A stretch of 63,305 bases of DNA, counting the filler, from Diploschistes diacapsis (Eukaryota), in assembly GCA_023645945.1 (NCBI GenBank). It is 13 parts of 13 records of this genome, joined end to end, with 100 filler letters (N's around TTAATTAATTAA, not from the genome) between each part and the next. Parts side by side here need not be neighbours in the genome. Positions count along the whole stretch, not along the records: positions 50,929 to 53,956 come from JALAIB010002023.1; 12 more parts are not named here. The stretch is one strand, 5' to 3'. The first letter of the stretch is position 1. The number at the start of each line of letters is the position of its first letter. Under the pieces are notes generated by a model. That model saw nothing but the letters and a program-made list of their open reading frames with translations, made no database searches and was not told the DNA's origin. Positions 1-63,305 of this stretch are shown in pieces. A program made the translations under genes and the position numbers.

Positions 1-500
1 TATTAAAGGTATTTGATCTTCATAAAAATTAAAATACTTAAAAAAGTTCCGCATTAATTAATATTCCGTATTAACTGATATTTTATGTTACAACAGTCGT
101 AAAAGAGTTCTTAACCCCGATTATGCATAGAATCCAGAATAAGAGCTACAAAAGCCAAAGTATAAAACTAAAACTAACCGGGAACCAGCGCTTTCAAGAC
201 AGTAACTCTTGATCCTTAGCACGAATGGCGGTTGCTAAAAGAGCGAAGAAATAGAAAAACGCGGTAAAAAGGAATGGAAAAGCATTCATGCTTTAATCGG
301 GCACCTAGAAAAGGTATATAAATGATTAATAATAGAATGTGTAAGGCTGAAAAGTTGAGAATCTGCGGATATGTTATGGAGCAAGGCAAAATAGGGCGAT
401 AATTAGGAGCCAGAGGCATTCTTATAGGTAATAATAAAAGCTTTAAGGAAGGCCAAAAGAATCTCTAACCATTCTATATAATAAAAAGCTATAATTCTAA

Positions 501-735
501 TATAACGTAGATCAAAGATCGAAGACCGAAGATCGTAATAAAGATAATTAAAAAGGAAATAGATTCATGTTTTAATATTAGACTATCGATAAAATAAAAG
601 TTGTTATTTATATCTTAAACTTTCAACGTAGTAAGCTGTATAGAAACTTTATATTAAATCCTAGAACCATCCAATCAATAAAATTAATACTCAGCCTTAC
701 TAACTACTGGTAGCCGGATTTATTATAACGTTATA
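501..735. mobile_element. RIP-mutated LTR-like segment
   Basis: Bounded by 7-bp inverted ends TATAACG (501-507) and CGTTATA (729-735), consistent with RIPed TGTAACG...CGTTACA LTR termini; AT-rich, TpA-rich context. Confidence 0.4.
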
Positions 736-1309
736 CGCTAACCAGTCTAGAACAGAAAGACAAAGATTTGCTTCAAAACTTTGAAAAATGAAGACGCTGC
801 AGCCGATGTCAAATGTTGCAGAAATCCAGATCTACCTAACAAGATCCGAGAATTATTTAACTCACTTTCCTGCCTTACTAGTCTAAGTACAATGATTCAG
901 TATTTAGATTCGTAAAGGAAAGAAATATCGCTGCTTAGGCAAACGAGGAAATCTTAGCGGCCGCATAAGTTCTTTGTGTGCTTCTTTGAACGTCGCCAAT
1001 CAATCCTTCCGTTACTCATGCTAAACAAGTTTTAATAAGCACATTCGTAGCGGAATCCCGTGATCTCGGTGAATAATAACCCGATACTAAGCACGCTTCG
1101 TAGCTTGGCGCCTATCCTTAACCACCTTACATCATTAGATGAGAACATACCTTTTTGTAAAAGCGCGGGTTCAGCTAGCGCCGCTCATACATACCAAATG
1201 CTTTTAATCCCCGCATAACGTCGTGTGCTTACCTTTATCAACGTCGTCCTCACCCTGCTTCTTTCTGCGATGAACTTCCTTCGCACGGTTATATCTAAAA
1301 ATTACCGTA

Positions 1310-3033
1310 TGCAGACTTTAGGCGATTTTAATACACGGAAGCGGCGATATATAGATTAATATTATTAATTTAATAATGCTTCGGGCCTTAAAACGAAGAA
1401 ATAAAAAATTAATTATTTAAAGAATAACGAGCGGCTTCTAATATTTTAAGACGGATTTTCGACGATTTTATTAATTAAGGGCGTTTTAAAAGAATTAGAA
1501 CGCAAAAACGCCGAAAATTTATATTATTCGTCTCGAACTTTTTGTAAACGGTTTAAATAGTTTATTATTAACGGCGCTGCTGTAGATTAGAAAAGTAAAA
1601 ATCGTCTTTTTAAGCTTCTGTCGTAATTATTGAATAAGGAAAAGCGTTTCGTTAAGTAGGGAGGATCAGATTTAACGGATCTAAAAGGTGTAAAAGGAAT
1701 AAATACGTTTAACGTGAATTCGCTGACGTTTTTAGTTCTAAGCTGTTGTTAAATATTTGTACGATACGATGAGCTCGAGTTAAATTAATTTTCGAAATCG
1801 ATCGCGGGGAACGAAGTTTATAATAAATATAATTTTAATAAAAAGTATTAGATTTTACGACCGTGCGTTTTTATAAAATCTGACGAACGGTAGTATTTTT
1901 TCGTATGGATATAAATATCCTGATGGTTGCATTCCCCCGAAACCAGAAAATTAGAATGAAATTTAAGAAAGGATAAAGCGTTCTCGCGTTTCTTTATCTT
2001 CGTTTAAGTTTTTCGATAATACTTACGAGGATTTCGTGTAAGTTAATATAGATACGTTTAAAAAGAAATAGATAATTATATTAATTATATCGGTTATCGA
2101 AGGGAAAGTTTATAATGTTAAATGCGTCTCGGGTGGAATCTCGTTCAATAATCTTATTTATTTAACTGACGGAACGTTGGTTTTTGGAAATCTAGATTTG
2201 TATCACGATGCTCGTCCCGAGCAACTCGACCGTTAGGTACGGGATGAGTTGAGAAATTTTATTATTCTATCGACGTAGTATGACCTTCCGATGCTATTAA
2301 ACTTTTATATGGCGGTAAAGGGATCGGATAGTTCTTCGATTATAATTAAACGATAAGTCTGTTATTATAATATATTAGAAGCGCGGGCTATGCATATACT
2401 TCAGGCATATATATAAGACGGGGATATTTACGATAAGAATGTTTACGTAATTACGTTAATTTATTATGATGATTAATTTAAGATGTATATCAGCTATCTT
2501 ATTTAAAATAAAAAGTCAAAGGATCGTTTTAAATATATTATAACGCAAATCAATACGTGAGATATAATTAGTAATCTCGATACCTTCCGGTAGGGAGTTA
2601 TAACATACAGAAATCTTAAAGACTGGGTAAAAGAACGAAGGGATAATATAATTAATGAAGCGAACAGTAAAACTTAAGATTTAGATAATATAATTATTTT
2701 AAATATGTTTATTATTAGTTTCGTGTCTAGCTCCGCAACTCACGAGGAAAAGATATATATAACGAATATTTAAGATAAAATGCTTCGAAGCTTTGTTTAA
2801 GAATTTTTAAATATTACGAACGATCCAGAAACGGCTGAAAATTTTTAAGAAAAAGTTAAATCGAGCTATTTATAGTCGCTTAAACGTTTAGATATATTTC
2901 TGAAATCGGATATTTCCCGACGAAAACGTAGTAAAGTATAAAATAATATTGGAGTTTTTTATGGTTCATTAAATGTATTTACGTCAAAATCTTTTGTTCG
3001 TAGGTCGAAAAGTAGATCGAAGAATCAGAATTA
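1310..3033 (+). pseudogene. RIP-inactivated copy of a widespread fungal hypothetical gene family with a PD-(D/E)xK-like core
   Basis: Translation through RIP stops at ~2150-2660 gives LTDGTL..GNLDLYHDARPEQLDR*VRDELRNFIILST..DLPMLLNFYMAVKGSDS..KR*VCY...ARAMHILQAY...FR*GV..YRNLKDWVKERRD. This resembles a recurrent fungal family (KPDxYxGARPEQL...PNFFxxxKGPDG...RQACY). Boundaries approximate. Confidence 0.6.
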
Positions 3034-3049
3034 ATGACGAAAAGGTTAT

Positions 3050-3149
3050 NNNNNNNNNNNNNNNNNNNNNNNNNNNNNNNNNNNNNNNNNNNNTTAATTA
3101 ATTAANNNNNNNNNNNNNNNNNNNNNNNNNNNNNNNNNNNNNNNNNNNN
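3050..3149. other. Artificial contig spacer N44-TTAATTAATTAA-N44 (first of 12; others at 6192-6291, 9333-9432, 12473-12572, 15610-15709, 41427-41526, 44562-44661, 47697-47796, 50829-50928, 53957-54056, 57074-57173, 60190-60289)
   Basis: Identical 100-nt N-padded linker with stops in all six frames; flanking contigs fall in size from 3049 to 3016 nt apart from one 25.7-kb contig. Confidence 0.98.
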
Positions 3150-3413
3150 TTGTCAGGCGCAACAGCATGATTGGTTGTCATAAGGTGGCAGTCAAGCACT
3201 CACTGTACATGCTATGTATGGATCAATCTGCTTTGTTGCAGTGCTGTGTTGCGTTGCAGTAATTGCACAATGAAGCTTGCCTCTACAGCAGTGTGATTGC
3301 AGCATCATCAATGTCACCAACCATGCAAGCAGGGTCGTGGCTGCAATAATGAAGTGCACATAGCATGCGCAGGCTCCTTTCTGGTTGTACCATGTGGGCA
3401 GTACAAGCAAACC

Positions 3414-6186
3414 ATGGACAGCCCAACCCTCTCCACAGCCTATGTTTATGCCAGAGGCCACTGGAACCAGCCCTTCCTGAGACTGCCAGCCACAAATAAG
3501 GTAACTCCTCCTCCTCCTCCTCACTCCATGACACCTCCAGCTGCGAGGCGCGATCTTCGATCACCGATGATGCCGGATCAGGCGCCGCGCTCATCGAGTT
3601 TGCCCAATGGCCGGAACCAATACACATCAAGCACTTCGCTGCCTTCCGACAGGGGAACGACTAGCCACCACTCGACCCCGCTTATGCCGCACGGCTCCTT
3701 CCCTCCGGAGCAGCGGCGGCCGCCGGAACCCACAGCTCCTATGCGGCCCGCTATGCTCGCCGAGCAACGGTCACCGTCGCGATCTGAGGTCTCCGGTGAG
3801 AGGCGCAGAGACCCACACAGCCAAGAACCAAAGCAGACCTGGAGTGCTCCGCTCCGAAGCCACAGACCCTCTGCAAGTGAAGACAGCAGTCGCTCGAAGA
3901 GTTACCCGAAGTCTGAAATCGGGCGCTGCAAGGTTTGCCATTCAAGCTCAGACACCTGCGCCCATCGACGGGAAGACGACATGCAAGCCCGTGCCAAGTC
4001 GGCCGCAAATCACCGGGCTGCTACGAAAGAGGATTTCATGGAGCTCGATGACAGAGAAGGGACACAAGTAGCTTATTCCAATCATACCAAAAAACGCAAA
4101 CGACACAGCATGAGTGAAGCGCGGCGCAGCAGGGTTGCCTTCCGACAAGAGAATGGGTACAGGAACAACGGAGTGGAATCTTCCGAAGAAGGCTACGGCG
4201 AGGACGATCCGGAAGAGCAACCTTCGAAGCTCCGATCCGTAAGCTCGACGAAGTGCGGAGAATTTCTTGCGTCTCTTCTGGAGAAGATATCGAAAGAAAG
4301 GCTGGTGAAGACGATTACCAAGATGTGCGACACCAACTCGATGGCATCAAGCTGGTTGAAGAAGGAGCTTCAGAAGCCCGAGCCTCCAAAGAATATCTCA
4401 TCCATCAGCGAATCTTCGCCGATCACGCCAGTCAGCCCAATGCGGACAAGGCCTGGCAGGACGGAGACGGACTCTGCAACAGAGACCAACGATCCCGTAA
4501 CTTGTAGCAGGTGCAATGCCAACTACGATCCATGTAGCGAACGCAAGCAAGGAGAATGCCATTATCATAATGGTAAGTGCTTCTGGGTAGTCTGACAACC
4601 CTCCCCCCCCCTCTTTCCAATCCGTGTCACCGCAGATCATGCTGAACTTGTTTTCTGCAGGAGATCTGGTCCAAAAGATTCAGGGGGGCGAGCAAGTCTC
4701 AACGATCAAGGCTCGCGCCTGGTACTTGGAACACCACCCTTCCAGCTGTATGTGGACTTGCTGTGGCGAACGCGGTCACGAGGTCGGCTGCAAGTCTGGT
4801 GAGCATACCACTGCATTCAGCGACGAAAACGGCGAGGCTTTGATAGCTCGAGCACCTACATCTACAAGCATGATTATCGCTCCAGCGTCGTCGCGCACTG
4901 TCAATGGAGTCAAAGGCGTCGATGGACCCAATACGTTCCCTGGTCAGGATTTTGTACGTCGGATCTGCGAAGCAGAGAAGGAGCAAGAGAAATCGGCGAA
5001 ATCAAGAGAGCAGAACCCGACCAAGTCTCCGCCTGCGCCTCCACCTCTGCTACGATCAGCAAGCTCTGCTGCACTTCCAACGGACGTCAACTTTCAAGCG
5101 CTTCCCGACTATAGCCCCCCGCTACGCACCTTACCGAAAGGTGCTCCGGAGAGGATCTTCGATGTTAGCGGCCAGTGGAGTCCGCCCATCGACCTCTCAA
5201 GCGATCCGGATCGTCATCACCTTCACGAGGCAGAGATTGCTCTTGCGCAGAAGCTACGATTGACGTGCGCGTCCTACCTCTGTACCAAACGACGCATTTT
5301 CAAAGGCTTGGTCGAGAGTCTTCAGGAAGGGAAGGAATACAAAAAATCATACGCGCAGAATGCCTGCAGGATCGACGTCCGCAAGACCAGGGCCCTCTTC
5401 GCCGCCTTTGAATCGGTCGGCTGGTTCGACCCGAAGCACTTTACCAAGTACGCACCCGACGCCAAGCTCGGCACGGGGGAGATGTCCGACTCGGACCTGT
5501 CCAGCGTGGACGAGGAGGCCATCACCGGCGCTATTCCGAACGGCCTGCAAAGCAACACAAACCATGAACGTCCATACAGCCCGACCGCGGCCGCCCATCC
5601 GACTCCCCGTCGTTACGCTCCCTCGACGGCGAACGGCGTACCCCTGTCGAACGGTGATCGCCCAGAGAGCGGCAACGGCAACGGCAACGGCACCAGCAAG
5701 CGCAAGCAGCCTCACCCCGTCCACAATCTTCATCCCTCCACGTCCTTCAAGCCCGTCAACGACGTCCCTCCGGCCCCCATCTCACCCCATTCAACCGCCT
5801 CCCTCGCCGTTGCCCCTCCCGCCACATACCCGCCAGACCCTTACCCCCAGAAGGACGACTACGACGGCACCCGGCACCAGCAAACGCGGGCCCAAGGCCC
5901 GCCACCGGCCTCGGACTCTCCCGAAACGTACCAGTGGCGCAAGACGGGGTCGGGCAAGAAGGTGCAGGTGCCCATATGCCCGTACCCGCGGACGTGGGGC
6001 GAGGCAGACTCGGTGGACAGGGAGCTGGTGCGGCTGAAGCGGCACGAGGGCAAGCAGTGGGACGAGCTGTTCGAGTTTTGGAGGGGGAACGGGAGGAAGA
6101 GCTTGAAGAACGCAAGCTGCTTGGCGGTAAGATATTCGATACTGAAGAGGAATTTTGAGGAGGTTTGGGTGAGGCAGGGGGTCTAA
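3414..6186 (+). CDS. Nuclear protein with Cys/His Zn-binding motif, Fun19/Ada2-type SWIRM domain and C-terminal Myb-like domain; intron 4573-4660; start uncertain (ORF open from 3297)
   Basis: GTAAGT...TGCAG intron joins ORFs 3297..4595 and 4624..6186 in frame (ECHYHNG|DLVQ). SWIRM-like segment: LPDYSPP...DLSSDPDRHHLHEAE..LAQKLRLTCASYLCTKRRIF...AQNACRIDVRKTRALFAAFESVGWF. Myb-like tail: PRTWGEADSVDRELVRLKRHEGKQWDEL...LAVRYSILK. Confidence 0.8.
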
Positions 6187-6448
6187 GGGGGNNNNNNNNN
6201 NNNNNNNNNNNNNNNNNNNNNNNNNNNNNNNNNNNTTAATTAATTAANNNNNNNNNNNNNNNNNNNNNNNNNNNNNNNNNNNNNNNNNNNNTATGATGTT
6301 AATATTAATAATTTATTTAAATAGCAACGGAGCCCGTATATTTACTTTATAAAGATATTTTTTTATAATAAATATAATTATCGGCGGGTAAGGAATTTCA
6401 AATCTTTTTTCACGAGGTCACGAACTTTAATAATATAATTTCAAATAA

Positions 6449-6713
6449 CGTGTTTGACGGGGAACCGGGCCACCCCTAGAAGTGGGTTACCTTAAATTAT
6501 TACCGCCAACATTCTACGGTTTTTAGATATAACCTGTTCGTCGTAATTAGAATCTAATCGATCTAAATCGAATCTATCTTCTTCATTTTTATTTTCCTCG
6601 ATTTCAGAAATGCGATAACGTTTTTTACGCGTTATAAATCGTTTCGAAATTGTTCGACTCGATTTAACCCGAATTATTATTTTAAAAATTTCGTTTATTT
6701 TGGGCAACGCATG
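6449..6713 (-). mobile_element. End of a pogo/Fot1-type (Tc1-mariner) DNA transposon, RIPed
   Basis: TA followed by ACGTGTTTGACGGGGAACCGGGCCACCCC, an ACGT-start TIR with internal direct repeat; related to the TIR at 15411-15459. Confidence 0.6.
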
Positions 6714-9332
6714 TATTGAAGTCTAGATATCTAGAGATCTAACTAGAAGGAAGAGTTTATATGTAAGCTCTTATATCAATAGGATCTACTAAGCCCTATA
6801 GACTTGTACTACTCCCGATTAGGATTAATAGGAATCTTAGTAGGTTCAGCTGAACTTCCCAGCCATGTATTCTACCTACCTGTTCAACACTTTTCTACGG
6901 GCGGAACCATCGGCATGTTCATTTAGTTCAGCTAGATGCCTTCTATATTAGTTTAAGTCCTTTAATGAATATGTCGTGTTTGGCGTAATTTAGTAGTTTT
7001 ATTAATCCGTCGGTAATTATCTTGTTTATAGGTATATAAGTAATATTAATACGGTCTCGTTTGATTAGATCCCGTATATAATGATAAGTAATATCGATAT
7101 GCTTTAACTTATCGTTGATCCTCGCGTGCTTTATTAGATTTAAAGAATTAATATTATTTCTTAATAATTTAATAGTAAATAGAAATGGTTCTATAAATTC
7201 TAAATATTTAATATCTTTTATATTAGTCTAAGTTTTTTAATAAACATATCGTGCTTGACGTAGTTTAATAATTTTGTTAATCCGTCGGCAACCATCTTGT
7301 TTGTGGATATATAAGTAATATTAATACGGCCTCGTTTGATTAAGTTCCGTACATAATGATAAACAATATCGATATATTTTGACCTGTCGTTAATCCTCGC
7401 GTGCTTTATTAGATTTAAAGAATTAATATTATTTTTTAATAATTTAATAGTAAATAAAGATAATTCTATAAACTTTAAATGTTTAATATTTCTTAAGAAC
7501 TATACGTATTATACGGCCTGCTTTGCGGTATATAATAATCCAATATATTCAGCTTTAGTTATCGAGGTAGAAATTGAACTTTATTTCTTGCTTATTTATG
7601 ATATTGGGCCACCATATAACTGAAAGATGTGTCCATACGTAGACTTTCGGTTTACCTTATCTCCCCCGTAATTTACATTAAAATATCCTCGTAATTTTAA
7701 AAGTTTAAATTCAGGTTTAATCAAGAATTAAACCTTTATATCTTTAATCTTTCGAATATAACGAAATAGTCCCTTAAATATATATAGATAATAAAGATAA
7801 AGATTATTTATATATTAACTAAGCTTTTTAATTACGAAAGTAATGTTTGGTCTAGTATAAATTATTATATATATAATATTATTAATTATTTTTTAATATT
7901 AAATCTTGTTCGTTGGTTTAGGCGAGTCGCTTTATTTAATACCGCTATATCTATTAAGTAAGATCTTTTAATCTTTGTGCGTATCCGTTGTTATTTTAAA
8001 CCGGTCGAGTATCTTCTTAGCATAAGCTTCTTGGTCAAGGTTCAGCTGAATTATTCCTTAGCGCTGTCGCTGAACTTTTATTTTTAGGATCTTTTTAATT
8101 TCTTTCAAGTCCTTGATCTTATAACGTTCAGCGAGGGTTTTTTTAAATCAATTCACGTTTCGTAGTTTAGGTGTTATTACGATGATATCGTCGACGTATA
8201 AATTAATTAATAGTTTTCGACCTTATAAGGTAAAGATATAAGGATCGGCGTCGCATCTTTTGAATCCTAGGTTTAGGATTGTATTATCGTAATCCTCGTG
8301 TTAGTCCTTTATTGCTTACTTTAGTCCGTATAAACTTTTATTGATCTTTAAAATAGTATTCTTAGGGACGTTATATCCTTTAGGTGGCGCCATATATATT
8401 TAATGCGTTAATAACGTTTCCGTAAACGCGTTATTAACGTTTATTTAATAATATTCTAGATCTTTTATTACGATGATCGTTAATAAGATACGTAAAAAAT
8501 CCGTTCGAATAATAAAAATAAATATTTCGTTAAAGTCGATTCTTTTTTATTACGAGAACTTTTTTATAACTAATCTAGCCTTAAATATCTTAATATCGTT
8601 ATTAAAATTATATTTCACGTCGAATATTTATCTTAAGCTTATTATATTAATATTCTTTAGTTCAGGTAGTTCAGTTTAGATCTGATTTAGGAGTAAAAAA
8701 TCGATTTTCCTTCTTATTACTTCCTTTTATTCTTTCTTAAAGATTGAGTTATTAACGGCATTTTTATAGGTCTTTGGAATAATGATTCGAAATAATCTTA
8801 GCTTAACGTCGCTGGTTATTTCCTGCTCGCTAGCGACTAGTACGACGTGGTTTTTTAAGATTTTAACCGACGAGTATCCTTTATTATCCCGTTCTCGTTT
8901 GTTAGTAATAAGGGTCGTGTTAAACAGCTTTTTGTTTTAATACGTAGTTATTGTTATTGATGTATCATTCACGTTTATCTTGGCTGGTTTAGGTTTAAGA
9001 TTTAGTTCGAGTTCAATATTTTTTTTTAGAATTTCTATTCGTAAGAATTTCTTAACTAAAGTATCGGCCCTTAGGGTGCTATGATTTGCAACCGATTTAA
9101 ATGATTTAGTATCTTTTATCTAGTCTTTTGAAATATAGGTCCCTAGGGTGCTGTGGTTCACCGTTAGTTTAAATGGTTTAGTATGTTCGTTCTAAATTCT
9201 TTATTTCTGTTTTATTAATGCCCCGTTGTCGTCCGTGGTTAACGTGTCATTGCCGTTTGTTATTAACGAGGTATTTATTTCTTTAATATTATATACTGGG
9301 TTAGTGGTTGATCGTCTTACTGTCTTTCGGAT
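6714..9332 (-). mobile_element. RIP-degraded Ty1/copia LTR retrotransposon (RT-RNase H and 3' LTR 6714-6889), truncated by contig end
   Basis: Minus strand gives copia RT motifs NKSLYGLK* and YVDDII (~8180-8345) and RNase H KYIDIVYHYVRNLIKRGRINITYISTNKMVADGLTK. LTR has TATTGAA (RIPed TGTTGAA)...TTCAACA ends. Confidence 0.88.
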
Positions 9333-9787
9333 NNNNNNNNNNNNNNNNNNNNNNNNNNNNNNNNNNNNNNNNNNNNTTAATTAATTAANNNNNNNNNNNN
9401 NNNNNNNNNNNNNNNNNNNNNNNNNNNNNNNNGGGTTGGACTGTGGGCGGAGGGGAGGGCTGGGAGGTTTGAAAGGGGTAGGTTGTGTGGAAGTGTAGAG
9501 TGTGATAGTCTATGGGACGGATGCTTTCATACTGTAGTAACTCAGCCAGGCCCGGCGTGACCGGCTCATGCCACAGCATCATAATAATTCTATCTTGACA
9601 TCGCGCTCTTTGCTCGAAGCATCCTCAGCATCTTCTCCGAAAGCGCACTGGAAGAGAAACAAGCACGCAAGCAGTCCAGCAGCCCTCCTTCCAAATTCCC
9701 TCCCTTCAATCCTTCCTCCAAACCCCCGCGCCGTCACGCCCTTGCTCGACCTCAGTCATCCCGCACCTTCACCCCGACACTAGCCCT

Positions 9788-10341
9788 CTACTTCTTGTTC
9801 AACTCCTCCGTCTTGGCCTTTAGCTCTTCCTTGCTGGAGGCCGGCGGCATGCTGTCCGGCACCACGGGCCCCGGGTTCGCTTGGTAGTCTTCTGCCGTGG
9901 CTTTGATTTGCTCGGGTGGGGCGTGGTCGTTGTGATCTGGGGTAGGGAGGTCAGCGGGGTATGGTGCGGAAGAGCGATGGTAAGGTGAGGAGGGAAGGGG
10001 CTGGGGTGAGAGGTGCGGGAGAGGGATGCGAGTGCTGTAGGCGGTGCAAGGGGAAAGGGCGTGGAATGGAAGAAGGCAGAAGAGAAAAGAGGGAAGGGTG
10101 GTGCGGGGTGTAGGGAAACAGAGACGATGGAGGAGGGAGATGAAAGTCGGAGGTACAGAGCAATTGATGATGGATGGACTGGGAAGGGAGGTAGGGGTTA
10201 TGGGATCGAAAGGTAAGGGTGGAGGAAGGACATACGGATGGGATGCTCGCTGGCGGTGCTCTCGGTGTTGGAGGAGGGGTTCTTTGCGACCTTCTCGGTT
10301 ATGCCTTCCGGGGCTGTCTCTTCTGAGGGATGAACGGGCAT
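9788..10341 (-). CDS. Small 84-aa hydrophilic hypothetical protein, two exons (10341-10236, 9936-9788)
   Basis: GTATGT...GCTGAC...CAG intron 10235-9937 gives in-frame MPVHPSEETAPEGITEKVAKNPSSNTESTASEHPIHHNDHAPPEQIKATAEDYQANPGPVVPDSMPPASSKEELKAKTEELNKK*. Confidence 0.8.
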
Positions 10342-11084
10342 TGTTGGGTGTTTGTGAGGGCAGGCGTCAATATCCAATATGGTATGAGGTCCTGTACAGG
10401 TCTTGAGAGGAGCTTTCAGAGTTGCACGGGACGTTGATGGTGATGGTTATCATTCGAGTTCTCACTCAATATTATTCCCGTTACCCCTCTGCCATCATCA
10501 TGATTGCTGGTTACGCAAGTGCGGAAGTAGTCTGTAGGCTTCATCAGCTGCATGTGGCCCTGGTGACGTATCAGCAAATACATATAGGTCAATATAGCCT
10601 CCTTATGTATTTGCATTAGATACTCAAATCAGAACATCAAAGATACAAGCAATAGCAAGCTTGGTATAGTTGTGAACCTGCGGGCGCGGGAGAACTCTGG
10701 GTGACGCAAGCAGGCGCAAGGCTTAATGCTTATTTTACTGTTGTGTCTCTTCCTCCCTAGAGAGGTTTTCTCTGCGAGCCACTGTATCGACAACCAGTAC
10801 TTCAATCACTGTCTCTTTTTACCATTTCCGTTCGTTACTTTTAGACTTGAGACTATTACTTCCGCAGGTCATGTTTAGATAGGGATCCATTAGTGGGCAC
10901 TCAAGAATGAGCTTTTGAGTGTTGTTCTTCAACCCACCATCCTTTTACCTGTGACGATTGCCTTGTTTACTCGAACCTGTACTGCCAGACTATACTGCCG
11001 TTCCCTCCCTGAATGATACATGGCCGATAGTTCGGGGCGTTGTGAAATTGAGTAGCGAAAGGGAAGGCCACACCGCTAGCAACC

Positions 11085-12472
11085 ATGCCGTCCATGCTAT
11101 CAGATGCCGATCGAGAAACGGTCAAGAGAGTTGTGCCTAAGCCGGGCAACAAAATCTTCGCCGTTGCTGTTGCTAGGCTCTACGTCGCATACCCAAATCG
11201 TCAAAGATGGACATACACCGGCTTATCGGGTGCCGCCGTTCTGGCAAACGACTTGATCGGAAATACGTGCTGGATCAAGCTGGTGGATATATCTGTATGT
11301 TTACGAAGATCGGACAAGAACACTACCGTGCTAACTGACGAAGCCTGCAAGTTGTGGGGTGATATGGGATCAGGAAATCTACGAGCCTTTCTATTATAAC
11401 CAGGATCGCACATTCTTCCACTCGTTCGAGCTTGAGGACTGTCTGGCAGGGTTGTCATTCGTGGACGAAAAGGACGCAAAGACGTTCAAGAAAAAGATGG
11501 ACGAAAGAGAGAAGTATGTTAGCAAGGCAACAAAAACAACACCATTCCAGGGTATGGCTAGTTCTGCTGGAACCAACTACAACGCTCTTCAAGAGAAGCA
11601 CCATGGTCGCTTTAGCAATCTCCTGCATGGCCATCGTCCTTCTCACCAGCAGCCTCAGCAAATGCAGTCGATTCTTCCACCGCGGCAACCTGCGCCGGCC
11701 ATAATGCCTACGCAAGCGCAGAGTAACGCAAGCGCTATGGCATCTCTAGACGAGGTTGATCCTTCATGGCGAGGAATGTTGGGCGAGCTTATGAGTCTTG
11801 GAATTACCGAGGATCAGATAGCGGAGAACGCCGAGTTCATCAAATCGTATATCCTCGACCAACAAAAAGCCAATGGAGCGAGCAATGGGATCGTAGCATC
11901 GGATACCAGGACGAAAGTTCCCCCACCACCTCCGGCCGTTCCACCAGGAGGTCACAAGCCAATAAGCCCCCAGCCCACGGGTGGCACGACGGCGTCGAAG
12001 CGAGGAGCTCCGCCTCCCCCACCTGCTCCTCGTCGGAGCACCGCTGGGGTACCTTTGGCGCCTTCGCCTCCAAGACAGGCGACCCCCCCTCGTACTCCGT
12101 CACCTCCACGTCCAAGATTCAGAGCGCCCCCGCCGATCGCGGATGCTGGAAAATTCGCTCACGAGAATGCGCCTCCAGTGCGGAACAGAGCTCAGTCAAA
12201 CGCCCAACTACCAGGACCGCCGCCTCCGCCAAGACCGCCGAAAACACCAGAAGAACCCGATGAGCGTGGCAAGCATAAATTTGGGGTACCTCCAGCGTTC
12301 TCAGGCCAGCGGTCCGTTCCACCACCGGCACCTGCGAGAGGCTCTGTGCCGCCGCCGCCACCCCGAAGCAGAGACGTAAGTGGGGCGCACGGGGTGCCAC
12401 CATCTGCTGCGGCAGCTCCACCATTACCACCCAAAATACCAACAGGCTCGCCTTCCTCAGGCGCACCACCTC
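11085..12472 (+). CDS. LAS17: WASP homologue (WH1 domain + polyproline region), 3'-truncated at contig end; intron 11295-11343
   Basis: MPSMLSDADRETVKRVVPKPGNKIFAVAVARLYVAYP...WIKLVDIS|PASCGVIWDQEIYEPFYYNQDRTFFHSFELEDCLAGLSF is the fungal Las17/Wsp1 WH1 domain, followed by poly-Pro blocks. Confidence 0.95.
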
Positions 12473-12572
12473 NNNNNNNNNNNNNNNNNNNNNNNNNNNN
12501 NNNNNNNNNNNNNNNNTTAATTAATTAANNNNNNNNNNNNNNNNNNNNNNNNNNNNNNNNNNNNNNNNNNNN

Positions 12573-14310
12573 GCAATATAGGACATATTACTAGAATACT
12601 TTTGGGCCAAAGTTGCAAGGGTTTGTCTTACTGCTTTGGTACTTATTAGGGACATTGCTTATGGGGGCATAAGCTTATTATGTCCGGGGATATTATAATA
12701 GCTATAGCAGCTATGGCTACAGGCTGTTGCTGCTACTAGGAGGTGTCGCTTGCGTGTCGCTTAGACTTGCATCTGCCGGTGTCGCTTGTGACGCCATGGC
12801 CCACGATGCCATTAGGCATCCACTACCTGTTGCTATAAGAGCTCGTTACACCCACCTAGCTTTTAGAATCTATCTTCTTCACCACTTACAAATTTGACGC
12901 TATAAGGACAAAATAATCGAGTATTTCTTTTTATAATTTTTCGAATCCGTTCCGGCTCTTTTCTTAACCTTTTTTCCTTCGATTCGTTCCGTTTTTTGAC
13001 CGGCGTCAGCCCGTATTACAGTCGTCGAGTTAAATCGTCTAGATCTTATAAGTTCCGTATATTCTTTTTTTTTATAATTGTTTCGATGTCGAGGCCCGGC
13101 TCGAATTAAACGTATTTATTTTAAATATTATTTAATAATGTTAATTAAAGAGATTTTTTTAATAAAATAAGCTTATCGGGATTTTGTATAGAATTAACGG
13201 AACGTAATAAACGATTAAAAACCGAGACGAAACCGAAAGAGAACGCGAGAAAACCGTTAATATAAATCTCTATTATCGTTTTAGAGATAATAGAAATGGT
13301 ATTAAACGGAGTAACCACGGGTTTTATACGAGTTATAAACGGAGAACGAGCGGACGCGGTAGACGAGATTAAGTTAATATAAAGGAATTCCGAGCTAGAA
13401 AGAGCGTAAGAAGGCGTAGAAGAATTAACGGTAAATTTACGAAATATAAGAACCGGCGTCGATACGGACGAGTCGCGATGGCTACGAATGGCTCTAGATA
13501 GGTCTAAATTGTTTAATTAATGAATTATTCGTTTTAAATTAATAATTTAGTTTATAAAGATATCGTTCGCGACCCGCGTTTTATATAAGCGTAAATATTA
13601 ATAATCGAGAGTATTTCGGGGCTTTAATTATTATATTAGCGTTATAATCGTTTAAATATTTAGTATATTTACGTATCGGTAGGTCTATTAATTCCGTAAA
13701 TGTTCTTTCGAGTTAAATAACGATTTAAATCCGTTCTTTATACGTCGAATCGAGCTAGAAGATTTGTAAAAATAAACACGTTCTGATCGTAAACGAGTTA
13801 AGCGTTAAACATAAGCCGGCGCAGTTTTAGGATAAAGAAACTAGATATTTATTAGATATCATTACTAGGCAAAATCTTTAGTTTATTGAGTAGAAAAGAT
13901 TTACGAATTCGTAGGCCCGTTTTGTTTTCGGAACCGAGTAGGTAGTATAAGTAGATCTTTTAAGAAAAAGGCTAGAACAAGGGGGCTAAATAAGTACTAC
14001 TTTAGCAGTTATTAGGTTCCGGGTATAGGCCAAATAGCAAACTATAAAGAAAATTTTCGACTAAAATTAGATCGTTTTTTATTAATACCGATCGTTAGCC
14101 TTCCGGAGTTCCATCGCGGGATATACGTATATCAAACGGGACAAAGATACTTTCAAAAAAATTTTTATAATGATTTTATTTAAAAGATTATTAATTTATT
14201 TAAACCATATTTAAAGATAAAGAAACAAGAAAGATATAAGAATTACACGAGTTATAAAAAATTATTAAAGAATAAAAGGATTTATTATATTAATATATTT
14301 ATTCTATAAA
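12573..14310. mobile_element. RIP-degraded retroelement remnants (LTR-like end CGTTACA at 12844-12850; low-complexity gag-like relic)
   Basis: Very AT-rich, TpA-rich and CpA-poor, no intact ORF; family not identifiable by eye. Confidence 0.45.
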
Positions 14311-14916
14311 TGTAACACCCAAAGGTGCGCCCTGGGGTTCAGGTCCCTCTGCTGCCACAGCCACGCACCTACATATAGTGTAATAGGGAAACAATGCATC
14401 GGGGTTCTTGAAAGCATTATGTTCAGTCTTTTGATTTAGTAGGATAGCGTTATTTATTAAACACTACCCCCGTTGTTATAATTATACTTTCCTTCTTTAG
14501 GTCGTTAATTCAAGCATACGATTAATTACCTATATAATCGAATTTATTGCGCTACGGTTGAGCATGCTATCCTACGGGGTTAACGTTATATGAAAACATG
14601 CGGTTAATCTTAAGTGCGGTTAGGTAACCCCGTTTTTAAGTTTATAACGTAAGTGTTAGAAATGGTTTAGGGTATCTAACATATCCGGGACGTTATATAA
14701 GACGTGATAACTGCTAGAAGCCAGCATTATAGGGAAGGAAGATAGCTGTAATACCTAAAGATATGCCCTAAGGTTCAGGTCCCCTTACTACCACAACCAC
14801 GCACCTACATATAGTGTAATAGGGAAACAATACATCGGGGTTCTTAAAAGCATTATATTCAGTCTTTTAACTCAGGAAGATAGCGCTACCTATCAGGCAC
14901 TACCCCCGCTGTTACA
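14311..14916 (+). mobile_element. Complete TRIM (miniature non-autonomous LTR element): 170-bp LTRs at 14311-14480 and 14747-14916, 266-bp internal region
   Basis: Direct repeats TGTAA...GTTACA (left copy RIPed to GTTATA), polypurine tract AGGGAAGGAAGA before the right LTR, 5-bp target duplication ATAAA at 14306-14310 and 14917-14921. Confidence 0.9.
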
Positions 14917-15410
14917 ATAAAACCGCTATATATTATAATTTATAAATATATATAATTTATATCCGCGTCCCGCGTATTAAGGAACCGACACTGGCCCGTA
15001 TATTAACTAATCCGGACCGTGCCGGCAAGTTTTTCGTTTAACGGCGGATTTATACCCGTTACCCCTCCGCGGAATTAGCGGGAATACATTGGGATTTCTA
15101 CGAGAATTTTTAAATAGGCGTGAACAACGGTTCTAGAGGTTCAGAATTAGAAAAAAAAGAAATAATTATAATAAATACCTGTAATAGTCCTTCGGGCAAG
15201 CGGAGGATCTCAGCTTTAACACCGCGCCAAGGTCGGGCCTATATAAAAGAGTTTTTAGGAGGAAGTCTCCTACTTTCTTTTCTAGAGATTAGTTCATGAA
15301 TACTATAACCATTATTATCATACTACTGCATTTTATCCTTTACACATTCGTAAAAAAACAAAAATAACGGCTAATTTCGATGAATTATTAATGATTTAGA
15401 ATATTTCTTG

Positions 15411-15459
15411 GCAAAAGTGGCCGGAATCTGGGGGTGGCCGGAATCCCCGTCAAACACGT
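15411..15459. mobile_element. Right TIR of pogo/Fot1-type DNA transposon
   Basis: GTGGCCGGAATC occurs twice, then CCCGTCAAACACGT-TA; the reverse complement resembles the TIR at 6449. Confidence 0.6.
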
Positions 15460-15709
15460 TATATAACGGTTGAAGATTAACAATTACGAACTTTTAAAAA
15501 AATATATACTCAGAATCGTGACAGCACGTAACGTTATATAAATTATTAGACGTATGTTACCGTTAATAATAAATCTTTTAAAACATAGCAAAGAACTTAC
15601 TTTCCATATNNNNNNNNNNNNNNNNNNNNNNNNNNNNNNNNNNNNNNNNNNNNTTAATTAATTAANNNNNNNNNNNNNNNNNNNNNNNNNNNNNNNNNNN
15701 NNNNNNNNN

Positions 15710-18700
15710 GGGGTGGAGCACCCACACCAGGCAAAGGAGGAGCGGGTGGTGGAGGTGCAGGCGGAGGCGGGGGTGGAGGGAGTAGAGCGGAGGTATCTTT
15801 GTCGGGTAGAGGAGGAGCTGGTGGCGGTGGCGGTAGCGGTGGAGGCGGCGCGCCATCCAGGGGTGTCTTGGGCTGTTCCGACTCTAGACTAGGATGTGAA
15901 GGACCAGTTGTGACCCCATCATCTTCAACCTCGTCTGCGCTACCGTCCGCAGCGAAGTCGCGGAGCAGGTTTGTGGCCTGTTTAGCATCGACCTTGCGCT
16001 TCTTCAGCTCCACAATACGAGGCTTTTCGTAGATAATCGTCGCATCTCCGTCGTCATCATCCCCATCAGCCGTAGATGCGTTTCGGGATTGGAACATGGC
16101 GTCAAGGCTAGCTGTTACATCTTTGTGGCCAGGGAAGGCTCCAAGAGGCATGCGTCGAGAGTCGTTAACAGGCTTGCGCCTGATGGCCTCGGCTGCAGGC
16201 TGAGAGGCCTCGTCTTCGTAGCCGAAGAAATTGCCGTCCATCTTCTCACGCAGCTCTCGTAATCTCTCTGAAGGCCCATCTTGATCCCAGACTTTTCCTT
16301 CAAGCTTGTATTGTGTTTTAGCCCTTTCAAGCTGGATTTCGAGGCGCTCCATAAGCTTCTCGCGGTCGAGGATTCCTTGCAGCTGCTTCGGATCGCTGGT
16401 AGCGGAGGAGTCCTTGCTCTTCTTATTACCGCTGGATGCGGCAGCGTTTTGCGCATCTCGAAGCATAAGGTAGAGCTCCCTAGTTTCCAGTTCCTTGGCC
16501 TGTATTTCTCTCGCACGTATCCTCTGCAGCTCCGACACCTCTCCTTTCAAGTTGTCGGTCTGTCGGCCTTGCATCTCAATGACATTTGCTTGTTCCTCGA
16601 TGGTTTTCTGTAACTTCGCAACTAGGCCGTTCGCGCCCAGCTCAACCTGGGCCCTCATCTCGTCTCTCTCTGCGAGAGCCGCATCAGCGATACGTTTGGT
16701 CTGCGTCGCATCTTCAAAGACCTGCCGGGCTTCCGAGTCCGTGTACAGACGATCCACGACACCCTGCATGGTGAAATTGAGGGCCTGCTTAAGCTCCATA
16801 TCCGGTAGACGACGATCCATTGCAACGTAGCTGAGCATGGAATTGACGAGCTGGAACATGCGCTGCATGTCTTCACCGTCGTTCTCACGAAGGAGCAACA
16901 TGTTTTGCATTGCTGAAAGGAAGTAGTCTTGGGTACGGCTTCCTTGAATTCTCGTCTGGATGGCTTCTGCTATCTGGACCGGATCTTGCATATCTTGGAT
17001 TTCTGGCATACTGTCGCGACTTGCGCTGCCACCTTGCGCGAGCAGATCCTCGTAATCAATGGCTTCATTCTCCCGATATCGCTCAATCTGTTTGTCTATA
17101 ATATCGTACTGGAACTTTTCCATTTTGACAAGGATACGCTTGATGCCGCAGGCGGTGAATTGAGCCCGTGTGTGACATCGCAGCTGTAGATCGTGCCCCG
17201 GTGCATCGATGAGCATGTTGATGAGGAACAAAGTCGCAACAGCGTATTCCATGAGAAGATTCTCCATACCAATGCCGCCGCTTCGAACTTCTTCGCTGGC
17301 GCCCACAAGACTCCCCATCTTACCACGGCCGTCGGTAGTGACTTCGACAATCCGCATCCAGGCATCGAAGCGGCCACTCTCGCCCTGATGATGTTTTACA
17401 TGGTCCATCGCTTGCAGAACCTTCATATGGCCCTGCCCATCAGCCCAGTGCGACAGGAAAGTTAAAACTTCGCTGGTCAACTTCCGAGTCGTCAATCGTG
17501 GAGATACGAGCGAAGTCGCAAGAGCAACAATAATGGATTGGTGGCGAAGAGCATCGTCTGCTCCATAACGATTGTTCATCAGAGCTTTCAGGCATTTGAC
17601 GATATCGTACTCGCGATCTAGGTCCTTGTCGCTCGTCATACCCGATGGAGCAGGACCTTGAGCCTGACGGCGGTTGATCTTGGTGAGTACATTAGTCAAA
17701 GCTACTTGACCTTGAGCTTCAACGAAGCATTTCACCCAACTAGAGGCCGTTAGTCGTGTTCCAGTCTTAACCTCCTCAAAGGGACCATGAGTTCACTATC
17801 ACTTGAAAAAGGCCATTGCAAATGGGCCACTGTAGTCCAAGCAAAAGAAAAGCAGGTAGCGAACTTACTTAATGGGCTGCGTACGCAGACTAACACTCAG
17901 ACTCTGCAGCTGCTTTGCTGTGATTGTGTCATCCAATATCCTCTTAACATACCACTCCGGGGTGCCCTCCTCATCTGCCTTTGATAGAATACCAGGGACT
18001 CCATCGTTCCCTAGCAAGGTTGTCCGAGCATTCTGCCGTCTCTTTTGTTCATCTTGCCAATCGGTGAGCTTATCCTGATGTATCAAGGTCCACTTCTTGC
18101 TCGCCGGGTACGCCAGCATCTGTCGCCTCGACTGGTCAGGAATATGCTGCCATCCACGCTTGTGCATCAGCGCAATGAATTGCTCCTCGACGACAGCATC
18201 ATCAGCGGGACGCGAAAGGTTAAAGCCATCCGGAGTGAATGTAGCTGCTGTATTGTACTGAGGGGTGTGGTGCCAGTTAGAAGCGGTAGATTGTCGGACT
18301 GAGGAGTGAGATGAGCTTGGCCGCAGAGAGTTGTTGTCAGGATGCATATGAGGCGGAAGAGCTGGCCGAGAGGTATTTTCCGAGGAAAATATACTTGACC
18401 GCCCAGTATTGGACGAAACGGTGGAATAAATGCTGACCTGATCGAAAGAATTTCGCGCGTTGGAAGAGTCTGCAGTAGAGTAAGAGTGCGTTTGTGGCGC
18501 ATTTCCATTGATTGTAGCCTTCGGCTGCCGTTCTCTAAGCAGCGAAGTCTGTGACGAGCCTGGCTGCTGTCGAGGACCAGCCGGGCCTCCTGGCATCTTT
18601 GTGGGCTCCCAGGTAGGGTATTGGTGAAAGTCAATGCCGCTCTTGTTCAAATGATGTGGCTGCAGATCGTTTCTTGCATGATGCTGGTTCTGAGCCTGAT

Positions 18701-19019
18701 CGTGACGTGGTAGGTATTCAACCGGGACCGGTGTCTTGTTGCTGGCTGATACACTATCATAGGGTATTGAGGTTATGACACCTGCCGTCATGGACAGCCC
18801 ATTACCATCGAGACCCTGCTCCTGATCGAAAGGTTCGGAATGTTTTCTCGAATGTCGCGACGACTGGGACCCGCCCACACTGGGGGGTCCGTTTGCTGCG
18901 TGGAGGTGTGAACTCTCCTCTTCATACACCTTTGACTCTGCACTCTTATCTTTCCTTCTCGAGAAGAAACCTTTCCCTCCAGAAGACTGTCGTGATTTGT
19001 GATCGCCAGAACTAAACAT
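15710..19019 (-). CDS. sepA: Formin (GBD/FH3, coiled coil, start of FH1), truncated at contig end; intron 17868-17740
   Basis: Spliced LSVSLRTQPI(N)WVKCFVEAQGQVALTNVL, DLDREYDIVKCLKALMNNRYGADDAL, VSPRLTTRKL and DGRGKMGSLVGASEEVRSGG match SepA/Bni1 formins; poly-Pro FH1 at the break. Confidence 0.95.
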
Positions 19020-20030
19020 TGTGTCTTCAGCAAGTTAAAGCAACCCGTTTGGGGCCCGCTGAAACGTCGACTCTCCCACCACCAGTCGCTTGAGTAACGG
19101 TGTCAACGGATCATGTATCAACTCTTTATCTGGAACAGTGCGGTTGCTCCGAAGCTTCATATGATCCCAATGGAGTGGGAAGCAGCGCGAGAAGACCAAA
19201 TAGACAAGGATTAGAGAGCCGAAGCTATCGAGAGTGAAGGATAATCGGGGCAGTTCTCGTCCAGCAGGAACAGCAGGAATGAGTCGTAAGAACAGCAGGA
19301 ATGAGTCGTAAGAACAGCGAAGACGAACAAATGTGGAATTCAAAGTAAACTGGCATATGCTGCCTGCTATCGAGTGAGTCGCTGCCAGTGCTCAGACACG
19401 AGCAAGTTGTTACGCGGAAGGGAATTATCTCGACGTTCGCTCACTTCTTCCCTCGCTCTGCGGAACTGGGGGTTTCGGTGTCGCAGTGACAGGGCCGTAC
19501 GGAAAGGGTAAGGCGGGCTGCGGCAATGAATTTCTTCCCCCTTTTCTCTGTTTGACTTTCGCGCACTACAGACTAGACTTGGCCAACCAGAGGTCCAGAT
19601 CATGATTCATAACCTCCTACCGAAAGCTTCTAGGTCTTTAAGAGAATTGGGTTGTCTTCAGGAAGCTTCTGCCCTTCCTCTATCGATAAAGCAGCGCACC
19701 ACAGGCGGGCATCAGTTCACTTTACGAAGTAACACCCCCATGCATGCGCCACCTTGCGAAGGCCGAAAATCTGACCCAACTCTGCCCAATGAAACGCCAT
19801 CTTTAACCATCGTTATGTCGTGAATGTGAATCGTGACACATGTTCGTCGCAGCAGCCTCATTCATGCTTCATCAAGCACGCTAGGCACTCCAACAAAGCT
19901 CGAACCGTGTTCTTACCAAGGTTCTTGAGTAAGCCTCTATCATTGAAGTTTGACCTCGTATGTTAGATGCCTAGAAGCTCAACAGACAACACCTTTGCAG
20001 TGCACGTTCCTTCTTTGCACCAGCTTTACC

Positions 20031-20546
20031 ATGGTCGCTGCACTCGTCGAGGTAAACATGCGCTTTTAACCTCCACGATGATCGTTGCTAAGCACCAGCC
20101 AGACACTGGTTGTCCCTGCCCTAGTCGCACTTATAATCTACCTAGTCTTCATATACGCCATCGTTCCTCTCTACCGCCGCCGTCAGCGCTATGCACATTA
20201 TCTTCCAATGTCTCTATACTCGGAAAATGAAGATACCTTGGTAAATCGAACCCAAACGCGAATACGCGATCTCATCACACCAATAACCAACAGCCAATGG
20301 TGGCCGAGACGGAGACCGCGGGCTATGAGCTTCGACACCTACTTCGGCGATGAAGAGCTGGAGGAAGGGCTCGGCCTTCGTGATCCGAGCTTGCCAAGTC
20401 CTCGAGTGCCTGGACTGGGAGAGAGGCGTCTCAGTAGAGATCTGGAGGCCGGATTCAGGGACGATAGTGATGATGATGATGATGAAGAAGAAGAAGAAGA
20501 AGAAGGGTCAACCCAACAAGGACAAAGCAATATGCGGACGACCTAG
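20031..20546 (+). CDS. Small single-pass membrane protein with acidic tail; intron 20052-20102
   Basis: ATG 20031, GTAAAC...GCTAAG...CAG intron gives MVAALVE|TLVVPALVALIIYLVFIYAIVPLYRRRQRYAHYLP...RLSRDLEAGFRDDSDDD. Confidence 0.75.
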
Positions 20547-20743
20547 AAAAGCTGTTATCTACGAATATAAGCCAGGCTCACGACTCATGCGATACTCCTG
20601 TAGATGATTTCTTAGGCACGTTCTCGATATGTACAACGCATTCATACTGCGCTTTGAGCTATATGCAAGCAATAGAGCAAAAAACTATGGACACCCAGAA
20701 TATTGGCAGAGAAGAGAATCACACGTCAGACCTCCGATCGTTC

Positions 20744-22148
20744 TCATCCCTTGGTGGAACTAGCGATTGCATTGATATGACCAGTCACCAGCGCAGTCCA
20801 CTCAGCACTTCCATAATAGATGGTGTTGCCATCGTTCGCCGTTTGACCGGTAGAAATGGTATCTCCCATTTGCCAGAAAGAGTCGCCAGCAATTCCCGAA
20901 GCAGCTAGCGCGACTTGCTGCCATGGCTGCTCGACAGTGATGTGATTCGAAGAGTATCCATATTCTTCGAGGTAGCAAGGCTTGTTGGCAGCAGCGCAAA
21001 GAGCGCCGTGATTCTGGATCCAGGTCGTACACCAGTCTGTGTCATCCTCTCCCCAGGATGCTGGGTACATATGCATTGTCGCAAAGTCAAGCGTGGAAAT
21101 GCCGAGATTTTGCTGCCAGTCGACACCTTCCTGCGTCGTGTACGGGTACGAGGTATCGCCGCTGAGTCCCATGCCTTCGTCTCCCATTGTCACCATGTGC
21201 TTTGAATCCAGGCCCTTGACGTACTCGGACGTGGTCTTTGCCCAGTTATAAATCACGCTAGGATCACAGCCGTTGCACCTGGGCTCGTTGGCCAATTCCC
21301 AAGCAAATATGGCCGGACTGCTTGTGTACCGAGAAACAACAGCCTTGATATAGGCCTGGTACTGGGCCTGGGCGACCGTGCTGGTGTAAAAGTCCTGATC
21401 CTTGGCGAGATTGAAGTATGCGGCGTACGCGGGTATCCCTCCATAATCGCTCCAGTTGTTGACGAAGTTGATGATTAACTTGATGCCATGGGCCTCCGCA
21501 GACTGCACGACATAGTCGAGACGCTCAAGTCCGTCAGCACCGGTGTTGATCCATGGGCTCTGGCCAGGAACGAGGGATTGGAAATACACGGTTCCGGCTC
21601 CCGGGATGGTGTTGACATCGTTGAATCCCCAGACTCGCAAGATCTTCAGGCCGGATGATTGGATGTGGGACATGACCAGATCTACGTCGGCATTGTTCGT
21701 GAGGAATCCCATCCAGTAGGCGTTGGTGCCCGTGAAATAGCTTGTGACGCCATCGATGTTGAAGGCGTCTTGAACCGGGCAGGCGAAGGCGTTGGTATCT
21801 ACACCGGCGGGCTGACTAGGCGTTGGTGTCGGTGTAGCTGCCTTCGTAACGAGTGTTGTCGGGGCTGCTGCTGTCGTGGCTTTTGGTTAGTTTCCTAACT
21901 TGCTTCATCTTATGAATAAATGCATACCGGTTCCGGGAATGCACTGAGAGTAATATTGGTTCTGGACAGAGCATGTGCATCCTAACACGCAGGTCGTTGG
22001 TCCTGTCCAGCCTTGTCCTCCACCTGCAACCATTATTAGTTCCTCGATACAACGACACAGTCCCTTACCGCATACATTGACCCCATTGTGACTGCTGTGC
22101 AAGCGCTACAGTGGCAACGGCGAGGAGAGAAGCTACTTGAAGCTTCAT
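20744..22148 (-). CDS. Secreted endo-1,4-beta-mannanase, GH5 (subfamily 7-like) with N-terminal CBM1; introns 22075-22024 and 21927-21880
   Basis: Signal peptide [20 protein letters not shown]1 [16 protein letters not shown]...QNQYYSQC, Thr/Pro linker, [20 protein letters not shown], catalytic WELANEPRC and LEEYG. Confidence 0.95.
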
Positions 22149-23085
22149 GTTGGGGAAGCAGCTGGCCTGCGTAGGGAAGCCTCGGTGTACGCGTTGGATT
22201 GTGCTGCCGAAGCAGGAGGCGGGCGTCCGAAGTTAAATACATAGAGCACCACACTGTAGCAGAAATGAGCCTATATTCAGATTGAAATGGATCAGGAGTC
22301 TGCTGAACGTTTAAGATAAAGCATGCAGCCACGGGGCCTTCCTTTTGGGCCAGTCTGCGCCGGTTCAACGTCGTGAACAAAAGGGGAACAGAAGCCGATC
22401 AGGCACACGATCGGGAGCGAACCATTGGTGGAGCAGATAGGGGTTCTTCTTCTTCCCCGAGACAGGAACAGGCAGAGAGTAGGATAGGCTTCAGACGGCT
22501 ATATGGTGCAGCCCACCAGAACCTACGGCCGGTATTTAGGTTCATATGTATGCGGGTAAATCTCACCTCGGCCCTATGGGTGATCTGAGCATCGGGAAAT
22601 CAAAGTATCGCAAGAATAGCCTGCCTTAACTACCTTCCTTAGTACGTCCCATGAGGGTAAAAAGGACGTGCCTCAACTAATTTACTACGTCCGTAAAAAC
22701 AGCCGATGAGTTAGGAAGCCCATCAGGGTAAAAGGGACGTGTAGTCTACCGTAAATCCCGGAGTACTCTCGAATAAAGACGGACTTTGAAGCACCGTACC
22801 ACACAACAGTAGTCAATATAGATGCACACTCTTGATGCTGATGTGATTCGGGGCAAAGGGACGATCCATTCTATCTGAACGTTGTAAAATCTTGAAAAGG
22901 GGAAAAAGAAGGTTGTGATGATGCAAAGCTTAACAATTACGGGCGACGTCGTAATTACTAAGGTTTCCATGTAACTCGAGAGGGAGGGCATAATGCGCGT
23001 ACGTGCTTAGCCCCTTACAGTAGGACCAACGGTATCTTCGCAGTAACCACATTCCCCCAATCCTCCCCCACCAGGAAAAGCAACC

Positions 23086-23811
23086 ATGTCCTCCCCCGCC
23101 TCGCTCCCCCCTTACAAAGCCCTCTCCTTCGACATCTACGGCACGCTCATAGACTGGGAAACCGGCATCCTGTCCTCCCTCGACCCGCTAACCTCCCGCC
23201 TTCCCGCCTCGCACCCCTGCAAGGACTCCCCCTCAGGCACCATCGCCGCCTTCGCCAAGCACGAACATGCCCTGATGCGCGCCCACCCGACAATGCTGTA
23301 CGACGAGCTGCTGCAGCGCGCCTACCTCGCGCTGGCCGCCGAGTGGTGCCTCGACGCCAGCGAGCACGAAGCAGCGGGCACGGCGCGGAGCATACCGAGC
23401 TGGGCGGCGTTCCCGGACACCGTGGCCGCCGTGCGGGCGCTGGGCAGGAAGCACAAGCTGGTCGCGCTGTCGAACATCACGCGGGCGTCGTTCGCGAAGA
23501 CGGTGGCGGGCCCGCTGCAGGGATTCGCGTTCGATGCCGTGTACACGGCCGAGGATATCGGGTCGTACAAGCCCGATCGGCGGAATTTCGAGTATTTGCT
23601 CGAGCACGTGCGGCGGGATTTGGGGGTCCAGAAGGGGGAGCTGTTGCATGTGGCGCATGGGGTCGAGTCGGATCAGGTCCCCGCGGAGGAGCTGGGGATT
23701 GCGCATGTGTGGGTGAGGAGAGGAAAGGATAATTGGGGGGATGTGAAGAAGATGGAGGGGTTGCGTGAGTTTGAGACGCTGCAGGAGGTGGCGAAGGCAG
23801 CTGGAGCATGA
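23086..23811 (+). CDS. HAD-superfamily hydrolase (haloacid dehalogenase type II-like)
   Basis: Motifs FDIYGTLIDWETG, LVALSN, YTAEDIGSYKPD, LLHVAHG..SD..PA; intronless 241 aa. Confidence 0.93.
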   Translation: MSSPASLPPYKALSFDIYGTLIDWETGILSSLDPLTSRLPASHPCKDSPSGTIAAFAKHEHALMRAHPTMLYDELLQRAYLALAAEWCLDASEHEAAGTARSIPSWAAFPDTVAAVRALGRKHKLVALSNITRASFAKTVAGPLQGFAFDAVYTAEDIGSYKPDRRNFEYLLEHVRRDLGVQKGELLHVAHGVESDQVPAEELGIAHVWVRRGKDNWGDVKKMEGLREFETLQEVAKAAGA

Positions 23812-23887
23812 GGCTTAGTCGAGGAAGCAAGAAACAGTGGTGAAATCGCTTGAAAAAGCTTTCAATTTTTTATTGTATTCGAGTTAT

Positions 23888-26800
23888 TTAACCATGATGT
23901 TCGGACCCTGAGACATCTATCAAGCAGGGACTATTGGCATACCACAGTCTTCGCTCCTTACTTTCAAGCTCCGAAGGCGTGAACTCCCCTGTTCCTGCCC
24001 TCGGTCTGTTTCCTTCCGGTGCAGCCTGTAATCGGTAGCGTCTCACCTCCTCGATGCAAGCTCCAATCTCGTATTCGCCTGCGCACAGAAAGACGATACC
24101 CAAGCTTACCTCCTGGGTTGCCTTCCCGTCCAGCAACGGAAGAGGTCGCTGGAGTAGCCCATTAAAGGCAAGCTTCCGTGATAAATCGAGGGCGATGTTG
24201 TAGGGATGATGACGCAGGCTCGGCTGTAACCTCAGGAGCGGGTAAATAGGTTGGGAGCTCCGATTGGTAATCCTGACTGTAACTTTGGCAAAGCCATCCA
24301 CAATGCATCGGAACCGTGTCCGCCTGAGATGTTTGGCTTCTCCTGCTGAAGGGTCATCAGGTGGTTCAAGCGAGACATCGATATGCACTGCTTCCGGCCT
24401 GAGTATCTCGAGCATTTGGGGGCTGAAGTGCATCGTTCGCAGGTTGATATTGCCGGACCTTCCAGATTCTTGTTCGTGCCAAGTAGCCTGCAAACGTTCA
24501 AGTATGTTTTCTCGATACCAGAACATTTCCCTGCCGGTCTTCTCGATCTCGAACGAAATGTTATTTGAGCTGAGCACAAATTGCCGCCTGTTAGCTGGGT
24601 TAATGGCTGGTATTGGGGCATGCGGGTTATCAACCAATGTCCTGGGGATAGGCATCACCAAGCGAGTACTGCGGCCTGGTTGTATGACTGCATTGGTGGT
24701 GGGCGCTGAACTTGTTTTTGGGGAGTCCCCTAGATCTTTGGTTAATTGCAGAGATACCAGGAGAGGTCGCGGCCAAGCATTATGGAAGTCAAGAAGGAGG
24801 AGACATTGCTCTTCATCTCTAGTTTCCTTTGCAGATGATTCCCGCCCAGTCTTGGGGCTTCGGTTGTCGCCAGCCTCAGCAGCAAATTGCCTTGTCACGG
24901 CGAGCAACGTATCTTCTATCACGGCCAGGTTGGTTTGCCAGTCAACATTGCTCCCAAACGGCAGAACCTCTGTTCGAAGCAGCTCAACGCTTGCATTCAC
25001 CGTAACCGCTATTGGCACGATGAGCTGTCTCGTGTAGAACTTGTCAGCCAGTTCAGCTCTGGACACGCCCAAATGTGCATAGGTAACTTGGATGGTACCA
25101 TGCATAAGACCAGGCTTGCCAAACACTTGCACATCAAGTTTGAGTTCTCCTCGAGAACTTATACGCAATTCTTCTGTGCTGCTGCCGCCCGCCAGCTTGA
25201 AGGCCGGCCGACGATACGCTGAGTATTCCGCCTCGTACAGATCCGAGGGTGGTAGGTCTTTGTTATCAATAGCTTCTTGCAGGAAACCTGAAGTTGAGTC
25301 AGTGAAGGAAACCATAACAAAGTCTATCTCATCTGGTGAGTCATTGATCAATGTAATTGAAATGGTCCTTGACTGGCCCAGAAGAACCATGACTGTGGAC
25401 TGGGAGAGAGACATTGGTTTCACGTGGACTATGGGTTGGTTCTTGATTATATTCACGGTCAAGCTTGAAGGGACTGGCGCACGGCTGGGACGATAAGACG
25501 CCATTTGCGAAGGGTCGGATGAAGTCGACATTGGCCGCTCCTTGGGCTGTATGATGATAGAGAGCCCCGAGACTTTGACTTTTGGATCCTCCGACGGCTT
25601 CCAAGGGGCTTCATAGATGCGGAACTTTCGTGGCTCACAGCCCCTAACCTTTGCGACGCAGCCAGGAATTCGAACTTGGCCCACAATCTTTGGTACGCCA
25701 GTAAGATACACCTTCTGTGTCCTGTATGGGCCTATCGTAAGATTTCTCCCAAGAACATTCATGGACTCATCGTCAACATCCAACTTCAGCCATTCAATCT
25801 CAAGATTGACATCAAACAGATTTTGCACTAAGACCATGAAAGTTGTCTTCTCGTTCAGAAGCAGAGTTGGCTCTGTCGAGGCAGTTGCAGGTTTTGCAGC
25901 AAATGGGTTGTAGATGAAAGGGCCGGTCTTCTTTTCTACGCTAGACTGTTCAGCAAGTTGCAGTTCACGCTTTTGCCTCCTGGTAGGAAGATCTGAAGCT
26001 GTTGGTGCTAACACTTGCACTTCCCGTATAAGAAATTCATCCCAATAGTTTGCTTCTGAACCACCCACGCCTGTCTGTCTCATCGCATTTGAAGCTCTTG
26101 CTAAGGTATCGATGAGACGTGTCTGATCCTCGGTTGGGATAGTCGGATACGCATCGTTACTTTCTGGCCCCGGTGCCATTCCACTCGACGCAGTGGCCAA
26201 AAGGTGACTTGAGAAGCGAAGCATTCCTGGAAGGTCTGGCAATGCTTCGCATATATTGATGCACCACCTCAACACGTCCATCTTAAGAATTGGATGTCCA
26301 AAGCACCTCCGAATAGCTTGACCGGTGATCTGATCAGCCTCGATGAGGCCTATCTCCTTGCCCAGGTCACCCCTTTGATCGCCATTTGTTAGTGCGGCTT
26401 CTTGCGGCCCTTGACCGGCCTTGACTATGCCGTAGACTTCGCACAGAATGTCCAGGAAGTTCGTGGTTCCAGCAGTCTCCACACCATAGAGATCAAATGA
26501 TTCATGGCCTTTTCCAGAGCCTACAGCTAAATCCAACGCCGACAAACTAGCCGCTGGATGAAAACCAAGCTCGGCGGCGTTGTCCTTGCGACTTTGAACG
26601 AGTGCAGGCAAAAGGCTAGTCACTAGATCTCTCAAGACGAACGCCTTCTTTCGGTGATAGCCTAGCAACGAAAGAACGGAGGCGATACCGGCAAGAAGAC
26701 TGAATTGATCAACCTCCTCGACAAAATCATTTGCATCGAACACGGGCATGGCACGAAAAGCAAGCGCTGCAATTTCGGCACTACTGGCGAATGGCTCAAT

Positions 26801-28490
26801 ACTGTCCGGTAGTTCTGAAAGCTCTTGTTTCGGCGTTGCATTGCTTACAATGTTCTGAAGGCAATGATTATCCAGCACGGAATGAGAAACTCTCACGATG
26901 CCGAGTAGCCTTGAGAATCGGATAACAGACTCTGAAAAAGACAACATGGGTATCTTGTCCGAATACGAAGATGTTACAGCGCGCGTATAGAAGTAGAGTA
27001 TATGGTTAACGAGATCTGGAAGCAATTGACAAAGGTTTCGAAGGGACACGAGCCGATTTACTGGGATTTGGGTTTTCGTGGCCTCTGCTTCTGAAGATCC
27101 CAGCTTGGGCGGCTTGTTTACTGTCCAGGGAGGCTTCTCAATTGGGTAGCAAATCTGAGGAACCTAGGGAGACTGAGTCATCTAATGCATAGTTGAGCAT
27201 AGAAACACGAACATACCTCAAAATCCAAGCCAGCCCATCCACACATCAAAAGGCTGACAAGAATGTAATCAAGCGCCTTTCCGTACCAAGCGTGATCACT
27301 GCTCCACTTTGCGATAGTCGCACTTTCGACAAGCTCTTTGACTGCGTCTGTCCACCTACCTGCAAGCAGATACATCGAGCCTGTGACGGTGCCGAGTCTA
27401 CCTCTGGCCTGGTTTCTCGCACGTTCGCCGGTAGTCCCAGATCCAAACCCATGCACTGAAACCCGATTTGCCGAGCGAGGCTTCTCAAGGGGCGGAGCAG
27501 AAGGAGGACGTTCTTGGCCTATCTCATCGAAAGTCACGGGAGGCCTGGAACGGTCACCAGGAGAGATTGATCGATCCATATGAGGCTTGAACTCTGATGC
27601 TAGTGGTGAAGAGACATGAAGAGGAAGAGAAGCTCTGTAGGGAATCCTCTCCCCAGCGGCCAACGACGTTCCTGGTGGGCTACTAGAACCAGATTGGTTA
27701 GATCTGGGCCCAGTCAGATCGGTTGCCGAACCCGACGTTGGCGATTGTCCATCGGGGATCGATTGACGACGGGGCGCTGGCGTTTCAATGTTTAGCAGCG
27801 CCTGCACGGACCTCGCGTAGGATGATAACTCCTCCAGAAACTGTGAAGTCATGTCGCACATAGCAGTCTTCAGGGCCGTCGGTTTGGACTGATCGGCTGG
27901 CCGAATACCGATGACGGACCCTGGCAAAGATGCACTGGACCTGAAGTCAAAAAGGAAGATCCTGTGTATCAATGCTGAAGAATGTGCCTCCTGCAATGCG
28001 GTTAGCTTCACAGATAGCCCGAAAGCTCGGTCGCCCTTTGCATGAGCAGCATCTCCCTGGTCCTCGTGTATTTTCCCGTTTGTCTCATCTGGCTCATTCC
28101 CTGGCTCTTTCTCGAGCTTCGAAGCCTCAACCTCAGCGGCATCAGCAATGCCAAGAACGACGAGTGGCTGCCTATACAACTCAAACGGCACTAGATATTG
28201 TGAGGAGACAGGCGCATCGGAACATGAAAAATCGTATAGGATAGACCCTGAGGGGAATCCCAAAGGAGAGAACATGCCTGGTATCTGTTAGGAATATGTA
28301 GCTTGATTCGGCCTAAAATCTTACCTCTCTTTGATCCAGACTCGGGACTGATATCGCTGAGGCGAATAACAGTCTCCTGCGCAATTCTGTTCGCAAAGCT
28401 CATGAATCGGTTCAGCTTTATCCTGCCGCACGGAAGCAGCAGGCACCGCACTCGCGCCGGCGCGACCGGTGATAGCTGGTCATACCCCAT
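23888..28490 (-). CDS. TRS120: TRAPPII complex subunit Trs120; introns 28324-28278 and 27216-27164
   Basis: LSPVAPARVRCLLLP...MFSPLGFPSG, PFELYRQPLVVLGIAD, GSMYLLAGRWTDAVKEL, DFE|VPQICYP, GYHRKKAFVLR, GPFIYNPF, REMFWYRE; canonical introns join three ORFs. Confidence 0.92.
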
Positions 28491-29086
28491 GTTGACATTG
28501 GTGCGAAGGGCCTAAGCGAAGCATAACGTCGAGGAAGAGGATGTTGATCGCAATCTGGAAGTATTTCGAAAGAAAGGCCCCTCATGTCGGACTCAGTATT
28601 GGGTTCATCGCGCTATAAAGTAGTGATGGCTGATGATTCCAGGTATTTGACGAATGCCACATGTCAATCAGAATACTTCAGTTATAAGTTACCTAAACGC
28701 CCCTTGCAGAAAATGGGTCGAATGAAGATTATCGGAGATAACCGCCTCATAGCAGAGTAAATCCAATGACGCATTTGGCGGCCGCTTTCACACGGATGTC
28801 TTAGCAGAGATCCATCTTGTGTCAACATCATTCATCTTTCGATAATTGCTATTTCTTCTATTGTATTTATAAACCCTCGTCTGGCCTGGCGTTCGGTGTA
28901 GTAGTCTAAATCATCCTTCTCAACGAACTTAATCAACACAGCTTTTGTGACGACAAAATCGTTACCAGCCTTGTTCTATTTTCCTAGTACTGATGCCAGG
29001 CACATTCGATCATTTCTGTCAATGACTGGTTTTTTTACCTGCGATTCTCTAATAAATACCTCCTGCGACGCAGACTTTGGTAGAAA

Positions 29087-32000
29087 ATGACGCACAAGGT
29101 GGATTATAGTGCTCTTAGAGCCCAAACTCTCGGAGCAGGGGCAGATGAGGAGGCAGTGACGGTGAACACAAGAGCTCTTATAGACAAAGTTCTGGCCCGG
29201 TACTCCGGAGACTGGTGAGTCTCTGCATAACAACATTTCCCAAGTCCTGCCGAGCTGAGCTGAAAAACCGCAGGACTGTCCTTCGAGAATTGCTACAAAA
29301 TGCTGCCGATGCCTCTGCATCTAAAGTCACGGTTAAGTTCGAGACCGTGCCATCTTCAACCGTGCCGCTTCCTCAGAACTCGACACCCTCCGCTCTAGCC
29401 AAGCACACGATATTGCACCATACTTTGAAGAGGCTGGTAGTTACGAACAATGGACAAGCATTTGGTCCGAATGACTGGTCGAGGTTGAAGCGCATTGCCG
29501 AAGGAAACCCGGACGAAACGAAAATTGGCGCATTCGGAGTCGGATTCTATAGTGTCTTTAGTGACTGTGAAGAGCCTTTCGTTAGCTCAGGAAGGGAAGC
29601 TATGGCCTTCTATTGGAAAGGAAACTCGTTATTTACCCGGAAACTCCAACTATCCGAAACCCAGGCCCGTCCCGAGACAACGTTTGTTCTAGACTACAGG
29701 AACACAACAACGACAGTGCCCAACCTGCTCCCTCTGAGTCAATTTCTCGCAAGCAGCTTGACCTTCGTGGGACTCTCTAACATAGAGCTTTGGCTGGACG
29801 ATTGGAAAATAGTAGCTTTCCACAAGCTTACAGCCCCAGGCTACAACGTAAACATCCCACGCTCCCTCGAAACAAAAACCCCTGAGAGCTTGGTGAAGGT
29901 CCAGTCTGTTTTGCATGAAACTGCCCAATTAGACGCTGTTTGGCTAAACCTCATCGGGTGGAGACCAAAGAGCGCGAATTTGACTAGCAGTGCCGCTGGT
30001 TCCAAAGGCACGCCCCAATCACAGTCTCTACGCTCTTTCTTTAGCAGATTTGCTGCGTCGCACAGCAATGCTGCGGCTGAGCGCGCAGCAAAGGAAGATA
30101 AGGAAGCCCAGGAGGCCATCTCAGAGGATCTTATGGGAGAGCAAAAGGGTACAGTATTTTTCAACGTGAGGACCGCAACGTTAGCGACAAGCGTGAGCAA
30201 AAACTTCGCACTAGAATTGGAACGAGCCACAAAAAAGCCGCCGCCTAAGCATAGCACATTAGCAGTGCTGACAGCCTCTCACATAGGTAACGAAAGTTCC
30301 TCGAGCAATTTGGCATCTCGAGTAGTCGATATCTTCGCTTCTGTTCTCCCATACAAAGCGGGTCGAGTCTTTATCGGATTCCCTACACACCAGACTACAG
30401 GTCTCGCAGCGCACATATCCGCTCCATCTGTCATACCTACAGTTGAGCGGGAAAGCATTGATCTCAATGCCCGATGGGTCAGGTCGTGGAATCAGGAGAT
30501 GCTCAGGGCAGCTGGTATCGTCTGTCGGATAGCGTGGTCGGGTGAGATTGACATGGTAAAGGACAAATTAGCGAGGGTGCTTAAGGAAGACGGCCGGACA
30601 AAGATCTCGGAGAGCGATATCACGAAGGTGGCACCGAATGCGATCCACGTCCTTACTGGATTTACTTTTGGTGAATCTACACCATCGTCTCAAGTTGGTA
30701 CCTTGGTTGAAGAAGCGTTCTGGACTTGTGATAAGTATGCGTCAATCGAGATTCTATCGTCCCGCGGCGTACTTCCTAGCCAACATGTCCGGTTAGCCAC
30801 AGACGAGCTCAGCTTTGTGGAAGGCATCCCTGTCGTGCCAGCTGCTCTCTCTAAAAAAGCAGCTGGTTTTGTCAAGAAGTTAGTCGATTATGGAATTATT
30901 GTGGATGTGACAACAGCGGACATCAAGAAAGAACTTGAGAACCAAGCTTTGAATGCCAAACAGCTAGCGGAATTCCTTCAGTGGCTAGTACACAAGCTAC
31001 GCATCGCTGATGTGGATGCTGCAGTTGCTCGATCCCTCCTTGATGTTGCAGTAGCTAACGATGAGGAGGATGAGAATCGAGTCATCTACCTCGGTCAGAT
31101 CAAATACTCTATCAATCCTTCTAGAATTCCGGTTGGCCTGCCAGTTCCACCAGCGACTATTCCTTTCAAATTTACAAAGAGCGTCGACAAAACTTTACTG
31201 GAAAGCCTGGGTTGGGAAGACCTGCAGATTGTCCCGTGGGTGAAGTTTCTGCTTGACCGACAGGCACCCAAAGGCAACGGTCAAGATCTGGAGGCCGATT
31301 CCGCCTTTGCGGGTCAGGTGCTTTCAGTGGTATCGAAGCAATGGGACGGTCTCAGTCCGAGCTCCAAGTCTACTCTTGTCGGCCTCTTCGCTTCCAAGAC
31401 AGTTATCCCCACTAAGCTGGGCATGCGTAAACCAGCCGATGCTTACTTTGCGTCGGTCAAGCTCTTTGAGGATCTTCCCACGGTGACTGTAAATGCGGTG
31501 AAGGAGAAGTTTCTGGCTTCACTCGGGGTCCGGAAGACTATAGACTTGAACCTCGTGTTCGAACGCCTGCTAAATTCAAAGGAACCGGAGAAGGCGGGAC
31601 CAACATGGTCTCACGTAGAGCTAGTCAAATACTTGACATCGGTACGGAACGATATCCCTCGAGACGATATCCAAAAGCTCCAAACCACGCCTATTTGCGC
31701 TGCGGAGAACGATTCCTCAGGCCGACGTTACAAAGTTACGGATCTCTACGAGCCTAAAGACGAGCTAAGGCCTCTCGGTGTCAAAATATTGCAGTGGCCA
31801 GGGATCTACCGTGCAGGTTCCGAGGAAGGGAAATTTCTACGTTCACTAGGCTTGCGCACCCATCCCGCAATATCTGAGCTCATTGACATTATCTCGACTG
31901 CTGCACACAGCGGTGATGTGCAGCTTCAAGATCGCGCTCTTCGATACCTCGTGGACTTCCACCATCAGCACGGCTATTCTGGGGCTGCGGTTGGAGCCTC

Positions 32001-34447
32001 GAAGGTCGCGTTTCTCCCGCTTGAGGGGAAAGAGAAAGGTCATGCCAGTCCTTCAAGGTGCTTTACCAATGAACAGGTTGCGCTGCTAGGCTACGAAGTC
32101 TTGAGGCGTGATCTGCATCCACATGCCGCCAAACTTGGTGTCCAGGCTAATCCTCCGATCAACGAATGCGTCGTCTGGCTCATCAAGAATCCACCCGAAT
32201 CTCATCGGTCTGCCAGACAGCTGTTCGAGTACTTCGCGTCCAGACTTCACGAGTTGGGTGGTCAGCCTGTCGACGTCCTTAGCAAAGCCGACATAGTCCC
32301 GGTGCCTGTCAAATCAATATCGGCGTCAGAGAAGCAGAGCTCATTCAAGCGCCTACAGCCAAACATGTGTTTTCTCGGCAGTGGGGGGCGATATGCCGAT
32401 ATCTTTGATTACGTCGATTTTGGTGAAGCTGCCAATGCATTTCTTATCCGGTGTGGATCAAAGCCAGAGCCGTCGACGTACGAACTAGCAAAGCTTGTAG
32501 TTCAAGAACCAGCCAGAGTTTTCTCAACCTTCAACGGTACGGAGAAGTATCTTGGTCTGTTGGCCGCGTTAGCTCAATCCTGGTCCACTTTGAAGAAAGA
32601 CAAAAGCCTCGTCCGAGCCATGCGCACTTCGCCGTTTCTTCTTGCATCGATAGAGCACCAGTCGTCAAGCAAATCAGCTCGGGACAGTGCTGCAGAAAAC
32701 CCGGACTTTGATGATGACGATGACGATGACGATGAGCAGGGTACGATTAAATCATGGCAACTTGCTACTGCCGAGAGTATCGTCGTTGTCGACGATGTGA
32801 TTAATTACAGCCTTTTCAAAGGTAACATTCTGGCGGCTCCCCAAGAGGAGGAGCTGGAGACTTTCTATTTGGCCCTAGGGGCCGCGCCACTCTCGAGCAT
32901 TGTTGTTGAGCGAGAAAAAATTGGCCAGCCGAACAGGGATCAAGCGCCTGCTGCTCGATTGAAAAAACTCGTCAACGAGAGAATAAAACTGTTTTATCAT
33001 GACATTTCGAAAGACCAGATCAGTCGCGACGCATCATGGCTCGAAAAACACTTGCAGTTTCTTGCCGTATCAACGCTACAACTGCAAAAGACGTTGAAAA
33101 CGCATGCTGCACGGCATACCATAGAGACTTCAGCAATTCTGTCGAATCATCCTCAGCTAGGACCCACGATTTTCTTCAAGCCTGCCGTTCCGGATCTCTT
33201 TAACGTGAGCCAGTCGTTGTTGAGCATTGCCTTGCATCGGCCAAAGCCACAGCAAGCCATCGTTTTGACGACGCTATTGGAGACAGATTTGAGCAAGCTA
33301 CGAGCACGAGGCTACGACGTGTCCCGGATTCTAAAGCGAAGACAAGCCGAAGCTCGGATTGCGGAGGAAGAGAGGAGAAGAAGACTGGAAGAGGAACAGG
33401 CGCGAATTCAAGCAGCCGAGGCTGCAAGACAGGAGCGCTCGCGGGTCCTTGAAGAGCACAAGCAAGCTGCTATGCCCGGTGTGTTTCCCGATACCCCGGA
33501 GCAGGATAATCGCATCGGACAACTTCCATTCGAGCCCAACGAGATGCACAAACAGCCGAAAGGGTTCTTCGAGAACCTCAGCAAGACCTTTGCCGATCGC
33601 ATGCACCAGGCTCGTGGGAAACCGCTCGAGCTTGCAGGAACTTCCAACCTTCCGGAAGTATCTACTTTGCAAAGTGCAATCCAAAAGAGGCTAGCAACTT
33701 CCGCTCATTCGGCTCCGACTCCGTCTCCTCCAGTCGCCAATCCCCAGCATCTTCAGCAAAACCTCGTCAACGCCATCAAAGCCTCGCGACCGCACAACTC
33801 TCAAAGCGTCGTGAGCGCTCCCGTCGTCAACGACGTCACGGAAACTCAGACCTTTTGCGACGCCAAGCCCGGTCAGAACATAAGCCTCGTCGGCGAGGCC
33901 TCGTCCGGCATCAAAATTTTCGTCTCCAACACCCTTGCAAACAAGCAGAAGTTCATGGCCGCCAACTTGGGCGGCTTCAACTTCTTTTCGTCCGTCATCC
34001 TCGAGGTAGCGGAAGCGGTGCACATCCCAAGGCAGAGCTTGCACATGTTCTACGACGAGGACTCCAGCACGATTGCATTCAACCAGAACGGGGCGCTGTT
34101 CATGAACTACCGCTACTTTGAGGCGCTGCATTTCGCCGGCGTGCAGCAAGGGAGGACAGAGGATGCGGTGGTATATTGGTTTGTGGTTGCTTGTCATGAG
34201 CTGGCGCATAATATTGTTTCGGACCACAGCGCGGCGCACAGCTATTACACGTGAGTTGCTATTTCTCCTGGTGATGTTTTGACGAAGCGAAGCTAATGTA
34301 AATACCAGCGAGGCGTTCGTCGCACAATACTTCAAGAGAGTGGCGCTGGCGATAGCGCAGCCGGCGCAGCAATCTGCTCGCCGAAGTGTCGTGCCGGCAG
34401 CAGAGCATGCAGAGCCTCCGCCCAGATATTCGGAGAGCGTTGAGTAA
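29087..34447 (+). CDS. Large sacsin-like GHKL (Hsp90-type) ATPase protein (DUF3684-like) with C-terminal HExxH zinc-protease motif; introns 29215-29273 and 34251-34308
   Basis: Spliced N-terminus EEAVTVNTRALIDKVLARYSGDW|TVLRELLQNAADA, NNGQAF, KIGAFGVGFYSVF (Bergerat fold); C-terminal CHELAHNIVSDH; last exon ends EPPPRYSESVE*. Confidence 0.9.
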
Positions 34448-35999
34448 TGGGCTTTGTGTTTGGGCTTATGTATAATGGATAGAGATTAACCGGCAATTGG
34501 CTAGAAAGAGGGAGCATGAAGGATCCAGGCGTTGACGGTCCCGAGACTGTGTCTTCTCCTTTCGTCGTTTTTAGCGTTGCATGAAAGAGCACAGCATAGC
34601 ATCAAGCGGGTGGGTATTGTTCGTGTGCAAGGATGCAGACGGTACAAGGCGATTACGGACTTGGGTTCTGAGCAGCTATTGAACTCTAGTTTTGGAATCA
34701 CAGCACGAAAAGAGCAAGCTACTACTAAAGTGGATATGGATGCTTCAAGCAAAGTAACTGAGAGCTGTGAACCCACCACATACCCTTGTGTCACGTCTTG
34801 TTCACTTCCTGCTACCATACCATTCTTCCAGTCCGAAACCCAGGTAATTAGGCAACCAGGCGACCAGACTCGATCCAACCAACCCATAGCTCTTGATCTT
34901 CGCACCCACCATATCGATGTCTCAGAACATGAAATGCGGAGCACATCTCTATAACTAGCTACTTAACATATCCACCTCAATCTCATGCCCTAAACAGTGC
35001 TAACAGTACCAGTGCCACAACCCTTGCTAGCGCCCATTCCTAATCTTTTTTCTTCTCTCTTTCCTTCTCCTTTTTTCTCCTTCCGTTCTTCTTCTCCGAT
35101 TTCGCCTTTCCCTCCTCTTTTTGTCACATTCCACGCAAGGCAGCGTGCTCTCTCGGCCCTTTGTACCACACTTTCGAAGAAGGAGGGAGAAGGGGGGGAG
35201 AACAATCATTCGACTCTCTCTCTCTCTATATGGGATATGGGCTACGGGGGGGCGGACACCGTCGCCGGATCATGGGAGTGGGTGTATAAGAAAAAAAGGA
35301 CAGCACTTACGATGCCCGCCGTTCTCCTGGGGGGCGCCCTGCTCAGACGGGCCCCCCTCCGTACTGGGTCTTTTGGGGGGGCAGAGACATCGTAGGAGCG
35401 CCGGTGGTGGGGTGGAGGAGACTGGGGCTTGAAAGGGGGAAACTGTGGTACGGGGGCATGATGATGTATGATTTATGTTTTGATTTCTTGCGTGTGTTTT
35501 TCCCCCTGCTTTCGTTTTTCCCGATCCCTGTCCTGCATCCCCGGCAAAGTCTGGTAAAAGTTCTTGAGGTCTGTATTGGACTATCGCATTTGTGATCTCC
35601 AAACTTGTTTTTAAAGCTTCAAGACCCCCCCCCCCCCTTTGAGTGGGAATCCATCCGCTGGTGGAACGATGGTACAAAGGCTGGATACGCTGCCGTGCAT
35701 AGATCATCGAGTTTTTTTACGGCAGAAGAGCCATAATATACCATTATAAGGTTAAAGGCTTTTGTGAACACTCTACAACAAGTCGTGCCATTGTACTGTT
35801 TCCATGACGACCGATGCATAATATCTAGACCAAAAACTTAGTTCGACAGGTGCATCCACAATACTTCACAATCAAAAACTCTTAAGAAAGAGTATCTGTT
35901 GCGTGCATAACCCCATCTTTTAAAAAGCTAGTGTCCCCAAAAGCCCGACATACCCGCAATCAGGGGCCCATTTGCGAACCACCCGCCACATTCTCGCGA

Positions 36000-36400
36000 A
36001 TCAGCAGATGCAAACCGTCGCCACCACCCAAGCTAAAGGAGCCGCATTCGCTATCGGGAAGAGAACACAATAGAGCAGACCTGCAGAAGATGGCACGCCC
36101 ACGGCAACCAGAAGACCAACCTGACATACCGCCAGCGCGGCCAGCAAAGGGGCGACTGACAAGCCGGCAACGTACCGCGATTGATCTGATCCCGGCTTCG
36201 GTATCATCTTGCAAGTCCTGGAAAGCGTAAAACGGTCTCGAAAGACCATGGAGGTAAAAGGAAAGTCGATGATCACGACGCCAATCGGCTTGGCTGAGGC
36301 GGATCGATTGGGCAAAAGGAAGAACCTGAGGGTACAATAGCGCCAACGGACTATGTGGAAAGGACACGCTCGGGGCCGATTAGCACGCAAATAGTCTGGA
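36000..36400 (-). pseudogene. Fragment of a UbiA/Coq2-type aromatic prenyltransferase
   Basis: YAFQDLQDDTEAGIRSIAVR (36170-36229) matches the second Asp-rich UbiA motif YxxQDxxDD; YPQV..FA upstream; reading frame broken. Confidence 0.6.
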
Positions 36401-36949
36401 GAAGATGTAACTCGAATGTACGATCAATCCTGGGGCAGTGCTCATAGATGTACTCGAAATCATGCTGATATGTTCTTTTTGCCTAAACCTCCTACTGGAC
36501 GGCCCTCAGAACCTCGCATTCAATACAGTGTAAATCAGTTTCCGAGTATAGAATACCACCTCCTTGCAGGTCATACTTCAAAAGCAGCGGGACGCAACTT
36601 CGAGTCGCATGTGCAAACGCCAGAAGCTTCATTTCTCAAAAAAATTACTATCCCACCGTCGGTATCACTTGAGATAACGTCAGCACATCTGATGTGACTG
36701 CATTCGCTTTGTGGTAAGACCTCCAGTCGTTATTGGGTTCCGCTGTCAATGCAAGTACCGCAACGGGATCTTAAAACGTTTGGAATCGATTAGCTGCTCG
36801 ATATCCTATCCATCTTGAGAAGGTAAGCTGTAAAGGATAAGGTGAGCAATTTGTCGGATCGACTTCTTTCCGGGCCAAAAAAATAACCAAGTGTGAGTGG
36901 GTAATGTTCCTTGTGTCTCACGCGCTGCTGATGCTTGTTGTCTTTTTCT

Positions 36950-38210
36950 TAGCCTCCAATCTCGTTCCTGCACCGGGCGCCATGACTTTGGGCCTGCGAA
37001 CGCCGCTTACCCCATAGCCGGACTTTTCTAGCAAGGTTTCAACTTGCTTGGAATTTCGGTCAATACCCAGGCAACGGAGCCATCGTCATCATATCAGCTC
37101 TCGCCTGAAATCCCGAGACCTGTGTGTCGGGAAGCGCATTCTCGTCGAGCAATAAAACAGAAACGCCGCCCATTGCATCACGAATATGCTGCAGCATTAG
37201 TTTAACTTGTTTGTCCGGCCAATTATGAAGGATGGTGCGAAGGTAGTAGAGCTTGGCTCTCTTTGACGGGCTGCTCTTTGAAAAAGTCCATGGGCAAGCG
37301 CTGCACTCGATCGTCAAGCTTGAAATCTTGCTTGTCAACATCTGCCAGAACGTGAGGTTGGTCTTCGAGGACAAGGCGAGGTGTCAGTTCTGGATACTTG
37401 GCAACAAAAGCCGCCAGATCGTGGCTAACTTCACCTCCCATATCTACAAGGAACGAGCGTCCGGAATTTGCATTGTACTGCAGCAGGCGATCTTGAATCG
37501 GATGGGGATCGAGCCAGTGAGGTCGGCGCTCCATGCGTTGAACTTGCATATGAGTATTAAACGCTTCTTGTTCGCTTGGGTTGTAATGAAGCCATTCGAA
37601 ATACTGGTATTCGGTTTTGATCGAAACTTGAAAGGGGCGTCAAACCCATCGCTGGGATTCTTCCATTTTGTATGTCGGAGATATTGAGGAAGCTAAACCA
37701 AGGATTCGCTACAGTGCGTACTATAGAAAGAGTAGGTCAAGCTATCTCTAATTATCGCTCGAGGAACTTACGTATGGGACACGGACTTGGAGAGGGGGGA
37801 CATGTCTGATAATGCAGGTGTAGTTGGCACTGCAGCATATTCCCCTTCACCAGATTCCTGTACACGGTCTTTCAAGGTCAGCCATATTCTCACAGGCAGT
37901 TGATGCATGTTCTCCTACCAACCAGTACTGGGTCTGCGCCAGAAGGTTCGCAAAGCTCGGCGACAGTCTTTTTGCCGCCCTCTGCCAATGCGAGTTGGGT
38001 GGGCAGTTGCATGTGCATCGTATCCCTAGGAGTAATTAGCGTGGGAATAAATTCTCACAGCAGCATCGATAGGTGTCTCGATTTGTTTCCGTAGCTTCTC
38101 ATATACCATAAAGAACGCATTTCGTTCCTCGTCCTTTATGGCCCCCCTGCGTCGGCAGCGTAATCACTGCGTCGTTCAAAAGCCTTGGTGAGACCTGTAA
38201 TTGAAGACAT
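36950..38210 (-). pseudogene. O-methyltransferase (Methyltransf_2, secondary-metabolism type) pseudogene
   Basis: LVDMGGEVSHDL...RLVLEDQPHV...DFFKEQPVK / AKLYYLRTILHNWPD split by a frameshift near 37260; premature stop in LV*LPQYLRHTKWKNPSDG; GTAAGT...TAG intron at ~37720-37771. Confidence 0.82.
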
Positions 38211-41200
38211 TTCAACGGTAGGAAGAATAGTCAGAAGGACGGATAAATTATGCTAGGAGCGTGTGGAGAAGACGGTGATTTATGTCAGTTACCAGCGGGA
38301 GAACAATGAACACGCATACCTTAACATATCCTTGAGTACGCCCTCAAGCACGCCGAGGAAGCTGAGATTAGTATACTACTTTCCTAATAAGGCTACCTCC
38401 TCCTCCTCCGTGTCGATGCTGATATCATTTGTATCAGAGCAAGGCTCTGAAAGATTCACGGAGGCGGCATTGAAGAGCTGCTGGAAGCTCTCGGTTTTCA
38501 TCGGTTCACAGTTGTAGACTTCATCCGGGATACCTTCGCTCATTCTATGTGGGCACAGGAAGCGTTTTTCCTTATTCGGCAATCATTTTCACTACTCACC
38601 GTTGCCTTTTTTCTACAGCCGAAGTCTTTCTACTCTTTTTTTTTGCGCCCTCTATCCCAACTTTGAGGCCCCTGTACACGTGTCTCGCCACAATAAAGGC
38701 CCAGGCAGCGCGTATAAGCTGAAGGACTCTCCTTACTGACACGGCAAATGCGGAACGGTCGGTGGATTCCAAGAGGACGGATGTATGATCGTGAATAAGC
38801 CATGGCACAGATACATAGTATCTAGTGGAGTGCCCTGCTCCAGGGGGGGGGTTATCCTCAAAATCAGATCGGGATGTTCGATCCAGCAGACAAGATCGTA
38901 CGCTGTAAGGGCTGAAGATAGGCTGTATAAAAGGGTCAGGAATACGAGTCACGCTTTAGGACACGCAGTCTCTTGATTCGCCATATCAAAGCAGATGAAG
39001 AAAATAAGCGCAGTAGGGCGAGAGATGAAATAATATATAATGGCCACTTCAAATGCGATGGTGAAAGATTTCTGATGTCTTCAACGGTAGTAAAATCAGG
39101 AGTTCCACTATCTAAGCTGCCATGGAACTTGATGGTTGGAGGTATGCATTTTCAATAGCTGGTTGACTAAACTTGGGCTGGGCTCGTAGTGTTAAAGTAT
39201 AAAATCAGGTTTGTTAAGAAGCTTTTCAACCAGTCCGTCAACTTGTTAAGCTTTCTTTAACGAGCACCAACTTCACTCTTGAAAAGCCAGGGTTTTCGGA
39301 ATCCATTGCATTGCACGATCATCATTCAATCTGATTTCCAGTCTCCTCACTACTAACATTGACTTGGCCGTTCGTGGCCATCTGCCATTCTTCGAATGCT
39401 CCCAAGGCCTCAGAAACAACATCGTGGCCGTATAACCAAAGGCCTAAGCACCGGATTCGAAAGGGAATCCGCTATTCCTTCGGTCGGGCTCACCATGTTT
39501 GGACGGTTATGCGTGCCCAACGGATACATGACCATGTGAGCGCCGGGTCTAACCCACATGCGGAAGCTATACGGCGAGAGATCTCTCACCGTCGGCGCCC
39601 GATAAGTAAGTGGCTAGCTACGGCTTCGCCGCCACTAAGGTGGACGGTGGGGTTTGGAAAATCAATGCTCGCGACGGCGCAGCCCAGACGGATAGCAATA
39701 CCGAGCTTCGAGGCCTGGTGCAGCAGGAACGTCTGGAGATCTGGCATGGTGAGTGACCACGTAGGGGGTTGGAGTATGCGTCTTGAAAGACTGGATGGAG
39801 TTTCTTGGCCGAGAGCGAAGCGCCTGTGGCCCAGGAACGCATCTCGGCCACAGCAGGCTCGATGCGGACACCTTCCAGTTGCGGAAGGAGTCCCCAGTAG
39901 CGGAATACTTTCGTGGCATGGGAAGAAAGACTGATGCCTGCCCCAATTTAACCTGGTAAGTATACAATAAAAGTAAAGAGAGAAAGCTTATGTGGGATTT
40001 TCAAAAACCGTTGTATACTATATGGGATGGTCTTACATAAACTCCAAAAATCAATCCATGAAAACCACCTGGCTTTGATATTATGCTATCGACTCTATCA
40101 CTGGTTGGTAGGGTAGGGAACGAGTGGAATTGGAGACCTACTCTTTTCAGCCGGAGTGCTTTTTCAAGAATAGTTACCGTGTGACTTCTCTCCGGATACC
40201 TATTGCTGCTGCAAGGCCTGAAAGACCTGCACCAACAATGGTTGCTCGAATTGATGGCCCCGTTCTGGAATCTTGCATGCCATAGGAATGTGGCCGTCCA
40301 GCTCGTAGCTGGAAGAGAGCTGCTTCATTTTATGTGACACTGGGCATCACTGTAGGGATGTGGATGAACCCGCATATACAAAACGACCTCGGTACACAAC
40401 GAAAAGCACCCTGACAACTCAAGCCATGATAGCATGCCGTGCAAACCGTGCAATAATTTTCCATTCAACAGCCATGGACACGGACCGGACCAACTCGTAA
40501 GGTATGCTGGCCCGAATGTCTGGATGGGTGGAAGTCAGTTTTCGGATTGATAGACTTATTAGCCGCCTGTAGCCGATGGCCTAGCAGCTGAGCCTGGTAA
40601 GAAGCGTGGCAGTGAAGTCGCAAGCGCTGCTCATGGCCTGGAATGATATCAGAATACTCGGCCAGTCTCAGTCATTTCCAACAACACTCCTTCTTCCGAC
40701 CCGTCCAAGCTATGGACGCGTTCTCGCTCTTTTTTCTGCATTATTAGTCTCCGTCTTCTTGGGATAGAAAACGGAGCGTAAGGGGCTTCAATGGTTAGCA
40801 CCGATTCTTGGAAACCTTTTGCAGCTTTTTCCGAGCGCGGGACTCGGGCAAGCTTGTCCCCTGTGCAATACCTTACTTATCCCGGCACTCTCATGCCCCG
40901 ATGGGTATACTGGTCTTGCAACTGTAGCTTATATCGTTGCGCCAACACGGGGATATGACAACCATGCAACTGGGATCCCAGACCCGGGTCGTTGTTGAGT
41001 AACGACCCGGTCACTGCCGAGATCGTGAACAAGCACGGACGGATTACCCATGAAGGGGCCTATATGCCCGTCGCGAGCGGTTTTTGTTGGAGACAAGACG
41101 AGAACAGCGACACGCCAAAGCGGGTGCGTGGACGGAAGGGCGAGCGGTTGACCGGGACCACGGCAGAGATAAAACGAGTTTCGTCTGGTTGCGAAAAGAG

Positions 41201-44200
41201 TGCGTAGGGAGCGTAAAATCGTGGCGACAGCGTTCCTTGGTAAGGGGCCACGCTTCTGCATCCCGACATCAAATAGAGAGAGGCAATGACGAAGCAGCTA
41301 TGTATTTTGGCTACGTCTATCATCATCGTTTTCCCGGGCAAGCAAAGGCACGAGCTTTGTGACTAACATCATGCATGGTGGTGCCTGGGGTCTTTCGGGG
41401 AAGGACGTCTACTCCCCCCCCCCCCCNNNNNNNNNNNNNNNNNNNNNNNNNNNNNNNNNNNNNNNNNNNNTTAATTAATTAANNNNNNNNNNNNNNNNNN
41501 NNNNNNNNNNNNNNNNNNNNNNNNNNACAGCTTCTCACCCACCCCAGCACCCCCAGCGCCAGCAGCGGCACCAGACACACGAGCAACAGGAACGGGGCCA
41601 GCATGCACCAGCTCTTCGACGACGAGAGGGTCGGGCGCCGGGCTTCAAAGGGTTTAAAAAAGGAGATAACATATACTAAGGTAGAAAGGCGGAGGGGCTA
41701 TGAGGCCGGGAAGTGTGGCTTGGGAAGAGGGTTGTGGAAACAATATTGTATCACCGGTTGGAGGTTATGAAGGTGTGGTCTCGCATATACCTATATACCT
41801 ATATATATATATATATATATCAGTCTAGTTAAGTACTGGCATAATCCAGCATTGTTGGTCTTTTGGCTATGTGGCCTGGCGGTACTAAACTGGCGCTTTG
41901 TCATATCACAGGGGAAAACTGCCGGAGCATCTTGCGCCTATTCGGTTTCATAGGCGGAAAGTCGGAGGAATGAAACAAGATGAACTATGCGGCAACTTTG
42001 GATATATCAGAAAAGTGTATGAAGCTTTCGTACTAGCTACATCAGAAGCCCAACAATGTCTAAGGTACTTCATACGCTTCCTTTTTCCATATTTACCCCC
42101 ATTATGGCGCGAGCCCTTACCTAGCCTACTTATTCTGGCATGCAGCCTGCCTCTCTTTCTTTCAAGTACGTTCAGTACCAATGACCATGTGAATTTGAAC
42201 GTCAATTATGGTATTTTTGCCAATCCATCTTCAATGTGCGACCGAGTTTAGATACTGGGTATCTACTTGATGCGTCGGTCAGCCCTGGCCAGGTTGCCTA
42301 CGATATAGCGGGTGCTGGCTCGGTGGCGTTGAGATTCTAGGTTAGTATCTCTATGGAGGTATATTATGCCTGAAGAGTTTGGAACACACTTCTTGTACAT
42401 GGATCTACTGGAGTATGGTTATGAGGGCTACAATGAAGCTTTAGTGCCACCTGATTGGACCATATATGGCTGCGGCACTCAAGCATGGAGTAAGTGTTTC
42501 TGGTTGCAGCACCCTCTAATCATTGACACACCGAACGAAGCAAGATCCTAGAGCAGTCCATTCTCCGCTGCTGGCGTTGAGACCCCGGCTCCGTGATTTG
42601 ACCCAAGAGCGAAATCAACAATGAGGGCATTGCTTTCCGCGGATTGAAGAGCATGCCTTGCGCATCCCCTACCAATGAGGTTGGCAATGCCTTTATAAAG
42701 CTTCTCAAAACTCGACATTGGTTGTGTCCCCTAATGGCACGTACCGCGGCGTGTTCCTAGGCTAGGGCAAAGGATCTTTCGTCTCCGCTTCTGTTGGTCT
42801 AGTGATAAGCACCTTCAATGAATACTGTCACTGTCAACAACTTTCACACGCTCGAAACGCAATGTGCCCTTGTCAGCCCGCTCAAAGCCAGCAAATTGCA
42901 AGACATTACAAATGAGGTGTACTCGTATGGCAGTGTCAACTTCCAGGCTTAGGCTAGCAAACAGACAGACAGCAAAATGGACACTCTTCGCCTCCTACCT
43001 AGTGCATTCAAAGTTTCGAGAGTGTGCTTCACTCAGGCAGGTCAACACCGCTGTTGAGCAATCACCAGTTACGGACTACGTGCAGAATGGCTCATGGGTG
43101 GTGGGCCAATACCCTGCTGATGGTGCGCGGCTAGTCATTGATTTCCAAGAGACCAAATTGCCGATGGCAGCATTACGAAGGAGATGCTTGCGAGCGTTGG
43201 CGCTTATCTTTGGAAGACAGTTAAGCGTTTCATCCAAGCCTTCCACGTCTTCTGGACTCCCGAGCAACAAATATACGTTCCTCGCCAACGGTGGCTACAG
43301 TATCAATCAATACATACCCTTCTTGTTCCACAGCCAGAAACAATCTGGAACTCAGCCCTGATATATTACGGACAATGGCGCCAGTTATATTTTCGATTAC
43401 CGCCAGACGATCACGGAATTCAATGCTGAGCATTAGAAATTCGGACTGATTGGGCAAACTCGCTTAGGCTGCAGTTCTCCGCACAGTTCGTGTACATTTT
43501 ACCATTGGATTTGGTACAGAACATGCCTTTGGTCAACGGTCCTGAGATTGAGAGTCTATCATCCACATCGTTCTATGTCAACACGACCCTGAGCGAGATT
43601 CTGTCTCTATCAAAACTTCCACCAAGTAGGATACGATGGTCTTGCACAAGCAACGCTGTTGTTGGGGATCACTCCGCGAGCAAGCATCTACGCAAAACTC
43701 AACGTGGTATCCCGATATGGCGGGGAAATGCTTCCTCAGGTTCTTATTATGTATTCCTGTAAAACAACGCTACCGGTCTTCAGTTGGGTTCTGACTGTTC
43801 CCTCCGCAATGTAACCTTTGAGATGTCAGGAACGCCATGTTTTTACGATGCTTGAACGGGAGAAACTTCTTCGGTAGCAGTCTATAGCAAGTCCTGCCAA
43901 CACGACAACTGTGCCTTTGCAACTTGTGGGTAATCAAACGGTCTTAAGGCGCTGAGGATTGATGGGGCTGGAGGAGGGGAGAAGGTGGTGTTGGAGCCAG
44001 GGGTTGAAGAAGGGTCGGAAGACGTAACTAAGAAGCTGCTGCCGTTCCCTGATGGGTGTTGATGAGCTGTCGAGTTGAGGTGGGCTGGTACGTTACTGCT
44101 GTTCGCAAAGCCGATTATCTCCGAAGATAGAAGCCTACACGGCGCCCTCTAACATCTCCGACAGCGCCTCAATTGCCACCAAAACAGACACAGCCTAATC

Positions 44201-45212
44201 CCTCCCATCCATCATGCCCTGGTCCTCTATATCCCCTTCCCTCCAGAGCGCCACAGGCCGAGGTTACTGCGCCACAAACTTCATCCGGCCGCCGTCCACG
44301 TCAAACTCCTCCTACTCATCCTCAGCATTCCCATCCGGCGCGTTCCTTTCTCTCGGCCCCCCACATTCCATGTCGCCCGCGGGGCTCATCAACGGGCAGC
44401 AGCCCCCCTCCCCCCTTTGGACGTCGTACGTGACGCACGCGTTACGCGGACAAGGGGCCCGTACCTGATCCAGGGAACGAACGAAGTAGAGATCATGGTT
44501 AGCGACGCCGGCGCCTGCGCCGGACAACGCGCTGAGACCGATCCGCGGGCCTTCGCAGGCGNNNNNNNNNNNNNNNNNNNNNNNNNNNNNNNNNNNNNNN
44601 NNNNNTTAATTAATTAANNNNNNNNNNNNNNNNNNNNNNNNNNNNNNNNNNNNNNNNNNNNAGACAGATAATATTCATAATGATAGTATTTATAAACTGA
44701 TCTTTAGAAAAGAAAAGAAAAGATTTCTTCTAAAAATCCCTCTTATGCGGGCCCGCGGCCTTGGCGCGGCACTAGGGCTGAGATCCTCCGCTTCCAGCGG
44801 ACTGTCACAGGTATCTGTTACACCTGGAATGAAGAATTTGAATATTTGGGAGGTGGTAGCAGTGTGCATCGAACTCACAACCTTCTGTTATTATAAAGAT
44901 AGATCATCCAGTAGTCGTCTTCACTATCCGACCATGCCGCCATAGTCGAAATTATATTTAAATATCTTTCTCCTTTAATCGAAACGCAACGTTACGCTCG
45001 GCGATAACGACGACGAGTTTCTTTCGATCGTAAAGGAATTCGGCAATATTAAAGAAAGCGGCCTATACGCGACGATTAATAGAGCTCTAAAGGGACGAAG
45101 CAGACGAGACCTCCTTATTATACCCAAAGTTTGCGTCAGCAACATAAAAAGCTCGAAGTAAAGCTTCAAACGCTTGAAAAATGCTTCAAAATTAGTATGA
45201 GAGAACTGACTA

Positions 45213-45421
45213 ACGTGTTTCACCAGGAAACGGGTCACACCACGAAGCGGGTCACAATCCCTGCACCTTCGTAAAATGTATTTCTTAAAGGCCGAAGAAC
45301 GGGGTAGTGTAGTTGAAAACAGATTTAGTTTCGTACAAATATGGAAGCGCTCGATCTAGGCAATTACATTATAATGTAGTGTTCCGCTTAGTGGTGTGTT
45401 CCGTTGTGTTGTGGAACACGT
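45213..45421. mobile_element. MITE, 209 bp, pogo/Fot1-type imperfect ~44-bp TIRs, TA target duplication
   Basis: Left TA-ACGTGTTTCACCAGGAAACGGGTCACACCACGAAGCGG versus reverse complement of the right end TA-ACGTGTTCCACAACACAACGGAACACACCACTAAGCGG; TA at 45211-45212 and 45422-45423. Confidence 0.8.
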
Positions 45422-45808
45422 TATTATTTCCTAAAAAATGCCAAGACGCCAAGACAATTCTATTAACTTTTGTAACGTATTATAGTGTAGCGTCATACTA
45501 ATCGGCGTTAACTTCTGTTCTGGGGATTAACTTTATAAATACTATTTCCGTCACGTTGGGCCGTGGGATTTCGTGAATCTACTCCACACAAGGCCCGTTC
45601 TCGCTATGATATTCCCAGCAGATGAATTAACAATACTTATTTCCGCTTAAGATCATCCATGCACCGAAAGACTTCGTGCCTTTGTGTCTTTTGTGACTCT
45701 GATTGTGTTGCTATTCGGCCATACATTTTGGCTACGGCACCAAGGACTTTTTAGGTTCGTTGCGCGGTGAAGGGCTTTCACTCTCCTTACCGTGTCGTGA
45801 GATCCACA

Positions 45809-46884
45809 ATGGGCGAATCACGGTATGACTCCGGCATGACTATTGGGCAAAGGGCCGTGAAACCAACGGCATCAATAGTCAGGAACTTCTAGCGTGGCTC
45901 AACAATCTCTTGCAGCTCAATATCACCAAGGTTGAACAATGCGGAACCGGGTACGTTGTTTCCAGTCATGCCTAGAAGTGGAATCCCAGTGGTTTCTACC
46001 TCCCTTAAGTTCTGTAACAATGGTTCATTTACAAGTCTTATAGCGCGGCTCTGTGTCAAGTCTATGACAGTATCTTCCGTATGTCAGCTTTGCGACGAGC
46101 GGCACCTAGAATGTGCGCCGAGCTGATCTACAAAAGAGGACTTACCTATGTCGAAAGTCAAATTCAATGTCAATACGGAGTATCTGTACCTACAGAACTT
46201 CAAAGTCCTGCAGAGTGAGTGTAACAATGCACTCAGTATTCCCCTGCTTCAGGTCTAATTCTTTAGATACATTTACGCGTCATAACATTGACCGCCCAAT
46301 TCCAGTCGAGGCCCTAATCAAGTGCAAGATGCAGGATAACCTTGAGTTCTTGCAGTGGACTAAACGCTTTTGGGACCAGTACTTTCCCGGTGGCGAATAC
46401 GATGCAATCGCGAGAAGAAAGGGTTCTGGTGCTCCATCTGCCACTGGACCTTCAGCTGGAACTCATGTGGCGGCCGCCCGCACACCCGCTACTAGTGTGG
46501 TCAGACGAGGGGTCACACCAACGACTACAGGTGCCAAGCCCAAAGGCACCGGAGTCGGTCCTGCCTCAGCAGCATTGGTGAATGAGAACTCGCAATTGAA
46601 AGAAACAGTCGCTGGGCTGGAGAGAGAGCGCGACTTCTACTTCTCGAAGTTGCGGGACATTGAGCTGCTAGTGCAGCAGGCTATGGAAGCAAATGCCGAT
46701 CTAGAAAAGGACGGCGGCAGCTTAGAGAAGCAGATCCAAAATATTCTTTATTCAACAGAGGTACAGAAACGAGCACTGTCCAGATTTTTGTTCTCGCTTA
46801 TCCACTGACTCAAATTAGGAAGGCTTTGAAATACCGGACCAGGAGGGTGAAGGGGTTCAAGGAGAAGACCTAGAAACATTTTGA
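45809..46884 (+). CDS. BIM1: EB1-family microtubule plus-end binding protein; introns 45823-45878, 45951-46043, 46079-46136, 46215-46266, 46761-46818
   Basis: Spliced MGESRQELLAWLNNLLQLNITKVEQCGTGAALCQVYDSIF...KCKMQDNLEFLQWTKRFWD...LERERDFYFSKLRDIE...ILYSTEEGFEIP...ETF*. Confidence 0.96.
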
Positions 46885-47796
46885 TACGAAGGCATTCTTT
46901 CCTTTAAAGAACGTCTGTAATGTTGGAGGTAAAACCATATTTGGTTCAGTTGTTACTGAGAGACCAGCATAGGCGAGACTAAGGTTATTGCAAATTGCTA
47001 TTAAGACCTAACATGCAGGAAAGCACGACAACTGACAGCTTATGTATGACCATCGAGAAGCAAAACAATCGCTGTAGAACGTGCTATTATTGAAGACACG
47101 CGGTCTTCTGCAACCGCTGTCTGGATGTCTGCTCTGAAAATATGCCTATTTAGCCCTTTCTATAGAGCAACGTCATCGCCTACCGAAGAAGATTAAGAGT
47201 CAATGGGTGTTCAACACAAAATATAAAGGCTGATGCTTAGCTTCCTGTCATTCAAGACATTACTACATTTTTATTAGAGCAAAGCTTGATCCTACAAACA
47301 TAGATAACTGATAAACTCCTATCTGATCTACGTTGATCTATACTTAAAACAGACTCACATGGAAATAAAACATGACATATATTAAAAATAGGTGCGTAGG
47401 TTCCTAATGTAATGGCGGGGCATATATTCTGGGCTAATCTTTACTAGGAATTGATTTCTAGTTTATTTGATTAATTATTATTTAGTGATACTTTTGTTAT
47501 TATTTACCAGGGTATCACTTTATATAAATTGGTCTAGTTAAAGAATAAGTTTTTAAGAGAATCTGGAAGGTTCTAGAAGGTTCTAAATTGATTTAAAATA
47601 TAATAAGATATTATGGACGATCTTATTAAGAATAAAAAGATTACAAGATGTTTAATAAGGATTCCGGCGATTCTTAGATCCGTATAATTTAAATCCNNNN
47701 NNNNNNNNNNNNNNNNNNNNNNNNNNNNNNNNNNNNNNNNTTAATTAATTAANNNNNNNNNNNNNNNNNNNNNNNNNNNNNNNNNNNNNNNNNNNN

Positions 47797-48284
47797 CTTC
47801 TCCCTTTCCTCTCGGTCTCTCTTCCTTCTACTGAACCACTTCACTCCCCTCTCGACTGCCTTGCGTCAAACCACCCGCCACCAGAAAGGCAGAAAAAGTA
47901 TCCTGGAAAACATCCCTCAAGTAAAGAGAAAGAACCACCAAAAAAAATCACCAAAAAAATCAAAGGGAAAAAAAAAAAAGAAACCAACCTCTTCCGCTTC
48001 CCCATCGCCCTCAACCCCTCCACCGCGCCCGAAATCGTCCCATCCGCGCCCTCCTCCAGTGACTCCCATGTGCGCGATACCTCGAACCCAGCCGCTCTCT
48101 TGCTTCTACCGCTCGTGCCGTTCCTTCCATTTCTCTCGTTCCCTCCTCGGAAGCGGCCGTTGGTGCGATCACTGGTGCGGGTGTTGTGTGGGTTGGACCT
48201 TGAACCGCCGACAGCAGGCGCACCTAATCCCTCATCGGAGGAGGAGTGGATGTAGTCGCCGTCGGAGGAGGAGGGGGGAGCCAT
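47797..48284 (-). CDS. SSL1: TFIIH p44 subunit, first exon (48284-47989) plus part of an intron, truncated at contig end
   Basis: M..SDGDYI...FEVSRTWESLEEGADGTISGAVEGLRAMGKRKR matches the N-terminus of Pezizomycotina Ssl1; GTTGGT donor at 47988. Confidence 0.78.
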
Positions 48285-49007
48285 CTCGACTGAGGTGGGA
48301 AAGAGTTTGGGGAGATTGCAGGGAAGTGGGGGGAGAGATGGATGAATGTGAGGAGAGGGATCGGTGGCAAGGGATAAATAAGATAGGACGGTGATGGAGG
48401 TCAGAGGTGAGGAGAATGCGTGGAGGGATTCAATATGGGCCCTCTGGGCGTCGGGAGTTGCAACTCTCAAGTCATTTCACCGGGGGGATGGGTCAAACCA
48501 GCCGGGTGAGAAGGGAACTGTGGTAGGTTAATGGAAGGCAAGTGGTTTATATCCCAGATCAAGTTCTGGAAAAAAAAACACTCTGAAGTGAAGCATGGGC
48601 AGGGGGACAAGGAAGCTTGATTGTGGGCTCACCCATAAAAATTGAAGGTTAAGCACCTCCACTGGGTACGAGATACTAATCAAATGGAGGGAGGAGGCCC
48701 GTTTGAGATACTTAATTGAGATTGAATGGGTACTATCTAGCTGGGTATAAAGCGTGTACAATCCGTGTTCCACCACACACCGTCCCCCACTGCCCTTTTT
48801 TCTTCACGTGGATAAGTCAAGATATCTTCCACATGCACACCCAGACCCTTGACTAGATTCTGGCTCAAAAACCTAGGCCTTGCGAAGCAAAAGGCTAGTG
48901 TATACTCATATGCTACATCTCATATGCTCGGCGACGCGCTCCAAAAAGAAACTGCATAAATCATGAGATTAAATATTAAATTGCTTTTCGACCCAAAATC
49001 CTCGAGG

Positions 49008-50238
49008 TCACGTGTAGGTGCCGCCGGCCGTGGGCATGGGCCAATCGTCTTCTGTGATACTAGACCAGAATATCCAAATCGTCACGACGGAGCAGAGAGT
49101 GAACAGAGTCTCGAACAGGGTGCCGTTGATTTTGCCGCTTGTGCCGTTGCAGATGTAAGGGCTGATAACGTATTGGAAGATTTGGCCGAGGGCGAAAAGC
49201 ACGGCGGCTGCGAGGAGGTAGACTGGTGAAGAGTGAGCACAATCGGCCAGCAAGGAGCACATCCACTTACGCATCGGCTTCCGCTCGCCAAGGACTCGGA
49301 GAACAAGAATCGTTTCGAGAACGAAGAACACGGCAAGGCAGACGAGGGGAAATAGTTGGTAGAGTACGTACAGACCGATATTCTGGTTGTTAGGTCCATC
49401 GAGACTCGGGTTGAAGTGGCCTGTCCAACTGAAAGCAGTGTCGAGAGCGATGTAACCGGTGCCAACGAAGACGGCGGCAGCAGAGACCAAGATCGCACCG
49501 AGCGAAAGAGCTGTGCCATCATCAAGCAACTGGTAACCGACGACGCTGTTGAGGAGGAGGATCCATGTTGTCGCTGCGATCGCTGCAAGATGAACCGCGG
49601 TGAAACCCTGAAACCATCAGTTCGAGCAGGTGGGGAAGAGCAAGATTCCCACGCACAGCTACCACATTGTACTGTAACGGAAGGCCGCCGACAGTAAAGA
49701 TTTCGCATATCTCTACGATGATGAAGGCTACAAGGAACAGTTGTATCTCTCTGTCCTTCATCAGTACTCTTCCTGTCTTTGCAGCGCTTCACCGTACCTT
49801 CGTCCAACGGCAGCCTTTTTCTTTTCTGACTGTAATATTAAGAAGAGGGAAGTGATGATGGCGAGGGCAGCTATTAGGATCGAACCTAAATAGAGTCAGT
49901 AACCCAATCAAGAACTACGCCGGCATCCAGCGCACCCAAGTTCCTCAAATATCGTCCATTCGACAGAGGTATTCCAGTCAGCTCGCACCCTCCAAAGCCA
50001 TCTGCGTTATTGTTCCGGTACGGCGATTCGCGGAAGATCTGGTACATGTTAATTGTTGTTTCAACAACATCCGCCAACGCGGGAGGGGTGCTCGCGGAGG
50101 TTGTTTCGCATAAACATACATTGCAGATTGGGAGTGTGGTAGCTTCGCAGAAGTTCTAAACCGTACAGTCAGCAAGTATGATACTATCGCAATGCTGAAT
50201 TGACGTACGTGAAAGTCTCCAAACTGTGTTGAGCCCAT
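49008..50238 (-). CDS. Chs7-family chitin synthase export chaperone-like multipass membrane protein; six short introns (e.g. 50208-50156, 50119-50039, 49935-49886)
   Basis: MGSTQFGDFH|NFCEATTLPICN..., AVGRREIQLFL, ICEIFTVGG, VGYQLLDDGTALS, ICNGTSGKINGTLFETLFTL, FWSSITEDDWP. Confidence 0.9.
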
Positions 50239-50570
50239 TGTTGCAGCACTCGACAGCGAAGGCCTATAATTGCTTGTAAAGGCCTTCGCCGCGAGGCTAT
50301 ACCTGCAAAGCTTGCACCTTGCGCGACGAGTATCGAGTATATGAGCCTATATCGTATCGTGGGATGCAATAACCTTTGCGAGTCTCAACGACGTCTTAGC
50401 AATGGAATTGTCGGTGCGGTGCAGTGCAATGGGTGGACGGTTGAGACTGGATAGGAAAAAACAAGGACGACTGATGTAGTGGCAGTGGCAGTGGTGTGGG
50501 ATGATGCACAGGAGGGAGATGAGCTGGCCGGCTGGGTGACTGGTTGCCTGGTTGATTGGTTTGAACTTTC

Positions 50571-50657
50571 GTTGAGTTGAGTTGAGTTACTGGGAAAGGA
50601 AAGAAGGTAAAGCGGTAAAGCGAGTATTGTAATTGTATTGTAATTGTATTGTAATTG
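50571..50657 (+). repeat. Short microsatellites (GTTGA)n and (GTATTGTAATT)x3
   Basis: Directly visible tandem units upstream of the Chs7-like gene. Confidence 0.85.
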
Positions 50658-51927
50658 TGACGCTAAGCCGATTTCAACCCCGGTTTTTCTTGCCGCCCGG
50701 AATTACTAAGTCCGCCGTGCTTGTTGTCGGCTTTGCGTTTCGAGAGCATCAATCACGTGTACTCTCTCGAACGCAGTAAACAGCTACAGCTGAATTGTTT
50801 TTAAAATGTGTAATATACATATATATATNNNNNNNNNNNNNNNNNNNNNNNNNNNNNNNNNNNNNNNNNNNNTTAATTAATTAANNNNNNNNNNNNNNNN
50901 NNNNNNNNNNNNNNNNNNNNNNNNNNNNGTATTGAAGAACGGGAGGAAGTGGATGGGTGAGGGGAAGCGGCATGGTGGAAGGGGGGTTTTATGGGATGGC
51001 AGCAGCTCCTAGGACAGTGGCGCTGGGAGAAGGTTTAGAAGTGGCAATGGATCGTATGGCTGAGGGGCATGTTTTGGTGAGTTGTCGTCTATTGGTGCTT
51101 TCTGCTATCTCTGTTTCGCTGTTGCATTGAACATATGGGGTGGGTGTTTCTATGTATGCTTACGATCAACTGGCTTGCCTCGACGAGTTTCAGAGAAGGA
51201 TGTTTCGTTAAAGCTCGCGGGAATTGCCTCGTTCCCATGAAATCGTGCTCTACACATAAACTCGCGGCGTATAGCCTGGTACAAAACGCACGGCATTGTT
51301 CTGGCGCGTTTGGTAATTCAGGATACAGGCAGCATCTTGAAATTAGGAGCTGACGATTCAGAGTCGCATAAAACCGCTTTCACCTATCTTGGATCCATTT
51401 GTTCACTTCCGCAGCATTTTGGGCATCTTGTATAGCGACATAGCTCGATCACTTCTATCGATAGCGCTATGCGCCTACCCAAGCTGCCCTATCATGCAAA
51501 TCCCTCCATCACGTTAACAAAGGCAGGGGAACAAGGGCTGGTTTCTCATCTCAACATGTCGCAGACAATGAAACGTGAAACAAGAGCACACAGCAGAGGA
51601 ATAGCGCAGATGGCACAAAACGCACAAAGAGCCAAGCAAACCCCAAATTAAGACAAAGCAAGAAAGCACCGGCCATGGACTCCGACATCAACTTCCGACT
51701 TCGAACAGCCACAACTCCCAGTCCCCCTTATCCCAACCTCGTCCCAAGTATATTACCCTTTCCTCCCACTCCCTCGTGCTCGACCTCCTGACATTTTCCA
51801 AAAAGCTAAAGGCCCCCTCCGACCCCAAGAAAAAGCCAACCTTCAATTCTCGATCTCAGGCAGATCACTACGTTCACCACTACCTCCGTCAACCCCACCT
51901 TAACGAGGCCCCCCGCCCCGAATCAAA

Positions 51928-52194
51928 ATGCTTTCCAAGTTCGCCTACGCGACAACCGCCCTCCTGGCCGCCAGCGTTGCCGCGCAGCCCATTGCGCAGG
52001 CCCCCAACGCCGGCGCCGTCCTCTCCGCCGTCGAAGCCCTCGAGCCGGCCGTTGTCGCCGAGGCCGGAGCCACCGCCACTCAGGTAGCTGCCGCCGCTGC
52101 TGCTGCTAAGCGCGGCGAGATGCCGGAGAAGAGGAGCGGCTGCCTGGGGTATGTTAATAACCAGTGCCCACCTGATTCTTGCAGTGTTATGTAA
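51928..52194 (+). CDS. 88-aa peptide precursor: signal peptide, Ala-rich pro-region, two KR sites, Cys-containing C-terminal peptide ending in CaaX (CSVM); candidate pheromone precursor
   Basis: AAAATG start context, strongly C/G-ending codons, MLSKFAYATTALLAASVAA|QP...AKRGEMPEKRSGCLGYVNNQCPPDSCSVM*, AATAAA downstream near 52294. Confidence 0.8.
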   Translation: MLSKFAYATTALLAASVAAQPIAQAPNAGAVLSAVEALEPAVVAEAGATATQVAAAAAAAKRGEMPEKRSGCLGYVNNQCPPDSCSVM

Positions 52195-52907
52195 GAAAAG
52201 CGTTATGTGAGGAGTGGGAGGGGCGAGAGTGGATGGTGTGAGGGAAAACGGGGGAGTTAGGGTGTTGAAGGTGTTGAGTGAGACTTGTTGAGAAATAAAT
52301 CTAATAGATTCGGATCGTATGATTCTGGCGTTATCCGGTGCGAATCTTGAGTGCTGGAAGAGGCTCGGCGTAGTAACAAGTCTGGGTACTGTTGTCCTGG
52401 TTCATTTCGGCGGCACGCCTGAGAAGATGCTGGAGCTGTCCAAGGTCATATAGTCCCTAAGTGTTCAGCCATTTCTGCCGCGATCTGCCCATTGACCCGA
52501 AGAAAAGCGTTAATTGGAATCGCAACAAGAGAGAATAAAGGAGATTGTTAGTTCGACCTGCCTTGGCCATCTATCCCAAGTCTTGATCCGTGCGAACAGA
52601 AAGGCAGCTTCGTCTAGGATCACGATAAGTCGACTTCGTACCTCTCTAAACACGCGGACAGTCAGAAGACTCACTGAGTCAACGCTGCCCATTAGACTCC
52701 CTTCAAACCTTTCTCTCCAGCCAGCGAAACGAACACAGGTACGAGATAGAATTATTTATTTCCACTTTAATCTCAACTCTCAACTCTCTCTTCCTCAATC
52801 TAGGAACCCTATTACCTCGAGTTCCATAACAAACCTCGTGTCCTTCACCCTCCATCACCTTCCATCTCGACCATCATATCCAAGCCAATCTCAACAGACC
52901 ACCCACA

Positions 52908-53385
52908 ATGTCCCCCTTTCAATCCATCCTATCCTACCTCTTTCCCCCCTCCGGCTCCTCCGGCTCCTCCGGCTCAAGCTCAGACTCAGCGGCGTTCTCG
53001 CAAGACACCGCCAACGCTACCTCGCCCTCTACCACCTCGCCCTCCAGTACGTCTCCCACCACCGTCCCCTCTGCCTCTTCTACTACACCACCCTCAGCCC
53101 CAACCACAACCACATCTCCCCCCACCACTCCGGACCCAACCCCGAAATACCCCCGTTCAAAGTGGAATTTCCTTCCAGTAAGTTACGTCCATATATCTCA
53201 CCCAGCAAGCAAGCAAGCACCCTTTCACTTAATCCAGCACCCAAGTCCGAGTCCCGTCGGGGCCGTCGCCAGCCCTGACTCGCCAAAAATAAACCAAACC
53301 AAACTTAAAAAACGGCGCCAAGAGCTGACGCGTTGGTGTGCAGGAAGACATCGAGTATTCTTCCGACTTTGGGCCGTTTTTGTAG
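52908..53385 (+). CDS. 103-aa Ser/Thr/Pro-rich hypothetical protein; intron 53178-53343
   Basis: CACAATG start; GTAAGT...GCTGAC...CAG intron gives ...PTPKYPRSKWNFLP|EDIEYSSDFGPFL*. Confidence 0.7.
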
Positions 53386-54056
53386 TGCTGTTAGAGGTGG
53401 AGAGGGAGAGGCTGTCCCGCTTGGTCTCTGTTGGGGATCGGGGTGCGACTGACTGGGTTGAAGATGAAGAGACTCGAAGCAGGGGTAGCGGACGGCGATT
53501 GATGGCGAGTAGGTCGCGGTGAGCCAGGGGAATGGGGATAGTAGGACGGTCATGTGTGTGCCTCTGTTTAGCATCCGAGACTGGGGAAGGGGGCCACTGA
53601 CTGAGCCACAGCACAGTAGTGCAGATTACGAGATTGATTCCTGACTTGCTGTATCAGCGGGACTGGGTTGGCTAGTGGGATGCGCGATTTGGACTGAGGT
53701 GGCTGACAGAACTGGCTGAACTGGATAACGCAGAGAAACTTAATGCTTGCGAATCAAACATCAGTTTTACTTCTTCGCGGAAAAAAAGCCCGTACCCCTG
53801 TAACAAGATCCCCCCATGAGCACTCATTCCAGTTCTCGGAACAAGACCTACCTCCTCAAACGCTCACTGCTGTGCCTGAATCATACATCATCATGACCTT
53901 CTTATCCATCATTATTGAGCCAATCCCATCATCCCTCATCCCAAAATCCATCTTCCNNNNNNNNNNNNNNNNNNNNNNNNNNNNNNNNNNNNNNNNNNNN
54001 TTAATTAATTAANNNNNNNNNNNNNNNNNNNNNNNNNNNNNNNNNNNNNNNNNNNN

Positions 54057-55015
54057 TATTTATCCTTCGGTGTTTATCGGGCCGACAAGATTAAAGAAAA
54101 GAAATAATATTACGATTTAAGTAACTAAATAATAGCCATTTAGTATTTCATAACTGATCGGGCCTAACCCAATCATTCCTTATATATAATCCAATTATAA
54201 TAACGCTAATCACGTAATAAATAAAAAGCCTTAAAGACTATTCTACCCTCTATAAATAAAACGAAAGAACGGTAATTCTATTCATCTATTAATCTATTCC
54301 GCTAAAAAGTAATTAGTTATATAAGAACGCGTTATAATTCCTATAAATCGCGATATGTTTATCTTTATAAACATCTTTAACGATTATTCGAGATTAATTT
54401 ATATTCGTTTATCTTTATTACTAGATAACAATCTTTCTAAAAATCAGAACAGATCTATTACCGATCTTCTTCTTCTCCTTCCATACTCCTTTTCTACCAG
54501 AGACCAAACCCACCTTAATCAATACCTCGTGTCTACGTTATAGAGATAGAGATCATAACATTAAGTAATCGATTTACGCCATAAAGGTACTTATGCGAAG
54601 GCCTATTTCTTTCATATAGGAGATCTTGTACTACTTTATAATAATAAATATTAGGAGGATTATTCCGTATTTAAAAAGTTGAACATTTGATAGTTCGGTT
54701 CTTATAAGATAACCTATATAGATTATAAGAAGTTAGTATATAAGCTTGCCGAGCTTGATAGCACGGACTTTAATGGAACTTTTGTTAAAAAAAGATTAAA
54801 AGTTTTTATTAGCGATCTTATAAAAGATATTCTATAGCCCGAACCTGGACCGGAGTTGGAAGAAGATAATGAAGCCTCGGAGGAAAAATGGAGGGAGATT
54901 CTGGATTTAAGGAAGCTATATCTGGCATATTAGAAGGGTACATTCTAGTAGGGGAGAATTTCGCTGTAGTGGTATAGGAGAGGGGTCCTTTTATTGGTTA
55001 TAGGGGGGGGAAAGG
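54057..55015 (+). mobile_element. RIP-degraded Ty3/gypsy integrase C-terminus with downstream purine tract
   Basis: GDLVLLY...FKKLNI**FGSYKI...YKLAELDSTDFNGTF...RLKVF at ~54618-54810 resembles the gypsy KL..RW.GPY...Y.L.ELDG tail; G-run at 55003-55010. Confidence 0.7.
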
Positions 55016-55499
55016 TCTAGTTGAACTTTTGATAACCCTTTATGAATTTAGGGGTACTAGAAAAAAATTTTTATAGCTTTTTTTTCATTCTGCGTTAAAT
55101 ATTTTGTGATTTTGTGTGTCTATTCTCATTCTATTTAAATTATTATTTAAATTACTGCTTGTTATGATCTGAGGTTTTATTTGATATGTTTTAAGAATCT
55201 TGTTGCGCCTTAAGTTCTTATTTGACTTACGTGTCTTAAGATTCTGTTAATTGTGCTTCGAGATTTTATTGATTTTGCCTTAAGATCCTGCTAATTGCTT
55301 ATTAAGATCTTATTAATAGAAATACGAATTACCCTTAATAATAGCTGATAGTATACCTTTTGTACTAGTATAAGGTTTTTTTTATAACCCCTAGCTTTGT
55401 TAAAAAGTCTTGTTTAAGTTGGAAGTTATTAAATATTAATAGTATTAATAGATGGAAGTAGCTTTAATATTATTAAGAGTTTTTTTAACCACGTGAGGA

Positions 55500-57073
55500 A
55501 GTAACCTTTAGGCGACCGGTATTTCTTGATATATGAAGTAAAAATTAAAATTAAGATAGCGGTTTATTTAATAACGGATTATCTCGGACAGTTGGCCGAT
55601 GAGATAGAAAAAAAGAATTTATATGTCGCTACCGGAGTTTTAGAAATAATATATAAAAAAAAGTAAGAATCGGTAAAGGAGTTTACGCGAAATTATAAGT
55701 AAAAGTTGCTACGGATAAGCAATACGATTAAAAGAATTAACAAGATATAAGGCGAATAGCTTACGAGATTAGTTTATTTCGGAAATATTTATGGATTCTT
55801 TAAAAATTATGTAAAGATAATAAGGGTTTTTATTATATTAGTAAATAAGAACGTCGGATTAGTTTAATAATTTTTAATTAATACGATGGCCGTTCGCCTA
55901 AAAGGGACGACTGTTAAGATATATAAAATAAGGGTATTGTTAATTTCGGATGTTTAGAAGGCAATTAAATATATAAAGGATATTTTAGAATCTTTAGATA
56001 AAGGCACTATATTGATCTCGGAATAAGTTATACTTATGATAAATAAACTAACGCATATTGGCATCGACTTGCGACGTGTTAGATTGATTATTGTACTAGA
56101 CTCGGTTATTCCTGTTAATCTCGCCTTATTAATAGAAGTAAAAAAAGAGCAAGGATCAGTTGTAGATAAATAGTTTACTTTATTAGAAGCTAGAAGTTTA
56201 CTAATAGGTAATGAAAGCGCCGGGTTTTTTGACTTTATGATCATAGGCACCGAGCAGGGGACCCTAGGGTCCTGTAATCAAGATAATCTCGCATCCGTTT
56301 TTGGTAATCCTTTACTTTTTGTCATGCCTTTAGGATCTGTTGTCATAAAAGTAAGGAGGATGGCCCTCGCTATTATAGAAGTATAGAGTTGTGGTTATCG
56401 GGTAGAAAGTAGACTGTACAAGATCATTATTATTAAAGATCTGTTTTCCTTCTTAGTCTTTATCTTCTAGAATAGGTTTTTATTTGTTGAGTATGATAAA
56501 AGCATTTACTTCTTATATCTGCGTATGTTATACGAAGCGTTTAACTTGAAGAATCGCAATAAAGACAGAGCAGCCTTAATAGAAAAACTAATCTTAGTAT
56601 GCGAGAATGAGGAAAAACTCGGCGAGCTTAAAACCGGTAAAGACATTTATCTACTATTTAGAAAGGATAGCCGATTAATTAGATCCTCGAATAAGCTTAA
56701 TAATTATAAATTCTTTAACCGAATGCAGTAAGTATAAGCTTTTATTTATAACGAAGTATTAAGATACTTTATTGCTGGATTAAATGAAGCTGGCTTAAAC
56801 TTCAAGATACAATAAAGTTAGGACGAGGACGGAAATATCGTTGTTAATAGTATTTTTGATTAGATTTTTAAATCGAAAATAGATATCTCGGGTCTTTATA
56901 AAGGTCTATTATTAGTTAATGTTATAAAACAGGAATTTATTATATATTAATGATATTTAAGAAAATAGGATAGTTAATTTAATCTAGGTTAATGTCGGAT
57001 GATATATTATAATGATATATAGTAGTAGGCTGGCCGTTTCGTGCCACGGTCACTAACACGGACACTATAATAA
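55500..57073. mobile_element. RIP-degraded repeat of unidentified family
   Basis: AT-rich and TpA-rich with residual coding-like frames (e.g. 56525-56731); no diagnostic motif recognised. Confidence 0.4.
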
Positions 57074-60000
57074 NNNNNNNNNNNNNNNNNNNNNNNNNNN
57101 NNNNNNNNNNNNNNNNNTTAATTAATTAANNNNNNNNNNNNNNNNNNNNNNNNNNNNNNNNNNNNNNNNNNNNCTCAAACCCTCACCCAGCACTCCACAG
57201 CCCACCTCCACCTCCTCTCCTCTCCCCACCAAGCCCTCTCGCACCTCATCCATAACCACGCCTCTTCACCCCCCACTCGTCGGGCCCCAACCCGGAACCA
57301 CAAAACACACGCGCCATGCCAGGAACACAGCAGCCCCTATCTCGGCACCACGATCCCCGGCACCCTGCCGTCCACGCGTGGGGCGCAGGCGCGCGCGCGG
57401 CACCAGGTCGGAGACCAAGTACATGACGAACACGGGGGACGCCTGGTGCCGCGGAGCCCCCCTTGCTCAAGAGCCAGCGCTTGGGGCCGGAAGGGTGGCG
57501 GATACGGGCGTATCGTGGCCCCCGTTGTGGGGACAATGGGGGACGGTTGTGGGTATGTGGGTGCGTATGTGGAGATTGGAGGTGGGTGCGTGAGATGGAC
57601 GATTGGGACGATGGGACGATGTGGCGGGGGTGGGGGGGTGTATTGGCTGTGGTTGAGGAGGACGGGTGCGCGGAGCGTGTTGGCTGGGTACAGGATATTG
57701 GGGGGGGAGTGTGTTGGTCCTTAGTTGGATAGGGGATCGAGCATGGGGAGTAAGTAGGGGAAGAGGGATGAGGTGCAAGTGGAAGTGGAAGTGGAAGTGG
57801 AAGTGGGCTGGTTGTGGTGGTGTTGGAGGAGCTGGAGTTCGGCGGTGGGCTTCTGGGATGTCCTTTGGGGCAGGAAGTCTTGTTTCTCTAGGAGAGCACA
57901 GGGGTGGCGTTTGAGGGGGTTGCGGTGGGTAGGGGCGTTCATGAGTCAGGTTGGAGTAACGAGAGGGACAGAAATTTGGGATGGAACACTGGCTGCGTAC
58001 GTCAATCTCACGAACAATGTTTTGTCCGTATACATAACATGGATAGGGGCTGGCTGGAAAGGGGGCTGATCTGGGATTTCCGGAGATATAGCGGATGGGC
58101 AATTTTTAACCTCCCGTCTCTTTTTCTTTTATTGTAAGATTTTGCCGTGATTCCTGTCAATCATTATGCACGGGTCTCGTCTTACAAAAAAGGCCTCCCC
58201 TGTTTGCGAGATACTATATAAACGATCAGCGGGAAAGACGGATTGGCTAGAGAAGAAAATGCATGGCGATGGCTATACCACCTGCCTTCTGCCCGTTGAC
58301 ATGGTTCGGAGAGGATCTATACACTCCATGATCAATAAAGATGCAAGGTAGGGAACATAAGGATGCCTAGACCTATTTTCAATTTCCAGAGTCCTTCATA
58401 TCGTCTTTCATTATATGTCGCTTTATTAGCTCCCCTTGAAAGCTTCAGCCGCTGGATCATTCTAATTGGAATTTACTCCCCCGATCTGTATGGGGGTTCT
58501 AGATGATTACTCGTTGCTTTAAATATTTTTTAGTCAGATGTGAAGCGAGTCAGTCATTCTGTTGTTTGAGTGTCATTCGTTCACGGTTCAGCCAGACAGT
58601 CGCACAAGTCGTTCAGATATCCCCAATCCGATGTGACGTTGCTGTTGACCTGTTTGCTTGTTGCCAGTTCTTCGCGGGGATAAGAGGGTACGACTGCCAT
58701 CCTAAGATCACAGGAGATGATAACTCGTTACCGGAATCTTCCACGATACGGTAGGTTGGTGGTCTTGTCTTCAAAGCGTACTCTGTGAACTTCTAATCCC
58801 GATTCTAAGGGCTGTCGCGTCATCTGAAATCTTCAATGCTCGCATTTCTTGTTATTTCTTCTTTCCCCCTGTTATTGATTACTAGCGCTCGATCTTTTCC
58901 ACGACTTACTCTGCTTGCCGTATTCGCAAATCCATCCCTTCCATAATCTTGCTCGGGGGCCTTCTTCATTGCTCTATCTGCAGCATCACTATGCTCCTAC
59001 CACTCCCGAATCGCCCACCACGCCTGCACTGCTCGAAAGACAGCCAACCTTCAGCAACAAATCCATCCCCCCCCCAAAAAAAGACACTCCAGCAAGCTCA
59101 ACGAGCATCCAACCGCACAGCCCATCCAGCAAGCCGCCAGCGAAACGATGCCAACCTAATTCTCCAACCCCTTCCTCTCGCGAGCCCCTCCATATGCCTC
59201 AAGTCCGAGGGATCTTCGCCAGCGACCCCTTGGGGTTCCCCCATTCGCCTCGCCCCCCGACTCTACCTTTTCTGCACCGCATAGTCTACAGAGCCCGAAT
59301 TGGACCGGATCCGTCATGCGGAAGCCTGGGAACCGGAACCGCGAAAGGCGACGGCCGTTGGAAAACAAACCTTGTCCCTTTCCATACGGTCTTTTCCTCG
59401 TCCTTGCCCCCTTATTCAAGTGCTGCATTTTCACCTCCCTGCAGGGAGAAGAAGAAGAAGGAGGAGGAGAAGCGGGGAGGTGGAGAGGGAGTAGGGAAAG
59501 GCAGAGCAGAAGGGAGTGGACTGGAGAGAGGGAAAAACAAACGACGAGGAGGAGGAGGAGGAGGAGGAGCAGAGTAGACCGTGGGAATTGGAGCGGGACG
59601 CCACCAGCTCCCCCCTCGCTGCTGGCTAACGGTACAAGCAAGCGCGCGAAAAAAAAGCACCACCCGTCTCTCGGGCCGTAGGCAGAGAGGTAAGGCGCGA
59701 TTGGAGTGGATTCGGTGTTCTGGGAAAGAGGAGGGGTGGAACCCGTCATCGATATGGGATGGAGAAGCAGGGTCCGTTTTTTTATATATGTGAGCCGTCA
59801 ATAGGGGGGGGGAAGGAAGAACCGTAATTCTAAGCGCTATAAACCAGAGTTGTGGAAACTAGCACCAGCGCCGGAACGGAGATGCACGTTGATTCGTCCT
59901 CACTGGGGAAAAGAAAAGAAAAAGAAAAGAAAGAAAAACGGATATTGCTCCATCCTCATTAACGCTCTCTCGAAAAAAAGTCTAATCTGTCATGCCAAGT

Positions 60001-60738
60001 CCGTCCGTTACAATGATATGGTATCGATATCATATCGGTACAAGCCAGCGTACTCGATTCCAACGCCGTGACTCCAAGCTTTGGCCTCCCTCCCTTTCCC
60101 CATTGCCCGCCGGCCATGTCTGCGGCCCCCTTTCTATCTCCCATCCTTGTGCAAAACCACCCAACCCCCGTCTTAAAATAAAAATAAAANNNNNNNNNNN
60201 NNNNNNNNNNNNNNNNNNNNNNNNNNNNNNNNNTTAATTAATTAANNNNNNNNNNNNNNNNNNNNNNNNNNNNNNNNNNNNNNNNNNNNTATTAAGGTTT
60301 TTGGATGAGGCTTGGCACTTTCCTCACCAATTTTAAATCTTATTAGGGCTAGTTTATAGATTGCTTAAATCTTTAGTTATTTCAAATATTCTGACGTCAT
60401 TTTAAAGAGAATAAATCGAAAAAAAATAATAAATTAAAAAATATTCAAATATCGGAAAACTCGACCAGGTCGGAATAGAAAGTATTTTGCATCTCCGTCC
60501 TGTAAGGGTGTTTCGCGGATAAATTATCCCCGCTCTATCAAAGCATCTCTATCCTGCCCTAGGATGAAGCAAGTGATGATATTAGGTTAATCCTAAAACC
60601 CCTCTTTAATCATTCTTATTTCTTAATACTAGCGGTTAGTCCTAAAATCCCCTTCCGTTTATTATTCCTTCTTAACACTAGCGGTCGCTGTTAAAAACCC
60701 TTATTTATTATTTAAAAACATTCTTCTATCATTCCAAT

Positions 60739-61460
60739 CTATCTTTTTAACCTTGAGCTCCTCCTTTCCGCCTTCTTCGCTTTCCTATCCGCTTTTCTGG
60801 GCCTCCCCCGCTTCGGTTTGCCCTCTTCTACCGCTCCTATTACCCCTTCCGCTTTTTCGAACACCACCGAAACTTCTGGCGGTCCTTAACATTCTTTCGA
60901 ATTATCTGCCGTAATTCTGACCCCCGTAGAATAATCTAAATTCAATTAATAAACCTTCTAAATATCAAAAAGAAAAAAAACTTACAATATCCAAAACCAG
61001 CATCATTTAAAATCATATCTAACTCCTAAATAGGTAGCATATATCCCATAATTTTTTCCGCTGCCACCTTCAGCCAATCAATCTCTTCTTTATTCGTACT
61101 AAAATTCATCGAAAAATCCGTAATAGGCGAATATCCAGCCGACATATTTTCGTTTAATTGATTTGAATCAATTATCGGAATATTATCGTTAAATTGGTTC
61201 GTAGCCATAATCAGAATATTTTCTATTAATTGACCCGAACTAGTATCGAAAGAAGGATTCGAAAACATCTGCGATTGAAGAGCTATTTCAGCTGAACTAT
61301 CGAAGCTGAAAACACCGCCAGAACGTCGAATTTCTAATCCATGACATGCAGGACAATTAGCAGCAATTAAATGTCCCGGACAGTCAAAAGAAGAAGCAGA
61401 TAAAGTATTAATCGAAATAGGGGCTCGATCGCATAGCTCACAAAGCTCGAAAAAATACAT
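60739..61460 (-). pseudogene. RIP-mutated two-exon gene: N-terminal Cys/His cluster and C-terminal AT-hook; intron 60985-60936
   Basis: MYFFELCELCDR...DCPGHLIAANCPACHG; GTAAGT...TAG intron; frame continues to KPKRGRPRKADRKAKKAERRSSRLKR*; two internal stops (TAG 61026-61028, TAA 60886-60888) compatible with CAG/CAA to TAG/TAA RIP changes. Confidence 0.65.
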
Positions 61461-61599
61461 TTTATTTATAAATATAAATAAAAGTATGAAAAATGACAAT
61501 AAACTTATTAAAAAGAACTGAAGAATGGTCTCTATTTATCTTCTAAATTCTAAATAATTAAAAAATCTAGATTTCCATTTCGGCCTTATTATCGGCCTA

Positions 61600-63305
61600 A
61601 ATAGCGGAAAAAAGGGTCTAATAAATGTTTAAACTTTCAAAAAGGGTCCCATCAGCGTTGAAAATCTGTAGATCTATTTGAACCTTTTTTAAAAAGCGTC
61701 TAATAAATGTTTAATCTTTTTAAAAAGGGTCTTATTAGCGTTTAAAATCCTCGTATCTTTTACAATCTTTTTTTAAAAGTGTCTACTCAATGTCTAAACT
61801 TTCGAAAAGGGTCTTATTAGCGTCAAAAATTTATAAATCTTTTCGAATCTTTTTAAAAAAGGGTCTAATAAATGTTTATACTTTCGAAAAGGGTCTTATT
61901 AGCGTTTAAAATCTGTAGATCTTTTCGAATCTTTTTAAATAAAGGGTTTAATTAATGTCTAAACTTTCGAAAAGGGTCTTATTAGTGTTAAAGAATCTGC
62001 AGATCTTTTCGAATCTTTTCAAAAAGGGTCTAATTAGTGTCTAATCTTTCGAAAAGGGTCTTACTAGCGTTAAAAAATGTGTAGAATAACCCTAATCTTT
62101 TCAAAAAGGGTCTAATTAGTGTCTAATCTTTCGAAAAGGGTCTTACTAGCGTTAAAAAATGTGTAGAACTTTCCTAATCTTTTTAAAAAAGGATCTAATT
62201 AGTATCTAACCTTTCGAAAAGGGTCTTACTAGCGTTAAAAAATCTATAGAACTTTCCTAATCCTTTTAAAAAAGAGTTTAATTAATGTTTAAACTTTCGA
62301 AAAAGGTCTTACTAACGTTAAAAAATTTATAAATCTTTTTGAATCTTTTTAAAAAAGAGTCTAATTAATGTCTAAACTTTAGAAAAGGGTTTTATTAACG
62401 TTAAAAATTTATAAATCTTTTCGAACCTTTTTAAAAAGAATTTAATTAATATCTAAATTATCGAAAAGAGTTTTATTAATATTAAAAATTTATAAATCTT
62501 TTCGAATCTTTTTAAAAAGGGTCTTATTAATGTCTAAATTTTCGAAAAGGGTTTAATTACTTTTTTAAACTTTTAAAAAGGGTCTTATTAGCGTTAAAAA
62601 TTTATAGATTTTTTTGAACCTTTTTAAAAAATTTCTAATAAGTATTTAAATATTCGAAACGGGTTTCATTGACGTTAAAACTTTATAGATTTCTTTAAAC
62701 CTTTTTAAAAACTGTTTAATTAATGTTTTAATTATTGAAAAGGGTTTAATTAATATTTAAAACTTTCGAAAAGGGTTTTCTTAGCGTTAAAAATCTATTA
62801 ATCCTTTTGATCCTTTTTGAAAAGGATTTAATTAATTTTAAAACTTTCGAAAAGGGTTTAATTAATGTTTAAACTTCCGAACAGTCTTTAATTAGTATTT
62901 AAAAGTTTCGAAAAGGGTCTAATTAATACTTAAAACTTTCGAAAAGGGTCTTACTAGCGTTAAAAATCTATATATTCTTGTGATTCTTTTTAAAAAGGGT
63001 TTAATTAGTTTTAAACCTTTCGAAAAGGGTTTTATTAATGTTAAAAATCTATAGATCTTTTTAAACTTTGTTAAAAAGAGTTTAATTAATATTTAAAACA
63101 TTCGAAAAGGATCTATTTAATATTTAATCTTTTAAAAAGAATCTATTTAATATTTCAAATTCTTAAGAAAGGTTTAATTAATATTAAATCTTTAAAAAGG
63201 GTTTAATTCATAATTAAGAGTTTAAAAAAGGATTAAATTAATATTTAACCTTTTATAAAGTATTTAAGGTTAATATTTAAAACTTTTAAGAAGGATCTAA
63301 TTAAT
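61600..63305. repeat. AT-rich tandem array, ~82-bp period built from AAAAGGGTCT-containing subunits, about 20 copies, running off the contig end
   Basis: AAAGGGTCTTA(T/C)TAG(C/T)GT recurs at ~61806, 61888, 61972, 62053, 62135, 62218; copies become more degenerate and AT-rich to the right. Confidence 0.92.

Follow-up and report, generated by a model that had tools for sequence, protein, structure and literature searches.

An 88-codon open reading frame (ORF) of Diploschistes diacapsis, a lichen-forming Lecanoromycete, on balance probably encodes a Kex2-processed, disulfide-looped extracellular peptide. It would come from a single-exon, lineage-restricted gene, and the CaaX-type motif at the end of its product would be idle. 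We infer secretion, cleavage, the disulfide, and the function from the DNA, as follows. Translation would begin at the first ATG, and a signal peptide would take the chain into the ER. Kex2 would cut both Lys-Arg (KR) sites in the Golgi and release a peptide of 19 residues that has a single disulfide loop, its third Cys being free or available for a dimer. Outside the cell, the released peptide would serve the lichen fungus in signaling or defense. The CSVM end, being lumenal, would be out of reach of farnesyltransferase, a cytosolic enzyme, and would stay unprenylated, a coincidental look-alike of a prenylation motif. As judged here, the product (P0001) is one more orphan secreted peptide and a candidate signal for lichen biology. 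An earlier note on this DNA had interpreted the gene as a hybrid of alpha- and a-type pheromone precursors; the secretory half of that interpretation is supported, the CaaX end is probably real, and no test came out positive for the hybrid-pheromone half.

An ORF with the layout of a secreted peptide precursor

The window, meaning the whole stretch of DNA analyzed (63,305 nucleotides, filler included), consists of 13 separate contigs with runs of N and the linker TTAATTAATTAA at the joins, and neighbors in it belong to other contigs. The ORF for P0001 (51928 to 52194, plus strand; 88 amino acids in a single exon) is real and is single copy in the genome at both the protein and the DNA level. 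It stands alone on its own 3028-bp contig (G000:C1140, 50929 to 53956) in an assembly of 4361 contigs, and its gene neighborhood is therefore not readable. Chs7 and EB1, its neighbors in the window, were ruled out as genomic context since they are on separate contigs. Several contigs of the window are AT rich (GC 0.28 to 0.35) and resemble decayed repeats.

All features of the precursor are on the plus strand. Residues 1 to 19 (51928 to 51984) form a putative signal peptide, called by a hydropathy heuristic only, with cleavage placed by eye; its best 9-mer scores 1.67, and the same crude filter was passed by 36 of 841 random ATG ORFs. There follows an Ala/Pro-rich pro-region (residues 20 to 60, 51985 to 52107), which has the top codon score of the ORF. 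Two putative Kex2 sites, KR at residues 61 and 62 (52108 to 52113) and KR at residues 68 and 69 (52129 to 52134), flank a 5-residue spacer (52114 to 52128) that includes Met65. The remainder is the putative mature 19-residue peptide SGCLGYVNNQCPPDSCSVM (52135 to 52191), with Cys72, Cys80, and Cys85 and a monoisotopic mass of 1972.8 when unmodified and reduced. Its last four residues are the CaaX-type CSVM (52180 to 52191). A G-rich stretch ends at an AATAAA (52294 to 52299), which probably marks the end of the 3′ UTR. The ORF, the KR pairs, and the CSVM end are thus all present as the earlier note had described them, and so is the in-frame ATG at 52120 (Met65), from which a nested ORF of 24 amino acids, starting with Met-Pro (MP), can be read.

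The context of the first ATG, CAAAATG, is a stronger fungal start context than that of Met65, GAGATG. Third codon positions are G or C (GC3) in 58 of the 72 codons upstream of a candidate splice donor discussed below, against a genome mean of 0.53; the tail has a codon score in the 3rd percentile of coding windows. The coding-like pre-pro region and the strong first start count for a secreted peptide, and together with the signal-like N terminus (by the heuristic), the two KR sites, and the Cys-looped terminal peptide they support the secretory half of the earlier claim. A single-sequence AlphaFold model (pLDDT, 61; pTM, 0.29) was uninformative. Dikaritin RiPP precursors have repeated core peptides and a nearby DUF3328 gene; P0001 lacks repeated core peptides, and its contig is 3 kb.

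Three smaller features of the contig deserve mention. Upstream of the gene is a 38-codon ORF (51675 to 51791) that ends in CSTS; it is probably noncoding, since two deletions shift its frame in X2, a close relative described below. A degenerate 11-base duplication (52183 to 52210) creates a second Ser-Val-Met-stop 16 bases past the first, in a different frame, and its ATG is altered in X2. Farther on, a probable second gene (52908 to 53385) would encode a Ser/Thr/Pro-rich protein of about 103 amino acids, with a 166-nt intron (53178 to 53343). A Pfam scan of this candidate gave no match, and an Rfam scan of the contig was blank.

P0001 is an orphan

No relative of P0001 was found by word-indexed searches at near, longer, and shorter lengths, by a HMMER scan of all 1.84 billion representatives, or by tblastn against metagenomes. 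A search for RNA runs containing the sequence listed none, which has no bearing on whether the gene is expressed. The ESM Atlas was blank for both the whole protein and its tail, and neither Pfam nor the PDB sequences gave a match. Its 90% protein cluster has two members, the other being P0002 (KAI4140463.1), labeled Diploschistes diacapsis. A scan for the degenerate pattern KR-x-GC-x-GY-x4-C-x4-C gave 43 loci; none of the 24 KR-in-frame loci that were read looked by eye like a signal peptide precursor. P0001 is an orphan with no detectable homologue, and the gene is probably lineage restricted. The absence of a homologue in every search, together with weak recognition by ESM (2238), could mean a young or decaying ORF that makes no functional peptide. 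We find this highly unlikely, given the coherent order of signal, pro-region, KR, KR, and peptide, the strong start, the high GC3, and a frame that is kept in X2.

The protein probably does end in the CaaX motif

The tail overlaps a GT..AG intron candidate, and the NCBI gene model is spliced there, a point that the earlier note had missed. The NCBI model removes 47 nt (52149 to 52195, plus strand) with an AAG acceptor that lies beyond a CAG; because of this splice, its product, P0002, equals P0001 over 74 residues and then diverges, without a CaaX. A second, in-frame candidate of 36 nt (52149 to 52184, plus strand) shares the donor at 52149 and has a branch-like CTGAT at 52172 and a CAG acceptor. 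Splicing from 52149 would remove both the loop and the CaaX box, leaving a mature peptide of 7 residues (36-nt intron) or one with the P0002 tail (47-nt intron), and the a-factor-like features would then be read-through of splice signals. Donor, branch, and acceptor motifs are all present, and they overlap the codons for GY, PD, and CS, respectively. GC3 drops at the donor from 58/72 to 4/13 (Fisher p=0.0007), the NCBI annotation is spliced, and STE2 of this fungus has an apparent in-frame stop-free intron.

Several observations nevertheless make either intron improbable. Among 49 calls of frame-supported introns (some repeated) from 533 kb of genome, none was shorter than 45 nt, in a survey that excluded in-frame stop-free introns by design. 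In the high-scoring intron set, donor and branch lay 33 nt or more apart, versus 23 in the candidate at 52149, and intron motifs of 35 to 39 nt were found 8 times, versus 8.5 in shuffles (425 kb), with no excess. GC3 dips elsewhere too, falling to 4/11 in codons 50 to 60.

Variants in near relatives bear on the same question. X2 consists of contigs of a sequencing run, organism A, about 97% alike; X3 and X4 span the ORF stretch in pieces only, and X1, which could be where this DNA itself comes from, was left out of the count. X2 differs from the ORF by four full-depth changes: A6T and A41V, both conservative missense changes in the pre-pro region, and two silent changes in Pro codons of the tail. 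The chance that two of two tail changes are silent is 0.033 (silent-site fraction, 23/126), and one of them removes the conserved T of the branch-like CTGAT. Four changes in the second exon of the NCBI model produce two stops and two missense codons in X2, so this model (52149 to 52242) is probably wrong. Full-depth indels in X2 number 9 in 1034 flanking nt versus none in the ORF, among the main-depth pieces listed. The pro-region tolerates variants, namely, A41V in X2 and X3 and A44P in X3. The first KR, Met65, and CSVM are the same in X2, which is weak evidence at 97% identity. The X2 variants favor the unspliced frame. Taken as a whole, the evidence makes it very probable that the tail is read unspliced. 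CSVM is then probably the true protein end, and the locus is a case of a public gene model with a probable error in its 3′ part.

The CaaX motif and the nested ORF against chance

CSVM itself is a validated motif: it belongs to the prenylation-positive training set and, on yeast data, is predicted to be both prenylated and cleaved (PMC9231725, in the supplements available). Genome-wide, there are 197 sites of C-x-[VI/M]-M with TRR directly after it, versus 164 for a reversed control. We read the ends of 60 of 100 listed sites and of 27 GY-anchored loci from the whole genome, 80 distinct ends in all; TGG ends, microsatellite repeats, P0001 itself, and the last few listed sites were left out of the 60. 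An in-frame Met lies 15 to 110 codons upstream in 20 of the 80 CxVM-type ends sampled, and two ends, those of P0001 and of an ORF on contig G000:C64, have both an upstream Met and a GY. Several of the sampled C-x-[VI]-M ends belong to proteins that resemble genuine prenylation targets. When a real gene ends in CxVM, the motif is therefore often meaningful, and this is the main point favoring the earlier note. As a rough estimate, a secreted Cys peptide that ends in CxVM is expected by chance about 0.02 times per genome.

Could the gene then serve two routes? It might yield a secreted peptide as well as a prenylated lipopeptide, the latter made from Met65 or from precursor retained in the cytosol; alternatively, an a-factor ORF may have been captured behind a signal and pro-region and may now leave the cell by the classical secretory route. 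Short precursors may linger in the cytosol before posttranslational translocation. If true, one lichen gene might feed both export routes and address both Ste2 and Ste3, an exception to the rule by which alpha- and a-type pheromones have separate genes and export routes. The nested ORF does have a-type features, as it starts with MP, is 24 residues long, and, in the unspliced reading, ends in CSVM, with G74-Y75 and with N77 and N78 lying 7 to 8 residues before the Cys. GY and Asn 5 to 20 residues before the Cys are found in P0001 as expected of an a-type precursor, but this GY is also the splice-donor-like motif. An a-type precursor is short and has no signal peptide, a description that suits P0001 only if Met65 is used, not the full ORF. 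The shift in composition at the tail and the conservation of Met65 and CSVM in X2, weak at this identity, are also compatible with two routes.

Against this, the first ATG has the stronger context, the nested ORF has no Ser/Thr-rich N terminus, and its GY is distant, 9 residues from the Cys. There are about 12 in-frame GY..CaaX-stop sites genome-wide, and with a Met upstream in 20 of 80 ends, one ORF of the nested type is expected by chance. Candidates resembling a-factor are abundant by chance in yeasts as well, where CaaX plus Asn ORFs number 100 to 700 per genome (bioRxiv 10.1101/2021.09.28.462209, in the part available). Among the entries of a published CaaX/CPAX filter, 3 of 41 are hydrophobin-like (PMC10569646, part of the material), so a signal peptide and a CaaX-like end occur together in ordinary secreted proteins. 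No published precedent surfaced for a precursor with both a signal peptide and a CaaX, and a separate a-factor-like gene, P0003, exists elsewhere in this genome. We consider the use of two routes quite unlikely. Our preferred reading, a secreted peptide with an idle CaaX, has its own difficulties: CSVM is a top-grade motif, one of an odd number of Cys residues has no explanation, the nested ORF has its MP start, its 24-residue length, and its GY, the tail has a low coding score, and no alpha-factor gene was found.

Two further features cited in the earlier note lost their weight when compared with chance. The pro-region was said to be rich in X-A/X-P dipeptides, and indeed these make up 8/20 and 13/20 in the two registers; this richness is explained by composition, since Ala plus Pro is 51% of the region. 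The residues after the two KR sites are GE and SG, neither of which is X-A/X-P. Similarly, the three ACAAAG sites proposed as HMG-box-like elements do exist (51517 to 51658, plus strand, at 51517, 51624, and 51653), the third altered in X2 with its CAAAG core kept. Their number is unremarkable, as 42 shuffles of the contig out of 200 reached three copies. A post hoc window, the 500 nt upstream, gives p=0.005 for three copies, but five hexamers reach 3 copies there. For the CAAAG core, which is the element described for hpp1 (PMC3068285, part of the text), enrichment has p=0.22. The MAT1-1-1 motif YYATTGA is absent upstream of the ORF on the contig, where both matches are downstream, and a bare ATTGA occurs upstream at 50931 and 51126 only. 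The promoter motifs of P0001 are at or near chance level.

Mating genes and other pheromone candidates

STE2, STE3, and MAT1-1-1 are all present, and the genome is MAT1-1. The locus (L204:967-7723, on G000:C113) runs from SLA2 to APN2, with MAT1-1-1 and, on the opposite strand, an unnamed frame of 192 codons between them; no HMG box was matched among 7 frames of this stretch scanned with Pfam. In STE2 (L005:502-1698, minus strand), the frame stays open across the apparent in-frame stop-free intron, about 26 codons long and located by eye between the last two helices.

In a search for a tandem alpha-factor gene, the pattern WC-x3-GQ-x-C had 2 genome matches versus 2 in the control. The looser C-x3-G-[QE]-x-C had 75 matches and no close same-strand pair, and 15 read in context revealed no tandem gene. 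An alpha-factor-like decapeptide on G000:C146 was rejected, as it is read in a shadow frame on the strand opposite to a gene of 819 codons (L018:2-2461), presumably a WSC-domain glyoxal oxidase by resemblance; the decapeptide shows that such motifs arise by chance.

P0001 could then be a divergent alpha-type mating pheromone, taking the same secretory route, with its one mature peptide acting as the Ste2 ligand and CSVM unused. In favor are the presence of STE2 and STE3 in a MAT1-1 genome in which no tandem alpha-factor gene was found, the atypical single-peptide alpha-factors reported in Erysiphaceae (PMC10569646, in part), and a C-x7-C loop that resembles the C-x6-C loop. We still judge this unlikely, because P0001 lacks repeats, X-A/X-P before the peptide, KR after it, and GQ/PG or a WC start, and there is no upstream YYATTGA; moreover, a canonical, repetitive alpha-factor gene can be missing from an assembly of 4361 contigs. 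Were P0001 the Ste2 ligand so far missing from this lineage, it would be of greater importance, as our literature searches for pheromone precursors of lichens yielded little, and no precedent surfaced.

A better candidate for an a-factor-like gene lies on another contig. A GY-anchored pattern identified P0003, a 56-amino-acid ORF (L118:1501-1671, or G000:C64:5759-5929, minus strand) with GY and a CCCIPCTVM end; the spacing of its motifs is shorter than in our first Leotiomycete a-factor pattern. It has a Ser/Thr-rich leader and no signal-like segment, and its exact sequence is absent from the protein collection. Compared by eye, its tail motif is that of the Leotiomycete putative a-factor (PMC10569646, supplement S10, in part). 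Going by its sequence, P0003 looks like the counterpart of that putative a-factor in a lichen fungus and would extend the range of the family to one; no published report of an a-factor pheromone in Lecanoromycetes surfaced. The a-factor slot is filled by P0003 only provisionally, since the paper describing the Leotiomycete family itself doubts a mating role (PMC10569646, in the part available). In Sordariomycetes, the a-factor gene is located between cyanase and EBP2. Here, these two genes are on other contigs, in stretches that gave no convincing a-factor candidate when read, and the contig of P0001 has neither as a neighbor. The separate a-factor-like gene and the missing pheromone hallmarks count for the secreted peptide.

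Comparison with known systems

The route that P0001 would take is that of an alpha-type precursor or a Kex2-processed repeat protein, KEP (PMC10569646 and PMC7329392, both in part; further comparison sources on pheromones, likewise in part, are PMC8661429, PMC11077750, PMC8022922, PMC10182648, PMC11787670, and PMC13712828). Lichen names had no match in the available part of the KEP paper supplements. Like alpha-type precursors (Ppg1/PpgA/Ccg-4) and KEPs, P0001 has a signal peptide, putatively, an Ala/Pro/Glu-rich pro-region, KR sites, and a short Cys-looped peptide. Unlike them, it has no repeats and has one terminal 19-residue peptide in place of repeated mature peptides of 9 to 14 residues; the peptide follows KR at the end of the chain, whereas theirs have X-A/X-P before and KR after. 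It also lacks WCxxGxxC and a GQ/PG turn.

P0001 is not h-type. HPP1 of Trichoderma reesei likewise combines two KR sites with a C-terminal C[ST]VM, but it has three (L/I)GC(S/T)VM copies and no predicted signal sequence, while P0001 has one CSVM and a signal-like N terminus (PMC3068285, in part). With the Leotiomycete putative a-factor (BCIN_13g03330 family; PMC10569646, part of the supplements) it shares GY, several Cys residues, and a C[ST]VM end, but it is without the Ser/Thr-rich leader and the CxxCDGYxCCCIP..C[TSV][VI]M tail, a tail that is present in P0003. MP starts are found in 17 of 60 a-factors listed (PMC10569646, in part). The nested ORF resembles the Sordariomycete a-type precursors (Neurospora MFA-1 and Fusarium Ppg2) in its MP start, 24 residues, GY, Asn, and CxVM. 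It differs from them in lying, putatively, inside an ORF with a signal peptide, in two extra Cys residues, in a charged segment in place of the Ser/Thr-rich N terminus, and in a GY that is 9 residues from the CaaX Cys, versus 0 to 3 in the GY-bearing, MP-start a-factors listed. P0001 thus lacks most of what defines alpha-, a-, and h-type precursors; with the weaker context of Met65, the nonsignificant promoter motifs, and the separate a-factor-like gene, the case for the hybrid pheromone proposed earlier is weak.

Kex2-processed small secreted proteins of fungi consist of a signal, a pro-domain, KR, and a Cys-containing mature part, and they are often orphans. P0001 differs from such proteins in a mature part of only 19 residues, an odd Cys count, and the lack of a sequence relative, but it has the same order of parts.
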